64,000 nt of DNA from Gammaproteobacteria bacterium (lineage in GTDB: Bacteria > Pseudomonadota > Gammaproteobacteria > Steroidobacterales > Rariloculaceae): assembly GCA_035548835.1 (NCBI GenBank), contig DASZSB010000110.1, forward strand, positions 3,538 to 67,537. Direction: 5' to 3'. The translations under genes and the position numbers were made by a program. Under the pieces are notes generated by a model. It did not search any database. It saw only the letters and a list, made by a program, of their open reading frames with translations, and was not told where the DNA came from. Positions 1-64,000 of this stretch are shown here, piece by piece. Positions within the stretch are counted from its first letter, which is position 1. Each line of letters starts with the position of its first letter.

Positions 1-152
1 TCACGGACAACATCGTGCAATTCGTGACGGGTCGCTACTGCGACAACCCGCTGATCGTCCGCGGCCCGGGCGCCGGGCCGGCCGTGACGGCGGGCGGCAT
101 CTTCGCGGATCTGTTGCGCCTCTGTAGCATGTTGAGCGGCAATCAGGACTGA
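1..152 (+). CDS. homoserine dehydrogenase (hom or ThrA-type), C-terminal fragment; 5' end lies outside the window
   Basis: The frame starting at nt 3 reads ...NPLIVRGPGAGPAVTAGGIFADLLRLCSMLSGNQD* and ends at TGA 150-152. This matches the conserved C-terminal RG.GAG..VTA.G.FADLLR motif of homoserine dehydrogenases. It lies directly upstream of thrC. Confidence 0.75.
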   Translation, partial: TDNIVQFVTGRYCDNPLIVRGPGAGPAVTAGGIFADLLRLCSMLSGNQD

Positions 153-169
153 AGACACGGACGGGACCG

Positions 170-1477
170 ATGCGCTATTCGAGCACCCGCGGCGGTGGTG
201 AGACCGACCTCGTCGACGCCGTCATGCGCGGCCTGGCGAAGGACGGCGGGCTGTTCGTGCCGGACGAGCTGCCGCGCTTCTCCGCGAAGGACTTCCGCGG
301 CGAGACGCTGGCCGAGATCTCGACGGAGCTGCTGACGCCCTTCTTCGCCGGCTCCGGGCTCGAGTCCGAGCTCGCTGCGATCTGCCGCGACGCTTTCGAT
401 TTCCCCGTGCCGCTACGGCCGTTGATCGAGGCGCAGGGCCAGCTGTCCGTGCTCGAGCTGTTCCATGGGCCGACGGCGGCCTTCAAGGACGTCGGCGCGC
501 GGTTCCTGGCCGCCGTCATGGAGCGGGCGTTGCCGCGGTTTGCGGATCGGCGGCCGCTGACGATCCTCGTCGCCACGTCGGGCGATACGGGCGGGGCGGT
601 CGCCGCGGCGTTTCACCGCCGCAAGGGCATCCGCGTCGGCGTGCTGTTCCCGAAGGGGCAGGTATCGCCGCGGCAGCAGCACCAGCTGACCTGCTGGGGC
701 GACAACATCCGCGCGTTCGAGGTCGAAGGCTCGTTCGACGATTGCCAGGCGCTCGTCAAGGCTGCGTTCCAGGACGCGGACACCAGTCGCCACCACCGCC
801 TCAGCGCGGCCAACAGCATCAACATCGGCCGGCTGTTGCCGCAGGCGTGCTACCACGCCGCGGCGAGTCTCTGGCACTGGCGCAGGCACGGCACGTCTGC
901 GAGCTCGATCGTGCCGACCGGCAACCTCGGCAACGGCATGGCGTGCGTCTGGGCGCGCGCCATGGGCTTGCCGATCGGCGAGATCGTGCTGGCCGTGAAT
1001 GCGAACCGCACGATTCCGGACTTCCTGGCCACCGGCCAGTGGCAGCCGCGACCCAGCACGCCGACGCTGGCGTCCGCCATGGACGTCGGCAACCCGAGCA
1101 ACATGGAGCGGCTGCGTGCGCTGCTGCCGGATTTCGGCGAGCTGCGAAGCGCGGTCGAGGCGTACCCGGTCGACGATGACGCCATCCGGGCGCAGATCGC
1201 CAAGGACTATGGCCGCTACGGTCAGGTCTGGTGCCCGCATACGGCGACCGCGTTCTGGGTGTACGACCATCTGCCCGCGGCGCGACGCGTAGGCCACCCC
1301 TGGATCGTCTCGGCCACGGCGCATCCCGCGAAGTTCGAGAGTATCGTCGAGCCGGTGATCGGGCGCGCCGTGCCAGTGCCGCCGGCGCTGGCCGAGCTGC
1401 TGCAACGGCCGACGGCCAGCACGCCGTTGAAGCCGGAGCTGCCGCGTCTCGTGAGTGAGCTCGACGCGTGGAAATAG
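170..1477 (+). CDS. thrC: threonine synthase
   Basis: 435-aa ORF. The N-terminus MRYSSTRGG...GLAKDGGLFVP and the PLP-lysine region HGPTAAFKDVGARF are typical ThrC. It follows the hom fragment. Confidence 0.93.
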   Translation: MRYSSTRGGGETDLVDAVMRGLAKDGGLFVPDELPRFSAKDFRGETLAEISTELLTPFFAGSGLESELAAICRDAFDFPVPLRPLIEAQGQLSVLELFHGPTAAFKDVGARFLAAVMERALPRFADRRPLTILVATSGDTGGAVAAAFHRRKGIRVGVLFPKGQVSPRQQHQLTCWGDNIRAFEVEGSFDDCQALVKAAFQDADTSRHHRLSAANSINIGRLLPQACYHAAASLWHWRRHGTSASSIVPTGNLGNGMACVWARAMGLPIGEIVLAVNANRTIPDFLATGQWQPRPSTPTLASAMDVGNPSNMERLRALLPDFGELRSAVEAYPVDDDAIRAQIAKDYGRYGQVWCPHTATAFWVYDHLPAARRVGHPWIVSATAHPAKFESIVEPVIGRAVPVPPALAELLQRPTASTPLKPELPRLVSELDAWK

Positions 1478-1513
1478 TCGTTCTGGAACAGGGACGTAGA
1501 AGACCATCCGAAC

Positions 1514-2098
1514 GTGAAGTCTGAATACTGGATACTGCTCGGCGGCGTCCTGGTCGTGGCGCTCGCCGGAATCGTTGCATGGCGCCTCTGGGGCCGGCGC
1601 GGCCGGCTCACGCTTTCGGAAGTGCTGGCGACGGTCGCGATCGACCGTGTGCACGACGTGCTTGTGCCCGACGGCATGGGCGGGCACATCCAGGTCGAGC
1701 ACCTGCTTCTGACGGGTGGCGGGTTGCTCGTGATCGACGTCAAGGCGTTCGAGGGCACGATCTTCGCCAGCGAGCGCATGGCCGAGTGGACCGTGATCGG
1801 CAAGAAGGGCAGGTTCACGTTCCCGAACCCGCTCGGCACGTTGTACGACCGCGTGGCGGCGCTGAAACAGCTGGTCCGCGACGTGCCCGTGACCGGGCTC
1901 GTGTTGTTCGACGAGCGCGCGGACTTCAGCAAGGGACGTCCGCGCGACGTGCTGTCGCCCGCGGAGCTCATCGAACGCTTCGCGCGTCCGGAGAAGGCCG
2001 ACCTCGAACGCCTGCTCGTCGCGTTCGCGCCCCACTGGGAGCGCGTGAAGAGCGCCACGGAGCCGGTGCCGGGCGGCTCGGCTCGCGGAGCCCTCTAG
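1514..2098 (+). CDS. membrane-anchored NERD (nuclease-related) domain protein
   Basis: GTG start, with an N-terminal TM helix (YWILLGGVLVVALAGIVAW). The following segment HIQVEHLLLTGGGLLVIDVKAFEGTIF...WTV resembles the NERD core. Its stop overlaps the convergent tatD stop in the sequence CTAG. Confidence 0.6.
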   Translation: MKSEYWILLGGVLVVALAGIVAWRLWGRRGRLTLSEVLATVAIDRVHDVLVPDGMGGHIQVEHLLLTGGGLLVIDVKAFEGTIFASERMAEWTVIGKKGRFTFPNPLGTLYDRVAALKQLVRDVPVTGLVLFDERADFSKGRPRDVLSPAELIERFARPEKADLERLLVAFAPHWERVKSATEPVPGGSARGAL

Positions 2099-2886
2099 CG
2101 CAACCCGAACAGCCGCTCGGCGTTCGCCGTCGTGGCGGCGGCCACTTCCTCGGGTGAGCGGCCGAGACCCGCGGCAACGCGCTCCAGAATGTGAGCCAGG
2201 AACGCGGGCTCGTTGCGACGTCCGCGCGGTTGAGGCACGAGATCCCGCGGCACGAGATACGGTGCGTCCGTCTCGATCAGCACCCGGTCGAGCGGGATCC
2301 TTGGCAGCGCCTCGCGCAGCTTCGCTCCGCGGCGCTCGTCGCAGACCCAGCCGGTGATGCCGACGTAGAGGTCGAGGTCGAGATACGCGGCGAGCTCCTC
2401 GACGCCGCCCGTGAAGCAGTGCGCCACGCCGCCCACGAGCCGCGAGCGCCGCGGCGCCAGGATCTCCAGGAACTCGGCGTGCGCGTCGCGTTCGTGCAGG
2501 AACACGGGCTTGCGGATCTCTGCCGCGAGCTCGAGCTGCGTAGCGAACGCATGGCGCTGGTCCGCACGTGGCGAGAAGTCGCGAAAGAAGTCGAGGCCGC
2601 ATTCGCCGACCGCCACCACGGCCGGATTCGCGAGCAGCGCGCGCAGCGCCGCGCTGGTGTGTCCGTCGAGCTCGCGCGCGTGGTGCGGGTGAACGCCGGC
2701 GGTGGAGAAGAGCGTGCCGGGATGTGCGGCGCAGAGCTCCAGCGCCTGCGCGCTGCTCGTGACGGAAGTGCCCGTGACGATGAGGCGCGACACGCCGGCC
2801 GCCGCGGCGCGCTCGAGCACGGCGGCGCGATCCGCGTCGAAGCTGTCGTGCGTCAGGTTGGCGCCGATGTCGATCAGGGCGAGCAT
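2095..2886 (-). CDS. tatD: TatD-family metal-dependent hydrolase/DNase
   Basis: The internal ATG at 2886 gives MLALIDIGANLTHDSF..., a typical TatD N-terminus. GVHPHHA, CFTG and ETDAPYL motifs are present. The longer 315-aa ORF start looks like a spurious N-terminal extension. Confidence 0.88.
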   Translation of the reverse strand: MLALIDIGANLTHDSFDADRAAVLERAAAAGVSRLIVTGTSVTSSAQALELCAAHPGTLFSTAGVHPHHARELDGHTSAALRALLANPAVVAVGECGLDFFRDFSPRADQRHAFATQLELAAEIRKPVFLHERDAHAEFLEILAPRRSRLVGGVAHCFTGGVEELAAYLDLDLYVGITGWVCDERRGAKLREALPRIPLDRVLIETDAPYLVPRDLVPQPRGRRNEPAFLAHILERVAAGLGRSPEEVAAATTANAERLFGLR

Positions 2887-3120
2887 GTCGGCGCGGATTG
2901 TGACGAGACGCGAGGAGGCGTTCAACACCGAGCGACGACCTCGCGCGCGGGCCGCTCGGTCGTCCGCCGACGAAGCGAACGCGCGCTGCCATCGCGACCG
3001 TGCGGTGCTGCGAGGTGCGCAGCCGAAAGCGCGGGAGCGCACGAGGTGCCATTGGACGCTGTTGCGTTCCCGCGTTCGCTGAGGTTCGATAGGCGCCGAG
3101 CCTGCGCGGTCTCACGGTCA

Positions 3121-3885
3121 ATGGCGGAACAGCTCGGACTCTTCGACTCTCGGTGGCTGCAGCCCGCGGACGCTGCGGCGCCACCCCTGTGCGTGCGCGA
3201 GAGCCGGCGGGCGCGTCGTCTCACGTTGCGGGTACTGCCGCCGTACACGCTGGAGCTCGTCGTGCCGCGCGGCACGCCGGCCGCGCGCGTGGCGTCGTTC
3301 GTCCATGAGCATCGCCACTGGATCGAGCGTGCGCGGCGCGAAATCGCGGCCCACTATCCGCTCGCCGAACAGCGCCTGCCCACACGCGTCGCGTTGCGCG
3401 CCATCGACCAGGCCTGGACCGTGCGTTACGAGCAACACGCCCGGGCGCCGGCACGGGTGCGCACGCTCGGCGAGGTGCTGGAAGTGCGCACTCGCGACAC
3501 CGGCCCTCGCGACGCCGAGGCGGCACTTCGGGCGTGGCTGTGTGACCTGGCCCACTACCACTTGACCCCGTGGGTGCTGCGAGAGGCCGTGCTCGTCGAC
3601 AGGCGGCCGAGCCGCGTGCAGGTGCGCCTGCAACGCACGCGCTGGGGCAGTTGCTCGAGCTCGGGCACGCTGAGCCTGAACGCGGCGCTGCTGTTCCTCG
3701 ATCCCGCCGTCGTGCGGTATCTGCTGATCCACGAGCTGTGCCACCTGATCTCCCTGAATCACTCGCGAAAGTTCTGGACGGCCGTCGCGCGGTACGAGCC
3801 GGATTTCGAGGTGCTCGATCGGCGGCTAACCGCAGCATGGGCGGACATTCCGCTCTGGGCGCACCCGGACGCGCGGCGGCGATAG
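3121..3885 (+). CDS. YgjP-like (DUF45, M48/SprT-like) zinc metallopeptidase
   Basis: The ATG at 3121 gives a 254-aa protein. It has RWGSCS...G.LSLN and an HELCHL (HExxH) motif, as in the YgjP/DUF45 family. The rest of the 564-aa ORF upstream is antisense to tatD. Confidence 0.8.
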   Translation: MAEQLGLFDSRWLQPADAAAPPLCVRESRRARRLTLRVLPPYTLELVVPRGTPAARVASFVHEHRHWIERARREIAAHYPLAEQRLPTRVALRAIDQAWTVRYEQHARAPARVRTLGEVLEVRTRDTGPRDAEAALRAWLCDLAHYHLTPWVLREAVLVDRRPSRVQVRLQRTRWGSCSSSGTLSLNAALLFLDPAVVRYLLIHELCHLISLNHSRKFWTAVARYEPDFEVLDRRLTAAWADIPLWAHPDARRR

Positions 3886-3888
3886 CGC

Positions 3889-4923
3889 ATGGCCGACGTT
3901 CGTTTCGGTACGCTCGCGAATTCGACCGTAATCGTCACGGCGGTCGTGTACGGGGTGTTGCTGCAGCTCGCGGGCGGTGCAGGGATCGCCGGCATCCTCC
4001 TCCGAATCATGGTGACGCTGTCGCTCTGGCGTTACGCCTACGCCGTGCTGCGTCACGTCGCGAGCGGCTGGCAGAATTTCCCGCCGCCGGAAATCGAGTC
4101 GATGAACATCTTCGGCGGCGGCTTCACGGTGATCCTGCACTCCTTGTTGTTCGTGCTGGCGCTGTTCTTCCTCGCGACGACACCGTTCATGCAGGGAGCG
4201 TGGCGGTGGATTCTGCTGCTCGCAGTGCTCGCGATCTTTCCCGCGTCCGCGGCGATCATGGCCATGACGCGGAATGCGGCGGCCGCGCTCAATCCCGTGG
4301 TGCTCACGGGCTTCGTGCGCGACCTCGGGGGCGACTACCTGAAGCTGCTGGGCGTGAGCCTGCTGCTCGGCGTTCTGCTCGTGCTCACGAGCGAAGTCGC
4401 GGCGCGATGGTGGTACCTCGGCGCCGCCGGAGAGGCGATGAGCGTGTGGACCGTGCTGGCCCTGTTCCTGGCCACGGGTGCCACGCTGCGCGCGCACCGC
4501 GACGATTTCGACCTGCTCGAAGCGCTCGACGACAACGACGCACGCGAGACGCGCCGTCGTCACGCGGACTGGCAGAAGACGCTCGATCTCGCCTACGGCT
4601 CGGTGCGCAGTGGCCTCGTGGCGCAGGCGTATCGCACCGTCAAGGAGCTCATCGCGCGCGAGGGTGAGAGCCTCGAGGTGTACCAGTGGGCGTTCAACGG
4701 CATGCTGGAATGGGACCCGCCCGAGCATGCCGCAATGCTCGGCGAGCGCTTCGCGCAGCGGCTCTGGGAAGAGGGCCGCAAGGTCGACGCGATGGAGCTC
4801 ACGCAGCGCTGCCGCAAGCTGTCGCCGAAGTTCGCGCCACCCGCAGCGTTTACTGCGCAGCTCGCGGAGTACGCGCGCTCGATCGGCCGTCACCGTCTGG
4901 CGGACGAGCTCAGCGGTCGTTGA
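3889..4923 (+). CDS. hypothetical polytopic membrane protein with a soluble helical C-terminal domain
   Basis: 344-aa ORF starting 3 nt after the YgjP-like stop. It has about 5-6 hydrophobic helices in the N-terminal 200 aa and coding-like GC3. I recognise no family. Confidence 0.6.
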   Translation: MADVRFGTLANSTVIVTAVVYGVLLQLAGGAGIAGILLRIMVTLSLWRYAYAVLRHVASGWQNFPPPEIESMNIFGGGFTVILHSLLFVLALFFLATTPFMQGAWRWILLLAVLAIFPASAAIMAMTRNAAAALNPVVLTGFVRDLGGDYLKLLGVSLLLGVLLVLTSEVAARWWYLGAAGEAMSVWTVLALFLATGATLRAHRDDFDLLEALDDNDARETRRRHADWQKTLDLAYGSVRSGLVAQAYRTVKELIAREGESLEVYQWAFNGMLEWDPPEHAAMLGERFAQRLWEEGRKVDAMELTQRCRKLSPKFAPPAAFTAQLAEYARSIGRHRLADELSGR

Positions 4924-5274
4924 GCGCGGCGTCGGGGTCGCCGATGACCGGCCGCGGCGTATCGCATGAACGGGTCGGTGTCGCTCCATGGCGACTCCGC
5001 GTTTTACCTGCGGTCTGTCTTTGGCGACAGATGGACCGTGCCCGACGACCGTTGGTAGCGTGCACGGACGACGTCAGCAGGATACCCACGCACACAACGC
5101 TCAGCGACTGACAAGGGCAAACCGATCGCGAGGTCGGGACGCAAAGCTTCCGGTCTCGTCGACGAGACAGCGGGGTTGCCGGTCGGAACGGTTCCACCGC
5201 TCTGCTTCTGGCCATGGTTCGTCCCGGACTCTCGCAGCTTCGCCCTCGATCGCGTAGCAGTGAGGAGCTCAGGG

Positions 5275-7236
5275 ATGGCAGCCGGAAACCTCTCGTTCAG
5301 GACGATCGTTCTTCTCGTACTCGTCTATGTCATACAGGGTTGCGGTGATGGCGGGTCGGACACGAGCCCCGTCGCGGCGAGCGACGCCGCGGCCGATCCT
5401 AACCTCGAGATCGATGCGCACCTCGGCGGCAGCGTCGGCGACGGTCCCGTGGCGAATGCGGCGCTGACGGTTCGTGCGAACAACGGGCAGATACTGCACA
5501 ACGCCGTCAGCAGCCAGCTGGCCGGCTACGATGTCGTGCTGAAAGCGAAGGGCAAGTATTACCCTCTCACCGTCGAGGCCACGGGAGGCACCGATCTGGT
5601 GACGAATCTCGCGCCGGACTTTCAGTTGAAGAGTGCCGCGCTCGATCCCCGCACGGGGACCATCGCCAATCTGAATCCTTTCACCACTCTCGCTCTCGCC
5701 ACGGCGGGTCAGATGAGCGGCGGGCAGAGCGCGGCGAACATCAAGAGTGCGCTGGGCATGGTGGTCGCGGAGTTCAACAGCGGCTTGACGACGCTCGTCA
5801 CGAGCAGCGTCATGAACACGCGCATCGACGCGTCGAACATGGCGCAGATGGTGAAGAGCTCCGAAACGCTCGCCGAGCTGCTGCGCCGGGTCAACGCCAT
5901 CCGTGTCGCGTCGGGACGCGCATCCACTGTCGATGATGTCATCGCGGTAATCGGCGCCGATATGGTCGATGGCAAGCTCGACGGTCGCGGTGCCGCTCGA
6001 GCCGACGCGCACGCGTCGGCCGTCACGGTCGTGGCCGCTGCGCAGGTCCTGGTGGAATCGATGACCAACGATCTCGAGGTCAACGGCCAGGCCGCCGCAC
6101 CGATCATGGATCGCGTGATCAAGCAGCTGACGTCGAACAAGGCCACGACGCTCACGGCGTCGCTGCCGGCTACCGCGGGAATGATCGCGGCGGCGCGCGC
6201 GGGGGTTGCAGCCGCGAATTCGATCGCGCCGTCCGCAGCCCTTGCGACTCTCCAGCAGAGTCTCGGCAATCTTGCGCCCGGCATGCTGCCTGCCGATGTC
6301 GCCAAAGTGCTGCCGAGCGGCGCATCGGCGGCGCTGGCGCCTGCGCTGACGCAGCTCGTGGCGGCCGCGCCCGGCGACGTCGACACGATAACGTCGATGG
6401 CCGGTTCGCCGGTTGCCAATTCTCCACCGACGATTTTCGGGTCTCCACCCACGACGGCCGCGATCGGCGTCCCGTACTCCTTTCAACCGACGGCGAGCGA
6501 TCCGAATGGCGATGCGCTGACTTTCAGCGTCGCGAATCTGCCCTCCTGGGCCGCCTTCGATCCGCAGAGCGGTCGGCTGTCCGGCACGCCGCCCGCGGGC
6601 AGTGCGGGGACGTTCGGCAATATCCTGATCAGCGTGAGCGATGGCGTCGCGAGTGCGTCACTGCCGGCCTTTGCGATTACCGTCAGCACCGCGCCGAATG
6701 CACCACCGACGCTCTCCGGGACGCCCGCCACCAGCGTGATGCAGGGAACACTCTATTCGTTCCAGCCGACGGCCAGCGACGCGAACGGTGATTCCCTGGT
6801 GTTGAGCATCGCCAACCGTCCGTCGTGGGCGACGTTCAGCGCCGCGACCGGTCTCTTGCAGGGGACGCCTGGTGCGGGCGACGTCGGAACCACCACGGGC
6901 ATCGTGATCAGCGTGAGCGATGGAGTCGCCACCGCATCCATCGGCCCGTTCAATATCGCCGTGCAGGCCGTCGCGTCGGGGTCGGTGACGCTGACCTGGC
7001 AACCGCCGACACAGAATACGGATGGCTCGTCGCTCACCGATCTAGCGGGATACAAGATCTACTGGGGAACGAAGCTCGGCACCTACCCGAACGTCGTGGC
7101 AGTCGCGAATCCCGGCATTACGTCCTACGTGGTCCAGAACCTCGTGCCGAACACGTATTACTTCGTCATGACCGCGGTCAGCAGTGGCGGCGCGGAGAGC
7201 GCGTACTCCGATTCGGTCAGCAAGACGATCCAGTGA
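5275..7236 (+). CDS. lipoprotein with two tandem putative-Ig (He_PIG / cadherin-like) domains and a C-terminal fibronectin type III domain
   Basis: The ATG at 5275 is preceded by GAGGAG. Signal sequence plus lipobox: LLVLVYVIQGC. Two ~91-aa repeats (nt 6418-6690 and 6691-6969) share YSFQPTASD.NGD.L..S.AN.PSWA.F....G.L.GTP....G......ISVSDGVA.AS. The FN3-like tail is SVTLTWQPP...GYKIYWG...YYFVMTAV. Confidence 0.8.
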   Translation: MAAGNLSFRTIVLLVLVYVIQGCGDGGSDTSPVAASDAAADPNLEIDAHLGGSVGDGPVANAALTVRANNGQILHNAVSSQLAGYDVVLKAKGKYYPLTVEATGGTDLVTNLAPDFQLKSAALDPRTGTIANLNPFTTLALATAGQMSGGQSAANIKSALGMVVAEFNSGLTTLVTSSVMNTRIDASNMAQMVKSSETLAELLRRVNAIRVASGRASTVDDVIAVIGADMVDGKLDGRGAARADAHASAVTVVAAAQVLVESMTNDLEVNGQAAAPIMDRVIKQLTSNKATTLTASLPATAGMIAAARAGVAAANSIAPSAALATLQQSLGNLAPGMLPADVAKVLPSGASAALAPALTQLVAAAPGDVDTITSMAGSPVANSPPTIFGSPPTTAAIGVPYSFQPTASDPNGDALTFSVANLPSWAAFDPQSGRLSGTPPAGSAGTFGNILISVSDGVASASLPAFAITVSTAPNAPPTLSGTPATSVMQGTLYSFQPTASDANGDSLVLSIANRPSWATFSAATGLLQGTPGAGDVGTTTGIVISVSDGVATASIGPFNIAVQAVASGSVTLTWQPPTQNTDGSSLTDLAGYKIYWGTKLGTYPNVVAVANPGITSYVVQNLVPNTYYFVMTAVSSGGAESAYSDSVSKTIQ

Positions 7237-7290
7237 GAAGCACGCATCGGCCCCGCGCCCGCCCATCGGGCCCGTGCGGCGCGGGAGCCG

Positions 7291-8502
7291 TTAGCCGCCC
7301 TTTGCGAGCTCGATCTCGCGCAGCAGCCGCGGCACCCACAGCCAGCAGCAGGCGATCACCGCGGCGCCCGCCACGAGTGCGATGCGGTAGGCGCGCGTCG
7401 GTCCGTAAGCGTCGAGAGCGAAGTCGTACAGGTAGCCGCCCGCGCCTTCGCCGAGGGAGGAGCCGAGCGAGGAGAGCGCCATGATCACGGCGAACACCGT
7501 CGCGGCGACGGCCACGGGCACGAGCCGTGCCGCGAGATCGAGCAGCACGAGGCTGCCGGCCATGTAGGCGAACCCCACGAGCGTCGAGACGACGTACAGG
7601 CTCGCGGCTCCCGCCACCCACCAGTACAGAACGTTACCGATCACGCCGGCCGCGACCGCGCCATGCAGCAGCAGGCGCGTGCTCACGCGGCGGCAATACA
7701 GCGCATAGCCCGCCGTGGCCGCCATCGCGCCGGCCGAGAACAGCGAGAACGCATTGCCGAACGTCTGCTCCGAGAGCCCCAGCGTTTTCGTGACGTGCAG
7801 GTAGTTCACGGAGTACGACAGGGGATTGAAGTCCCAGAGGAAGCTGACGATGCAGATCGTGACGAGCCCCGGCAGCGTGAACGCGGCGCGCAGCTCGCTC
7901 GCCGTCGTGCGCATCGCGGCTGCACTCGCGTCGCGGTGCGGCTCGCGCACGAACGCGAGCGTGAGTGCGAGGCTGGCGGTCCAGAGCGCGGCGCAGATCA
8001 GGAACGCGAGCCCGTGCCGGCCGTTCGTCGTGAGCCAGCCGCCGAGCACGCCGGCGAGCAGCAGCGCGAGGTAGGCTGCGAACCACTGCGCCGACTGCAG
8101 CCGGCCCGTGAGCCCGAGCGGCTTGCCGACCTCGATCATCAGCGCGTCGGCCAGCACGTCGGTGAACGCGATGCCGAGTGTGGGCACGATCAGCAGGGCC
8201 AGCAGCAGCCAGCGCTCGCCGGCGGCCAGCGGAACGTACCAGGCGACGCCGAGACCGATGGCCGCGGCGGCCGTCGCGCCGATCAGGTAGCTGCGCCGCC
8301 GCGAGCCGAACAGCGGCACGAAGTCCGACAGCAACGCGAGCAGGGGCTTCAACGCCCACGGCAGCGCCAGCAGCGCCATGTTCGTGGCGATGACGGACGG
8401 GCTCTCGCCCCACCGCTCGAGCAGCGAGCGGACCGGCTGCGCGATGAGCCCCGAGCCCGGGTCGCCGATGCCCTGGATGAAGTACAGCGACGCGAAAAGC
8501 AA
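7291..8502 (-). CDS. folate-biopterin transporter (BT1) family MFS transporter
   Basis: 403-aa polytopic ORF. The N-terminal LFASLYFIQGIGDP...GL..QP and the LPWALKPLLALLSDF..LFG.RR motif are typical of the BT1 family. The annotated TTG start looks too close to the first conserved motif (see findings). Confidence 0.8.
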   Translation of the reverse strand: MLFASLYFIQGIGDPGSGLIAQPVRSLLERWGESPSVIATNMALLALPWALKPLLALLSDFVPLFGSRRRSYLIGATAAAAIGLGVAWYVPLAAGERWLLLALLIVPTLGIAFTDVLADALMIEVGKPLGLTGRLQSAQWFAAYLALLLAGVLGGWLTTNGRHGLAFLICAALWTASLALTLAFVREPHRDASAAAMRTTASELRAAFTLPGLVTICIVSFLWDFNPLSYSVNYLHVTKTLGLSEQTFGNAFSLFSAGAMAATAGYALYCRRVSTRLLLHGAVAAGVIGNVLYWWVAGAASLYVVSTLVGFAYMAGSLVLLDLAARLVPVAVAATVFAVIMALSSLGSSLGEGAGGYLYDFALDAYGPTRAYRIALVAGAAVIACCWLWVPRLLREIELAKGG

Positions 8503-8619
8503 CGTGAGGCCGGGAATCCGCGGCGCGGGTGCAGAGAGTGAGCTCAGTGGCAGCTGCTCCGAAGACAGTGGGGTGCCCGTGCGGGCACCGCCTTGGGACG
8601 GTACGGCGTGCTATCTTGA

Positions 8620-8735
8620 CACGGTCATGGGTGAGTAGCCGCTCTTCGCGGGAACAGGTTTACGTCGACGAGCGTGGCCGGCTGGCCATGGCGTAAGCAG
8701 TCTCCTGGCCTGGCGAGACCTTCGACTACGGCGCC
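8620..8735 (+). promoter_or_regulatory. candidate yybP-ykoY (Mn2+) riboswitch in the leader of the GDT1/UPF0016 gene
   Basis: GGGUGAGUAGCC at 8629-8640 resembles the conserved GGGGAGUAGC. GUUUACGUC at 8659-8667 resembles GUUGACAUAC. GGCGAGACC at 8712-8720 resembles AGCAAGACC. A closing P1 is possible (8624-8630 with 8719-8726). UPF0016 genes are a known downstream gene class for this riboswitch. I did not run a covariance model. Confidence 0.5.
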
Positions 8736-8794
8736 CGTGGATCGGCCGGAGGGCGCAGTGCAGTCGTCGTCCCGAGCGGCCGTGGAGAATCTCG

Positions 8795-9373
8795 TTGGAA
8801 TCCCTCCTGGTCCCGATCGGAGTGGTCGCGCTCGCCGAGGTCGGTGACAAGACGCAGCTGCTCGCATTCATTCTCGCGGCGCGGTTCAAGAAGCCCCTTC
8901 CCATCATCGGGGGCATCCTGTGCGCCACGCTCGTCAACCACGCGCTCGCGGGTGCGCTTGGCGCCTGGATCACGACCGTCGTGAGGCCGGAGATCCTGCG
9001 CTGGGTGCTGGGGCTGTCGTTCATCGGCATGGCCGTGTGGACCATGATTCCCGACGAGATCGAGCAGGAGGAGACGAGAATCGCAGGCAAGCTCGGCGTC
9101 TTCGGCGCCACGCTGATCACGTTCTTCTTCGCGGAGATGGGCGACAAGACCCAGCTCGCGACCGTTGCGATGTCGGCACACTACGGTACGCCGCTGCTGG
9201 TCGTGGCCGGGACGACGATCGGCATGCTGGTCGCCGACGTTCCGGCGGTGGTGGTCGGTGACAAGCTGGCCTCGCGGCTCCCCATGAAGCTGGTCCACGC
9301 GATCGCGGCCGCGATTTTTCTCGCGCTCGGCGTCGCGACGTTGCTGGGCGCGGGCGCCCGGTTCGGCGTGTGA
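8795..9373 (+). CDS. TMEM165/GDT1 (UPF0016) family cation (Mn2+/Ca2+) transporter
   Basis: TTG start, 192 aa. Both signature E-x-G-D-K-T motifs are present (AEVGDKTQ and AEMGDKTQ) in a 6-TM layout. Confidence 0.88.
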   Translation: MESLLVPIGVVALAEVGDKTQLLAFILAARFKKPLPIIGGILCATLVNHALAGALGAWITTVVRPEILRWVLGLSFIGMAVWTMIPDEIEQEETRIAGKLGVFGATLITFFFAEMGDKTQLATVAMSAHYGTPLLVVAGTTIGMLVADVPAVVVGDKLASRLPMKLVHAIAAAIFLALGVATLLGAGARFGV

Positions 9374-9379
9374 CACGGT

Positions 9380-9418
9380 CCGCCGGTCGGCCTCGGCCTT
9401 GCGGCCGCTGACCGGCGG
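9380..9418. terminator. hairpin between convergent genes (likely bidirectional terminator)
   Basis: CCGCCGGTC (9380-9388) pairs with GACCGGCGG (9410-9418), a 9-bp perfect stem with an inner GGCC...GGCC pairing. It lies between the GDT1 stop and the DUF2333 stop. Confidence 0.5.
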
Positions 9419-9444
9419 TATCGCCCGCGGGCGCGGTGTCGCGG

Positions 9445-10515
9445 CTAGCCTTGCTCGAGCAGGCTGCGCAGATCCGCGATCGCCGAGTGCGCGCGCGAGA
9501 GGTACGAGGCCAGCACGAGCGAGTGGTTCGGGAACAGGCCGTAGCCCTGGCCGTTCAGGATCATCGGGCTCCTGATCGGCGCGAGTCCCTCCTCGAGCTC
9601 GCGGATCACCTGCCGCAGGCTCACCACGGCGTTCTTGTCCTCGAGCGTGCGCTCGAAGTCGAACTGGGCGGCGCGCAGGAACAGCAGCAGCGCCCAGGCC
9701 GTGCCGCGCGCCTCGTAGAACACGTCGTCGATCTCGAGCCACGGCGTCTTCACGATCACGTCCGCGGACCCCTGGCTCGAGGCCTCGCCGGCAGGCGCGC
9801 CGCCGAGATCGGTGTTCACACGAACCTGGCCCACGCTGGCCGAGAGCCGCTGCGAGAGGTTGCCTAGCCGCAGCTCGACCACGGCGAGCCACTCGCGCAG
9901 GTTGTCGGCGCGCGCGAAGAACTGCGCGTTGCCCGGAGTGTCGTCGGTCAGCCGGTCGCGGTAGCGGCGCAGCGCCGCCGCGGCTTCGCGGTATTTCGTT
10001 TCGGCCGGCGGCAGCAGCCAGCTCGTGTTGTCCGTGTTCAGTGCCGGCTCGGCGATCGCGAGATCGTCGTCCTCAATCGATTGCGACTGCGAGCGGCTGT
10101 AGTAATTGCGCAGCACGCGCGCGAGGTCGCGGCACTGTGTCAGCACGCCGAACTCGAAGCTCGGCATGTTGTCGAGCCACACGCCGGGCGGCAGCACGTC
10201 GTTGCTGAGGTACCCGCCGGGCTTGTCGAGCATCCAGTCGATGACGTCGATCAGCGTGTTGACGGTGGAGTAGCCGACGACGGCGCGATGACCCTCGGGC
10301 GTCTCGCGCACGACCCAGAGGATGCCGGGCTCGCGCGACCAGTAGAACCCGAGCGCCCAGAAGCCCGCGGCGATCACCAGCACCACGGCGAGCAGCAGGC
10401 GCCAGCGACGGCGCCGGCGCGGCGGAGCAGGGAGCGGCGTCGCAGCCGCCGCTGCGTCAGGCTCCGTCGGCGCGTCGGCGCGACGACGGAGCCAGGCAGG
10501 CAGCGGCAGCTTCAT
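9445..10515 (-). CDS. DUF2333-like membrane-anchored protein
   Basis: 356 aa with a single N-terminal TM helix (WRLLLAVVLVIAAGFWALGFYW). The conserved-looking DKPGGYLSNDV.PPG..LDNMP.FE.GVL region matches my memory of DUF2333. Confidence 0.6.
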   Translation of the reverse strand: MKLPLPAWLRRRADAPTEPDAAAAATPLPAPPRRRRRWRLLLAVVLVIAAGFWALGFYWSREPGILWVVRETPEGHRAVVGYSTVNTLIDVIDWMLDKPGGYLSNDVLPPGVWLDNMPSFEFGVLTQCRDLARVLRNYYSRSQSQSIEDDDLAIAEPALNTDNTSWLLPPAETKYREAAAALRRYRDRLTDDTPGNAQFFARADNLREWLAVVELRLGNLSQRLSASVGQVRVNTDLGGAPAGEASSQGSADVIVKTPWLEIDDVFYEARGTAWALLLFLRAAQFDFERTLEDKNAVVSLRQVIRELEEGLAPIRSPMILNGQGYGLFPNHSLVLASYLSRAHSAIADLRSLLEQG

Positions 10516-10524
10516 CGATCCGCG

Positions 10525-13182
<2,658 letters not shown>

Positions 13183-13221
13183 TGGGGCCTCGGGTGTGGC
13201 GATGGAAACCGCCGCGATTAT

Positions 13222-13227
13222 AAGCGG
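13222..13227 (-). promoter_or_regulatory. possible -10 element (TATAAT on the minus strand) for acnA
   Basis: The plus-strand attata at 13222-13227 is TATAAT on the minus strand, 40 nt upstream of the acnA ATG. It is preceded by a GC hairpin just after the mnmA stop. No convincing -35 element. Confidence 0.3.
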
Positions 13228-13258
13228 GAAGCGCGCGAATGCGCGCGGTACTCGCGTC

Positions 13259-14368
13259 TCAGCCCGTCGCGCGCAACTCGTCGGTGCGCCGCCCGCAGGT
13301 CTCGATGGTTGCGCCGCCGAGACAGCGTTCGCCGTCGTAGAACACGACGAACTGGCCCGGCGTGGGTGTCCGCTGCGGCTGGTCGAAACCGACGTCGAGC
13401 GTGCCATCGGCACGCAGGACGACGGTGCAGGTCTGATCGGGCTGGCGATAACGGATCTTCGCGCGGCAGCGCCACGTTGCGCCGTGCGGCGGTGCGCCGA
13501 TCCAGTGGGGCGCCGCGGCCGTGAGCCGGTCCGCGTACAGCAGCGGGTGATTCCGGCCCTGCACGACCGTCAGCTCGTTGCGCGTGGCGTCCTTTGCGGC
13601 CACGTACCACGGCGCGTCTTGCGCGTCGGCCGAGCCGCCGATCTCGAGACCATGCCGCTGCCCAAGCGTGTAGTACGCAAGACCCTGGTGGCGGCCGCGT
13701 TCCCGGCCGCGGTCGTCGCGGATCACGCCGGGCGTGGCGGGCAGGTAGGCGCGCAGGAATTCGGCGAACGGCCGCTCACCGATGAAGCAGATGCCCGTGC
13801 TGTCCTTCTTTTCCGCGACCGGCAGACCCGCGCGGCGTGCGAGCTCGCGAACCTCTGACTTCAGCAGGTCGCCGAGCGGAAACACCACGTCGGCGAGGTC
13901 CGCGGCTTCCACGGCGTGCAGGAAGTAGCTCTGGTCCTTGCCGGGGTCGCGGGCCTTCAGCAGCTGGGGTACGCCGTCGACGACCCGCAGCCGTGCGTAG
14001 TGGCCCGTGGCGATCCGCGCCGCACCGAGGCGCCTGGCGTACCGGCGCATGACGCCGAACTTGATGTGACGGTTGCACAGCACGTCGGGATTCGGCGTGC
14101 GACCCTTGCGGTGCTCGGCCAGGAACTCGGCGAACACCTGCTCGCGGTACTCGCGCGCGAAGTTCACGCGGTGCAGCGGCAGGCCGAGCTGCCGGCACAC
14201 GGCGCGCGCATCGTGGAACTCGCGCGCGTTGTCGCAATAGCCGTCGTCCTCCCAGTTGCTCATGTGCAGGCACTGGACCTCGTGCCCGGCGTCACGCAAC
14301 AACAGCGCGGCCACGGCGGAGTCGACTCCACCGGACAGGGCGACCAGGATCGGGGGCTTGCTCGGCAT
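13259..14368 (-). CDS. mnmA: tRNA 2-thiouridine(34) synthase MnmA
   Basis: 369 aa with a PP-loop ([13 protein letters not shown]). The MSNWEDD, CN..IKF and FLH motifs are typical of MnmA/TrmU. Confidence 0.94.
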
Positions 14369-14403
14369 GCTGCGATTCTAGCAGCCGAGACCTGCGACTC
14401 GCG

Positions 14404-14880
14404 TCAGGCGTGCGCAGCCTGTGCGAGCGTCTCCGGCGCAAGATACGTCAGACAGTCGAGCGGGTAGCGGCGGCCCGCGAGGTAGTCGTCGAGGCAGCGC
14501 ATGACCATCGGGCTGCGCAGCTGCGCGCTGCGTTGCAGCAGTTGGCGGCGCGACAGCCAGTGCGTGCCGACGATGCCGTCGTCGAGCTGCACGGGCCCCG
14601 GCGGTGCTTCGGCGCTGCCGCAGAACGCGACCCGGAGGTAGGTGGTGCCCGCCGTCTCGCTGCGCCACAGATAGAGCCCGACGACGTGCGTCGGCGTGAA
14701 CCGGTATCCCGTTTCCTCCAGCGCCTCGCGAGCCACGGCGGTGATCAGCGATTCGCCCTGCTCGAGGTGTCCCGCGGGCTGGTTCAGCACCAGCCTGCCG
14801 GCGACGCGTTCCTCGACCAGCAGAAAACGCCCGTCCCGCTCGATGACGGCGGCTACCGTGACGTCGACGTCTTGAGCCAT
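14404..14880 (-). CDS. NUDIX hydrolase
   Basis: The ATG at 14880 gives MAQDVDVTVAAVIERDGRFLLVEE.... Nudix box: GHLEQGESLITAVAREALEETG. The order purB-x-nudix-mnmA resembles the enterobacterial purB-hflD-mnmA-nudJ region. Confidence 0.85.
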   Translation of the reverse strand: MAQDVDVTVAAVIERDGRFLLVEERVAGRLVLNQPAGHLEQGESLITAVAREALEETGYRFTPTHVVGLYLWRSETAGTTYLRVAFCGSAEAPPGPVQLDDGIVGTHWLSRRQLLQRSAQLRSPMVMRCLDDYLAGRRYPLDCLTYLAPETLAQAAHA

Positions 14881-14888
14881 GGGGACGA

Positions 14889-15398
14889 TTATATTTGAAG
14901 CCTGCGCAATTCCGGCTCGATCTCGCAGGCGTTCCACAGTGTTTCGAACCTGCTGAGGTAGATCCGCGCCACGGCCGGCTCGTACGTGTCGGACATGCCT
15001 TCCCAGCGCTCGGCGTGCGGCCGATAGACCAGGGCATGCTCGTCGGCGATGCAGAACGCCTCGGGATGGGACTCGTGGTCGTTCTTGGCGCTGCGGAACT
15101 CGATGTAGCTGTTGAGCCGGCGGCCCATGTTCACGAACCGGCTCGAGGTCGTGATGACCCGTGTCGGATCCACGACCAGCACGCGCACGCGCGCGAAGCT
15201 GCGGGCCAGGATGAAGCGCTTCAGCGTCTCCAGAAACTCGTCGTGATCGTAGATCGCGGGCTCGAGATCGTGCGTGAAGATCGACAGCGTGCGGTTTGCG
15301 AGACTCGTGACCTCGAAGACCGCGGCGCGCACCTCTTCGAGGCTCGACAGGACTTGCCGGACGCCTCGGGTCTTTTTCTGCTCACTCGGCGCTGCCAT
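14889..15398 (-). CDS. conserved hypothetical protein (family not recognised)
   Basis: Good GC3 coding signal from the ATG at 15398 (169 aa). The ORF-track GTG start at 15482 adds 28 codons with low GC3 (tta agt aaa ctg act), so I prefer the ATG. No motif recognised, and it is not HflD-like. Confidence 0.55.
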   Translation of the reverse strand: MAAPSEQKKTRGVRQVLSSLEEVRAAVFEVTSLANRTLSIFTHDLEPAIYDHDEFLETLKRFILARSFARVRVLVVDPTRVITTSSRFVNMGRRLNSYIEFRSAKNDHESHPEAFCIADEHALVYRPHAERWEGMSDTYEPAVARIYLSRFETLWNACEIEPELRRLQI

Positions 15399-15495
15399 GG
15401 AGGGTTGGTTCTCTGACTTCCGAGTCAGTTTACTTAACGGCGGCCGCACGGCTGTGCCGCCGGTCACGGTTTTCGCGGGCACGCACCGGACGCGG

Positions 15496-16887
15496 CTAGA
15501 TCTGGCGGGCCAGCCTCGCGGCCAGGCCGGTGTACGTCGCGGGCTCGAGCGCCAGGAGTCGCGCGCGAACGTCCGCGGGCAGGTCGAGCCTGCCGATGAA
15601 CTCGCGCAGCGTCGCGGCGTCGATGGCCCGGCCGCGCGTGAGGTCTTTCAGCTGCTCGTAGGCGTCGGCCTGGCCGTAGCGGCGCATGACTGTCTGAACG
15701 GCTTCGGCCAGCACTTCCCAGCGGTCGTTCAGCTCCGCCGCCATCAGCTTCGGGTCGGCGTCGAGCTTGGCGAGGCCCCTCTGGGCCGCGTCGAGCGCGA
15801 TCAGCGTGTGGCCCAGCGCCACCCCACAGTTGCGCAGCACGGTCGAGTCCGTCAGGTCGCGCTGCCAGCGGGAGATCGGCAGCTTGTTCGCGAGGAAACC
15901 CAGCAGCTCGTTCGCGACGCCTAGATTGCCCTCGGCGTTCTCGAAGTCGATCGGGTTGACCTTGTGAGGCATCGTCGAGGAGCCGACCTCGCCCGCGACC
16001 GGGCGCGAGCGGAAGTAGCCGAGGCTGATGTAGCCCCAGAAGTCACGGGCGAGATCGATCAGCACGGTATTGAAGCGCGACAGCGCCTGGCAGTACTCCG
16101 CGATCCAGTCGTGGGGCTCGATCTGCGTGGTGTAGTGGTTGGGCTCGATGCCGAGTGAATCGAGAAACCGGTCGCTGATGGCCGGCCAATCGGCTTCGGG
16201 GTAGGCGACCGCGTGCGCGTTGAAGTTGCCGACGGCGCCGTTGAGCTTGCCGCAGATGCGCACGCCCGCGAACAGCTCGGCCTGGCGCTCCAGGCGGTGG
16301 ACGAAGTTCGCGATCTCCTTGCCGAGCGTCGTCGGAGTCGCGGGCTGACCATGCGTGCGCGCGAGCATCGGCACGTCGGCGAAGCGGTGCGCCAGCGTGC
16401 GCAGGTCGATGATCAATTGCTTCATCAGCGGCAGGAGAACGCGCTGCCGCGAGTCACGCAGCATCAGCGCATACGCGAGGTTGTTGATGTCTTCCGACGT
16501 GCACGCGAAGTGGATGAACGCGGCGAAGTTGCCGCTCGCGCCCGGCACGCCTTCGAGCTTCTGCCGCAGCAGGTATTCGACGGCCTTGACGTCGTGATTG
16601 GTCCTGGCTTCGAGCTCCTTGACCCGCTGCGCGTCGTCGACGCTGAACTCGTCGACGATGGCGTTCAGCACGTCCTTCACGGGCGATTCGAGCGGTGCGA
16701 ACTCGCGAATGACCGGCTCGTCCGCGAGGCGCTGCAGCCAGCGGACCTCGATCAGCACGCGGTAGCGGATCAGGGCGTACTCGGAGAGGTATTCGCGAAG
16801 CGGCGCAGTCTTGCGCGCGTAGCGTCCGTCGAGAGGCGAGAGTGCGAGGAGCGTCGAGGAGTCCACCGGACGGTGAAGCCTATACAA
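15496..16887 (-). CDS. purB: adenylosuccinate lyase
   Basis: The N-terminus ...LSPLDGRYA..T..LR...SEYALIRYRV.IEVRWLQ.LA and the SSTMPHKVNP signature are present. The start is either TTG at 16887 or GTG at 16866; the latter matches E. coli PurB length. Confidence 0.94.
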   Translation of the reverse strand: MYRLHRPVDSSTLLALSPLDGRYARKTAPLREYLSEYALIRYRVLIEVRWLQRLADEPVIREFAPLESPVKDVLNAIVDEFSVDDAQRVKELEARTNHDVKAVEYLLRQKLEGVPGASGNFAAFIHFACTSEDINNLAYALMLRDSRQRVLLPLMKQLIIDLRTLAHRFADVPMLARTHGQPATPTTLGKEIANFVHRLERQAELFAGVRICGKLNGAVGNFNAHAVAYPEADWPAISDRFLDSLGIEPNHYTTQIEPHDWIAEYCQALSRFNTVLIDLARDFWGYISLGYFRSRPVAGEVGSSTMPHKVNPIDFENAEGNLGVANELLGFLANKLPISRWQRDLTDSTVLRNCGVALGHTLIALDAAQRGLAKLDADPKLMAAELNDRWEVLAEAVQTVMRRYGQADAYEQLKDLTRGRAIDAATLREFIGRLDLPADVRARLLALEPATYTGLAARLARQI

Positions 16888-16954
16888 GCGATTTCGGAGT
16901 GCGCATCATAAACGAATCCTTACCGTGCGGATTCTTTTTTGCCGAGGAGCATGT

Positions 16955-18361
16955 ATGACGGCCGAGTTTCGAGTCGAACGCGACAGCATGGGCGAGCTCA
17001 AGGTGCCCGCGAACGCGTTGTGGGGTGCGCAGACGCAGCGCGCGGTCAACAACTTCCCGATCAGCGGCATGCCGATGCCGCCCGCGTTCCTGCGTGCGCT
17101 CGGTCTCGTGAAGTGGGCCGCCGCCGAGGCCAATAAAGGACTCAAGCTGCTGCCGGCGCCGGTCGCCAGGGCCATTCAGGGCGTGGCGCTCGAGATCGCG
17201 GCGGGCCGGCACCTCGACCAGTTCCCCATCGACGTGTTCCAGACGGGCTCCGGCACGAGCTCGAACATGAACGCCAACGAGGTCATCGCGAAGCTCGCGT
17301 CGCGGTCGCTCGGCAAGCCGGTGCACGCCAACGACCACGTCAACATGTGCCAGAGCAGCAACGACGTGATTCCTTCCACGATCCACGTCAGCGCGTCGAT
17401 CGAGATCAGCGAGAAGCTGCTGCCGGCGCTCGAGCACCTCAAGAAGACCATCGACAAGAAGGCGAAGAGCGTGGCCGGTGTCGTGAAGACGGGCCGCACG
17501 CACCTGATGGACGCGATGCCGGTGCGGCTCGATCAGGAGCTCGGCGGCTGGTCGGCGCAGATCAACAGCAACATCTACAGGCTCAAGGGCTCGCTGCCGC
17601 GCCTGACGGGTCTCACGCAGGGCGGCACGGCCGTCGGCACGGGCATCAACGCCCATCCGGAGTTCTCGGCGAAGTTCTGTGCCGCGCTCGCGAAACGGAC
17701 CGGCATCGGCTTCCATCCGCTCGACAATTTCTTCGAGGCTATGAGCTCGCAGGACACGGCCGTCGAGGTCTCGGGGCAGCTCAAGACCACGGCTGTGAGC
17801 CTCATGAAGATCGCGAACGACCTGCGCTGGATGAACAGCGGTCCGCTGGCCGGTCTCGCGGAGATCGCGCTGCCCGCGCTGCAGCCGGGCAGCAGCATCA
17901 TGCCGGGCAAGGTGAACCCCGTGATCCCGGAGGCCGTGGCCATGGTCGCGGCGCAGGTCATCGGCAACGACGCGGCGATCACCGTCGCGGGCCAGTCCGG
18001 CAACTTCCAGCTGAACGTCATGCTGCCCGTCGTCGCGCTGAACCTGCTGCAGAGCATCGAGATCCTGGCCAACGCGGCGCGCGTGCTCGCGGACTCCGCG
18101 ATCGCGGGCTTCACGGTCAACCAGGCACGGCTCGACGACGCGCTCGAGCGCAATCCGATCCTCGTGACGGCGCTGAATCCGGTCATCGGCTACGAGAAGG
18201 GCGCAGCGATCGCGAAGCAGGCTTACAAGGAAGGCCGCGCGATCCGCGAGGTCGCCGCCGAGGAGACCGATCTCGGCGACGCGGAACTCAAGAAGCTGCT
18301 CGATCCGCTCGAGCTGACCCAAGGCGGCATCAAGGGCGAGGCGGGCGGCGGAGGCGGCTGA
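16955..18361 (+). CDS. fumC: class II fumarate hydratase
   Basis: The ATG at 16955 follows GAGGAG and gives MTAEFRVERDSMGELKVP. The GSSIMPGKVNP signature is present. Confidence 0.95.
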   Translation: MTAEFRVERDSMGELKVPANALWGAQTQRAVNNFPISGMPMPPAFLRALGLVKWAAAEANKGLKLLPAPVARAIQGVALEIAAGRHLDQFPIDVFQTGSGTSSNMNANEVIAKLASRSLGKPVHANDHVNMCQSSNDVIPSTIHVSASIEISEKLLPALEHLKKTIDKKAKSVAGVVKTGRTHLMDAMPVRLDQELGGWSAQINSNIYRLKGSLPRLTGLTQGGTAVGTGINAHPEFSAKFCAALAKRTGIGFHPLDNFFEAMSSQDTAVEVSGQLKTTAVSLMKIANDLRWMNSGPLAGLAEIALPALQPGSSIMPGKVNPVIPEAVAMVAAQVIGNDAAITVAGQSGNFQLNVMLPVVALNLLQSIEILANAARVLADSAIAGFTVNQARLDDALERNPILVTALNPVIGYEKGAAIAKQAYKEGRAIREVAAEETDLGDAELKKLLDPLELTQGGIKGEAGGGGG

Positions 18362-18385
18362 GCACGGTCGCCGCGTCAGGGAGCG

Positions 18386-19030
18386 ATGAGCGGAACGCCG
18401 AGCCTCGACACCATTCGCAGCCGCGTCGCCCTGCCGCGCGCGCCGGTCGATCCGCGCGCGCGCATCCTCGCGAGCATCGAGGGGCGAATCCCGCCGGACC
18501 TGCTCGCGCTCGTCGACCGGCCGAGCCGCGCGGCGTCCGTGCTGCTCACGCTCGTGGAGCGCGCGGCCGGCCTCACGGTGCTGTTCACGGAGCGTGCCGC
18601 GCACCTCAAGGATCATGCCGGCCAGATCAGTTTCCCCGGCGGCCGGATCGGAGCCGGCGAGAGCGCGGTCGATGCGGCGCTGCGCGAGACGCGTGAGGAG
18701 ATAGGCCTGCCGCCGGCGGACGTCGAGGTGCTGGGCGTGCTCGACGAGTTCCTGACGGGAACGGGTTTCCTGATCAGGCCGGTCGTCGGCTACGTGCGAC
18801 GCGGCACGTTCGTCCCCACGCCGGACCCCGCCGAGGTGGCGGCCGTGTTCGAGGTGCCGCTCGACCTGATCCTCGATCCCGCCAGCATGACGGCCAGCTA
18901 CCGCGAGCGGCTCGGCGCGCGCTTTCTGACCTACGAGATCCACCACGCCGGCTACCGCATCTGGGGCGCGACCGCGGCCATCCTCGTGAACTTCAGGGAC
19001 GTCATTTCCAATGACCAGCCAGTCAGATAG
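18386..19030 (+). CDS. CoA pyrophosphatase-type NUDIX hydrolase (NudL-like)
   Basis: The segment HLKDHAGQISFPGGRIGAGESAVDAALRETREEIGL combines the NuCoA motif context with a Nudix box. Confidence 0.8.
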   Translation: MSGTPSLDTIRSRVALPRAPVDPRARILASIEGRIPPDLLALVDRPSRAASVLLTLVERAAGLTVLFTERAAHLKDHAGQISFPGGRIGAGESAVDAALRETREEIGLPPADVEVLGVLDEFLTGTGFLIRPVVGYVRRGTFVPTPDPAEVAAVFEVPLDLILDPASMTASYRERLGARFLTYEIHHAGYRIWGATAAILVNFRDVISNDQPVR

Positions 19031-19808
19031 AAAGTCCATCGAGAATCTGCTCGAGATCATGGCGACGCTGCGTGACCCCGCACGCGGCTGCCCGTGGGAT
19101 CGCGAGCAGACCTTCGCGACGATCGCCCCCTACACCATCGAGGAGGCGTACGAAGTCGCGGACGCCATAGAGCGCCAGGCGACGGACGAGCTCAGAAGCG
19201 AGCTCGGGGATCTGTTGTTCCAGGTCGTCTTCCTGAGCCGGCTCGCGCAGGAAGCGGGCCTGTTCGACTTCGACGCCGTGGCGGCCGACATCGCCGGCAA
19301 GCTGATCCGGCGTCACCCGCACGTATTCGGCGGCGCCGAGGTCCGGGACAGCGCGGAGCAGACGCGGCTCTGGGAAGACATCAAACGGCAGGAGCGGGCG
19401 GCGGCGGGCGCCTCGGGTCTGCTCGACGACGTGCCGGCGAACCTGCCGGGACTCAGCCGTGCCGTGAAGCTCGGCAGGCGCGCCGCGTCCGTGGGCTTCG
19501 ACTGGCCCGACGTCGGGGGCGTCCGGGCCAAGGTTGCGGAAGAGCTCGCCGAGGTCGACGCGGCCGTCGCGGGTGGCGAAGCCGCCGAGATCGCTGCCGA
19601 GATGGGCGATCTGCTGTTCTCGATCGCGAACTGGTGCCGGCACCTCGGCCTCGATCCCGACGCGTGCGCGCGCGGCGCGAACGAGCGCTTCGCGCGCCGC
19701 TTCCGGGCCGTCGAGGCCGCGGTCGCCGCCAGCGGCCGCGGCTGGGACGGCCACGATGCCGCCGCGCTGGACGTGCTCTGGCGGCGCGCGAAAGCCGGGG
19801 AGGCGTGA
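19011..19808 (+). CDS. mazG: nucleoside triphosphate pyrophosphohydrolase MazG
   Basis: The protein has LL.IMA.LRDP..GCPWD.EQTF.TIAPYT.EEAYEV.DAI and a second EE..E repeat. It overlaps the previous gene by 20 nt. Confidence 0.9.
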   Translation: MTSQSDRKSIENLLEIMATLRDPARGCPWDREQTFATIAPYTIEEAYEVADAIERQATDELRSELGDLLFQVVFLSRLAQEAGLFDFDAVAADIAGKLIRRHPHVFGGAEVRDSAEQTRLWEDIKRQERAAAGASGLLDDVPANLPGLSRAVKLGRRAASVGFDWPDVGGVRAKVAEELAEVDAAVAGGEAAEIAAEMGDLLFSIANWCRHLGLDPDACARGANERFARRFRAVEAAVAASGRGWDGHDAAALDVLWRRAKAGEA

Positions 19809-19906
19809 CGGCGCAACGCCCGCGTACATTCAGGTTCGATTCAGCGCCCGGCCCCTAATCTGCGCTCCAAGGTCCGGACAGGACTGCTCACGGAAGGAGA
19901 GCTGGC

Positions 19907-20482
19907 ATGTGGGTCAAGACGATAACGACGGTTGCGGTCATCGGGCTGTTCGGCACCAGTGTCGCGTTGGCCGATCATGACGACGATCGGGGCTACGGCT
20001 ACCGCCATGGCCACGGCTACGGTCATCGCGGCCCCGACTATGCGTACGGCCGCGTCATCAACGTCGAGCCCATGGTCCGGTACGTGACGGTCGATCGCCC
20101 GCGGCAGGAGTGCTACGACGACTACGCCCGGCAGCCGGCGTTCGGCGTCACCGGCCAGACGATCGCCGGCGGCGTGATCGGTGCCGCGATCGGCCGGCAG
20201 TTTGGCGCCGGCAGCGGCCGCGACCTGGCTACGGCGCTCGGCGCCACGGCCGGTGCCGTCATCGCGAACCAGCGAGCGCAGCGCAACCAGGGTTTTCGCG
20301 ACGTGCCGGTGCAGCGGTGCGAGGTCGCGAACGATCGCTCCACCGAGCAGGTCATCGACGGCTATCTCGTGACCTACGCGTATCAGGGCCGCAGCTACAC
20401 GACGCGTACCGCGACGCCTCCGGGCGATCGGATCGAGCTCGCGGTCGACGTGCGCCCCGTCGGCTATCCGGTGTGGCGGTGA
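19907..20482 (+). CDS. secreted glycine-zipper (Rick_17kDa_Anti-like) protein with a His/Gly/Tyr-rich N-terminal region
   Basis: RBS GGAAGGAG and a signal peptide. Glycine zipper: TIAGGVIGAAIGRQFGAGSGRDLATALGATAGAVIA. After the signal peptide comes HDDDRGYGYRHGHGYGHRG. Confidence 0.7.
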   Translation: MWVKTITTVAVIGLFGTSVALADHDDDRGYGYRHGHGYGHRGPDYAYGRVINVEPMVRYVTVDRPRQECYDDYARQPAFGVTGQTIAGGVIGAAIGRQFGAGSGRDLATALGATAGAVIANQRAQRNQGFRDVPVQRCEVANDRSTEQVIDGYLVTYAYQGRSYTTRTATPPGDRIELAVDVRPVGYPVWR

Positions 20483-20517
20483 GCGTCCGTCGCCACGAGT
20501 GTGCAGTCGCATCGGCA

Positions 20518-20546
20518 GGGCGGGCCGCGGGCCCGCCCGGTTCTTT
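20518..20546 (+). terminator. rho-independent-type terminator hairpin
   Basis: GGGCGGGCC / GGCCCGCCC forms a 9-bp stem with a 3-nt loop, followed by GGTTCTTTCGG. It lies 36 nt after the glycine-zipper gene stop. Confidence 0.55.
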
Positions 20547-20652
20547 CGGTGCGGCGGATCGGCCCGCGACACGCGATCGGTTCCTTGACGCGGACCGACG
20601 GCGGAATCCAAGCTTGACGCAGGATCACCGTCAACCCGGACGGACACCCGCA

Positions 20653-20991
20653 GTGAACGCGACGACGACCCGACCCGCTCGCGCGGGGCGCCCTGTGGCG
20701 CTCGGCGTATTGCTGGCCACCCTGCTCGGCAGCGGCGCCGCCCTGGCGCAGCCGCGCGCGGCGCTGTTGCCTTTCGATGCGGATAGTCCGGTCACGGCGT
20801 TCGCGGCGCAGCGCGGCGGCATCTCGCTGTCGCAGGCCACGGCCATGGCCCTGGCGCGCAACCCCGGGCGCGTCGTGCGTGCGGAGACGGTCCACATGGG
20901 CGACCGCACCGTGCACGAGATCCGCATCCTGGGCAACGACGGGCGCGTGCGCACCGTGCGCATCGACGCCCAGACCGGCTCGTTTCTCTAG
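20653..20991 (+). CDS. PepSY domain-containing periplasmic protein
   Basis: The GTG at 20653 gives a signal peptide (VALGVLLATLLGSGAALAQ). The segment ISLSQATAMALARNPGRVVRAE...HEIRILGNDGRVRTVRIDAQTG fits the PepSY fold pattern. It lies immediately upstream of the RR/HK pair. Confidence 0.7.
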   Translation: MNATTTRPARAGRPVALGVLLATLLGSGAALAQPRAALLPFDADSPVTAFAAQRGGISLSQATAMALARNPGRVVRAETVHMGDRTVHEIRILGNDGRVRTVRIDAQTGSFL

Positions 20992-20997
20992 TCCCCC

Positions 20998-21690
20998 ATG
21001 CGTCTGCTGCTCGTCGAAGACGATCCCAACCTCGGCCGCTCGCTCGCGGCCCAGCTCGAGCAGGCGGGCTATGTCGTCGACCGCGCCGAGGATGGCCACG
21101 AGGGGTTGTACCGCGCGCGCGAGTTCCCGGTGGACCTCGCGATCGTGGACCTCGGCCTGCCGAAGCTGTCGGGCGTGGAGCTGATCAGGCAGCTGCGGGC
21201 CGACGGCAAGTCGTATCCCGTGCTCGTGCTGACGGCGCGTGACCGCTGGCAGGACAAGGTGGAAGCCCTGAAGCTCGGCGCGGACGACTACGTGGTGAAG
21301 CCGTTCAACGTCGAGGAGTTGCTGGCGCGCGTCGACGCGCTGCTGCGTCGCGCGGGCGGCTGGGCGCAGTCCGAGCTCGTGTGCGGGCCCATCGTGCTCG
21401 ACACGCGCACGCAGGAGGTCAGGGTCAAGGATCAGAAGCTCGAGCTCACGAGCTTCGAGTACAAGCTGCTCGAGTACCTGATGCTGCACGCGGGCGAAGT
21501 GCTGTCGAAGACACAGATCACCGAGGCGCTGTACGACGAGGATTTCGAGCGCGACAGCAACGTGATCGAGGTGTTCATCGGTCGCCTGCGGCGCAAGCTC
21601 GACCCCGATAACGAGTACAAGCCGATCGAGACACTGCGCGGCCGCGGCTATCGCCTGGCGGTGGCGCGCGGCGCACCGCCTCCCGGCTGA
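20998..21690 (+). CDS. OmpR/PhoB-family response regulator
   Basis: The receiver domain has MRLLLVEDD....DLAIVDLGLP...G and a winged-helix C-terminus (LT..E..LLEYL......V.S...I......D.....SNVIEV.I.RLRRK). Confidence 0.92.
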   Translation: MRLLLVEDDPNLGRSLAAQLEQAGYVVDRAEDGHEGLYRAREFPVDLAIVDLGLPKLSGVELIRQLRADGKSYPVLVLTARDRWQDKVEALKLGADDYVVKPFNVEELLARVDALLRRAGGWAQSELVCGPIVLDTRTQEVRVKDQKLELTSFEYKLLEYLMLHAGEVLSKTQITEALYDEDFERDSNVIEVFIGRLRRKLDPDNEYKPIETLRGRGYRLAVARGAPPPG

Positions 21691-21700
21691 GCGCCGACCC

Positions 21701-23071
21701 ATGGCGCTGGTCCGCTCCCTTCGTGCGCGCGTCGTGCTGTGGGTGTGCGTCGCGCTCGTCGTGTTGTTCGCGGCGACGATCGCCGGTCTCGACATTGCAT
21801 TCCGGAACAGCACGGATGGCGACCGGCGCGAGCTGCTCGAGGCGCAGGTGCTGGGGCTCATCGCGCTCGCGGAGCCGGGGCCCGCCGGAGAGCTCCGCCT
21901 GCCCACCGAGGCGATCGATCCGCGCTTCGAGGTCGCGAACTCCGGTCTGTACGGTGCGCTGTACGACGGCAACGGCCGCGCGCTGTGGCAGTCGCTGTCG
22001 CTGCTCGGGCGCGACTTTCCGACCGACGAGCTCGCGGCGCCCGGCGAACGGAAACATCTGCTGCTCGAAGTGCCGGGTTTTCCGCCGATCGAAGCGCAGC
22101 TCATGGGCATCACGTGGGAGTTCGCGGACGGCCGCACGGCGGCTTACACGTTCGCCATCGGCGTGTCGCTCGAGCCCTACATCGAGCGGCAGGCGACTTT
22201 CCGCAACTACCTGATCGGCTGGTTCCTCGGCGTGACGCTGACGATGCTGCTCGTCGTCAGCGGACTGCTGACGTTCGTCCTGCGGCCCGTGCGCAGGCTC
22301 GAGCGCCAGGTGCGGGAGGTCGAAGCCGGCGAGCGCGTGCAGCTCACGGGCAACTACCCGTCCGAGCTCGTGGGGCTCGCGGACAATCTGAACATGCTGA
22401 TCGATACCGAGCGGCGCCGGCTCGTGCGCTACCGCAACACGCTCGACGATCTCGCGCACAGCCTGAAGACTCCGCTCGCCGCGATGCGGACGCTGCTCGC
22501 CGAGCAACGCTCGCAGCCGGCCGAGGATCGCACGGAGGCGCTGAATCGCGAGCTCGAGCGCATGGATCAGCGCGTGTCGTATCAGCTGCGGCGCGCGCGC
22601 GCCAGCGGTGCCACGGGGCTCGGTACCGAGCCCGTGGCGGTCGCGCCCATCGTCGACGATCTGAAGCTCACGCTCGACAAGGTGTACCGCGACAAGCGCG
22701 TTGCCTGCAGCGTGTCCGTCGCTCCGGGCGCGTCGTTTCGGGGCGATCCGGGCGACCTGACCGAGATCCTCGGCAACCTGATGGACAACGCGTACAAGTA
22801 CTGCCGCGGCCGTGTGCGCGTGGTCGCCGAATCCACGCCGGAGCGGCTCGCGATCACCGTGGCCGATGACGGCAAGGGGATCGGCGAGGAGTTCGCGGCG
22901 CAGCTGTTCGAGCGCGGCAAGCGCGCCGACGAGTCCGTGCCGGGGCAGGGCATCGGGCTCGCCGTCGTGCGCGAAACCGTGCAGCTGTATCGCGGCTCGC
23001 TCGAAGTCGGCCGGTCCGATCTCGGCGGCGCGGAGTTGCGCGTCGAGCTGTCGCGCGCAGGCGTGCTGTGA
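21701..23071 (+). CDS. sensor histidine kinase (PhoQ/QseC-like architecture)
   Basis: Two TM helices flank a ~140-aa periplasmic domain. H-box LAHSLKTPLAAM, N-box GNLMDNAYKY, G1 DDGKGI and G2 GQGIGLAVV are all present. Confidence 0.92.
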   Translation: MALVRSLRARVVLWVCVALVVLFAATIAGLDIAFRNSTDGDRRELLEAQVLGLIALAEPGPAGELRLPTEAIDPRFEVANSGLYGALYDGNGRALWQSLSLLGRDFPTDELAAPGERKHLLLEVPGFPPIEAQLMGITWEFADGRTAAYTFAIGVSLEPYIERQATFRNYLIGWFLGVTLTMLLVVSGLLTFVLRPVRRLERQVREVEAGERVQLTGNYPSELVGLADNLNMLIDTERRRLVRYRNTLDDLAHSLKTPLAAMRTLLAEQRSQPAEDRTEALNRELERMDQRVSYQLRRARASGATGLGTEPVAVAPIVDDLKLTLDKVYRDKRVACSVSVAPGASFRGDPGDLTEILGNLMDNAYKYCRGRVRVVAESTPERLAITVADDGKGIGEEFAAQLFERGKRADESVPGQGIGLAVVRETVQLYRGSLEVGRSDLGGAELRVELSRAGVL

Positions 23072-26000
23072 GCGGGGCGGATGCCGCGCTCGCTGCGCGG
23101 CTCGGCGCCGTCGCGCTGGCCGATCGTCGCGAGCTCGAGCGCCTGCACGGGGCCATCCGGGCGCGCCGCCGGCGCCGCCAGCCGACGTCCGAGCTCGAGC
23201 AGCGGTTCGAAGCCGCACTGCGCGCCGCCGAGCAGCGCGCGGCCGCGCGCCGTGCGACGCGGTATACGCTCCGCTATCCCGAGTCGCTACCGATCTCGGC
23301 CATGCGCGCCGAGTTGGTCGCCCGCCTGCGGGAGCACCGCGTGGTCGTCGTCTGCGGCGACACGGGCAGCGGCAAGACCACGCAGCTTCCGAAGCTCCTG
23401 CTCGAGGCGGGGTGCGGTGTGGTCGGCATGATCGGTCACACGCAGCCGCGCCGCATCGCGGCCCAGGCCGCTGCCACGCGGCTCGCGGCGGAGCTCGAGG
23501 TGCCGCTCGGCGAGGCCGTCGGTCTCACGGTTCGCTTCACCGACGAGACGGGTCCCGGGACGCTCGTGAAGGTGATGACGGACGGCATCCTGCTGAACGA
23601 GATCCGCACGGACCGCCGCCTGGAGGCGTACGACGCGCTGATCATCGACGAGGCCCACGAGCGCAGCCTGAACATCGATTTCATCCTGGGCTACCTGCGC
23701 AGCCTGGAGCGACAGCGGCCGGATCTGAAGATCGTGATCACGTCCGCCACGATCGATCCCGAACGGTTCTCGCGGCACTTCGGCGATGCGCCGATCGTAC
23801 GTGTCGAAGGCCGCAGCTATCCGGTCGGCGTGCGCTACCGGCCGCGCGACGAGGACCAGGACCTCGCCGCTGCCGTGACCGCCGCGGCTCGCGAGCTCGC
23901 GGCCGAGCGCGTCGAAGGGCCGGTGCGCGACATGCTCGTGTTCCTGCCGGGCGAGCGCTGGATCCGCGATGCCGAGCACGCGCTCGGCCGTTACGGGCCG
24001 AATGGCTACGAAGTGCTGCCGCTGTACGCGCGACTCACGAGCGCCCGCCAGCGGCGCATCCTCGAGCCCGGCAAGGCGCCGCGCATCGTGCTCGCGACCA
24101 ACATCGCCGAGACGTCGCTGACCGTGCCGCGCATCCGCTATGTCATCGACTCGGGTCTCGCGCGCGTGAGCCGCTACGGTACCCGGCATCGCGTGCAGAG
24201 CCTCGGCGTGGAGCCGATCGCGCAGGCCAACGCCGTGCAGCGTGCCGGACGCTGCGGCCGGCTCGCGCCCGGAGTGTGCGTGCGCCTGTACTCCGAAGAG
24301 GACTTCGCGGCGCGGCCCGCGTACACCGAGCCCGAGATCCTGCGCACCGGCCTCGCGGGCGTGCTGTTGCGCCTCGAGGCGCTGCGCCTCGGCCCCGTCG
24401 ACGAGTTTCCGTTCATCGACCCGCCGCCCGCGAAGGCCGTCAGTGACGCGTATCAGCTGCTGCATCTGCTGGGCGCGCTCGACACGGACCGCAAGCTGAC
24501 GCCCGACGGAGACGTCATGGCGCGGTTGCCCGTGGATCCGCGAGTGGCGCGGCTGCTGGTGGTCGCGAACCGCAATCAGGCACTGCGCGAGGGGCTCGTG
24601 ATCGCGGCGGCGCTGTCCGTCGTCGACCCGCGCGAGTACGCGGTGGACGCAGACGCCGCGCGTCGCAAGCACGAAGCGTTCAACGATCCCCGCTCCGAGT
24701 TCACGACCTGGCTCAACCTGTGGAACGCGTACCGCCGCGAGCGACGCGGCGGCGAGCGTGCGCTGCGCGCCTGGTGCCGCGAGCAATATCTGTCCGCGGC
24801 GCGGTTGCGCGAATGGCACGATGTGCACGGCCAGCTGCACGAGCTCGTGCAGGGGCTCGGCTGGCGAACGCGCCACGAGGGCGCGGACTACAGGGCCATC
24901 CATCAAGCCGTGCTCGCGGCGTTCATCGACTTCATCGCCGAGCACGAGGACGGCGTGATGTATCGCGGCATGCGCGGGTCGCGCGCGCAGTTGATACCGA
25001 ACACGCCGCTCGCGAAGAAACGGCCGCACTGGCTCGTGGCGGCCGAGCGCGTGGCGACGGAGCGGCAATATCTGCGGACCGTGGCCCAGGTCAATCCGCG
25101 CTGGGCGCTGCGCGTTGCGCCGCACCTCGTGCGGTACGAGTATCACGATCCGCTCTGGGACGCCGAGCGCGGCCAGGTCACGGCGCGCGAGGTGGTCACG
25201 CTGTTCGGCCTCACGCTCGCGAGCGAGAAGCGCGTCGACTACGGCCGCTTCGAGCCCGTGGAGGCGCGGCGACTCTTCATCGACGACGCGTTGGCCGCGG
25301 ACCAGGCCGGTTTCGATTCCCGCGAGCCGGCGTTCCTCGCCGCGAATCGCGCGCTGCGCCGCAGCGTGCTCGAGTGGGAGGCGCGCCTGCGCAAGCGCGA
25401 TCTGTACGTCGGCGACACGGGTGTGGCGGCCTTCTACGACGAACGGCTGCCGCCGCAGGTGCACGATCGCGCGAGCCTCGCGGCGTGGTGTGCGGCCGGA
25501 CACGATCCCGAGCTGCACATGACGATCGGCGACGTCTCGAGCCGGGACATCGCCCGGTTGCCCGCTGCGAGCTATCCCGGCGAGCTCGTGCTCGCGGGGC
25601 AGCGGCTCGCGCTGACGTATGCCTTCGAGCCCGGCGCCGATCATGACGGGCTCACGGTGTCGGTGCCGAGGCCGTTGCTCGGCGCGATCCGGCCGGAGCA
25701 GCTCGATTGGCTCGTGCCAGGGTGGCTGCCGGAGAAGATCCTGGCGATCCTGCGCGGTCTGCCGAAGGAGTTGCGCAAACCGCTCGTGCCGCTGCCCGAC
25801 ACCGTGAGCGCGGTGCTCGCGTGGCTCGGCGATCGCGTCGGCCGGCAGCCGTTGACGATCGCGGTCGCCGAGGCGCTGCGCGAGGTGCGCGGCGTCGAGA
25901 TCGCGTCGGCGGTTCTCGACGCGCGCGCGCTCGCGCCGCATCTGACGATGCGGGTCGCGGTGCTCGATACGGACGGCAGCGTTCGCGCCGTGAGCCGGGA

Positions 26001-26964
26001 CCTGCGTGCGCTGCAACGGCAGGCGAGCGCAGGTCCGGGGGCGGAAGCCGTCGTGCGTGGTTCGCCGGCGGCCCGCTGGCAGCGCAGCGGCATCACGCAG
26101 TGGGACTTCGGCGACCTGCCGGAATCGGTGCAGGTCGCCCAGCAGCCGCGGGATCTCGTGCTGTATCCCGCACTGCAGGACGTCGACGGACGCGTCGACC
26201 TGAAGCTGGTGCCGCCGGGGCCTGCGGCCGTGGCGCAGCACCGCGCCGGCGTGCGCCGCCTGCTGCTGAAGGCGTTGCCGCAGCAGGTGGCCCTCGTACG
26301 CGACCGCACGCTGGCCGAGCGCGATCTCGTGCTAGGCTTCCATGGCATCGGAGGGACCGCGGCGCTGATCGACGATCTGTTGTGCGCGGCCGCGGAGCAG
26401 GCGTTCGCGCTCGATCCGGCGGTGCGCGATCCGGCCGCATTCGCGGCCGTTCGGGAGAAGGGGCGCAGCGAGCTCGTGCCCGCGGCCGACGAGCTGCGTG
26501 CACTGTTGAAGGAGATCCTGCCGTTGCACCGTGCGCTGCGCCGCGAGCTGGACGGGACGGGCGGCGCCGGGGCGGCGGTACGTGCCGACATCGCAGGGCA
26601 GCTCGACGAGCTGATCCGGCCCGGTTTCCTGACGGCCACGCCTCCACAGTGGCGGCGGCATCTGCCGCGGTACCTGAAGGCGGCACACGAGCACTGGGAG
26701 AAGCGCGGGCAGCGTCGGGAGCGCGCGCTGGCCGCGGAGGTGCACGCGGCCGCGGCGAGGCTCGAGCACTGGCGCGCCAGTCTGCCCGACGGCTGGCCCT
26801 GGCCGGACGCGATCGTCGAGTACCGGTGGTTGCTCGAGGAGTTGCGCGTCTCGTTGTTCGCACAGGCGCTCGGCACCGCACGGCCGGTGTCGGCCAAGCG
26901 GCTCGAACAGCTCTGGAGCCGCGCGCTCGCGGGCGACGCCGGCGCGTCCGCGGCACGCGGGTGA
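23068..26964 (+). CDS. hrpA: ATP-dependent RNA helicase HrpA
   Basis: 1298 aa. Walker A GDTGSGKTTQLP, the DEAH box (IIDEAHERS) and TNIAETSLT are present, with a long HrpA-type C-terminal extension. The GTG start overlaps the HK stop (GTGA). Confidence 0.94.
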   Translation: MSGADAALAARLGAVALADRRELERLHGAIRARRRRRQPTSELEQRFEAALRAAEQRAAARRATRYTLRYPESLPISAMRAELVARLREHRVVVVCGDTGSGKTTQLPKLLLEAGCGVVGMIGHTQPRRIAAQAAATRLAAELEVPLGEAVGLTVRFTDETGPGTLVKVMTDGILLNEIRTDRRLEAYDALIIDEAHERSLNIDFILGYLRSLERQRPDLKIVITSATIDPERFSRHFGDAPIVRVEGRSYPVGVRYRPRDEDQDLAAAVTAAARELAAERVEGPVRDMLVFLPGERWIRDAEHALGRYGPNGYEVLPLYARLTSARQRRILEPGKAPRIVLATNIAETSLTVPRIRYVIDSGLARVSRYGTRHRVQSLGVEPIAQANAVQRAGRCGRLAPGVCVRLYSEEDFAARPAYTEPEILRTGLAGVLLRLEALRLGPVDEFPFIDPPPAKAVSDAYQLLHLLGALDTDRKLTPDGDVMARLPVDPRVARLLVVANRNQALREGLVIAAALSVVDPREYAVDADAARRKHEAFNDPRSEFTTWLNLWNAYRRERRGGERALRAWCREQYLSAARLREWHDVHGQLHELVQGLGWRTRHEGADYRAIHQAVLAAFIDFIAEHEDGVMYRGMRGSRAQLIPNTPLAKKRPHWLVAAERVATERQYLRTVAQVNPRWALRVAPHLVRYEYHDPLWDAERGQVTAREVVTLFGLTLASEKRVDYGRFEPVEARRLFIDDALAADQAGFDSREPAFLAANRALRRSVLEWEARLRKRDLYVGDTGVAAFYDERLPPQVHDRASLAAWCAAGHDPELHMTIGDVSSRDIARLPAASYPGELVLAGQRLALTYAFEPGADHDGLTVSVPRPLLGAIRPEQLDWLVPGWLPEKILAILRGLPKELRKPLVPLPDTVSAVLAWLGDRVGRQPLTIAVAEALREVRGVEIASAVLDARALAPHLTMRVAVLDTDGSVRAVSRDLRALQRQASAGPGAEAVVRGSPAARWQRSGITQWDFGDLPESVQVAQQPRDLVLYPALQDVDGRVDLKLVPPGPAAVAQHRAGVRRLLLKALPQQVALVRDRTLAERDLVLGFHGIGGTAALIDDLLCAAAEQAFALDPAVRDPAAFAAVREKGRSELVPAADELRALLKEILPLHRALRRELDGTGGAGAAVRADIAGQLDELIRPGFLTATPPQWRRHLPRYLKAAHEHWEKRGQRRERALAAEVHAAAARLEHWRASLPDGWPWPDAIVEYRWLLEELRVSLFAQALGTARPVSAKRLEQLWSRALAGDAGASAARG

Positions 26965-26971
26965 GCGGCGC

Positions 26972-27391
26972 CTAGAGCGGCAGCGCGTAGCGTCGCACCG
27001 CGCGCTGTGTGCAGACGAGCAGCACGAGCACGCCGGCAGCGGCCAGCGCGGCGCGTGCAGCCATGGGCAGCGGCGCTGCGGGCGGGTGCATGGCGAGCAG
27101 GTTCCATGAACCCGCAGTGGCCGTCGCGAGGCCCGCGATCAGGGCCACGCCGAACGTCGGCCGCAGGAACTCGACATTCAGCAGCACCACTCCGCCCGCG
27201 AGCAGCGCGAGAGCGCCGCCATCCGGTGGCGCGTGCAGGTAGCCGAGCGTCGCGAGCACGCCGGCCGCGCCACCCGCGAGGCCTGGTGCGAAGCGCGGGA
27301 CGTAGACGCAGCGCAGCAATCCGCAGAGCGCGAGTACGAGCCATGCGTACGCGGCTGCGGGCGGGCTCACGATCAGAAGGGCGAACGGCAT
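26972..27391 (-). CDS. hypothetical small membrane protein
   Basis: 139 aa, four hydrophobic segments, Ala/Leu/Gly-rich. It is convergent with hrpA. No family recognised, so the coding call rests on ORF length and hydrophobic periodicity only. Confidence 0.45.
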   Translation of the reverse strand: MPFALLIVSPPAAAYAWLVLALCGLLRCVYVPRFAPGLAGGAAGVLATLGYLHAPPDGGALALLAGGVVLLNVEFLRPTFGVALIAGLATATAGSWNLLAMHPPAAPLPMAARAALAAAGVLVLLVCTQRAVRRYALPL

Positions 27392-27523
27392 GCGGTCTTC
27401 GCGCGGCGAACCGATGACTCGACGCTAGCGGAGCCGTGTCATTCGCGGCGATGCGCGTTTCGTGCGGTTTCGCCGGGTTTCGTCGGGCGCGTATAGTGAC
27501 GGTGCACACACGAGCACTCATCG

Positions 27524-28882
27524 ATGACGCAGGCACGCCTCCCGACCGACTGGCATCCCGCGAGCTGGCACAGCCGGCCGGCCGCGCAGCAGCCCACGTA
27601 CCGGGACCGGGCGCATCTGGAATCCGTCCTCGGGCAGCTGGCACAGCTGCCGCCACTCGTGACCACGTGGGAGATCGAAGGACTGAAGGCGCAACTCGCG
27701 TCCGCGCAACGCGGCGAGGCGTTCCTGCTGCAGGGCGGGGATTGCGCGGAGAACTTCGACGAGTGCACGTCGGACAACGTCGTGCAGAAGCTCAAGATCC
27801 TGCTGCAGATGTCGCTCGTGCTGCTCGTGGGGCTCAAGAAGCCGATCGTGCGCGTCGGCCGCATGGCGGGTCAGTACGCGAAGCCGCGCAGCGCCGACTA
27901 CGAGACCCGCGACGGCGTGTCGCTGCCGAGCTATCGCGGCGACATCATCAACCGGCCGGCGTTCACCGCGGCCGACCGCGAGCCGGATCCGACGCTGATG
28001 CTGCGCGGCTACGAGCGGGCGGGGCTCACGCTGAACTTCGTGCGCTCGCTGATCGACGGCGGTTTCGCCGACCTGCATCACCCCGAGAACTGGGATCTCG
28101 CGTTCGTGGGCGAGTCCGCTGCCGCGGCGGAGTATCACGCGCTCGTGCAGTCCGTCTCCGACTCGCTCGAGTTCTTCGAGGCGCTCACGGGTGAGCCGAT
28201 GCACCGCACGCATCGCGTCGAGTTCTACACGTCGCACGAGGGGCTCCACCTGCCATACGAGCAGGCGCAGACGCGCTTCCTGAAGCATCGCGGCCGCTGG
28301 TACAACCTGACGACGCATTACCCCTGGATCGGCATGCGCACGGCCGACCTCGCGGGCGCGCACATCGAATACTTCCGCGGCATCGCCAATCCAATGGCTG
28401 TGAAGATCGGCACCGGCGTGTCCGACGAGCAGCTGCAGCAGCTCGTGCACGTGCTGAACCCGAACAACGAGCCCGGGCGGCTCACGCTGATCACGCGCTT
28501 CGGCGCGAAGCAGATCGAGCAGCACCTGCCGCGGGTGATCCGTGCCGTGCGTGCCACGGGCTCGAGCGTGCTCTGGGTCTGCGACCCGATGCACGGCAAC
28601 ACGGAGACGACCGCCGAAGGCTACAAGACGCGCCGCTTCGACAACATCCGTGCCGAGCTGCGCTCGGCGTTCCGGATCCATCAGGAGCAGGGCAGCTATC
28701 TCGGCGGCGTGCATCTCGAGCTCACGGGCGACAACGTGACCGAGTGCGTCGGCGGTGCGCGCGGGCTGCGCGAGTCGGATCTCGCGCGCGCCTACAAGTC
28801 GCAGGTGGACCCGCGGCTGAACTACGAGCAGGCCATGGAGATCGCGCTGCTGATCGCCGGGCGCCTGCGCACGCACGACTGA
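27524..28882 (+). CDS. class II 3-deoxy-7-phosphoheptulonate (DAHP) synthase
   Basis: 452 aa. W.P.SW......QQP.Y.D...L..V...L...PPLV and FLLQGGDCAE.F are hallmarks of the plant-like class II AroA family. Confidence 0.92.
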   Translation: MTQARLPTDWHPASWHSRPAAQQPTYRDRAHLESVLGQLAQLPPLVTTWEIEGLKAQLASAQRGEAFLLQGGDCAENFDECTSDNVVQKLKILLQMSLVLLVGLKKPIVRVGRMAGQYAKPRSADYETRDGVSLPSYRGDIINRPAFTAADREPDPTLMLRGYERAGLTLNFVRSLIDGGFADLHHPENWDLAFVGESAAAAEYHALVQSVSDSLEFFEALTGEPMHRTHRVEFYTSHEGLHLPYEQAQTRFLKHRGRWYNLTTHYPWIGMRTADLAGAHIEYFRGIANPMAVKIGTGVSDEQLQQLVHVLNPNNEPGRLTLITRFGAKQIEQHLPRVIRAVRATGSSVLWVCDPMHGNTETTAEGYKTRRFDNIRAELRSAFRIHQEQGSYLGGVHLELTGDNVTECVGGARGLRESDLARAYKSQVDPRLNYEQAMEIALLIAGRLRTHD

Positions 28883-28888
28883 CGGGAC

Positions 28889-30754
28889 GTGAACGGCACG
28901 GAGACACCGCCGGCCGAGCACGACGCCGGGCCCACGCCCGCGGCGTTCGATCCCGCCGCCGTGCTCGCGCACCTGACGCACAAGCCGGGCGTCTACCGCA
29001 TGCTGGACGCGCGCGGCGAGGTCATCTATGTGGGCAAGGCGCGTGACCTGAAGCGTCGCGTCGGGAGCTACTTCCAGGGCAGCCGCGCGCACGACGCCAA
29101 GACCATCGCGATGGTGCGCAGCGTGGCCGGCATCGAGGTCACGGTCACGCGCACCGAGGTCGAAGCGCTGATGCTGGAATACAACCTCATCAAGCAGCAC
29201 CGGCCGCGCTTCAACGTGGTGCTGCGCGACGACAAGAGCTATCCGTACATCCGGCTCGACACCGAGCATCGATTCCCGCGCCTCGCGTTCTACCGCGGGC
29301 CGCGCACCACGAAGGGCCGGCTGTTCGGCCCGTATCCGAACGCGGGTGCCGTGCGCGAGACGCTGAATCAGCTGCAGAAGCTGTTCCAGCTGCGCCAGTG
29401 CGAGGACAGCTTCTTCGAGAACCGCAGCCGCCCGTGCTTGCAGCACCAGATCGAACGGTGCAGCGCACCGTGCGTCGGGCTGATCAGTTCCGAGGACTAT
29501 GCGCGCGATCTCGAGCACGCCGTGCTGTTCCTGCAGGGGCGCAGCGACGTGGTCACGGCGCGGCTCGCGGAGCGCATGGAGCAGGCGTCCGCCGGGCTCG
29601 CATTCGAGCGCGCGGCGCAGTATCGCGATCAGCTGGCGAAGCTGAAGAACGTGCAGTCGCAGCAGATCGTCGCGCGCTCGGCGGGCGACTTCGACGCCGT
29701 GGGGCTCGCCGAGGACCACGGCATCCACTGCGTCACGGTCATGTTCTTCCGCGGCGGCCGCTCGCTCGGCAGCCGCAACTTCTTTCCGAAGGTGGCGCGC
29801 GGGGCCGACGAGGAGGAGATCATCCGCGCGTTCCTGCTGCAGTACTACGCGGGGCGAGAGGCACCGAAGGAGATCCTGGCGAGCCGCACCGTGCCGGAAG
29901 CGGACACGCTGGCCGATCTGCTGTCGGAGCAGTCGGGGCACAAGGTGCGGATCAAGTCGAGCGTGCGTGGCGACCGCGCGCGCTGGGTCGAGATGGCCGT
30001 TACGAACGCGCGTCACGGTGCGGAGCTGCACTACCAGTCGAGCGCCTCCTACGACCGTCAGCTCGAGGCGCTGGCCGATGCGCTGGATCTCGGCGAGCCG
30101 CCCGCGCGCCTCGAGTGCTTCGACGTGAGCCACACCGGCGGCGAGGCCACCGTCGCCTCGTGCGTGGTGTTCGGCCCGGAGGGTCCGCTGAAGTCCGATT
30201 ACCGGCGCTTCAACGTCACCGGCGTGCAGCCGGGCGACGACTACGGTGCGATGGAGCACGTGCTGCGCCGCCGCTATGCGCGCGTGCAGCAGGGCGAGGT
30301 GCCGCTGCCCGACGTGCTGTTCATCGACGGCGGCCCCGGCCAGCTCGCGCAGGCTCTGAAGGTCATGGAGGAGCTGCAGATCCAGGGCTTGAAGCTCGTG
30401 GGCGTGGCGAAGGGTCAGGACCGCAAGCCCGGGCGCGAGAGCCTCTACCTGCCGGATCGGGACGAGCCCCTGCGTTTGCCCGCGAGCTCGCCCGCATTAC
30501 ACTTGATTCAGCAGCTGCGCGACGAGGCGCACCGGTTTGCGATCACCGGGCACCGCGCGCGACGGCACAAGGCGCGCACGCAGTCGCCGCTCGAAAGCAT
30601 TCCGGGCCTGGGGCCGAAGAAGCGGCGCGAGCTGCTGAAGCAGTTCGGCGGTCTGCAGGCCGTGACGCGCGCCGGCATCGACGACCTCACGCGGGTGAAA
30701 GGGATTTCGGCACAACTCGCCGCAGCGATCTATGACCACTTCCATGCGGACTGA
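28889..30754 (+). CDS. uvrC: excinuclease ABC subunit C
   Basis: GIY-YIG N-terminus (PGVYRMLDARGEVIYVGKARDLKRRV), a UVR domain and a C-terminal HhH (IPGLGPKKRRELLKQFGG). Confidence 0.95.
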   Translation: MNGTETPPAEHDAGPTPAAFDPAAVLAHLTHKPGVYRMLDARGEVIYVGKARDLKRRVGSYFQGSRAHDAKTIAMVRSVAGIEVTVTRTEVEALMLEYNLIKQHRPRFNVVLRDDKSYPYIRLDTEHRFPRLAFYRGPRTTKGRLFGPYPNAGAVRETLNQLQKLFQLRQCEDSFFENRSRPCLQHQIERCSAPCVGLISSEDYARDLEHAVLFLQGRSDVVTARLAERMEQASAGLAFERAAQYRDQLAKLKNVQSQQIVARSAGDFDAVGLAEDHGIHCVTVMFFRGGRSLGSRNFFPKVARGADEEEIIRAFLLQYYAGREAPKEILASRTVPEADTLADLLSEQSGHKVRIKSSVRGDRARWVEMAVTNARHGAELHYQSSASYDRQLEALADALDLGEPPARLECFDVSHTGGEATVASCVVFGPEGPLKSDYRRFNVTGVQPGDDYGAMEHVLRRRYARVQQGEVPLPDVLFIDGGPGQLAQALKVMEELQIQGLKLVGVAKGQDRKPGRESLYLPDRDEPLRLPASSPALHLIQQLRDEAHRFAITGHRARRHKARTQSPLESIPGLGPKKRRELLKQFGGLQAVTRAGIDDLTRVKGISAQLAAAIYDHFHAD

Positions 30755-30766
30755 CGCCTGACGCCC

Positions 30767-31327
30767 ATGCGTTTCAACCTGCCGAACGCGCTCACGTGGT
30801 TTCGGATCGTCGCGATTCCGCTGGTCGTGATCGTTTTCTATTGGCCCGCGCCCTGGGCCCGGCCCGCCGCGGGTTTGCTGTTCGCGCTGGCCGGCATCAC
30901 CGATTATCTCGACGGGTATCTGGCGCGCCGGCTGGGGCTGACCTCGAATTTCGGCGCGTTTCTCGACCCCGTCGCCGACAAGCTGATCGTGGCCACGGCG
31001 CTCGTGCTGCTGGTCGAGGCGGATCCGCGGCCCGTGATCGCGATCGCGGCCGCGATCGTGATAGGCCGCGAGATCACGGTATCGGCCCTGCGCGAGTGGA
31101 TGTCGCAGATCGGCGCGCGCGCCCACGTGGCCGTCAGCTGGTTCGGCAAGTGGAAAACGGCGCTCCAGATCTTCGGGATCAGCCTGATGCTGTACCGTGA
31201 CCCCGCGTTCGGTCAGCCGGTGTACGCGATCGGCGAATGGCTGCTGTACGCGGCCGTTGCGCTGACGCTCTGGTCGATGATCGACTATCTGCGGGCCGCG
31301 GGTCCCGCGATGCGGGCGAACGAATGA
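30767..31327 (+). CDS. pgsA: CDP-diacylglycerol--glycerol-3-phosphate 3-phosphatidyltransferase
   Basis: N-terminus MRFNLPNALTWFRI. CDP-alcohol phosphotransferase motif: D..DG..AR......FGAFLDPVADK. Confidence 0.94.
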   Translation: MRFNLPNALTWFRIVAIPLVVIVFYWPAPWARPAAGLLFALAGITDYLDGYLARRLGLTSNFGAFLDPVADKLIVATALVLLVEADPRPVIAIAAAIVIGREITVSALREWMSQIGARAHVAVSWFGKWKTALQIFGISLMLYRDPAFGQPVYAIGEWLLYAAVALTLWSMIDYLRAAGPAMRANE

Positions 31328-31383
31328 TGTGAATCCGGGCGTTGCCGGTGGCCCGGGCGCTTCGGTAGAATGGCAAACCTCAC

Positions 31384-31459
<76 letters not shown>

Positions 31460-31476
31460 ATTTCTCAGGCATTGGT

Positions 31477-31508
31477 GGCGGTTCCGTACCGAGGCGTACG
31501 GAACCGCC
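31477..31508 (+). terminator. 13-bp perfect hairpin downstream of tRNA-Gly
   Basis: GGCGGTTCCGTAC (31477-31489) pairs with GTACGGAACCGCC (31496-31508) around the loop CGAGGC. There is no U-tract, so it may be a terminator or a processing signal. Confidence 0.5.
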
Positions 31509-31615
31509 GTCATCGTGCAGTGGCTGAACACGGTCCGCGTCGCGCGGAGCCGACGGCCCGAGCGCGGCGCCGGGGTGTGCCTGCCGACGCGACGCGAGGG
31601 TTCTGCGAGGGCGCC

Positions 31616-32191
31616 ATGGATAGCGTGAGTGTCGGCAAGATCGATACGGCGAGTCGTCAGCTCGACGCGGCCATCGGGCTGTTCTTCTCCGGCAACGACC
31701 TCGTCGCGGTGCACTCGCTGGCGGACTCGGCGGCGCGAGAGCTCGCGGATCTCGTCCGGCCCAAAGCCGCAGAGGCCGCGTGGCACGACCAGGTGCAGAC
31801 CGCGCTGAACTTGGATGCGAGCACCTATCAGACGGTGCTGCGCAGAACCCAGGACCTGCTGACGCCCGAGCAGCGGGACCCCGACGCACGGAACGGCGTG
31901 GATCCGCGGCAGACGGCCGCGTTGATGGTGCAGGTGATCATGAGCATCGGCGGGCTTGGCGTCCGGCCGTCCGTGCCGCAAGCCGTGCTGCAGCTCTGGT
32001 ACTTCGCCTGCATGCTGAACGAGCTGCCTCACCTGCACGCCAATCTGCGCGCGTACATCCTGTCGCGGTTCAAGGATCTCAGCCGCCGCACGGGACATTA
32101 TCAGCTGGCCGTCGGCCGGCGCGTCCTGCAGGAAGACATCGAGAGAAACAGCCGCTCGACTGCGGCGGCGGACTCGGCAGCCGGTCGTTAG
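31616..32191 (+). CDS. hypothetical protein (no recognised family)
   Basis: The ATG at 31616 gives a 191-aa, mostly helical-looking cytoplasmic protein with reasonable GC3 bias. It is the first gene after tRNA-Gly. Confidence 0.5.
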   Translation: MDSVSVGKIDTASRQLDAAIGLFFSGNDLVAVHSLADSAARELADLVRPKAAEAAWHDQVQTALNLDASTYQTVLRRTQDLLTPEQRDPDARNGVDPRQTAALMVQVIMSIGGLGVRPSVPQAVLQLWYFACMLNELPHLHANLRAYILSRFKDLSRRTGHYQLAVGRRVLQEDIERNSRSTAAADSAAGR

Positions 32192-32266
32192 GCCCCCGCG
32201 TGGCGCGGGTCGGCGCCGCCTTCCCGGGCCGTGTGGCGCACGGGAAGGCGGGTGTGGCGTTCGACG

Positions 32267-32932
32267 CTAGCGGCTCGCCCAGTACGGTTTCGGCATCAGT
32301 TTGACGCCGGTCAGCAAGGTCGGCGTGCCGGCGCCGGTCTTGAGGCTCACGGTATGCGCCGTGGCGTCGACCGCGACCTCGGCCGCCAGCGACAGCGTGC
32401 CGGTGCCCGTGCCTTTGCCGTCGAGCTTCAGCTCGAGCACGCCGTAGGGGATTTGCGGGGCCGCCGTGCCGCTCGTCAGCGTCCAGGGCTTGAAGCTGTA
32501 GGAATCCAGCGGCTTCGTCGTCACCAGCGTGATGCGCTGACTGCCGTCGGCTTCGGTCACGCGATGTGCGTACTTCACGGAATGACCCACCGCGCTGCCG
32601 CTCTGCCACACGGCGCCGACGCTCGGCAGCTTGTCGAGCTCCTTCGGCAGATCGGCGCCTGCGCCGAGCGCGTCGACGACGGCTGCGCGGCCGGCGTCGT
32701 CGGACCAGTTCAGCACCTCGATCTTCAACGTGATCCCCGTGGCCGACACGCCGGTCAACGCGGCTTCGTAGGTGTCGGGCGCGGGCTTTTGCGCGAATGC
32801 AGGCGCTGCGAGCAGGAGCGTCGCGAGGCCGGCGGTGGACAGGATTTCACGGGTCAGTCGACGCAGCGTCCGCCCAAAGCGCGTGGCACGCTTCCGAGGA
32901 CTCTGCGGCAGGTGCAGATCGGTCACGTTCAT
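32267..32932 (-). CDS. hypothetical secreted protein
   Basis: 221 aa with a signal peptide (LSTAGLATLLLAAPAFAQ). The mature part is beta-rich, with good coding statistics. No family recognised. Confidence 0.65.
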   Translation of the reverse strand: MNVTDLHLPQSPRKRATRFGRTLRRLTREILSTAGLATLLLAAPAFAQKPAPDTYEAALTGVSATGITLKIEVLNWSDDAGRAAVVDALGAGADLPKELDKLPSVGAVWQSGSAVGHSVKYAHRVTEADGSQRITLVTTKPLDSYSFKPWTLTSGTAAPQIPYGVLELKLDGKGTGTGTLSLAAEVAVDATAHTVSLKTGAGTPTLLTGVKLMPKPYWASR

Positions 32933-33114
32933 ACTCCCTGGTTCCTGGCCCCTCGTGAGGCCCGCACCCGAAACTAGGTCGGGCTCGCGCGAGTTTCAAG
33001 GCTGCGCGGCCAACATGAACGTATTGTCATTTTTTTGTCGGCGCGGGAGCGGCGCCGGGGCTCGGCGCCGGCACGCCTTTTCGACGTGCCGGCGCCAGGG
33101 ATTCGGGAGCCGGG

Positions 33115-34356
33115 TCAGCGTGGCTCGATGCGCAGGACTGCGCCCTGCGCCTCGTCGGTCAGCACGTACAGCAGTCCGTCCGGACCCTGTTTCACGTCGC
33201 GGATACGCTGGTGCAGGTCGGTCAGCAATTCCTCGCGGCGCAGTTCCTCCATCTTCTCGTTGAAGAGGATGCGGCTGAGGCGGCCCGTGCCCGGGATCTC
33301 GCCGTAGCGCATGCCGCCCACGAACACGTCGCCCTTCCACTTGGCGAGCTTGTCGCCGGTGTAGAAGGTGAAGCCGGAAACCGCGATCGCCGGCGTCCAG
33401 TAGACGACGGGCGGCTCGAAGCCTTCGTGCGTCGGCAGCTTTGCCTGCCACGGCCCGGGATAGGTGCGGCCGTAGCTTACGAGAGGCCAGCCATAGTTCT
33501 TGCCGGCGCGGATGATGTTCAGCTCGTCGCCGCCGTTCGGGCCGTTCTCGCTCTGCCAGATCTCGCCCGTGACCGGATGAACCGCGAGGCCGAGCGAGCT
33601 GCGGTGGCCGAGCGTGTAGATCTCCGGCTTGTACCCGGCCTGACCCACGAACGGGTTGTCGCTCGGGACCGTGCCGTCGTCCTTGATGCGCAGCACCTTG
33701 CCCGAATACGTGTCCTTGGCCTGGGCGTCGCCGCCGCTGGTGGCGATGTAGAGCATGCCGTCCTTGCCGAACACGATCGGCATGGCGCCGGCCGTGGTCT
33801 CGTCGGCCACGAACACGTCCTTGACGTCGGTCACGCCGCTGCTCGTCCACTTCATGCGCGCGACAGCGTCGACGTTACGGTTGTTGCCCATCGGCTTCGT
33901 GTAGCTCAGATAGATGAGCTGGTTCTGCGCGAACTGCGGGTGTAGCACGACGTCCATGTAGCCGTGGACCGCGCCCGGCAGTCCCGATTCGCCGGCGAAG
34001 TACGCCTTGGGAGCGCCGCTGACGGGCTTCGGATCGAGCTTGCCGTTCCTGATCGTGCGCAGCTCGCCGTTGCGCTGCGCGATCAGCATCGTGCCGTCGG
34101 GCAGCCAGGTCAGGCTGAACGGAAACGACAGCGCCTTCGTGACGACGACGACGCGGATGTCCTGACCTTCGCCCGTGGCGTAGTCGAACGGACCGTCACC
34201 GAGCGGCCGGTGGGCGAGGCCCTGCGGCGCGAGCGGGATTCCCATCTGGAACGGCACGGTGCGTTGCGCGAGCGCCGCCGGAGCGGCCAGCGTGGCGGCG
34301 AGAGCGAGCCACGAACCGCGGCTCGTGACGCGTTGCAGGAGACGGACAGTTGGCAT
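33115..34356 (-). CDS. PQQ-dependent soluble sugar (glucose/sorbosone) dehydrogenase, YliI/Asd-like
   Basis: The ATG at 34356 gives a signal peptide (WLALAATLAAPAALAQ). The beta-propeller signature is GHRSSLGLAVHPVTGEIWQSENGPNGGDELNIIRAGKNYGWP. The remainder of the 753-aa ORF is a spurious extension. Confidence 0.88.
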   Translation of the reverse strand: MPTVRLLQRVTSRGSWLALAATLAAPAALAQRTVPFQMGIPLAPQGLAHRPLGDGPFDYATGEGQDIRVVVVTKALSFPFSLTWLPDGTMLIAQRNGELRTIRNGKLDPKPVSGAPKAYFAGESGLPGAVHGYMDVVLHPQFAQNQLIYLSYTKPMGNNRNVDAVARMKWTSSGVTDVKDVFVADETTAGAMPIVFGKDGMLYIATSGGDAQAKDTYSGKVLRIKDDGTVPSDNPFVGQAGYKPEIYTLGHRSSLGLAVHPVTGEIWQSENGPNGGDELNIIRAGKNYGWPLVSYGRTYPGPWQAKLPTHEGFEPPVVYWTPAIAVSGFTFYTGDKLAKWKGDVFVGGMRYGEIPGTGRLSRILFNEKMEELRREELLTDLHQRIRDVKQGPDGLLYVLTDEAQGAVLRIEPR

Positions 34357-34512
34357 TGGTAGGACCCCTCGATTGGAACAGCCAGTATAGGGCGACTCGC
34401 CAACCCGAAGAAGTCGTGCGGACCGTCGGCGCCGATGGCGCTGTGTGAAGGTACCAAGTTCGCTATGATTCCGGCGGGCTCGACCGAAGCACCGCAGGAA
34501 GGGGGGGGAGAC

Positions 34513-35319
34513 ATGCGCTGTGGGGTCATCGTCTGCGCGGCCGCAGTGGCGTTGCTCGCCCTGTCTCCGCTGGTCGCGGGTGCGCAGGGCGCGCCGAAAC
34601 GCATCGGCGGGCACCCGAATCTGAACGGGCTGTGGCAGTCGATGAGCACGGCGTACTGGAATCTCGAAGCCCACGCGGCGTCCCCGCTGAACGACTTCTG
34701 GAGGCTCGGGGCGATCGCTGCCATTCCGGCGGGTCAGAGCGTCGTGAAGGAAGGCAAGATCCCGTACAAGCCCGAGGCACTCGCGAAGCGCGACCAGAAC
34801 CGCGCGGGCTGGCCGAAGACGGATCCCGAAGCGGCCTGTTACCTGCCGGGCATCCCGCGCGCGACGTACCTGCCGTATCCGTTTGAGATCGTGCAGGGTG
34901 ACGGCGACATCCTGTTCGCATACGCATTCGCCGCGGCGAACAGGGCCGTGCATATGAAGGAGCACCGCACGATCGACCAGGTGCCCGTCGACATGTGGAT
35001 GGGCTGGTCGAATGGCCATTGGGAAGGCGACACGCTCGTGGTCGAGGTCATCGCCAACGACGACCGCACGTGGTTCGACCGTGCGGGCAATTACCACAGC
35101 AACGCGCTGAAGGTCACCGAGAGGTACACGCCGCTCGACGCGAACCGCCTGCGCTACGAGGCGACGATCGAGGATCCCGAGACGTTCACGAAGCCGTGGA
35201 CGATCTCGATGCACCTGTACAGGCACACGGAACCGAACGCCGAGCTGCTCGAGTTCAAGTGCGTCGAGTTCTCCGAGCATCTGCTCTACAACGAGTTCCT
35301 GAAACAGCCGTTGCCATAG
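34513..35319 (+). CDS. uncharacterised secreted protein, paralog of 35842-36984
   Basis: The ATG at 34513 follows a G8AG tract. Signal peptide: VALLALSPLVAGAQG. The core W.G.S.GHWEGDTLVVE...D..G..HS..L.VTERYT..D...L.YEATIEDPETFTKPWT...EF.C.E is shared with the downstream minus-strand gene. Confidence 0.8.
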   Translation: MRCGVIVCAAAVALLALSPLVAGAQGAPKRIGGHPNLNGLWQSMSTAYWNLEAHAASPLNDFWRLGAIAAIPAGQSVVKEGKIPYKPEALAKRDQNRAGWPKTDPEAACYLPGIPRATYLPYPFEIVQGDGDILFAYAFAAANRAVHMKEHRTIDQVPVDMWMGWSNGHWEGDTLVVEVIANDDRTWFDRAGNYHSNALKVTERYTPLDANRLRYEATIEDPETFTKPWTISMHLYRHTEPNAELLEFKCVEFSEHLLYNEFLKQPLP

Positions 35320-35362
35320 CACGGCGGCCAAAGCGATCTTGAGGCACGAGGAGGCGAGAACG

Positions 35363-35773
35363 ATGCGAGTCAGCATGTGGTTCGGGGTACTGGGCGGAGC
35401 CGCTCTGATCGCCGTCGCGGCGCCCGTGGTCGCACATCACTCGTTTGCGGCGGAGTTCGACATCAATCGGCCGATCAAGCTCGACGGCGTCGTCACGAAG
35501 ATGGAGTTCAGCAATCCGCATTCGTGGTTGCATATCGAGGTCGTGACCGACACGGGCGAGAAGCAGCAGTGGATGGTCGAGGGCGGCGCGCCGAACGCGC
35601 TGATCCGCAACGGCTGGACCCGCAACTCGGTGCCACCCGGCATCAAGGTGCACGTGGAGGGCTTCCAGGCCAAGGACCGCTCGTTCCGCGCGAGCGGGCG
35701 CGACATCACGCTGCCGGACGGCAAGTCGCTCTTCATGGGCCAGGGCGGCGCTGCAGCGCCGAGCGCCGACTGA
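35363..35773 (+). CDS. DUF6152-like small secreted protein
   Basis: The ATG at 35363 gives a signal peptide ending AAPVVA, then HHSFAAEFDINRPIKLDGVVTKMEFSNPHSWLHIEV. This matches the HHSF...V.L.G.V....W.NPHSW pattern I associate with DUF6152. Confidence 0.75.
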   Translation: MRVSMWFGVLGGAALIAVAAPVVAHHSFAAEFDINRPIKLDGVVTKMEFSNPHSWLHIEVVTDTGEKQQWMVEGGAPNALIRNGWTRNSVPPGIKVHVEGFQAKDRSFRASGRDITLPDGKSLFMGQGGAAAPSAD

Positions 35774-35785
35774 CCAGGCTGATCG

Positions 35786-35828
35786 TTCCGGTCACGTGCG
35801 TGAGGGGCCCTCACGCACGTGACCGGAA
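35786..35828. terminator. 43-nt near-perfect palindrome (20-bp stem) between convergent genes; bidirectional terminator candidate
   Basis: TTCCGGTCACGTGCGTGAGG-GGC-CCTCACGCACGTGACCGGAA. It lies 13 nt after the stop of 35363-35773 and 14 nt after the stop of 35842-36984. Confidence 0.65.
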
Positions 35829-35841
35829 TTCGCGATGCGCG

Positions 35842-36984
35842 TCACTCGCCGGCGTTGATGTCGAAGACCTCGGCGCCCTCGCGCGGCCGGCCGTAGATGC
35901 CGAGCCCTTCGGCCCGTTGCGGCGGCGGCTGGCCCTTGGCGATCGCCTCTGCCACCTGCCGCTCGAAAGCACGCTCGCCCGACAGCGCGTGGCCGACAGC
36001 GCCGTTGCCCTCGTGGCAGGAGTACTCGTACGTCTCGTAGTTCGGCTGCGTCGTGATCATGAGCCGGAACGTGAACGGTGCCGTGTACGTGACGGGGTCG
36101 TTGACGGTCGCCGTGTACTCGATCATGTCCGGATCGACGCGCGTGAAGCGCTCCGTGAGCCGCATGTCGGCGCTGTGGCGCGTGCCGTTGCCGTTCGGAC
36201 CGATGCTGGTCTGGTCCGTGAAGTTCGTCGTCTCGACGACGAGCGTGTTGCCCTCGAAGTGGCCGCGGGAGTTGCCCATGTACTGGCGGATGTCCGGGGC
36301 GAGATGCGCTCGGCCATCGAGCGGAATCACGCGCGTGTCGTGAATCATCTCGTAGCTGATGGCCACCTCCGTGGGTGTCTGCACGATGCGCATGCCGTTG
36401 CCGTAGATGACCGGCAGCGTGGAGCCGAGCACCCCGCGCGTGATGCAGCGATCGTACAGCGTGAAGTCCTCGAAGCCGTTGAACGGTCCCGGGCCGAATG
36501 TGCCGCGATCGCGATTGGCGGCGCGTGCCTTGCCGGCCGCCGTCATCTCCGGGATGCGGCCATTGGCAGGCTCGACGACGAGCGAGGCGTAACCGAACGT
36601 GCGGATGCCCCATTCGTTGCGCAGGAACGTCTCGCGATTCGTTGCGAGGTCCTTGCCGCCTTCGTCACGGCTCGCGCGTTGCCGGAACTCCTCCGGCGTC
36701 AGCGTGGCGCGGGTGCCGAAAGACTCCGGGCGCTGCAGCGGCACGCTGCGCATGTCATCGGTGCTCCAGACGCCGTCGAAGCTCGGGTCGCCCCAGGACG
36801 TGCGTGGCGGTTTCCAGTTGCGATTGGTGATGGCTGCCGCAGTCGTCTCGGCAGGGACGGAACGCACGATGGAGGGTTTCGCCGCGGGTCCGCCCCCCGG
36901 GCCTTGCGCTCCGGCCGGCAGCCCGAGCGTGAGAGCAAGCGTGGTCGCGAGTCCGCTGAGATAGCGATGGTCGATTCGCCGCAT
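35842..36984 (-). CDS. uncharacterised secreted protein, larger paralog of 34513-35319
   Basis: The ATG at 36984 gives MRRIDHRYLSGLATTLALTLGLPAGAQG (380 aa). It shares YMGNSRGHFEGNTLVVETTNF...G.RHS..M.LTERFTRVDPDMIEYTATVNDPVTYTAPFT...YEYSCHE with the plus-strand paralog. Confidence 0.8.
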   Translation of the reverse strand: MRRIDHRYLSGLATTLALTLGLPAGAQGPGGGPAAKPSIVRSVPAETTAAAITNRNWKPPRTSWGDPSFDGVWSTDDMRSVPLQRPESFGTRATLTPEEFRQRASRDEGGKDLATNRETFLRNEWGIRTFGYASLVVEPANGRIPEMTAAGKARAANRDRGTFGPGPFNGFEDFTLYDRCITRGVLGSTLPVIYGNGMRIVQTPTEVAISYEMIHDTRVIPLDGRAHLAPDIRQYMGNSRGHFEGNTLVVETTNFTDQTSIGPNGNGTRHSADMRLTERFTRVDPDMIEYTATVNDPVTYTAPFTFRLMITTQPNYETYEYSCHEGNGAVGHALSGERAFERQVAEAIAKGQPPPQRAEGLGIYGRPREGAEVFDINAGE

Positions 36985-37064
36985 GGCAGATCCCCTTGGC
37001 CAACGTGCGGGCGCGGATCGGCTGAAGAATAGGCCAACGGCGCGGGGTTCTCCATTGGCCCGGG

Positions 37065-38573
37065 TCAGGTCGGGTCCGGAGGCATGTCCCGGGCGGTCCG
37101 GAGGATCTCGCGTACGCGGTCGGCGTAGCCGCGGATCTCGGCGGCGTGCGCGGTCACCAGCGCGCCCGCCATGCGCACCGGGTCGCCGAAGAAGAAGCGT
37201 TCGTACAGCACCTGCCGCCCGGCGAACGCCGACAGCGCCGTGTCCCAGGCGAGCCGAAACAGCGGTATGCGCTCGAGCGCGTCCGCGCGTGCGGCCTGGT
37301 AGTAGCGGCGGATGTCGGCGGCGAGCGGGCCGTCGATGTCGGCGGCCGTCGGCATCGCGACGAGACCGCTGGCGCCGATCTGCTGCAGGATCTCGACGAG
37401 CCGCGGATACAGCCGCGGGAACAGGTTGCGCGCGGCGTCGAGCGGGTTCCACGCGGGGCGCACGACGCCGAACTCGTCCGGCGCGGCGTCCGCTTCCGCT
37501 GCGCGCAGGAACGCGCGCATGGTTTCGAGCGTGACCCAGATCTCCGCGAGCTTCTCCTGCACGTGCTGAAAGCCCTCCACACCGATCGAGTCGACGAGCA
37601 GGTGGGCCAGGCCGAGCACGAACTCGGCCTTCGCGACGTTCTTGACCACGACCTGGTGCGCCATGCCCGCGGCCGCGCCGGTGCGGGCGTACGCGCTGTT
37701 GCAGCGCTCGACGTCGCGATACAGCAGCACGTTCTCCCAGGGCACGTGGACGTCGTCGAACACGACCACGGCGTCCATCTCCTCGAACCGCGAGCCGAGC
37801 GGATGGTCCGGCGGCGGCCGGCCGCAGTCGACGCTCTCGCGGCACAGGAATCTGAGGCCGGGCGCGTCGGTAGGGATGATCACGCCGAAGGCGTAGGGCG
37901 CGTCCTCGGGTGTGTTCTTCAGCAGCGTGGACGGGAACACCATGATCGCGTCGGCCATGGGCAGGGTCGCGAGCATGCGGGCGCCGCGCAGCACGATGCC
38001 GGCGTCGTTCTCGCTCCTCACGCGCGCCGCGAGGAACGGATCGGCCTGTTGCGACGGTCCCACGGCGCGATTGATCTGCGGCGTCAGCAGCGAGTGCGTG
38101 AGGCACAGATCGTGCTCGCGCAGCTCGGCGTGCAGTCGCAGCGCATTCGTGCCGAAGCGCGGCTCCGCGGCGCCGAGAAATGCGGCGCCGGCGGCGAACC
38201 CCGACATGGCGCGGCTCAGATAATCCGGGACGCGGCCCATCATGCCGTGCGTGTGCTGCGCCCAGACGCGCATCGCGGCCGTCACGCCCTCGAGCTCGGC
38301 GCGCGTCCGCGGCAGCAGAAACGCGCGTCCGACCTCGAGCCCGCTCGAGGGGGATTCGAACAGACAGTTCTGGGCTTGCTCCCACTGCAGATCGTAGAGC
38401 TCGGCCAGTGTCGCGACGCCGCCGCGGAACGCCGGATGCGTCGTGACGTTCGCGACGGGCTCACCGGCGTACCACAGGGCCGGCGGCCGCTCCTTGAGGC
38501 GGGCCAGGACGTCGGCGCCGCGGCGGGCGCCGCCGGCGCGGCCAGTCGCGAGCGGCCGGCCGGCGGCGCTCAT
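37065..38573 (-). CDS. 4-hydroxyphenylacetate 3-monooxygenase oxygenase-component (HpaB) family flavin-dependent monooxygenase
   Basis: The ATG at 38573 gives a 502-aa protein. The segments THSLLTPQINR, DAIMVFPS, AFGVIIPTDAPGLRFLCRES and the C-terminal ERFFFGDP are typical HpaB-family blocks. The ATG overlaps the upstream stop (ATGA). Confidence 0.85.
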   Translation of the reverse strand: MSAAGRPLATGRAGGARRGADVLARLKERPPALWYAGEPVANVTTHPAFRGGVATLAELYDLQWEQAQNCLFESPSSGLEVGRAFLLPRTRAELEGVTAAMRVWAQHTHGMMGRVPDYLSRAMSGFAAGAAFLGAAEPRFGTNALRLHAELREHDLCLTHSLLTPQINRAVGPSQQADPFLAARVRSENDAGIVLRGARMLATLPMADAIMVFPSTLLKNTPEDAPYAFGVIIPTDAPGLRFLCRESVDCGRPPPDHPLGSRFEEMDAVVVFDDVHVPWENVLLYRDVERCNSAYARTGAAAGMAHQVVVKNVAKAEFVLGLAHLLVDSIGVEGFQHVQEKLAEIWVTLETMRAFLRAAEADAAPDEFGVVRPAWNPLDAARNLFPRLYPRLVEILQQIGASGLVAMPTAADIDGPLAADIRRYYQAARADALERIPLFRLAWDTALSAFAGRQVLYERFFFGDPVRMAGALVTAHAAEIRGYADRVREILRTARDMPPDPT

Positions 38574-39103
38574 GCGGCCGGCGCCTTCGCGGGCCGTAAT
38601 GCGCGCTCGAGGTTCGCGACATCGGCTTCCGCGAGATCGGGGCTGAAGTGACGGATCCGGTCGAGGATATCCGTCGTCTCGAAGTAGTCCTGCGCGCAGC
38701 CCGCGTGCACGAAGCCGCCGGGCTCGAACCGGTACTCCTCGAAAAACACGAGCGGGATGCGCCATTCGTCCTTGGCGATGGGCTCCTTGCACTGCCGGCA
38801 GCGCGCGCGGGCCGTGGGTGCGCGCTCCCCGCCGTGGACGCGCGGCACCCTGCGGTGCGCGACGCCGAACTGCGCGGCCGCCGTCAACGCGGCCGCGGCC
38901 CCGCCGGCATCCCGGGCCACCTCGAGGAACGGTTCCGGGCGCGCGTATGCGGCGCAGCGCAGGTGGAACCACAGCGTCATCTCGCCCTCGCCGAAGGCGT
39001 TCGGCTGGCGCTCGCCGAAGCGCAGCTCGCCCTTCGCGATGGCTCGGTTGCAGCCGCGGCACTTGGCGCGGCTGCTCGATGCGGGTTCGATCACGTGCGG
39101 CAC
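38570..39103 (-). CDS. tandem PARP-type zinc-finger (zf-PARP-like) protein
   Basis: 177 aa with two copies of the signature. Finger 1: SSRAKCRGCNRAIAKGELRF...LWFHLRC, i.e. C-x2-C-x28-H-x2-C. Finger 2: ARARCRQCKEPIAKDEWRI...GFVHAGC, i.e. C-x2-C-x27-H-x2-C. The spacing of finger 1 is identical to PARP1 finger 1. Confidence 0.75.
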   Translation of the reverse strand: MPHVIEPASSSRAKCRGCNRAIAKGELRFGERQPNAFGEGEMTLWFHLRCAAYARPEPFLEVARDAGGAAAALTAAAQFGVAHRRVPRVHGGERAPTARARCRQCKEPIAKDEWRIPLVFFEEYRFEPGGFVHAGCAQDYFETTDILDRIRHFSPDLAEADVANLERALRPAKAPAA

Positions 39104-39201
39104 CCCGGGATTATAGGCATGCGCGCGGCGGGCGGCCCGAGGCGCGGGTTGCGCGCGTCTGCTACGCTGTGCGCCACCCCAGTACCGTCACGAGCCCCCC
39201 C

Positions 39202-40437
39202 GTGAGCAGCTCGACTACCGCCGCGTCCGGGCAGGCGACCGGAACGGCGTTCGCAATTCTCGCCGCGATCAGCTTCTGTCACCTTCTGAACGACATGATG
39301 CAGTCGCTGCTGCCTGCCATCTACCCCATCCTGAAGGACAGCTACGGCCTCACGTTCGGCCAGATCGGCTTCATCACGTTCACGTTTCAGGTCACGGCTT
39401 CGCTGCTGCAGCCCGCCATCGGCAGCTTCACCGATCGACGGCCGCAGCCATACTCGCTCGCCGTCGGCATGGGCTTCTCGCTGATCGGCCTGCTGCTGCT
39501 GTCGCGGGCCAACACGTTTCCGCTGCTGCTCCTGGCTGCGGGGCTCGTGGGCAGCGGCTCGGCCGTGCTGCACCCGGAGTCGTCACGCGTCGCGCGCATG
39601 GCGGCGGGCCGTCAGCCCGGGCTCGCGCAGTCGCTGTTTCAGATGGGCGGCAACCTGGGGTCGTCGATCGGGCCGCTGTTCGCTGCGGCCGTCGTGCTCC
39701 GTTACGGGCAGGGCAGCGTGGCGTGGTTCGCACTCGCGGCCGTGCTCGGCATCGTGCTGCTCGCGCGCGTGGGCCGCTGGTACGTGCAGCACGGCATGCA
39801 ACGCATGCGGGCGCAGGCGCGTCGGGACGCAGGCGAAGCCCTGCCGCGTGGCCGCGTGGCGTTCGCGCTGGGGGTGCTGGTCACGCTCGTGTTCTCGAAG
39901 TTCGTGTACACGGCCAGCATCACGAGCTACTACACCTTCTATCTGATCGACCGCTTCGGGTTGTCCGTGCGTTCGGCGCAGATCCATCTGTTCGTGTATC
40001 TCGCGTCCGTGGCGCTCGGCACGCTGCTCGGGGGCTCGATCGGCGACCGGTTCGGCCGCAAGTTCGTCATCTGGGTTTCGATTCTCGGCGTGTTGCCGTT
40101 CACGCTCGTGCTGCCGTACGCCAACCTGTTCTGGACGGGCGTGCTGACCGTGCCGATCGGGTTGATCCTGGCCTCCGCGTTTCCCGCGATCGTCGTGTAC
40201 GGGCAGGAGCTCGTGCCGTTCAAGGTCGGCACGGTGGCGGGCCTGTTCTTCGGGCTGGCGTTCGGCCTCGGCGGGATCGGTGCCGCGCTCGTCGGGCAGT
40301 TGGCGGACGTCCACGGCGTGGAGTTCGTGTTCAGGTTGTGCTCGTGGTTGCCGGCGCTCGGTCTGCTGGCCGCGTTCTTGCCGCGCGTTCGGCCGCGTGG
40401 ACACGTGATCCGTCCGCCGATCGTCGAGAAGCGCTGA
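39202..40437 (+). CDS. fsr: MFS transporter, Fsr (fosmidomycin resistance) family
   Basis: The GTG at 39202 gives a 411-aa protein. The segment FAILAAISFCHLLNDMMQSLLPAIYPILKDSYGLTFGQIGFITFTFQVTASLLQP closely parallels the E. coli Fsr N-terminus. Confidence 0.88.
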   Translation: MSSSTTAASGQATGTAFAILAAISFCHLLNDMMQSLLPAIYPILKDSYGLTFGQIGFITFTFQVTASLLQPAIGSFTDRRPQPYSLAVGMGFSLIGLLLLSRANTFPLLLLAAGLVGSGSAVLHPESSRVARMAAGRQPGLAQSLFQMGGNLGSSIGPLFAAAVVLRYGQGSVAWFALAAVLGIVLLARVGRWYVQHGMQRMRAQARRDAGEALPRGRVAFALGVLVTLVFSKFVYTASITSYYTFYLIDRFGLSVRSAQIHLFVYLASVALGTLLGGSIGDRFGRKFVIWVSILGVLPFTLVLPYANLFWTGVLTVPIGLILASAFPAIVVYGQELVPFKVGTVAGLFFGLAFGLGGIGAALVGQLADVHGVEFVFRLCSWLPALGLLAAFLPRVRPRGHVIRPPIVEKR

Positions 40438-41118
40438 ACGAGGACTGTGCCGCTGCGCTCGCCCGGGGGCGGCCGCGCGTGACATAAGCGAAGACGCCCG
40501 CGTCGCGATCGCGCATGCACGCGGGGGCGTTCGACTCGGGCCGGCGCAGCGACGCATCCTGGCGCCGCCGGGCGGCCCGGGGGTCCGGCTGTGCGTTAGT
40601 GTTGTCGCGGGTGGGGTCCGAGCGTCGGTCCACGGGCGGCGATGCGCCGGCGGGTCCAGAAAACGGGTGCTCGCGAAACCCCTATGCACGTGCGCGAACA
40701 TTTGACTACACTAGCGGCTCGTTGCTCGCGGCACTTTGTCTGGTCAAACAGTGGTGGCAGGGCGCAGAGTTCGCTCTCACCGGGACGCCGTCGCCGCGGC
40801 TCGATAACTCGAATGAGGTTTGGTGCCACGTCCTAGACCCGACGAATCGGGCGAAGGGGTAAAACCCCAGGGCATGGTAGGGGGAATCTGTGGACGGTCT
40901 TTCAGACTGCCGTTGCGACCGCGGCCATTCCGGCCGGGCCCGTTTCGGGCTTGCGGTTGTCCGTCGTGGATTCTTCATGGAAACTATGATTTCGATGCGG
41001 AGCCCGCCCTCGCGGGCGGCCGCGGTCGTCCCCGGCACAGCCGGGAGCGGCCGGTCCATGGGGTTGTTCGCTGGCATGAGCCTTGTGCAGGGTAAATTTT
41101 CAGGAGGCGCTTTTTGTG

Positions 41119-41916
41119 ATGACGCTTTTCAAAACTAAAGTAGCTGCAGCTACTGGCCAACGGCTGGTCCACCTGCTGGTGGCCATCGTGCCGGCTCTGC
41201 TGGCCGCGCCCGCCGGTGCGCAGCTTCAAGAGGCGCTGACCGCACAAGTTCAGGCAGACAAAGAAGCGGCGCAGACGCAGGACCAGATCAAGACGATCCA
41301 GGAGCGCACGCAGGACGCCGCCGGTCGTTACGCGCAGGCCATGGCCGACGCGGACAGCCTCGAGCGTTACAACAACCAGCTCCAGGAGCAGGTCAAGTCG
41401 CAGCAGACCGAGATCGCGTCGATCGAGCGTCAGCTCACCGACATCGAGACGACCAACCGCGAAGTGCAGCCGCTGATGCAGCAGATGGTCGACACGCTCG
41501 CTCAGTTCGTGTCCCTCGACGTGCCGTTCCTGCTCGATGAGCGCCAGGCACGCGTGCAGGGCCTGAAGGACATGATGGCCCGGGCCGACGTGACGATCTC
41601 CGAGAAGTACCGCCGGATCCTCGAGGCCTACCAGATCGAGCTCGAGTACGGCCGCACGCTCGAAGCCTACCAGGGCCGTCTCGGCACCGGCGCCGATGCG
41701 CGCACGGTCGAGTTCGCACGGCTCGGTCGCGTGTCGCTGATGTATCGCACGATCGACGGCAGCGAGACCGGTTACTGGGACGCGACGAAGAAGTCGTGGG
41801 TCAAGGATGACAGCTACAAGCAGGCCGTGGAGGTTGCGCTGCGCGTCGCCAAGCGCGATGGCGCTGCCGAGTTGCTGACCGTACCTGTTCCGGCGCCGCA
41901 GGAGGTGCGGTCATGA
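41119..41916 (+). CDS. DUF3450 coiled-coil periplasmic protein (TtpB-like), copy 1
   Basis: RBS CAGGAGG; the start is ATG 41119 (or GTG 41116). It has a signal peptide, a long Q/E-rich coiled coil, and EKYRRILEAYQIELEYGRT...GYWD. It lies first in a TonB2-type cluster. Confidence 0.8.
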   Translation: MTLFKTKVAAATGQRLVHLLVAIVPALLAAPAGAQLQEALTAQVQADKEAAQTQDQIKTIQERTQDAAGRYAQAMADADSLERYNNQLQEQVKSQQTEIASIERQLTDIETTNREVQPLMQQMVDTLAQFVSLDVPFLLDERQARVQGLKDMMARADVTISEKYRRILEAYQIELEYGRTLEAYQGRLGTGADARTVEFARLGRVSLMYRTIDGSETGYWDATKKSWVKDDSYKQAVEVALRVAKRDGAAELLTVPVPAPQEVRS

Positions 41917-43310
41917 GAAAGATCACAACGTTGCTGCCGATCGTGGCAGCTCTTGGCGTCGCCGTTCCCGCGTTCGCGCAGCAGCAGGCCAGCAACCTCA
42001 GCGACCTGCTGAACCAGGTGCAGCAGGTCCGTGCCGAGACGAACGCGACGTTCGACAAGCGCCGCGCCGAGTACGAAGCGGCGGGCAGCGACGCGCAGAA
42101 GGCGGCGCTGATGCAGAAGGCCGAGCAGCAGCGCAAGGAGCTCGATGCGTCGTCGCAGAAGCTGGCCGACACCTATTCGGCGAACGAGGTCCGCATCAAC
42201 AACCTCAACCAGCAGCTGCGCGACAAGGCCGCGAAGCTCGGGCTCGCCGAGATCTTCGGCCTGGCCCGGCAGGCGGCAAACGACGATTCGACGATCCTGC
42301 AGCAGTCGCTGATCTCCACGCAGTTCCCGCCGGCGGCAGGCCAGCCCTCGCGCGACGAGTGGCTGCGTGAGTTCTCGAGCTCCCGCGCCACCCCGATGGC
42401 GACGGACCTGGAGCGGCTGTGGGTCGAGATCCAGCGGGAAATGACGGCCAGCGGCCAGGTCGCGAAGTACAAGACCCGTATCGTGCAGCCGGGCGGACAG
42501 AACACCGAGGCGGACGTGATCCGCATCGGCCCGTTCAATGCCATGGCGAATGGTCAGTTCCTGCAGTATCTGCCGAGCCTGCACACGTTCAGCGTATTGC
42601 CGCGGCAGCTGCCGCCGCAGTTCATGCGCGTGGCGGCGGCGTTCCAGAACGCCACGTCCGGCTATGCACAGGCGGTCGTCGACCCGAACCGCGGCGTGCT
42701 GCTCGGCCTGTACGTCGAGCGGCCGACTGTCGGCGAGCGTATCCAGCGCGGCGAGGAAGTCGGCTACGTCATCATCGTGGTCGGCGTGCTTGGCGTGCTC
42801 GCGTTCCTGTACCAGCTCGTGAGCCTCATCGTCGTTCGTCTGGGCGTCAGCAAGCAGCTGAAGAATCTGGACAAACCAAGCAAGAACAACCCGCTGGGCC
42901 GCGTGCTGCTGGCGTTCAAGGGCGACCCGAACCGCATCGAAGAGGACGCAGAAGTCGCCGAGCTGCGCATCACGGAAGCCGTGCTGCGCGAGGTTCCGAA
43001 GCTCGAGCGGTTCCAGGCGTTCCTGCGCCTCGCGGTCGCGGCCGGCCCGCTGCTCGGCCTGATCGGCACGGTCGTCGGCATGATCGTGACGTTCCAGAGC
43101 ATCACCGAGTCCGGCTCGAGCGATCCGAAGCTGATGGCCGGCGGTATCGGCCGCGCCATGATCGCGACGGTGCTGGGCCTCGGCATCGCGATCCCGCTGC
43201 TGTTCGCGAACGCGCTGTTGAACTCGCTGTCACGCGGCATCGTCCAGATTCTGGACGAGCAGAGCGCCGGCATGTTGGCCGAGAGCATCGAGAAGAAGCG
43301 TCATGCTTGA
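41913..43310 (+). CDS. large MotA/TolQ/ExbB-family proton-channel protein (TtpC-like), copy 1
   Basis: 465 aa with an ATGA overlap with the upstream gene. It has a signal peptide, a ~280-aa periplasmic N-domain, and a C-terminal channel core (AGPLLGLIGTVVGMIVTFQSI...). Confidence 0.85.
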   Translation: MRKITTLLPIVAALGVAVPAFAQQQASNLSDLLNQVQQVRAETNATFDKRRAEYEAAGSDAQKAALMQKAEQQRKELDASSQKLADTYSANEVRINNLNQQLRDKAAKLGLAEIFGLARQAANDDSTILQQSLISTQFPPAAGQPSRDEWLREFSSSRATPMATDLERLWVEIQREMTASGQVAKYKTRIVQPGGQNTEADVIRIGPFNAMANGQFLQYLPSLHTFSVLPRQLPPQFMRVAAAFQNATSGYAQAVVDPNRGVLLGLYVERPTVGERIQRGEEVGYVIIVVGVLGVLAFLYQLVSLIVVRLGVSKQLKNLDKPSKNNPLGRVLLAFKGDPNRIEEDAEVAELRITEAVLREVPKLERFQAFLRLAVAAGPLLGLIGTVVGMIVTFQSITESGSSDPKLMAGGIGRAMIATVLGLGIAIPLLFANALLNSLSRGIVQILDEQSAGMLAESIEKKRHA

Positions 43311-43824
43311 TCAAGTACCGCTGGTTCGGGGCATCGTTTCGCTGTCGAATGACGGCGGTCCGTTCGTCCTGCTGATCTACGCCGCGGGCGTGCTGATGTG
43401 GGCGCTGATCATCGAGCGGTACTGGTACTTCAGCTTCGTGCTGCCGAAGCAGGCGGCGAACCTGCAGGCCGAGTGGCTGGCCAGGAAGGACCGCTCTTCC
43501 TGGTGCGCACGGCAGATCCGGACGGCGATGATCTCGCGCCTCAACGGCTCCATGACAACGGGGTTCCCCGTGCTGCAGGTCCTGGTGCCGATGTCGCCGC
43601 TGCTCGGCCTGATCGGCACGGTCAGCGGCATGCTCGAGGTGTTCGATTCGATGGCGCTGCGCGGCAGTGCCGACGCGCGCAGCATGGCGAGCGGTGTATC
43701 CGCCGCCATGATCTGCACGATGTCGGGGCTGGCGGTCAGTATCACCGGGCTGTATCCGGTCCACTACTTCCGCACCCGGGCGACGCGCGAAACGGAGCTC
43801 CTGGCGGATAAACTGAGTTTCTAG
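43303..43824 (+). CDS. exbB: MotA/TolQ/ExbB proton channel protein
   Basis: 173 aa with 3 TM helices and the motif PLLGLIGTVSGMLEVFDSMA. It overlaps the upstream gene by 8 nt. Confidence 0.88.
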   Translation: MLDQVPLVRGIVSLSNDGGPFVLLIYAAGVLMWALIIERYWYFSFVLPKQAANLQAEWLARKDRSSWCARQIRTAMISRLNGSMTTGFPVLQVLVPMSPLLGLIGTVSGMLEVFDSMALRGSADARSMASGVSAAMICTMSGLAVSITGLYPVHYFRTRATRETELLADKLSF

Positions 43825-43826
43825 CC

Positions 43827-44237
43827 ATGCGCAAGCGAAGACACGCAGCAGACGGTCACGAGTCATCGCATGGCATCGACCTCGCGCCGATGCTGGACTT
43901 CGTGATCAATCTGCTGATCTTCTTCATCATCACTGCCGTGTTCGTCAAGGAATCGGGTCTTACCGTAAACCGGCCGACGTCGTTCGAGCAGGAGCGCAAG
44001 GAAGACTCGAAGAGCATCCAGATCCAGATCCTCGACAACGGGGAGATCTGGGTCGACAACCGTGCGGTGGATGCGCGCGCGGTGCGCGCGAACGTGGAGC
44101 GGCTCAGCGCCGTGAATCCCGACAGTGGCGTGCTGATCCTGGCGCAGGAGAAGGCACCCACCGGGACTCTCGTTGAGGTTGTCGACCAGGTGCACCTGGG
44201 CGGCATCTACAACATCACGTTCAGCACGACGCAGTAG
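43827..44237 (+). CDS. exbD: biopolymer transport protein ExbD/TolR, copy 1
   Basis: 136 aa. IDLAPMLDFVINLLIFFIIT is the N-terminal TM helix typical of ExbD. Confidence 0.88.
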   Translation: MRKRRHAADGHESSHGIDLAPMLDFVINLLIFFIITAVFVKESGLTVNRPTSFEQERKEDSKSIQIQILDNGEIWVDNRAVDARAVRANVERLSAVNPDSGVLILAQEKAPTGTLVEVVDQVHLGGIYNITFSTTQ

Positions 44238-44261
44238 GCGCAGGCCAGAGAGGGGAGAATC

Positions 44262-44681
44262 ATGCAGTCACGACGACATGCGCCGGACAGCGAGGATCAC
44301 GGCATCGACCTGGCGCCGATGCTGGATTTCACGATCAATCTGTTGATCTTCTTCATCATCACGACCTCGTTCATCAAGGAAGCCGGCGTCACCGTGTTCA
44401 AGCCGGCAGCGGTCACCGCGGTCAACAAACCGTCCGGCAACCTGCTGATTGCGATCCGCGAGAACGGGGATATCTGGATGGATCGCCGCCGGGTCGAGCT
44501 GCGCGACGTCCGGACGCTGATGGAGCGTCTCCATATCGAACGGCCGGAGGACACGGTCGTGATCATCGCCGACCGTGCGTCGAACGCTGGTGTGGTGGCG
44601 AAGGTCATGGACGAGGTCCGTCTGGCCGGCATCACGGACGTGTCGATCGCCGCGAACCCGAATGCGGGCGGCGGCGGTTGA
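44262..44681 (+). CDS. exbD: biopolymer transport protein ExbD/TolR, copy 2
   Basis: 139 aa with IDLAPMLDFTINLLIFFIIT. It is clearly paralogous to the preceding gene. Confidence 0.88.
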   Translation: MQSRRHAPDSEDHGIDLAPMLDFTINLLIFFIITTSFIKEAGVTVFKPAAVTAVNKPSGNLLIAIRENGDIWMDRRRVELRDVRTLMERLHIERPEDTVVIIADRASNAGVVAKVMDEVRLAGITDVSIAANPNAGGGG

Positions 44682-44700
44682 ACCGCAAAGGAGGACGACG

Positions 44701-45300
44701 ATGAATGCACTGAGAGTACCGATTGCAGTAATTGTCTCCGGCGTGCTCACCACGAGCATGTTCTGGCTCCTGTGGCACCTCGTCGGCCGGCAGTTCGACG
44801 CGGGTCAGGTTCAGGAAGCGCAGCGCATCGAGTTCTCGCGCATGCGCCGCGATACCGAGGTGGCCACCAAGCGCGACCAGAAGGTGGAGCGCGAGCGGCC
44901 GCCGCCGACTCCGGAAACTCCGCATATGAACTTCAGCGCGGGCGGCGTCGAAAGCAACGTCGCGCAGCTCGCGCCGGTCGTCGACACCCGCGGCGCCATG
45001 TCGCGCATGAGCATGTCGGCCGGCTCCGACCGCGACGTCATTCCGCTCGTGCGTATCGCGCCGGACTATCCGCCGCGGGCGCTGAGCCGCGGTCTCGAGG
45101 GCTGGGTGCAGGTGCGCTTCACGATCACGGCGACGGGCACGGTCAAGGACCCGATGGTGGTCAATCATTCGGATGCGGTGTTCGACGACGCCGCTCTGAA
45201 GGCGATTTCCCGGTGGCGTTACAACCCGCGCGTCGAAGGCGGCGTAGCCGTCGAGCGTGTGGGCATCGAAACCTTGATTACGTTCAAGCTCGAGAAGTAG
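44701..45300 (+). CDS. tonB: energy transducer TonB
   Basis: The ATG at 44701 follows AAAGGAGGA. It has an N-terminal TM helix, a short Pro-rich linker (RERPPPTPETP), and the C-terminal domain P.YP..A...G.EGWV.V.F.I...G.V.....V........FD.AAL.A..RW.Y.P. Confidence 0.88.
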   Translation: MNALRVPIAVIVSGVLTTSMFWLLWHLVGRQFDAGQVQEAQRIEFSRMRRDTEVATKRDQKVERERPPPTPETPHMNFSAGGVESNVAQLAPVVDTRGAMSRMSMSAGSDRDVIPLVRIAPDYPPRALSRGLEGWVQVRFTITATGTVKDPMVVNHSDAVFDDAALKAISRWRYNPRVEGGVAVERVGIETLITFKLEK

Positions 45301-45327
45301 ACAGGGAACAACGGGAGTCGAGGAAAC

Positions 45328-46596
45328 ATGCTTAGCCAACGTAACCGTTCGTTGCTTAGATTCCTGGGGGTTGCCGTGCTGCTCGCGGTCTTCCAGGTGT
45401 CCTGGGCCCAGCAGGCCCAGAAGAAGGACGAGAAGGCGTCCGCGCCCACGATCGACGCCGCCACCGGCAAAGTGCTGAACGAGGCGATCGAGCTGCTGAA
45501 CAAGGAAGACTACAAGGGGGCGGGTGCAAAGATCGCCACCTTGAATCTCGACAAGCTGAGCCCGTACGAGCGCAGCAAGGTCGAGCAGATCCTGTTCAAC
45601 GTCGCGTATTCGCAGGAAAAGTACGACGAGGCCCGCGGCCACCTGCAGAAGGCCATCGATGCCGGCGGCCTGAATCAGCAGGAGATCGAGCAGGCCCGCT
45701 ATCAGTCCGCCCAGCTGTACATGCAGCAGGAAAAGTGGAAGGAAGGCGCGGCGGCTCTCGAGGATTGGTTCAAGACCGCCACGAAGCCGAACTCTGCGGC
45801 GTACTACCTGCTGGCCGTCGCGTACTACCAGCAGGCAGTGGCGGCGAGCGGTAAGGCGGCGACGGACCTCTTCGGCAAGGCCCTGGTGCCGGCGAAGAAG
45901 GCCGTCGAGCTCATGGAGAAGCCGCAGGAGAGCTGGCTCTCGATGCTGTCGGCGCTGTATCTGCAGCGCGAGGAGTACAAGGAGGCCATCCCCGTTCTGC
46001 AGCAGCTGGTCAGCATTGCCCCGAGCAAGAAGGCCTACTGGCTGCAGCTGTCGTCGATCTACGGCCAGATGGAGGACTATTCGAACTCGCTTGCGGCCAT
46101 GCAGCTGGCGTACAACGCCGGTCTCGTGACGGAGGACTCCGAAATCCGTCGCCTCGCCGACCTGTTGCTGTTCAACTCGGTGCCGTACCGCGGTGCCCAG
46201 GTCCTCGAGTCGGCCATCGAGAAGAAGACCGTGAAGCTCGACGACAAGCTCTACGAGAAGCTTGCGAACTGCTGGATCGCGGCGGGCGAGTACGACAAGG
46301 CCATCAACCCGCTCCAGAAGTCGGCGGAGCTCTCCTCGAACGGCGACACCTGGGTGCGTCTCGGTGAGCTGCAGGTGCAGCGCGAGGACTGGCCGGCCGC
46401 GCTTACGGCTCTGCAGAAGGGCGTGGAGAAGGGACAGCTGAAGGATGCCGGAAACGCACAGCTGCTGATGGGCATCGCCTACTACAGCCAGAAGAATTAC
46501 AAGGAAGCCCGACCGTTCTTCGAGCGTGCCGCGCAGTCTGCGAAGCACAAACAGATCGCGACGAGCTACCTGCAGGCCATCAAGGCTCTCGGCTGA
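45328..46596 (+). CDS. tetratricopeptide-repeat periplasmic protein (TtpD-like)
   Basis: 422 aa with a signal peptide and multiple TPR-like A..Y..A......Y..A repeats. Its position after tonB matches TonB2-type clusters. Confidence 0.78.
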   Translation: MLSQRNRSLLRFLGVAVLLAVFQVSWAQQAQKKDEKASAPTIDAATGKVLNEAIELLNKEDYKGAGAKIATLNLDKLSPYERSKVEQILFNVAYSQEKYDEARGHLQKAIDAGGLNQQEIEQARYQSAQLYMQQEKWKEGAAALEDWFKTATKPNSAAYYLLAVAYYQQAVAASGKAATDLFGKALVPAKKAVELMEKPQESWLSMLSALYLQREEYKEAIPVLQQLVSIAPSKKAYWLQLSSIYGQMEDYSNSLAAMQLAYNAGLVTEDSEIRRLADLLLFNSVPYRGAQVLESAIEKKTVKLDDKLYEKLANCWIAAGEYDKAINPLQKSAELSSNGDTWVRLGELQVQREDWPAALTALQKGVEKGQLKDAGNAQLLMGIAYYSQKNYKEARPFFERAAQSAKHKQIATSYLQAIKALG

Positions 46597-46616
46597 TAGA
46601 CATTTAGGAACTCTGC

Positions 46617-47297
46617 ATGACGCGCATTTGGAAATACCCGCGGGTTGCCGGCGGGCTGTTGGCGGTAGCACTCACTGGCAGCGCACTCGCGCAACAGCAG
46701 CCGACTGGCGGGGATCGCTATGCCCGGACGTTGGCCGAGGCGGAGATCACTGCGCGCTACAACACGCAGATCGAGCAGCAGCTTCGCTCGCAGCAGGGCG
46801 AGATCGCTGCGCTCGAGCAGCAGATCGCGGGCCTCGATGCGACGGCCGAAGCCGTCGAGCCGCTGCTGCAGAAGATGTACACGCAGCTCGACGAGTTCGT
46901 GAAGAACGACGTGCCGTTCTTCCCCGCGGAGCGCGCCCAGCGCATGGAACGCCTCCGCGATCTGATGGCGCGTGTCGACGCGCCTGCGTCCGAACGGTTC
47001 CGTCGCCTGCTGGAGGCCTACCAGATCGAAATGGAGTACGGCCGCACGATGAGCGCGTACAAGGACAAGCTCGCGGACGGCCGCGAGGCGGAGTTCGTGC
47101 GTCTCGGCCGTGTATCGCTGTTCTACAGGACGATGGACGGCGGCGAGACGGGCTATTGGGACAATCAGAAGAAGAGCTGGGTACCGGATCGCGACTCGGC
47201 TCGCGCGATCGAGCAGGCGCTCGCCATCGCGAAGGAGCAGCGCGCACCGGACCTAATCGTGGTCCCGGTGCCGGCAGCGCAAGGAGGTAGATCGTGA
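46617..47297 (+). CDS. DUF3450 coiled-coil periplasmic protein (TtpB-like), copy 2
   Basis: 226 aa and paralogous to copy 1. ERFRRLLEAYQIEMEYGRT aligns with EKYRRILEAYQIELEYGRT, and FVRLGRVSLFYRTMDGGETGYWD aligns with FARLGRVSLMYRTIDGSETGYWD. Confidence 0.8.
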   Translation: MTRIWKYPRVAGGLLAVALTGSALAQQQPTGGDRYARTLAEAEITARYNTQIEQQLRSQQGEIAALEQQIAGLDATAEAVEPLLQKMYTQLDEFVKNDVPFFPAERAQRMERLRDLMARVDAPASERFRRLLEAYQIEMEYGRTMSAYKDKLADGREAEFVRLGRVSLFYRTMDGGETGYWDNQKKSWVPDRDSARAIEQALAIAKEQRAPDLIVVPVPAAQGGRS

Positions 47298-48694
47298 TCA
47301 TGGCCCGCTCAACCTACGCCCGCGCGATGGTCGTCGCCTTCGCGGTGTCGTCGCTGCTGATCGGCTTTGCCGCCCGCGCCCAGGACGTCAAGCTCACTGA
47401 TCTGCGTCAGATGGTCCAGAAGCTGCGCGACGACGAACGCCGGCAGTCGCAGGAGCGCCTGAACCGGTTTCGCGCCGAGCAGCAGCGCGCGGAGCGCAGG
47501 ACGCAGGACGCCCTGGCGCGCCGCAACGCCGCCGAGGCGCGCAGCAACTCGCTCGACAAGCAGTGGAACGACAACGAGAAGCGCATCGCCGAGATCCAGA
47601 CCCTGTTGAAGCAGCGCGAGGGCAACCTCGGCGAGCTGTTCGGCGTCACGCGCCAGGTCGCGGGCGACGCTGCCAACGTGTTGCAGCAGTCCGTGTTGAG
47701 CACGCAATACGGCGTGCCCGCGCAAGGCGAGGAGCGGGCGGAGTTCCTGCGCCGCCTGGCGGGTGCGAAGGCGCTGCCGTCGATTACCGAGCTCGAGCGG
47801 CTCTGGTACGAGCTGGTGCGCGAGATGACGGACGCCGGCAAGGTCGTGAAGTATCACGCGCAGGTGCTGCAGCAGGACAACACGAAGGTCGACAAGGAAG
47901 TGGTCCGCGTCGGTCCGTTCACCGTGAGCAGCAACGGCGACTATCTGGGCTATCTGCCGAGCACGAAGACGCTGGCGGAGCTCAAGGGGCAGTTGCAGGG
48001 CGACTTCCCCGCGATCGGCCGTGCGTTGCAGGCGGCGGCGCCGGGCAGCGGCTATCAGCGGGCCGTCGTCGACCCGTCGCGCGGCGCGTTGCTCGGTCTG
48101 TACGTCGAGCGCCCGACTGTCATCCAGCGCATCAACCAGGGTGAGGCGGTTGGCTGGGTCATCGTGGCCGTCGGCGTGATCGGCCTGCTGGTGGCGCTGT
48201 ACCAGGCCGTGTATCTGCTGATCGCCCGCCGGGCGGTCGCCGTGCAGCTCAAGAATCTCGACAGCCCGACCAAGAACAACGCTCTCGGTCGAGTGCTGCT
48301 GTCGTTCCGTGGTGACGGCAAGCGCATGGAGAATACCGAGCTCGCGGAGCTGCGTATCTCGGAGGCCGTGCTGCGCGAGGTGCCGAAGCTCGAGCGATTC
48401 CAGTCGTTCCTGCGCCTGGCCGTCGCCGCAGGTCCTTTGCTGGGTCTGATCGGTACGGTCATCGGCATGATCATCACGTTCCGGGCGATCGTCGCCTCGG
48501 GCTCGAGCGATCCGAAGCTCATGGCCACGGGTATCGGCCAGGCCATGATCAACACGGTGCTCGGCTTGAGCATCGCGATCCCGCTGCTGTTCATCAACGC
48601 GGGTCTGGTCGCGCTGTCGCGCTCGGTCACGCAGACGCTGGACGAGCAGAGCCAGTCGCTGCTGGCCGAGCAGGTCAAGCAGAAGCACGCCTGA
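47294..48694 (+). CDS. large MotA/TolQ/ExbB-family proton-channel protein (TtpC-like), copy 2
   Basis: The GTG at 47294 lies 6 nt after AAGGAGG and overlaps the upstream stop (GTGA). It is paralogous to copy 1: VVDPSRGALLGLYVERPTV aligns with VVDPNRGVLLGLYVERPTV, and the channel core is the same. Confidence 0.85.
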   Translation: MIMARSTYARAMVVAFAVSSLLIGFAARAQDVKLTDLRQMVQKLRDDERRQSQERLNRFRAEQQRAERRTQDALARRNAAEARSNSLDKQWNDNEKRIAEIQTLLKQREGNLGELFGVTRQVAGDAANVLQQSVLSTQYGVPAQGEERAEFLRRLAGAKALPSITELERLWYELVREMTDAGKVVKYHAQVLQQDNTKVDKEVVRVGPFTVSSNGDYLGYLPSTKTLAELKGQLQGDFPAIGRALQAAAPGSGYQRAVVDPSRGALLGLYVERPTVIQRINQGEAVGWVIVAVGVIGLLVALYQAVYLLIARRAVAVQLKNLDSPTKNNALGRVLLSFRGDGKRMENTELAELRISEAVLREVPKLERFQSFLRLAVAAGPLLGLIGTVIGMIITFRAIVASGSSDPKLMATGIGQAMINTVLGLSIAIPLLFINAGLVALSRSVTQTLDEQSQSLLAEQVKQKHA

Positions 48695-48713
48695 TCGCTA
48701 CCGCATCGGACGT

Positions 48714-48749
48714 ACACGGGGCTGCCAGTGGCAGCCCCGTGTCGTTTCC
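48714..48749 (+). terminator. rho-independent terminator
   Basis: ACACGGGGCTGCC / GGCAGCCCCGTGT forms a 13-bp perfect stem with loop AGT, followed by CGTTTCC. It lies 20 nt after the stop of the last cluster gene. Confidence 0.7.
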
Positions 48750-48833
48750 GGCAATCGCATTTGGCGGCCAGGCACGGCGCATGGCCGGGTGGCGTGCTAG
48801 AGTCGTCCATCCATCGCGACCGATCCGTTCCAG

Positions 48834-49802
48834 ATGATCGCAGGGTACGCTCCAGACAACGGCCGTCTGCGCTCCGTGCCGGACGCGCTGGAGAGCTTCG
48901 CGAATCTGGTCTGGGTGGATCTCGTGCAGCCGACCGCGGAAGAAGAGGGTGCCGTCGAGCAGCGCATCGGCATCGGAATCCCGACGCGGGAGGAGATGCA
49001 GGAGATCGAGATCTCGAGCCGCCTGTACGTCGAGGACGGCGGCGTCTTCATGACGGCCACGCTGCCGGCGCGGACCGACAGCGACGACCTTCTGATGGGC
49101 CCCGTCACGTTCGTGCTGGCGAACGGCAAGCTGATCACCGTGCGGTACCACGAGCCGCGCGCGTTCAAGACGTTTCCGCAACGCGCGGAGAAGACCGCGC
49201 TCGGCTGCACGAGCGGTGACGTAGTGCTCGTGAACCTGCTGGAGGCGACCACCGACCGGATCGCCGATATCCTCGAGCGCAGCGAGAAGGAAGTCGACGA
49301 CCTTTCCCGAAGCATCTTCTCGGTCCAGCCGGAGAGTGCGGTGCGGCCGGACTTGCGCACCGTGCTGCAGCAGATCGGCCGCAAGGGCGACCTGTGCTCA
49401 CACGTCCGCGACTGCCTGCTGTCGCTGCAGCGTCTGGCCGGATTCCTGGGGCACGTGCTCACGCAGAGGAACGTCGACAAGGAGCTGCGGGGGCGCGTGA
49501 AGACGTTGTCCCGCGATGCCGAGTCGCTCGGTGATCATGCATCGTTCCTGTCGCAGAAGATCACGTTCCTGCTCGACGCGACGCTCGGCATGATCGCGAT
49601 CGAGCAGAACAACATCATCAAGATCTTCTCGATCGCCGCGGGCGTGTTCCTGCCGCCCACGCTGATCGCGTCGATCTACGGCATGAACTTCCGCGTGATG
49701 CCGGAGTTGCAATGGGTGTACGGCTACCCGATCGCCGGTGTCCTGATGCTCGTCTCGGCGTTGTTGCCGCTGTGGTATTTCAAGCGCCGGGGCTGGTTGT
49801 AG
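48834..49802 (+). CDS. corA: CorA-family magnesium/cobalt transporter
   Basis: 322 aa. The C-terminus has two TM helices with the signature YGMNF (IASIYGMNFRVMPEL). Confidence 0.88.
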   Translation: MIAGYAPDNGRLRSVPDALESFANLVWVDLVQPTAEEEGAVEQRIGIGIPTREEMQEIEISSRLYVEDGGVFMTATLPARTDSDDLLMGPVTFVLANGKLITVRYHEPRAFKTFPQRAEKTALGCTSGDVVLVNLLEATTDRIADILERSEKEVDDLSRSIFSVQPESAVRPDLRTVLQQIGRKGDLCSHVRDCLLSLQRLAGFLGHVLTQRNVDKELRGRVKTLSRDAESLGDHASFLSQKITFLLDATLGMIAIEQNNIIKIFSIAAGVFLPPTLIASIYGMNFRVMPELQWVYGYPIAGVLMLVSALLPLWYFKRRGWL

Positions 49803-49806
49803 ACCG

Positions 49807-50838
49807 TCAGTGCAGCAGACCCGGCCAGTCGCGGGCGATGGCCGGACTGCGGCGCCGCTCCACGGCATCCTCTCCCGAACGTACGGCGAACAGCGCGGCG
49901 ACGCGCTCCTGCTCGGCCACGGCGGCCGCGACTTCCGGCCCGAGGCACAGCAGCGCGGTGCCCCAGGCGCCGGCTTTCGCGCCGTCGTGCGCGATGACGG
50001 TGACCTCGAGCAGCGCGTGATCGACCGGTGCACCGGTGCGCGGATCGATGATGTGACTGTAGCGGCGCCCGCCCGCCTCGAAGTAGTGGCGATACGTGCC
50101 GCTCGTCATGACGGCGGTTCCTGGCTGCGCGGGCAGACGCAAGGCACCGGCGGTATCGCCTCCCGGATCCTCGACGCCCACTCGCCATGGCTGCCCGCCG
50201 GGTTTGGTGCCGCGCGCGAAGATCTCGCCGCCGATCTCGGCCAGGTAATTCTGGATGCCGTGGCCCTCGAGCACGCGGCCGAGGCGCTCGGCGCTGTAGC
50301 CCTGGCCGATGCTCGACATGTCGATCGCGAGCTCGGGAACGGTCTTGCGGACGTGCTCCTCGTCGATGATTTCGAGATTGTCGAGGCCGACCTCGGCCAT
50401 GACCTGTGCGACGGCGGCGGGTTCGGGCACGCTCGGCGTGTCGCCATCGAACCCCCACAGATGTACCAGCGGGCGCACCGTGGGATCGAAGCACCCGTGG
50501 CTCGCCGCGTGGATGTCCTTCGCGAGCCTCAGCAGTCCCACGAGCTCGGCGGGCAGCTGCTGCGGCTCGACCGTGCGCGCCGCGTTGAACTTCTCGATCG
50601 TGGAATCGCTGCGGTAGTTCGACAGCAACGCGTCCAGACGGTCCAGCTCGGCGCCGGCCGCCTGCTCGATCTCGTCCACGTCCGCGGGGCCGCCGGTCCA
50701 CTGCAGCGAATACGTGGTCCCCTGCGCGAGGCCGGCGGCGGAGTGCAGGGTCGGCCGCGACGGCCCGCAGGCCGAGAGCAGGGTTGCGCATGCCGTGGCC
50801 GCGGAAAGTCGCAGCCACGGACGGAGTGTCATTGCCAT
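49807..50838 (-). CDS. apbE: FAD:protein FMN transferase (ApbE family) lipoprotein
   Basis: The ATG at 50838 gives MAMTLRPWLRLSAATACATLLSAC (lipobox LSAC). The motifs S.I..FN, FDPTV.PLV.LWGF, IDMSSIGQGYS, MTSGTYR and SHIIDPRTG are typical of ApbE. Confidence 0.88.
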   Translation of the reverse strand: MAMTLRPWLRLSAATACATLLSACGPSRPTLHSAAGLAQGTTYSLQWTGGPADVDEIEQAAGAELDRLDALLSNYRSDSTIEKFNAARTVEPQQLPAELVGLLRLAKDIHAASHGCFDPTVRPLVHLWGFDGDTPSVPEPAAVAQVMAEVGLDNLEIIDEEHVRKTVPELAIDMSSIGQGYSAERLGRVLEGHGIQNYLAEIGGEIFARGTKPGGQPWRVGVEDPGGDTAGALRLPAQPGTAVMTSGTYRHYFEAGGRRYSHIIDPRTGAPVDHALLEVTVIAHDGAKAGAWGTALLCLGPEVAAAVAEQERVAALFAVRSGEDAVERRRSPAIARDWPGLLH

Positions 50839-50953
50839 GCGCGCATCATCGGCGAGGCTGGCCGCGTCGGCAATCGCGCTTCGCCGCGGGAATGCCGGCC
50901 GGTATAGTTCGCGGGTTCGGCGGGGCGGTGCCGGCGGGAGACTGAGGGCTAGC

Positions 50954-51838
50954 GTGGCGCAGACGGGGGCATCGGCACGGCCGCGGCGCAGGCGGCGTAT
51001 CCTGGCGCAGGTGCACATGTGGGTTGCGCTCGTGCTCGGCGCCTACATCGTCGTGCTGAGCGTCAGCGGCAGCATTGCCGTGTTCCGGCGCGAGGCGAAC
51101 ATCTGGTTCGTGCCGCGCGAGGTGCCCTCGACGGCCGGCGTGCGCCTCACGGGCGGGGAGCTCGAGGCCGCGGTTCGTGCCGCCTACCCGGACAGTCAGG
51201 TCACGGCCGTGCGCGAATCGCGGCGGCCAGAGAGGCCCGTGTCCGTGCTGCTGGAGCGCAACGGACACAAGAGCGACCGGCTGTTCGATCCATACGCGCT
51301 GAAGGACCTCGGCGACAGCTATCCGCCCGTGGTCCGTGGCATGGAGTGGCTCGTCGATCTGCACGACAACCTGCTCGCGGGACCCGACGGGCGCATGGTG
51401 AACGGCGTGGGCGGGCTGCTGGTGGTGTTCCTGATCGTGACGGGCGTCATCATCTGGTGGCCCGGCACGCGCCGCGTCTGGCGCAGCCTGACGGTTGGCA
51501 GGCCGGAGGCCTCGCGACGCTTCGCCTGGCAGCTCCACAACGCGCTCGGCGTGTGGTCGTTCGTGCTGCTGCTCAATTGGACGCTGACGGCCGTGTATTT
51601 CGGATTCCCGGAATGGTGGGATGCCGCTGTCGACGTGTTCGATGCCGACAAGACGGATGCGGATCGACCCGGGGAGGCCGCGCTGCTGCTCCTGATCAAG
51701 CTGCACTTCGGCCGTTTCGGCGGGCTCTGGGTGCGCTTCCTCTGGGCGTTGCTCGGGCTCCTGCCCGTGGTGCTGTTCGTGACGGGCTTCGTGCTCTGGT
51801 GGACGCGCGTCGTGCGCAAGCGCATCGCTGCCGACTGA
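50954..51838 (+). CDS. PepSY-associated TM-helix (PiuB/FoxB-like) membrane protein
   Basis: RRRRRILAQVHMWVALVLGAYIVVLSVSG is the characteristic first PepSY_TM helix, and the family is also suggested by LHFGRFGG...LWALLGL.PVVLFVTG..LWW. The start is uncertain: GTG 50954 after GAGGG is preferred over ATG 50837. Confidence 0.75.
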   Translation: MAQTGASARPRRRRRILAQVHMWVALVLGAYIVVLSVSGSIAVFRREANIWFVPREVPSTAGVRLTGGELEAAVRAAYPDSQVTAVRESRRPERPVSVLLERNGHKSDRLFDPYALKDLGDSYPPVVRGMEWLVDLHDNLLAGPDGRMVNGVGGLLVVFLIVTGVIIWWPGTRRVWRSLTVGRPEASRRFAWQLHNALGVWSFVLLLNWTLTAVYFGFPEWWDAAVDVFDADKTDADRPGEAALLLLIKLHFGRFGGLWVRFLWALLGLLPVVLFVTGFVLWWTRVVRKRIAAD

Positions 51839-51862
51839 GGTCGCGACCGGATTGGCTGCTGC

Positions 51863-53530
51863 CTAGGACGTCGGTCGCGTCCGCATGTGGATCAGAGGCC
51901 AGGGCGAGGTTTCGGTGCCGGGCTCGATTGCAACTTCGATCAGGCTGGGCTGGGCGGACGCGAGCTCGTGCTCGAGCGTTCGTTGCAGCTCCGCTGGCGT
52001 CGCGATGCGCTGCGCCCGCACGCCGAAGCTCTCGGCCAGGCGGACGAAGTCCGGATTGTCGAGCCGCGCGCCGATGGCACGGCCGCCGAACTGCACCTGC
52101 TGGTCGCGGAGCACGTTGCCATACGAGCGATTGTTGAAGACGATCGTCACGAGCGCGATGCCGTATTGCGCCGCGGTCGCGAGCTCCTGCAGCCCGAACA
52201 TGAAGCCGCCGTCGCCGGTCACCGAGACGACGGGCGTGCTCGGGTGCGCGACCTTGACGCCGAGCGCCGTGGGAAAACCGAAGCCCAGCGTTCCCTGATA
52301 CCCCTCGGAGATGTACGTGCGCGGCGCGAGCACCGGGTACGCGCCCGTGTAGGTCGTGAAGCCCACCTGGGAGAGCTCCGGCACGAGGATGCCATTGCGC
52401 GGCAGCACCGCACGGATCGCCTGCAGGTAGGCGGTTTGCGGCTGAATGCGCTCGATGAGTCGCGCCGCCGTGCGCTTGGCCGCTGCGATCTCGTCGCGAC
52501 GGCCGCGATTCGGCTTCGCGCGGTGCTGCAGTCGTGCGACGAGCTGACGGCATGCCACGGCAGAGTCGCCCAGGATGCCGATGTCCGCCGGGAAACGCCG
52601 CAGCTCGCTCGCGTCGATGTCGATGCGGATCAGCTTCGGTGTTGCGGGCCGCGGCTCGAACCTGAGCATGTCGCGCCAGCGCATGTAGGGCATCTCGAGG
52701 CGGCTGCCGATGCCGACGAGCACGTCGACCTCGTCCCACAGCTCGCGCGCCGCGACGGAGCCGACGCCGAGCGCATGGTCTTCGGCGACGACGCCGCGGC
52801 CGGTGCGAAACGCCGTCACGGGCGCGTCCAGCAGCTCGGCCAGTGCCAGCACGTCGATGGCCGCGTGCTGGGCGCCGGCCCCACACATGATCATGGGCTT
52901 GCGCGCCGTGAGCAGCAGCTTCGCGGCGGCCTCGATCGCATCTGCGTCCGGTTCCGGCTCGGGCTCGGCGTCGCCGGCCGCGGGCAGGGACGAAACGGCC
53001 GCCGGGGCTGCAAGCGTGTCCCAGCAGGTCTCCACGGCGACGGGGCCGGGGCGCCCCGCGCGGGCCGCCCGAAACGCGCGAGTCACGGTCGCCGCGGCGT
53101 CCTCGGGACCGGTCACTCGCAACGCATCTTTGATGAAGGTCTTCAGCGTGCCCTGCTGGTCCGCGAGTTCGTGCAGGTGCCCACGGCCGCGGCCGAGATA
53201 CGAGGACGGCACCTGCCCCGTGAGGCAGACGACCGGGGCGCACGTGCCCATGGCCGTGCACAGTGCGGCGCCGGCGTTCAGAACCCCGGGGCCCGGGACC
53301 ACCGTGAAGACACCCGTGCGGCCGGTCGATTTCGCGTAGCCCATGGCCATGTAGGCCGCGGCCTGCTCGTGGCGCGGCACGATGAGCTCGACGCCGCTGG
53401 CGTACAGCGCGTCGAACAGCGGATAGATCTGCGCGCCGGGCACGCCGAAGATCGTGGTCATGCCGTTGGCGCGCGCAGTCTCGACGATGGTGTCGCCGAC
53501 CGCCGCTTTTCGAGTCTCAGAGGTCATCAA
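51863..53530 (-). CDS. thiamine pyrophosphate-dependent enzyme (acetolactate synthase large-subunit-like)
   Basis: 555 aa. The N-terminal Pyr domain has FGVPGAQIYPLFDAL. The C-terminal TPP-binding motif is GDGGFMF..QELATA....I.....NN..YG. Confidence 0.85.
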   Translation of the reverse strand: MMTSETRKAAVGDTIVETARANGMTTIFGVPGAQIYPLFDALYASGVELIVPRHEQAAAYMAMGYAKSTGRTGVFTVVPGPGVLNAGAALCTAMGTCAPVVCLTGQVPSSYLGRGRGHLHELADQQGTLKTFIKDALRVTGPEDAAATVTRAFRAARAGRPGPVAVETCWDTLAAPAAVSSLPAAGDAEPEPEPDADAIEAAAKLLLTARKPMIMCGAGAQHAAIDVLALAELLDAPVTAFRTGRGVVAEDHALGVGSVAARELWDEVDVLVGIGSRLEMPYMRWRDMLRFEPRPATPKLIRIDIDASELRRFPADIGILGDSAVACRQLVARLQHRAKPNRGRRDEIAAAKRTAARLIERIQPQTAYLQAIRAVLPRNGILVPELSQVGFTTYTGAYPVLAPRTYISEGYQGTLGFGFPTALGVKVAHPSTPVVSVTGDGGFMFGLQELATAAQYGIALVTIVFNNRSYGNVLRDQQVQFGGRAIGARLDNPDFVRLAESFGVRAQRIATPAELQRTLEHELASAQPSLIEVAIEPGTETSPWPLIHMRTRPTS

Positions 53531-53715
53531 GACAAGTCCATAGGTTTATGACTTTAAAAGAGAAGAGACGGGGTGATTTCGGTCTCCTCCGGGCCATGCT
53601 CCGGGTTTTGCCCGAGCCGCGCAAGCCGGCACGCGAAGAGACCGCCGCCCCCGTGGCCGGCGCGGCGAACCGGGTGCTAGCATCGTCGCTGCCATAGCTT
53701 CCCTGGGGGATTTCG

Positions 53716-54195
53716 ATGACGTTTGCAGCTCGTGGTTTGCGCGCCTCTCTGCTCGTCGTATGCGCGCTGGCCGGTGCCCGTGTGCTGGCCGCCAATCCGT
53801 GGGACAACGATCCCGCCGTGCAGGAAGTGCTGAAGCTTCGCGCCAAGGGCATTGCCGCGATGACCACGACCGGGCCCACGGCCGACAGCGAGCGCTACTC
53901 CTCGACGTTCGTGGCCAACACCCCTGGCAACTCGATCGTGACCGGCACGCAGATGCTCAAGAACTTTGGCGCCGGTTTCAGCTACAAGGCCGTGGAACAG
54001 CACCTCGATTACGCGGGCTCGCACGGGCCCGACGTCGTCGTCATGATGGGCGAGGAGATCGTCGTGCCGGGGCCGGGTTCGCCGAACGCGGGCAAGCGTA
54101 TCCACCGCCGGTTCACCGACGTGTGGCGCAAGGAGAAGGGCGAGTGGCGTTACGATCTGCGACACGCCAACGTGATCTCGATCGAGGGCAACTGA
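53716..54195 (+). CDS. secreted NTF2-like (DUF4440/SnoaL-like) protein
   Basis: It has a signal peptide (LLVVCALAGARVLAA), is about 130 aa when mature, and ends in RRFTDVWRKEKGEWRYDLRHANV, typical of DUF4440-type folds. Confidence 0.55.
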   Translation: MTFAARGLRASLLVVCALAGARVLAANPWDNDPAVQEVLKLRAKGIAAMTTTGPTADSERYSSTFVANTPGNSIVTGTQMLKNFGAGFSYKAVEQHLDYAGSHGPDVVVMMGEEIVVPGPGSPNAGKRIHRRFTDVWRKEKGEWRYDLRHANVISIEGN

Positions 54196-54881
54196 TGCGG
54201 CGCGTGACGCTCGCCGCGCTGACGTTCGCCGCCGCGCTGCTGGTGAGCGCGCTCGCGCAGGCGCACGGCATCGCCGGCGACGACCAGGCGTTCCTGCTGC
54301 GCTCCGCGGGCCCGCACATCGGTCCGTACGTGTACCTCGGCGCGAAGCACATGGTGACCGGCTACGATCATCTGCTGTTCCTGGCCGGGGTGATCTTCTT
54401 CCTGTACCGGCTCAAGGACGTGGCCGTGTACGTCACGCTGTTCGCGCTAGGTCACAGCACCACGCTGCTGCTCGGCGTGCTCGCCGGCTGGCACGTCAAT
54501 GCGTACCTCGTCGACGCGATCATCGGGCTGTCCGTGGTGTACAAGGCGTTCGAGAACCTGGGCGGTTTTCGCGCGCTCGGCTTCGAGCCGAACACGAAGG
54601 GCGCCGTCCTGTTCTTCGGGTTCTTCCACGGCCTCGGGCTCGCCACGAAGCTGCAGGATCTCGCGCTGTCGCGCGATGGCCTCGTGACGAACATGGTGTC
54701 GTTCAACGTGGGAGTGGAGATCGGGCAGTTGCTCGCGCTCGGCCTGATCCTGATCGCATTCAATGCGTGGCGGCGCACGGGAGGATTCTTCCGCCACGCC
54801 TATGCCGGCAACATGGTGCTGATGGTCGCCGGCTTCGTGCTGGCGGGGTATCAGCTCGCGGGTTATCTCGCGGGTACCTGA
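54195..54881 (+). CDS. HupE/UreJ family metal (Ni/Co) transporter-like membrane protein
   Basis: The ATG at 54195 overlaps the previous TGA by 1 nt. It has a signal peptide followed by AHG and then HM.TGYDHLLFL.GV, the HupE/UreJ signature. Confidence 0.8.
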   Translation: MRRVTLAALTFAAALLVSALAQAHGIAGDDQAFLLRSAGPHIGPYVYLGAKHMVTGYDHLLFLAGVIFFLYRLKDVAVYVTLFALGHSTTLLLGVLAGWHVNAYLVDAIIGLSVVYKAFENLGGFRALGFEPNTKGAVLFFGFFHGLGLATKLQDLALSRDGLVTNMVSFNVGVEIGQLLALGLILIAFNAWRRTGGFFRHAYAGNMVLMVAGFVLAGYQLAGYLAGT

Positions 54882-54986
54882 ACTCGACCTGAACCGGCGC
54901 GTGTCGGTGAACGGCGACGGGGCTATGCAGCGCAGCGATGTTCGCGCACCATTGTGGCTTCGGTGTTCTCTGACGGAGGAAATCGC

Positions 54987-55544
54987 ATGAACATGCAACG
55001 ATCGCTTTGGCTCGTCGCGACCCTGATGTTCGGTCTCGGCTCGGCTGCGATGGCCGACGACAGCGGCAAGGCGGCAAAACGCAAGCAGGAGATCGACCAG
55101 CAAGCGAAGACTACGCTCGACCAACTCCTCAAGGACGACGCCGGCGCGAAGGAGCTGTACGGCAAGGCCGTCGGCTACGCAGTGTTCAAGGTCACGAAGG
55201 GCGGCTTCATCGTCTCGGGCGGCGGTGGCAACGGTGTCGCCGTCGACAAGGCCAGCGGCAAGCGCACGTACATGCGCATGGGCCTGGGCGGCGTCGGCCT
55301 CGGCATCGGCGGCCAGCGCTACGAGCTCGTGGTGCTGTTCGAAACGAAGGACCGCATGGACAAGTTCGTGGCCGGCGGCTGGGACTCCAGCGCGACGGCG
55401 GAAGCCGCTGCGGGCAAGGAAGGCAAGGCGGCGCGTGCCACGTTCTACGATGGCGTTGCGTACTACCAGATCACCGACAAGGGCCTGATGGCGCACGCCG
55501 ACATCACCGGCACGAAGTTCTGGGTCAACGACGACTTGCGCTAG
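54987..55544 (+). CDS. secreted SYLF (Ysc84/DUF500-like) domain protein
   Basis: The ATG at 54987 follows GGAGGA. It has a signal peptide, and AVGYAVFKVTKGGFIVSGGGGNGVAV......YM..GLGGVGLGIGGQ.YELV.LF is the typical glycine-rich SYLF pattern. Confidence 0.6.
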   Translation: MNMQRSLWLVATLMFGLGSAAMADDSGKAAKRKQEIDQQAKTTLDQLLKDDAGAKELYGKAVGYAVFKVTKGGFIVSGGGGNGVAVDKASGKRTYMRMGLGGVGLGIGGQRYELVVLFETKDRMDKFVAGGWDSSATAEAAAGKEGKAARATFYDGVAYYQITDKGLMAHADITGTKFWVNDDLR

Positions 55545-55600
55545 GCGGCGTGGTTTCGTGATCGCGATTCGGGCGGCCCGCGTGGCCGCCCGAGCTTTTT

Positions 55601-56764
55601 ATGGGCCAAACCGATCCACTCGATCTCTATGGCGTTCGCAGCCTGATCGGCGCGGACGAACGGCTCGTGCAGGAAACCGTGGCGCGCTTCGTCGAGCGCG
55701 AAGCGCTGCCGGTCATCGGCGAGTGTTTCGCCGCCGAGCGGTTCCCGCAGGAGCTCGTACCGCGGCTCGCAGAGCTCGGCCTGTTCGGTGCGACGTTGCA
55801 CGAGCACGGCGGCGCGGGCCTGAGCTACACGGCATACGGACTGATCTGCCAGGAGCTCGAAGCGGGCGACAGCAGCCTGCGCAGCTGTGTGTCCGTGCAG
55901 AGCAGCCTCGTCATGGGCTGCATCGCCGCGTGCGGCTCGCCGGAGCAGCGCGCACAGTGGCTGCCGCAGCTCGCGGCCGGCACGAAGCTCGGCTGCTTTG
56001 GCCTGACAGAGGCCCACGGCGGCTCCGATCCTGCGCGCATGCGCACGCGTGCCGAGCGCCGCGGCCGCGAGTGGCTGCTGAACGGCGCGAAGATGTGGAT
56101 CACGAACGGCGCCATCGCCGATGTCGCGGTCGTGTGGGCCGTCGCGGACGGGCAGATCGGTGCGTTTCTCGTCGAGCGCGGCACGCCGGGCTTCGAGAGC
56201 AGGTCCGTCCGCGACAAGCTCTCGCTGCGTGCGTCGAACACCGCGGAGCTCAGTTTCGCCGACGTGCGGCTGCCGGAGTCGGCGCGCCTGCCCGGCGCCG
56301 ACGGGCTCAAGGCCGCGCTGCGCTGCCTCGACGACGCGCGCTTCGGCATCGTCTGGGGAGCGGTGGGCGCGGCGCGTGCGTGCCTGAAGAGCGTGCTCGC
56401 GTACACGCAGTCGCGCGAGCTGTTCGGCCGGCCGCTCGCGCGCACGCAACTGATTCAGACGCGCCTCGCCGATGCGGCGCGCCGCATGACGGCCGCCCAG
56501 CTCATCGCCTGGCGTCTGGGCCAGCTCAAGGACCGCGGCGAGGTGCAGAGCGCGCAGATCTCGCTCGCGAAGTGGAACAACGTGCGCATGGCGCTCGACG
56601 TGGCCCGGGACTGCCGGGACATGCTGGGCGCGGCCGGCATCACGCTCGATCATTGCCCGATGCGGCACGCGCTGAACCTCGAGTCCGTGATCACCTACGA
56701 GGGCACGGAGAGCGTTCACGAGCTGATCGTGGGCCGCGCCCTGACCGGGGAAAACGCGTTCTAG
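55601..56764 (+). CDS. gcdH: acyl-CoA dehydrogenase, glutaryl-CoA dehydrogenase-like
   Basis: 387 aa. The motifs GCFGLTEAHGGSDPA.M.T.A, WITNG..ADV.VVWA and the C-terminal YEGT..VH.LI.GR..TG are present. Confidence 0.82.
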   Translation: MGQTDPLDLYGVRSLIGADERLVQETVARFVEREALPVIGECFAAERFPQELVPRLAELGLFGATLHEHGGAGLSYTAYGLICQELEAGDSSLRSCVSVQSSLVMGCIAACGSPEQRAQWLPQLAAGTKLGCFGLTEAHGGSDPARMRTRAERRGREWLLNGAKMWITNGAIADVAVVWAVADGQIGAFLVERGTPGFESRSVRDKLSLRASNTAELSFADVRLPESARLPGADGLKAALRCLDDARFGIVWGAVGAARACLKSVLAYTQSRELFGRPLARTQLIQTRLADAARRMTAAQLIAWRLGQLKDRGEVQSAQISLAKWNNVRMALDVARDCRDMLGAAGITLDHCPMRHALNLESVITYEGTESVHELIVGRALTGENAF

Positions 56765-56806
56765 GGCCGGCGTTTCCTGCCGGTCTGTGCTAAATTGCGC
56801 GGCTCC

Positions 56807-56880
56807 GGCTAGGTGGCAGAGTGGTCATGCAGCGGCCTGCAAAGCCGCGTACAGCGGTTCGATTCCGCTCCTAGCCTCCA
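56807..56880 (+). tRNA. tRNA-Cys (anticodon GCA)
   Basis: I folded it by hand. Acceptor GGCTAGG/CCTAGCC, anticodon stem GCGGC/GCCGC with loop CTGCAAA, T arm AGCGG-TTCGATT-CCGCT, and an encoded CCA. Confidence 0.95.
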
Positions 56881-57104
56881 CCCAGTACATCCCCCCGAGA
56901 GAGCTCCGCGCCGCGGTCAGTCCTCCTCCTCGTGCGCGGTTCCGTTTCTGCACCCCGCCGAGACTTCGTGTGCCATCTCGTGTGACACGCGCGCCGGATT
57001 CCGTCGACCCAACCGGCCAGAACGGATCCACGATGCTGTGTCACACTTCGCCGACCCGCGCTCGTAGGGCAGGGGCCGCCGTCAATGCGATTGGGAGTCA
57101 CGCC

Positions 57105-58739
57105 GTGAAACGCTGTCTCGTTGCTCTGGCTTTTCTCGCCGTCACGCTTCCTCTGCACGCGTGGGCGGCCGATTCGAAGCCGCGGCTCGTCGTGGTCGTG
57201 GTCGTCGATCAGCTGCGCGGGGATCTGCCGGCGCGTGCGGCGGAGTCGTCGCAGCGCGGCGGATTCGCGCAGATCCTGAGCTCGGGGGTCGTCTACGACC
57301 AGGCGTTCCACGAACATGCGACGACGGCCACTGCGCCGGGGCACGCCACTCTGTTCACCGGCGCGTATCCGAGTCAGCACGGCATCGTCGGCAACGAGTG
57401 GTACGAGCGCGAGGCCAGGCAGCGCACGATCTCCGTGCGCTCGCCCGCGCATGGCCGGGTGCTCGGGCCGTTCAATCTTCGCGTCACCACGATCGGAGAC
57501 GAGCTCGCGCTCGCGTGCGGAGCGAGTTGCCGTGTCTACGGCGTTTCGGGCAAGGACCGCGGCGCGATCCTTCCGGCGGGTCATCTCGGCAAGGCGTTCT
57601 GGTTCGATTCGCGAAACGGCGGGTTTCGTTCGAGCGAGTACTACTATACGGCGCTGCCCGCGTGGGTGGGCCAGTGGAACGCTGCGGTTCCGCAGGCAGC
57701 GTACCCGTCGCAGTGGACGCTGCTGCGGCAGCCGCAGACGTATTCGCGTGCGAGTGCGGACGACAGGCCGTTCGAGCGACCGCCGGTGAAGCTCGGCCGG
57801 ACGTTTCCGCACGCCTTGGGGCAGGCGAACGAGCCGGGCTACTACAATCTCTTCTCGCACACGCCTTACCTCGACGCGCTGACGCTCGAGTTCGTCCGCA
57901 AGCTGATCGAGACGGAGAATCTGGGCCGCGGATCCGCGTCGGACCTGCTGTCCGTCAGCCTGTCGGCGACGGACTACGTGGGCCATTCCTTCGGTCCGGA
58001 GAGTCTCGAGGCGGAAGACAACCTCGCGCGGCTCGACCGTGAGCTCGACGCGTTCATCCGCTTCCTCGATGACCGCATGGGTCGCAACGGCTACCTTCTG
58101 GTGCTGACGGCTGACCACGGTCTTGGGGCGACGCCGGAGTATGCAGCCACACTCGGGTACGCAACGCATCGGGTGGAGGCCAAGGCCCTGGCCGAAATCG
58201 CCGACCGCGCCATCACCGCGCGGTGGCACGTGCCAGCGCCGGTCGTCAGCGCGTTCGTGCTTCCCGGGTTGTACCTGGATCGTGAGAAGCTCGCGGCCGC
58301 CAACGTCGACGTCGCGGATGCTGCGGCCACGGCGGCTTCGGCGCTGCGGCGGGAGCCGGGTGTCGCGTATGCGCTCACGCGCGCGGATTCGTCCGTCGAG
58401 CCTGCGATCGGCGAGCTCGTGCAAAACAGCATCGACGTCACGAGATCGGGCGATGTCTACGTGATCGCGGAGCCGGAGTCCGCGATCGTGGAGGGCACGG
58501 ATCTGTACACGGCCTACCATGGAACACCCTACGCCGCGGATCGATACGTGCCACTGTATTTCTTCGGCGACGGGCTCACGCCGCAGCGCGTGGATCGAAG
58601 AGTGAGCACGCGTTCGCTTGCGTCGACCCTGGCCCTGGTACTCGGTGTGCCGGCCCCGAGCCACGCGAACGCTCCGGCACTCGTGGAAGTGACTGCCGCG
58701 AATGCGGGCCGCGCACGTGTGCGCCGTCGTGGCGAGTAA
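57105..58739 (+). CDS. alkaline phosphatase superfamily protein (nucleotide pyrophosphatase/phosphodiesterase-like)
   Basis: The GTG at 57105 follows GGGAG. It has a signal peptide (LAFLAVTLPLHAWA), followed by VVVVVVDQLRGD, T..PGHATLFTG.YPS.HGIVGN.W and SATDYVGH.FGP motifs. Confidence 0.82.
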   Translation: MKRCLVALAFLAVTLPLHAWAADSKPRLVVVVVVDQLRGDLPARAAESSQRGGFAQILSSGVVYDQAFHEHATTATAPGHATLFTGAYPSQHGIVGNEWYEREARQRTISVRSPAHGRVLGPFNLRVTTIGDELALACGASCRVYGVSGKDRGAILPAGHLGKAFWFDSRNGGFRSSEYYYTALPAWVGQWNAAVPQAAYPSQWTLLRQPQTYSRASADDRPFERPPVKLGRTFPHALGQANEPGYYNLFSHTPYLDALTLEFVRKLIETENLGRGSASDLLSVSLSATDYVGHSFGPESLEAEDNLARLDRELDAFIRFLDDRMGRNGYLLVLTADHGLGATPEYAATLGYATHRVEAKALAEIADRAITARWHVPAPVVSAFVLPGLYLDREKLAAANVDVADAAATAASALRREPGVAYALTRADSSVEPAIGELVQNSIDVTRSGDVYVIAEPESAIVEGTDLYTAYHGTPYAADRYVPLYFFGDGLTPQRVDRRVSTRSLASTLALVLGVPAPSHANAPALVEVTAANAGRARVRRRGE

Positions 58740-58936
58740 CGTGCACCGCCATTAGCGCCCAGCAGGCGCCACTTCGGCAGGCAGGCTCGCTTTCTCCGGC
58801 GATTTGAACGCGGCAGAGCCGCGCATCACATAATCCGCGGCTCGTGTCATCCGTGGGCTCGATCGCTCGTTGTGTAGGTCAATGCCGGAGCGTTCCCTCC
58901 GGCACTGACAGCCAACAAGGGTGTAGGGAGGCATGG

Positions 58937-59515
58937 ATGAAAGGATTGAATGGACTGGGTGTGCTGGGTCTTGCGGTGTTGACGACGAGTGCGTTCGCGG
59001 CGGGGCCGCGCGCTGACGAAGCCGTCGATCGGAACACGAACCAGCAGCAGCGCATCGAGCAGGGGTTGCAGACCGGCGCACTCACGACGCGCGAGGCCGG
59101 AACGCTCGAGCGTCAGGAGTCGCGCATCGAGCAGACCGAGGCGCGGGGATTGTCGGACGGCAAGTTGTCGCCCGCCGAGCAGGCGCGTATCAACCGCATG
59201 CAGAATCGTGCCAGCGCGAACATCGCGCGCGACAAGCACAACGCGCGCGAGGGCAACCCGGACTCGGCCTCGTCGCAGCGCATGCAGGCGAACGTCCAGC
59301 GCAACGTGAAGCAGCAGCAGCGCATCGATCAGGGCGCGGACTCGGGGCGGCTCACGAACCGCGAGGTGGCTTCGCTCGAGGCCGGCCAGGCTCGCACGGA
59401 TCGCGCTGTAGGCCGTGCAGCCGCGAACGGCCGGGTCGGGGCGGCCGAGCAGGCGCACATCCAGCATGCGGAGAACCGGCAGAGCCGCCGCATCTACCGC
59501 CAGAAGCACGATTGA
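58937..59515 (+). CDS. secreted protein made of two 68-aa Q/R-rich helical repeats
   Basis: The ATG at 58937 follows GGGAGG, and a signal peptide is present. Repeat A (nt 59039-59242) and repeat B (nt 59309-59512) share QQQRI.QG...G.LT.RE...LE..Q.R.......G......AEQA.I...NR.S..I.R.KH. Confidence 0.75.
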   Translation: MKGLNGLGVLGLAVLTTSAFAAGPRADEAVDRNTNQQQRIEQGLQTGALTTREAGTLERQESRIEQTEARGLSDGKLSPAEQARINRMQNRASANIARDKHNAREGNPDSASSQRMQANVQRNVKQQQRIDQGADSGRLTNREVASLEAGQARTDRAVGRAAANGRVGAAEQAHIQHAENRQSRRIYRQKHD

Positions 59516-59531
59516 TCCGACCGCCGCGAGG

Positions 59532-59563
59532 GGGGATGGCCGCCAAGGCCATCCCCTTCGTTC
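59532..59563 (+). terminator. rho-independent terminator
   Basis: GGGGATGGCC / GGCCATCCCC forms a 10-bp perfect stem with loop GCCAA, followed by TTCGTTCC. It lies 17 nt after the stop. Confidence 0.7.
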
Positions 59564-59771
59564 CTGCGTCCGCGGGGGTACGCTCTGTCCCTGCGGGGGG
59601 TCGAATCCCGGTCCCGGTGCTTGGCAGGTGTCGGCGGTGGTGGCACGGGGGCTGACCGCGCGCCCGGCGTTGTCCCGAGCCGGGTGGGGCGCGAGGCTGC
59701 CGGCTGGTATAGTCGGCGTCAGCCGGCCCCGCCGGAAGAACACCAAAGACCATCCATTGGGGGATCTCACG

Positions 59772-60251
59772 ATGAAAGTACTTGCCGCCGCAGTCGCGAT
59801 TTTTGCCGTATCGGCCGCCGCCAACGCCGCCGAGCCGGTCGTGGCCCTGTCCGCGAAGGACCAGCTGAAGTTGCTCGAGAGCAAGGACCCGCAACTGGCC
59901 GCCAACAAGAAGCTCGTGTGGGACATGTGGCGCACGTTCCTCAGTGCGCACCACATCGATGAGGCCGACAAGTACCTGGCGCCGGAGTACCACCAGCACA
60001 ACCCGAACGCCGAGACGGGTCTCGCGGGCGTGAAGGCCTACTTCCGCTCGCGCAACATGGCTCCGATTCCGGTGCCCGACCACATCGACGGTCTCGTGTC
60101 GATGGTCGCGGAGCGTGATCTGGTCACGCTCGCACTCGTACGCGAGTACAAGGACAAGGAAGGCAAGCCGTACACCACCACGTGGTTCGACATGTTCCGG
60201 ATCGCCAACGGCAAGATCGTCGAGCACTGGGATACCGCGCTGAAACAGTAA
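59772..60251 (+). CDS. secreted SnoaL-like / NTF2-family protein
   Basis: The ATG at 59772 gives a signal peptide (AVAIFAVSAAANA). Y.H.P........G....F and the C-terminal F.I.NGKIVEHWD are typical of the SnoaL-like/ester-cyclase fold. Confidence 0.6.
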   Translation: MKVLAAAVAIFAVSAAANAAEPVVALSAKDQLKLLESKDPQLAANKKLVWDMWRTFLSAHHIDEADKYLAPEYHQHNPNAETGLAGVKAYFRSRNMAPIPVPDHIDGLVSMVAERDLVTLALVREYKDKEGKPYTTTWFDMFRIANGKIVEHWDTALKQ

Positions 60252-60285
60252 GAACGAACTCAGTCATACGAGGGGGAACGAGTCT

Positions 60286-61029
60286 ATGTCGAAGTCATCC
60301 ATGTTCGGTCGCCACGCACTGGCCGCCGGGCTGTTGTTGCTTGCGGGTGCCGCCTTTGCGCAGGGGCCCGCGCAGGAAGAGCCGAAGAACCTCAAGGTAC
60401 TGCCGAAGAACTTCACGCGTCCGCAGGTCATCCAGGTCATGCAGAACTTCACGGCCGCGCTCGGCGTCGGCTGCGAGTACTGCCACGTTGAGAAACAAGG
60501 TGCGCCGCCGGACTTCGCGTCCGACGACAAGAAGGAGAAGGATCGCGCACGCGCGATGATGAAGATCGCGCAGGACCTGAACGCGCGTCTGCCGATGGAC
60601 CTCGGCGAGTCGGCCGACGAGCTCACGCGCGTCGGTTGCATCACCTGCCATCGCGGCGTTCCGGAGCCGAAGCAGATCGGTGAGATCCTCGCCAAGACTT
60701 CGAAGGAGAAGGGCTTCGCAGCTGCGTCCGCGCAGTACAACGAGCTGAAGTCGAAGTACTACGGCGCGCAGGCGTACGACTTCAGCGAGCAGGGCCTGAT
60801 CGCGACCGCCCGCCCGCTGATCCAGCAGAATCGCGCCGACGAGGCGATTCAGTTCCTGCAGCTGAACGTGCAGATGTTCCCGAAGTCCGCGGCGAGCTAC
60901 GTCACGATGGCGCAGGCGCAGCAGGCCAAGAAGGACAACGCGGCCGCGATCTCGAGCCTCGAGAAGGCGCTGGCCATCGACCCGAAGAACGGCCAGGCGC
61001 AGCGCATGCTGGCGCAGCTGAAGAAGTAA
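60286..61029 (+). CDS. di-haem c-type cytochrome (reaction-centre cytochrome-c-subunit-like N-domain) fused to a TPR-like C-terminal domain
   Basis: It has a signal peptide and two CxxCH motifs (CEYCH, CITCH). NLKVLPKN......V...M..F..ALGV.C..CH matches the CytoC_RC-like family. The C-terminal ~110 aa have TPR-like A/Q-rich helices. Confidence 0.8.
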   Translation: MSKSSMFGRHALAAGLLLLAGAAFAQGPAQEEPKNLKVLPKNFTRPQVIQVMQNFTAALGVGCEYCHVEKQGAPPDFASDDKKEKDRARAMMKIAQDLNARLPMDLGESADELTRVGCITCHRGVPEPKQIGEILAKTSKEKGFAAASAQYNELKSKYYGAQAYDFSEQGLIATARPLIQQNRADEAIQFLQLNVQMFPKSAASYVTMAQAQQAKKDNAAAISSLEKALAIDPKNGQAQRMLAQLKK

Positions 61030-61064
61030 GCGCAGCCCGTTTCGGCAGTTCGATCTGACGACAG

Positions 61065-61096
61065 GGGGCGGCCTGGTTAGGCCGCCCCCGTTTGCG
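61065..61096 (+). terminator. rho-independent terminator
   Basis: GGGGGCGGCC / GGCCGCCCCC forms a 10-bp perfect stem with loop TGGTTA, followed by GTTTGCG. Confidence 0.7.
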
Positions 61097-61160
61097 AGTG
61101 TTAACCTTCTGCGCGGCGATTGCGGTGCCCAGGCCTCCTGACACCGACGCCGATGGACGC

Positions 61161-61246
61161 GCCCGGGTGGCGGAAGGGTAGACGCAGCGGACTTAAAATC
61201 CGCTGGCCGCAAGGCCGTGCCGGTTCAAATCCGGCCCTGGGCACCA
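61161..61246 (+). tRNA. tRNA-Leu (anticodon UAA), class II long variable arm
   Basis: The 86-nt sequence GCCCGGGTGGCGGAAGGGTAGACGCAGCGGACTTAAAATCCGC...GGTTCAAATCCGGCCCTGGGCACCA has acceptor GCCCGGG/CCTGGGC and anticodon loop CTTAAAA. It is close to E. coli leuZ in layout. Confidence 0.93.
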
Positions 61247-61281
61247 ACAGAATTCTCACAGCACATGGAAGCGACTTACTC

Positions 61282-62274
61282 ATGAAAGACTTTCAGATTT
61301 GTGGTCTCGGCAACGCGATCGTCGACATCTTCGTCGAAGTCAACGAGAAGGAGTTCAAAGCCTTGGGCTTCGAACGCGGCGGCATGCAGCTGGTCGATCA
61401 CAAGGAGCAGAAGACCCTGCTCGAGAAGTTCCACAAGCGGGAGCCGAAGCTCGTGAGCGGCGGATCGGTGGCGAACTCGATCATCGCGTTCTCGCAGCTC
61501 GGCGGCCAGGCCGCGTTCATCGGCTGCGTGGGCGACGACCGTTACGGCTTGTTCTACGCGAACGAGTTCGAGGAGCTCGGCATTGAAATCGGCAACCCGA
61601 TCCTCGTGGGCGAAGGAACCGGCACTTGCGTGTGCCTGATCACACCGGACGCCGAGCGCACCATGCGCACCTGCCTCGCCGTGTCGAGCCACCTCGCGGC
61701 GCGCCACGTGGACGCCGACCGCATCAAGAACTCGGACTGGCTGTTCATCGAAGGCTACGTGTTCGCGAACCCGGAAACGGGCCAGACGGCCATCCGCGAG
61801 GCCATCTCGATCGCGAAGAAGAACGGCACCAAGGTCGCCGTCACGTGCTCGGATGCCTTTATCGTGAACGTGTTCGGCGACGCGCTGCGCGACGCGTTGA
61901 AGCACACCGATCTCTTCTTCTGCAACGAAAGCGAGGCCTGTGCGGTCACGGGTGCGACGACGGCCAAGGACGCGTTCGCGAAGCTGAAGGGCGTGGTGCC
62001 TTCCACGGTCGTCACGAACGGCCCGAACGGCGCGTTCATCCGCTACGCGGGCGAGGAAGTCCACGTGCCGGCGTTCCCGACCACGCCGAAGGATCTGACG
62101 GGCGCGGGCGACATGTTCGCGGGCGCCTTCCTGTACGGCGTCACACACGGTCTCTCGCCGGAGAAGGCAGGGCGCACCGCCGCGTTCCTGTGCCACAAGG
62201 TCATCAGCCAGGTCGGCGCGCGCCTGCATCACGGCACGAAGCAGTTCTGGCAGGAGTGCCTCGCGACGCTGTAA
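61282..62274 (+). CDS. adenosine kinase / PfkB-family carbohydrate kinase
   Basis: The ATG at 61282 gives a 330-aa protein. The N-terminus is GLGNAIVDI, a GG motif is present (SGGSVANS), and the C-terminal [16 protein letters not shown] is the PfkB signature 2. Confidence 0.85.
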
Positions 62275-62295
62275 CGGGCGAGACGGGCCCGGCCG

Positions 62296-62532
62296 TCAGG
62301 CCGGGTCGAGCGCGCCGGAGGGCTCCCCGGGCACGGGGAACTCGACGATGTGCGCGCTGGAGGTGGCGTGCGCGAATTGGCAGAGATCGCGAATCGCGCA
62401 GGCCAGCTCCGTCACGGTCATGATGCCCTCGCGGTAGAGCATCAGCAGATCGGCTACCTCCGATGCCAGTCCCGTCGAGACCGTCACTTGCTCGAGCTGC
62501 TGCCATTCGGCCGGTGTCAACGTCTTGTGCAT
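62296..62532 (-). CDS. small hypothetical protein (78 aa)
   Basis: The ATG at 62532 gives MHKTLTPAEWQQLEQV.... It lies downstream of, and on the same strand as, the wHTH gene. No family recognised, so the coding call is tentative. Confidence 0.4.
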   Translation of the reverse strand: MHKTLTPAEWQQLEQVTVSTGLASEVADLLMLYREGIMTVTELACAIRDLCQFAHATSSAHIVEFPVPGEPSGALDPA

Positions 62533-62706
62533 GGGCGGGCGCTTGGGCGACTCAATCCGGAGGCCTCCGAAGCCTAGCCGGCGACCGGCCCCGAAGATAG
62601 CGCGCGAGCGCGAGTTGTGTCGGCTAGATGACACAACGCCGCGGAAAGGGCGCTCACAGGACCCGGCCGGGCCCTGGCGGAGCGATTCCGAGCCGTGGTG
62701 GCGGCG

Positions 62707-63108
62707 CTACTTGCTCTGCAGGCGCAGCACGCTCTGCATCAGGGCATGGGGCACGATGCGGCGCAGGGCGCTGCGCTCGATGCGCAGGTACTTGATGCGC
62801 CGGTCGCTCGGATGCGGCTCGTAACGAATGGCGCCAAGCTGCCCGCCCTCGGCGGTCAGCGTCCACACGAGGCGTGACGCCGTCGAATGCGGCATCCCGA
62901 GCTTGCTCTTGAGGGTCGTCAGGGTGTGCGGCTGCCCCCGGCTCTCCGCCACCATGACTTCGAGTGCGATCAGGTATTGGGCCAATGTCAGGGTCGGGAA
63001 GCTCTCGTGCAGCGCCGTAAGGGCGGCCAGCAGGGCCTCTCTGACGCGTGCTTCCGCCGCGTCGGTGGATGGGATTTTCGCTGCCTTGGTCTTCGCTCGG
63101 GGACTCAT
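62707..63108 (-). CDS. winged-helix (MarR-like) transcriptional regulator
   Basis: 133 aa. LTLAQYLIALEVMVAE..G.PHTLTTLKSKLGMPHSTASRLV..L.....L.......DRR.K.L fits a MarR-type wHTH. Confidence 0.6.
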   Translation of the reverse strand: MSPRAKTKAAKIPSTDAAEARVREALLAALTALHESFPTLTLAQYLIALEVMVAESRGQPHTLTTLKSKLGMPHSTASRLVWTLTAEGGQLGAIRYEPHPSDRRIKYLRIERSALRRIVPHALMQSVLRLQSK

Positions 63109-63212
63109 CGTATTTCGTGGCCTATTCTCAGGTGGATAATAGTGTAGCCGACATTAAGGCGCGCTACGTGTTTCAGGAACTTGCTGGCTTCCGCAAGCAC
63201 GATGTTGCGGTG

Positions 63213-64000
63213 TCATCTCCATGGGTCGATGTCGACGATGGTCAATCGCGGCCCGCCGCCCACCATCTTCCACATGGCGCCCGTCTCCCCGCCCACGACG
63301 ACGACGTGGATGTCGTTGGCGCGGAACATCCTGATCATTTCGTCGGGTGCGGCCTTCAGCATCGATGCGTACGGCTCGATGCCGGCCACGGCGCGCGGGT
63401 GCGCCAGCGTCTGGATCCATTGATTGTCCCAGTATTCGCGGGCGGGCAGCCGCGCGTGCTCCACGCACCAGTCGATCAGCTTCTCCTTCGTGTCGAAGCC
63501 GAGATCCCGGAAGCCGCGCGCGACCAGCGGGTCGAGTGCGATGACCGGGCCGGTGTAGGGATCGCACGCCTGCAGGGAGCGCGTGAATTTCTCCTGCCAC
63601 GTTTCGCGCGGTCCGCCGCCGAAAATCGTGTACCAGCCGCCGAGCAGCAGGCTCACGGTGCTCTGCTCGGGCTTGCGGCCGTGCTGCACATGGAACGGGA
63701 CCCACGGGCTCGCGGCCTCGTTCTCCACGATCATGGCGTTGTAGCTCAGGTGGTTGCCCTGCGAGCCCATGTACGTTTCCTGGGGCACCGAGCCGCCCTG
63801 CAGGTTCTGTGAGAGCAGCCCGTACGCCCGCCCGATCGTGGCGTTCGCGTGGTTGTACGGACCCATCGCGCCGACACCGTAGTTCATGCCGATCTCGTCG
63901 CGGATGGGGCCGTTGACGATCGCGACCGTCGCCTGCGACGTGGTGGAGCTCGAGCGGCCCGACACGCCGCTCGCGGCCATCGCGAGGATCACGGGCAGAT
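63213..64000 (-). CDS. hypothetical protein, 5' end outside the window (family not recognised)
   Basis: The frame is open from the window edge to the stop at 63213, with strong GC3 bias and a globular-looking sequence (…GPYNHANATIGRAYGLL…VVVVGGETGAMWKMVGGGP…). The ORF-track Met at 63992 is probably internal. Confidence 0.6.
   Translation of the reverse strand, partial: LPVILAMAASGVSGRSSSTTSQATVAIVNGPIRDEIGMNYGVGAMGPYNHANATIGRAYGLLSQNLQGGSVPQETYMGSQGNHLSYNAMIVENEAASPWVPFHVQHGRKPEQSTVSLLLGGWYTIFGGGPRETWQEKFTRSLQACDPYTGPVIALDPLVARGFRDLGFDTKEKLIDWCVEHARLPAREYWDNQWIQTLAHPRAVAGIEPYASMLKAAPDEMIRMFRANDIHVVVVGGETGAMWKMVGGGPRLTIVDIDPWR

Follow-up and report, generated by a model that had tools for sequence, protein, structure and literature searches.

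A bacterial stand-alone tandem PARP-type zinc-finger protein, likely a DNA-break binder, with hpaB as a lineage-specific neighbour

Introduction

Why should a small bacterial protein with the zinc fingers of eukaryotic DNA-nick sensors be encoded in overlap with an aromatic hydroxylase? The question is raised by a 64-kb stretch of gammaproteobacterial DNA (the window), in which the stop codon of a 177-aa zinc-finger protein (ZnF) overlaps the start codon of hpaB, an arrangement that a sequence-only reading had taken as the sign of a dedicated, probably stoichiometric partnership. The nick-sensing finger of PARP and Lig3 is usually held to have been invented by eukaryotes, and two proteins are taken to make up bacterial NHEJ. 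Our literature searches returned no paper on the bacterial zf-PARP (PF00645) family, and the words PARP and zinc were absent from a bacterial NHEJ review and from an NHEJ comparative-genomics paper. Here we report the domain identity, predicted fold and residue conservation of ZnF, its overlap with hpaB, the distribution of its neighbours and the pattern of hpaB loss, all of them as established by the tools employed.

Results

Identity and predicted fold of the zinc-finger protein

The features of the locus are collected in Table 1. The 177-aa product matched the Pfam zf-PARP profile PF00645 in two stretches (E = 1.3e-20; 74.3 bits, with the gathering threshold at 39.3), as the sequence-only reading had expected of a tandem PARP-type zinc finger. 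Both of the CCHC spacings it had pointed out were found, namely C15-x2-C18-x28-H47-x2-C50 in finger 1 and C102-x2-C105-x27-H133-x2-C136 in finger 2, and the eight zinc ligands were invariant in an alignment of 48 sequences. The W(F/Y)H context it had also noted was present in finger 1 (LWFH) but not in finger 2 (GFVH), where the His is not preceded by Trp.

The AlphaFold2 model of ZnF (pLDDT 92.8, pTM 0.86) was compared with the PDB by means of Foldseek. The best matches were the N-terminal domains of PARP1 on nicked DNA (9mi8, 1.6e-9), followed by PARP1 F1F2 on a DNA lesion (2n8a, 2.8e-9), and further top matches corresponded to Zn1/Zn2-DNA complexes and to the Lig3 finger 1uw0. The first 28 PDB matches were all PARP1 or Lig3 fingers, with unrelated structures appearing only after them, and the Foldseek probability was 1.00 for 9mi8, 2n8a, 3oda, 3odc and 1uw0. 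The fold predicted for ZnF, in a model and not in a solved structure, is that of the PARP1/Lig3 finger, and the F1F2 tandem of PARP1 is among the structures matched.

Table 1. Features of the ZnF locus in the window.
Feature	Coordinates	Strand	Remarks
Conserved downstream block	33115..35773	mixed	Far side of the variable slot; profile searches and synteny
GSDH-type dehydrogenase	33115-34389	minus	Downstream block
Secreted 294-aa protein	34435-35319	plus	Downstream block
DUF6152	35339-35773	plus	Downstream block
Sec380, 380-aa secreted protein of unknown family	35842..36984	minus	80 nt 3' of hpaB
hpaB, 4-hydroxyphenylacetate 3-monooxygenase oxygenase component (HpaB-1 type), 502 aa	37065..38573	minus	Reductase gene not adjacent
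ZnF gene, 177-aa stand-alone tandem PARP-type zinc-finger protein	38570..39103	minus	GTG start; ORF list and PF00645
ATGA, ZnF stop/hpaB start overlap, 4 nt	38570..38573	minus	Same overlap type in relatives
ZnF finger 2, residues 96-140, ligands C102/C105/H133/C136	38684..38818	minus	Second Pfam stretch; divergent, acidic
ZnF finger 1, residues 5-52, ligands C15/C18/H47/C50	38948..39091	minus	Basic; phmmer alignments to 2n8a, 4av1 and 1uw0
TATAAT, -10-like hexamer	39110..39115	minus	6 nt 5' of the ZnF GTG; without Shine-Dalgarno
MFS transporter gene	39202..40437	plus	MFS_1 at 1.8e-35; divergent from ZnF

Finger 1 (pI 9.1) resembled PARP1 Zn1/Zn2 and the Lig3 finger more than finger 2 did, and its loop 'PNAFGEGEM' was closely like the Lig3 loop 'PNPFSESGGDM'. 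Besides the ligands, R12, R28, F37 and W45 were invariant in finger 1, and R103, W114, R115 and R125 in finger 2 (pI 5.2), which departs from the PARP1 and Lig3 fingers in being acidic and in lacking Trp before its His. R12, invariant and aligned to PARP1 R18/R122, and R99, nearly invariant, occupy the positions of these two arginines, which form the phosphate backbone grip of PARP1 (PMC8150716). As regards base stacking, the position of PARP1 F44 is taken by Gly38 in ZnF, next to the invariant F37, and the loop of finger 2 to be compared with the stacking residues L161/I164 is shorter and acidic.

ZnF thus shares the CCHC ligands, their spacing and the predicted fold with PARP1 and Lig3, and the tandem two-finger layout with the former, but stands alone in 177 aa without any catalytic, BRCT, WGR or ligase domain. 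A helical linker with the invariant motif HRRVPR joins its fingers, and the model presents a fixed inter-finger geometry instead of beads on a string; this geometry is unlike that of DNA-bound PARP1 F1F2 (TM 0.41-0.43, rmsd 8 Å). By analogy with the fingers of PARP1 and DNA ligase III, we infer that ZnF most likely binds strand discontinuities, whether nicks, gaps or ends, whatever their sequence, and the basic finger 1 would hold the phosphate backbone through its arginine grip.

Size and spread of the family

Homologues of ZnF amounted to 1693 matches in 90%-identity clusters, under the NCBI name 'PARP-type zinc finger-containing protein', and an exhaustive phmmer search yielded 604 clusters when these were drawn at 50% identity, with lengths of 170-240 aa in almost every case. 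Sequences 50-80% identical to ZnF occurred across Gamma- and Betaproteobacteria, Acidobacteriota, Eisenbacteria, Gemmatimonadota and Planctomycetota. ZnF is best explained as one member of a bacterial family, conserved and encoded on the chromosome, whose proteins consist of two PARP-type fingers and stand alone. When 10 long proteins from the 150 best representatives were scanned with Pfam, the only partners were 5-FTHF cyclo-ligase, HEAT or multi-finger arrays, and no fusion with HpaB, a ligase or a nuclease was found. A mobile-element origin was also considered and rejected, tblastn against plasmid and phage collections giving no match.

The oxygenase gene and its junction with ZnF

The gene that follows ZnF encodes, as had been proposed, an HpaB-family oxygenase of 502 aa, which scored 599.9 bits against TIGR02309 (HpaB-1; cutoff 480.2) and contained the HpaB_N and HpaB domains (PF11794 at 1.4e-79 and PF03241 at 1.2e-65). 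In phmmer it aligned along its entire length with HpaB of Thermus thermophilus (2yyg; E = 2.3e-143), and the substrate-site motifs GRvPDY, ltH and FPST were identical between both proteins in this alignment; the substrate-site residues of the Thermus enzyme are R100, Y104, H142, S197 and T198. No Flavin_Reduct (PF01613) gene adjoined hpaB or appeared among the 26 window ORFs scanned, in agreement with the claimed absence of an HpaC-type reductase nearby; a reductase gene may still lie in another ORF or beyond the window. The classical hpaB-hpaC pair was present in the sister-branch orthologues P0205, P0227 and P0188 (74-75% identical), where a Flavin_Reduct gene lies immediately 3' and there is no finger gene, whereas hpaB in the window has the zinc-finger gene upstream instead. 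In a neighbour-joining tree, ZnF-linked HpaBs were separate from HpaC-linked ones.

The ATGA at 38570-38573 is a true overlap: the TIGR02309 alignment begins at residue 16, and from the ATG at 38573 up to that residue hpaB has no other start codon in frame. The same ATGA was found in three related loci (L002, L003 and L004) and GTGA in L015, while in L012 the two genes overlap further, by about 20-26 nt, the overlap being therefore retained in at least five clade members beyond the window. From contigs of matching length, ZnF and HpaB were judged to lie together in at least eight further metagenomic relatives, and adjacency and overlap outlasted divergence of ZnF to about 64% and of HpaB to about 74% identity.

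This persistence speaks for a genuine functional and possibly stoichiometric pair, in which the finger would tether or chaperone an oxygenase deprived of its dedicated reductase, or give it a module for interactions, and so do the separate branch of the ZnF-linked HpaBs, none of those examined having an adjacent reductase, and the acidic character of finger 2, which could therefore offer a protein-binding surface. We nevertheless consider such a pair very improbable. The gene hpaB lay 3' of ZnF at only 6 of 80 species-level loci, all within the window's own gammaproteobacterial clade, so that more than 90% of ZnF loci lack it. Syntenic sister genomes lacked hpaB and retained ZnF, and since these loci are scattered through the clade tree, hpaB must have been lost independently at least four times while ZnF was kept at the same locus. 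One relative (L081) showed a 16-nt gap instead of an overlap, no ZnF-HpaB fusion was seen among the 10 long proteins mentioned above, and the window HpaB has kept all canonical 4-HPA-site motifs and a full-length match to the Thermus enzyme, which needs only a flavin reductase. Bacterial genes in the same direction, besides, overlap by four bases more often than in any other way, and the window has three further overlaps of this size. The adjacency is not unique to this genome and recurs in related ones, but it is confined to one clade. A dedicated partnership was not borne out, the three sister-branch HpaB loci being all devoid of ZnF, and ZnF, judged by coupling in the same way, is coupled to LigD in about 12 other species. 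It is possible that co-expression of ZnF and hpaB brings some selective benefit.

Genes around ZnF and hpaB

Around the loci compared, the ZnF ORF was fixed first and neighbour calls are approximate; for this reason the LigD, Ku and HpaB counts were cross-checked by tblastn and Pfam. The secreted paralog gene noticed 80 nt downstream of hpaB on the same strand was confirmed as Sec380 (start at 36984), which shared about 40% identity over about 100 aa with the secreted 294-aa protein of the downstream block and gave no Pfam or NCBIfam match. Sec380 is the second optional occupant of a variable slot 3' of ZnF; its presence was independent of hpaB in sister loci, and all four presence-absence combinations of both genes were found.

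On the other side, the MFS gene was a conserved 5' neighbour of ZnF in the window's clade only (syntenic in L001-L003, L009, L012, L015, L016, L026, L042 and L072), across a 98-bp intergenic region. The small size of ZnF, this clade-wide divergent arrangement and the basic nature of finger 1 and the linker would suit a sequence-specific transcription factor acting on its neighbours, either hpaB and Sec380 or the MFS gene. A local regulator is, however, expected to keep its neighbours, and those of ZnF were almost wholly unconserved (the 117 immediate neighbours held 133 Pfam families) whereas ZnF itself is conserved; no conserved operator was recognized upstream of ZnF by visual inspection, and the zf-PARP fold recognises DNA structure and not sequence (PMC8150716). 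We therefore give this regulatory role little credence.

The TATAAT hexamer upstream of ZnF was first spotted by eye in the window, and its statistical support comes from the comparison of 81 loci, where a TANNNT hexamer was located 5-9 nt 5' of the ZnF start in 29, with a sharp peak at 6-7 nt; an SD-like tetramer occurred in none of these 29. A promoter/terminator consensus scan of 35700-39400 gave no match, and there was no -35/-10 pair at ZnF. From the hexamer and its position we infer leaderless expression, the transcript of ZnF, and hpaB along with it, being predicted to be leaderless. A CTG-N10-CAG-like string (CTGGGGTGGCGCACAG) 5' of ZnF was examined as a candidate SOS/LexA box and rejected; it is present in the window and was not kept in syntenic loci.

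Linkage to LigD and Ku

Bacterial NHEJ as known from Mycobacterium, Pseudomonas and Bacillus relies on Ku and LigD, and descriptions of it name two components. In 17 of 80 loci LigD was located at no more than 6 kb from ZnF, in some cases together with Ku, ZnF lying in or beside the cluster. LigD domains were the sole recurrent ones among the 117 immediate neighbours, and no other repair family recurred next to ZnF. The linkage appeared in four gene orders and in three phyla or classes. In the commonest one (Woeseiaceae-type), Ku and LigD are divergent, and ZnF starts, behind a GGAGG motif, right at the LigD stop or in overlap with it; betaproteobacterial loci have Ku-LigD divergent from DUF72-ZnF; LigD is convergent with ZnF in L043; and in a Solibacteraceae locus (L045) separate genes for the ligase and Prim-Pol domains lie 5' of ZnF. 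A single arrangement, found in related lineages, accounts for 13 of the 17 LigD-linked loci, so that only about four independent linkage events are left. Moreover, tblastn detected neither Ku nor LigD in the 64-kb window, and the NHEJ link is a minority association because 63 of the 80 loci have neither of these genes, nor another repair gene, nearby.

These 63 loci, together with a window that lacks NHEJ genes and has UvrC 8 kb from ZnF, are compatible with binding of DNA or RNA structures outside NHEJ, for example in the repair of bases or single-strand breaks by excision or otherwise, in the restart of replication or in the organisation of the nucleoid, the adjacency to LigD being then one lineage's use of a generic nick-binding module. 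In eukaryotes, the main task of the zf-PARP proteins PARP1 and Lig3 is the repair of single-strand breaks, which also counts for this possibility. Against it stand the recurrence of LigD as the only repair family beside ZnF and the spread of the link over several gene orders and lineages, and we deem it unlikely. In those lineages in which ZnF lies inside the Ku-LigD locus, it would probably act as an accessory break sensor or recruiter for end joining.

Discussion

Taken as a whole, the explanation that we favour, with moderate confidence, is that ZnF is a stand-alone DNA-break binder and hpaB a lineage-specific passenger in its transcription unit. In the gammaproteobacterial clade of the window, an ordinary hpaB would have parted from its hpaC reductase gene and inserted once into the variable slot just 3' of ZnF; it would now be co-transcribed and translationally coupled from the probably leaderless promoter of ZnF, and it would have been repeatedly lost since then. 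With one landing, a shared promoter and repeated loss, the overlap would therefore reflect shared expression in a compact genome and not a stoichiometric complex of finger and oxygenase.

The commonest arrangement of the LigD-linked loci, where translation of ZnF is coupled to that of the ligD 3' end, recalls Lig3 of eukaryotes, in which a zf-PARP finger and a DNA ligase are fused. In Arabidopsis, the 3'-phosphoesterase ZDP combines an enzyme that processes DNA ends with three zf-PARP fingers in one polypeptide, and LigD too has a 3'-phosphoesterase domain. The fingers of ZDP target end healing or sealing to breaks; in bacteria, finger and enzyme are separate adjacent genes. We propose tentatively, and as somewhat less than an even chance, that stand-alone tandem zf-PARP proteins may be an undescribed third component of bacterial NHEJ or strand-break repair, passing sensed nicks or ends to LigD/Ku, that they may be the counterpart and possibly the source of the PARP1/Lig3 fingers, and that they may be expressed from leaderless mRNA in many lineages.

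The pairing of a finger with an aromatic hydroxylase appears to be mostly an accident of gene order and of little importance. The family to which ZnF belongs is, in turn, conserved, uncharacterised and repeatedly linked to LigD/Ku, and it opens two testable questions: whether bacteria sense breaks with a protein of the PARP kind, and from where eukaryotes obtained the module. With only 177 aa and a confident model, ZnF is a tractable target for biochemistry and genetics.

A stand-alone bacterial family of tandem PARP-type fingers

Profile comparison bore out the sequence-only reading of ZnF, the 177-aa product, as a tandem PARP-type zinc-finger protein. The Pfam zf-PARP model (PF00645) matched it in two stretches (E = 1.3e-20, 74.3 bits; gathering score 39.3), and both CCHC spacings were as that reading had described them (C15-x2-C18-x28-H47-x2-C50 in finger 1 and C102-x2-C105-x27-H133-x2-C136 in finger 2). 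Its other observed details also stood; only the W[FY]H context had to be given up for finger 2, where FVH replaces it without a Trp and the Cys-to-His loop is one residue shorter than in finger 1. Finger 2 is acidic, whereas finger 1 (pI 9.1) and the linker (pI 11.4) are both basic, and the roles of the two may differ.

The confident AlphaFold2 model of ZnF (pLDDT 92.8, pTM 0.86) had PARP1 and Lig3 fingers exclusively as PDB neighbours, namely the N-terminal domains of PARP1 bound to nicked DNA (9mi8, E = 1.6e-9), PARP1 F1F2 with a DNA lesion (2n8a), crystal structures of Zn1 and of Zn2 with DNA, and the finger of DNA ligase III (1uw0). In phmmer alignments R12 was the counterpart of PARP1 R18/R122, the "phosphate backbone grip" residue (PMC8150716), and R99 occupied the grip-arginine position of finger 2. 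PARP1 F44, which stacks on bases, aligned to Gly38 of ZnF, the neighbour of invariant F37. ZnF is predicted to have a tandem zf-PARP fold with zinc ligands and grip arginines conserved.

A search across 5.8 billion proteins returned 1693 matches, the best 120 of which measured 170-235 aa, carried PF00645 alone and were 66-99% identical to the query; some homologues bear the NCBI name "PARP-type zinc finger-containing protein". HMMER, run exhaustively against 1.84 billion 50%-identity representatives, detected 604 clusters, nearly all stand-alone and of about 180 aa, and the plasmid and phage collections held no homologues. All eight zinc ligands were invariant in a 48-sequence alignment, as were R12, K14, R16, R28, R32, F37, W45, R103, W114, R115, R125 and the HRRVPR motif of the linker. 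ZnF belongs to a large, conserved bacterial family of chromosomal, stand-alone proteins. Longer architectures were rare among representatives from outside the window: P0258 and P0262 have a 5-formyltetrahydrofolate cyclo-ligase domain N-terminal to the tandem finger and may be gene-calling read-throughs, and P0280 has five zf-PARP stretches in 694 aa. Neither the zf-PARP domain nor the HpaB enzyme is new, nor are 4-nt overlaps, and both Pfam and NCBI carry annotation for the bacterial family.

In 26 loci the ZnF start is preceded, at a distance of 6-7 nt, by a -10-like hexamer (TATAAT, TATCCT or, in general form, TANNNT); allowing 5-9 nt raises the count to 29 of 81, from several phyla (hexamer loci include L001-L004, L009, L012, L036, L039-L043, L046, L050, L056, L058, L060, L061, L066, L068, L070, L078 and L080); any other single offset gave at most four matches. 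A Shine-Dalgarno-like tetramer was found in none of the hexamer loci and in 21 others. This pattern suggests that the family is commonly expressed from leaderless mRNA across several phyla. Leaderless expression is unusual in Proteobacteria.

Features of the window and of fetched loci
Feature	Locus	Position	Strand	Description
TATAAT hexamer	window	39110-39115	minus	within 39104-39120, upstream of ZnF start
ZnF gene	window	39103-38570	minus	GTG-initiated ORF, 177 aa
ZnF finger 2	window	38684-38818	minus	pI 5.2
hpaB	window	38573-37065	minus	502-aa ORF, HpaB_N and HpaB_C domains
ZnF-to-DUF6152 segment	window	35842-38573		
Sec380	window	35842-36984	minus	begins 80 nt downstream of hpaB; 380 aa, signal-peptide-like N-terminus
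Sec294	window	34435-35319	plus	secreted, 294 aa
Secreted-protein modules	window	33115-36984		
Secreted-protein and DUF6152 modules	L009	2565-11791		several copies
Other 4-nt overlaps	window	23068-23071; 41913-41916; 47294-47297		co-directional pairs
NHEJ island	L013	394-5166		
NHEJ island	L047	760-6555		
NHEJ island	L054	758-6549		

The ZnF-hpaB junction

HpaB scored 599.9 bits against the NCBIfam equivalog TIGR02309 "HpaB-1" (cutoff 480.2 bits), in agreement with the family first assigned to it. The model alignment starts at residue 16, no alternative in-frame ATG, GTG or TTG is present between the hpaB ATG and that residue, and the N-terminus (ATGR..GARRGADVLARL) is kept in relatives; the start codon is sound, and therefore so is the proposed overlap, in which the tetranucleotide ATGA (38573-38570) is common to the ZnF stop and the hpaB start. 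Three other co-directional pairs in the window, from rough GC3-based gene calls, also overlap by 4 nt, so the ATGA is unexceptional for this genome.

HpaB aligned end to end with that of Thermus thermophilus (2yyg, E = 2.3e-143) and retains the same substrate-site motifs (GR-PDY, TH and FPST). As in the sequence-only reading, no reductase gene was found nearby, the Flavin_Reduct domain being absent from the 26 window ORFs scanned. HpaB orthologues P0205, P0227 and P0188 (74-75% identity, on long contigs) have a Flavin_Reduct (PF01613) gene directly 3' and no finger gene, which matches the classical hpaBC arrangement, unlike the window hpaB. The window HpaB has the appearance of a normal phenolic-acid hydroxylase that became separated from its reductase gene.

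The secreted paralog noticed downstream of hpaB proved to be Sec380, which matches Sec294 at about 40% identity over about 100 aa; the stretch they have in common spans some 100-130 aa at about 35-45% identity. The secreted-protein modules of the window are repeated, have no Pfam family and are accompanied by DUF6152 and by GSDH, a PQQ-type glucose/sorbosone dehydrogenase.

hpaB as a passenger beside ZnF

Neighbours were compared in 80 species-representative loci with ZnF at 50-80% identity (Gamma- and Betaproteobacteria, Acidobacteriota, Eisenbacteria, Gemmatimonadota, Planctomycetota, Rhodothermales and other groups). In tblastn with the window proteins, hpaB was directly downstream of ZnF in six (L002, L003, L004, L012, L015 and L016), all within the window's own clade, whose common block is MFS / ZnF ... 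DUF6152 - Sec294 - GSDH. The ZnF-to-DUF6152 segment is a gain/loss hot spot among close relatives. Across the loci compared (L001-L004, L009, L012, L015, L016, L026, L042, L072, L081, L085 and L087), it held hpaB and Sec380 in the window, L002, L012 and L016, hpaB without Sec380 in L003, L004 and L015, Sec380 without hpaB in L001, L009 and L042, and neither in L026 and L072. Apparent frameshifts split the MFS, HpaB, ZnF or Sec380 genes in the MAG contigs L016, L042, L072 and L085; these are probably assembly indel errors and not pseudogenes, and absence calls in such assemblies need caution.

When ZnF, Sec294 and DUF6152 sequences were concatenated for a neighbour-joining tree, hpaB-less loci were scattered among hpaB-bearing ones, L001 for instance nesting within the L002/L003/L004 group. 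In a separate comparison of HpaB sequences, the ZnF-linked ones clustered together, apart from other HpaBs. Most simply, hpaB would have inserted behind ZnF once and then been lost independently at least four times, with ZnF always kept. hpaB is a clade-restricted, repeatedly lost passenger, and the finger-oxygenase partnership first proposed gave way on this comparison: ZnF and HpaB very probably do not form an obligate pair. A true ZnF-HpaB complex, which would fit the acidic finger 2 and an overlap that persists in the clade (ATGA or GTGA in the window, L002, L003, L004 and L015; longer in L012, replaced by a 16-nt gap in clade member L081), is favoured by these two points alone and is improbable. 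Equally improbable is a local transcription factor; the divergent MFS gene is compatible with one, yet ZnF is conserved across phyla and its neighbours are not.

Ku and LigD next to ZnF in other genomes

The window is an ordinary chromosomal region (UvrC, PgsA, DAHP synthase, ExbB/ExbD/TonB) with no Ku or LigD genes. When ORFs within 3.5 kb of ZnF were clustered across loci, the sole recurrent neighbour cluster outside the clade was a protein of ~835-863 aa whose end meets the ZnF start, with a Ku-like protein further upstream; Pfam confirmed Ku and full-length LigD (3'-phosphoesterase, ligase and Prim-Pol domains). By tblastn, LigD was within 6 kb of ZnF in 17 of 80 loci, ten of these also having Ku. 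LigD domains were the sole families with more than four matches among the 133 found by Pfam in 117 immediate neighbours from non-clade loci. We put chance co-location, by reasoning and not computation, at well under one per 80 loci, a 12.5-kb window being ~0.3% of a genome. The Ku/LigD neighbourhood of ZnF is recurrent.

Four arrangements were seen. In 13 loci from Woeseiaceae, Arenicellales and similar lineages, a MerR-TPR gene and Ku lie on one strand and LigD then ZnF on the other; in most, the LigD stop is 3 nt before the ZnF start or overlaps it by 1-13 nt, with a GGAGG motif ahead. Three of the loci (L024, L027 and L028) have genes inserted between LigD and ZnF, including one for a PLP-dependent enzyme. 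In the Betaproteobacteria L047 and L054, MerR-TPR, Ku and LigD are transcribed divergently from DUF72 plus ZnF; LigD and ZnF are convergent in L043; and the Solibacteraceae genome L045 has ligase and Prim-Pol as separate upstream genes. By the translational-coupling criterion that the sequence-only reading applied, LigD is the partner of ZnF in about a dozen species. The MerR-TPR gene stands beside Ku in gammaproteobacterial and betaproteobacterial arrangements alike, and a conserved "NHEJ island" can be described, made up of a protein with MerR-HTH and TPR parts, Ku, LigD, optional DUF72 (PF01904) and the zf-PARP protein. Our literature search found no paper linking zf-PARP to bacterial Ku/LigD, nor any on the bacterial ZnF family; one bacterial NHEJ review and one comparative-genomics paper were silent on zf-PARP.

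Proposed role

ZnF would bind DNA discontinuities by structure, independently of sequence, by means of finger 1 and the linker, both of which are basic. The acidic, divergent finger 2 may either contact DNA as well or offer a surface for protein interaction. Where linked to LigD/Ku, ZnF would aid the detection or presentation of breaks for end joining, by analogy with eukaryotic DNA ligase III, in which a zf-PARP finger is fused to the ligase. In the window lineage, hpaB would ride on the ZnF transcription unit. We somewhat favour this overall picture; its specific NHEJ component is tentative, with a little under an even chance. That ZnF is a generic nick-binding protein with a role unrelated to NHEJ would suit the 63 loci without repair neighbours, and is unlikely. 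The link to LigD at the level of the family is the part deserving follow-up.
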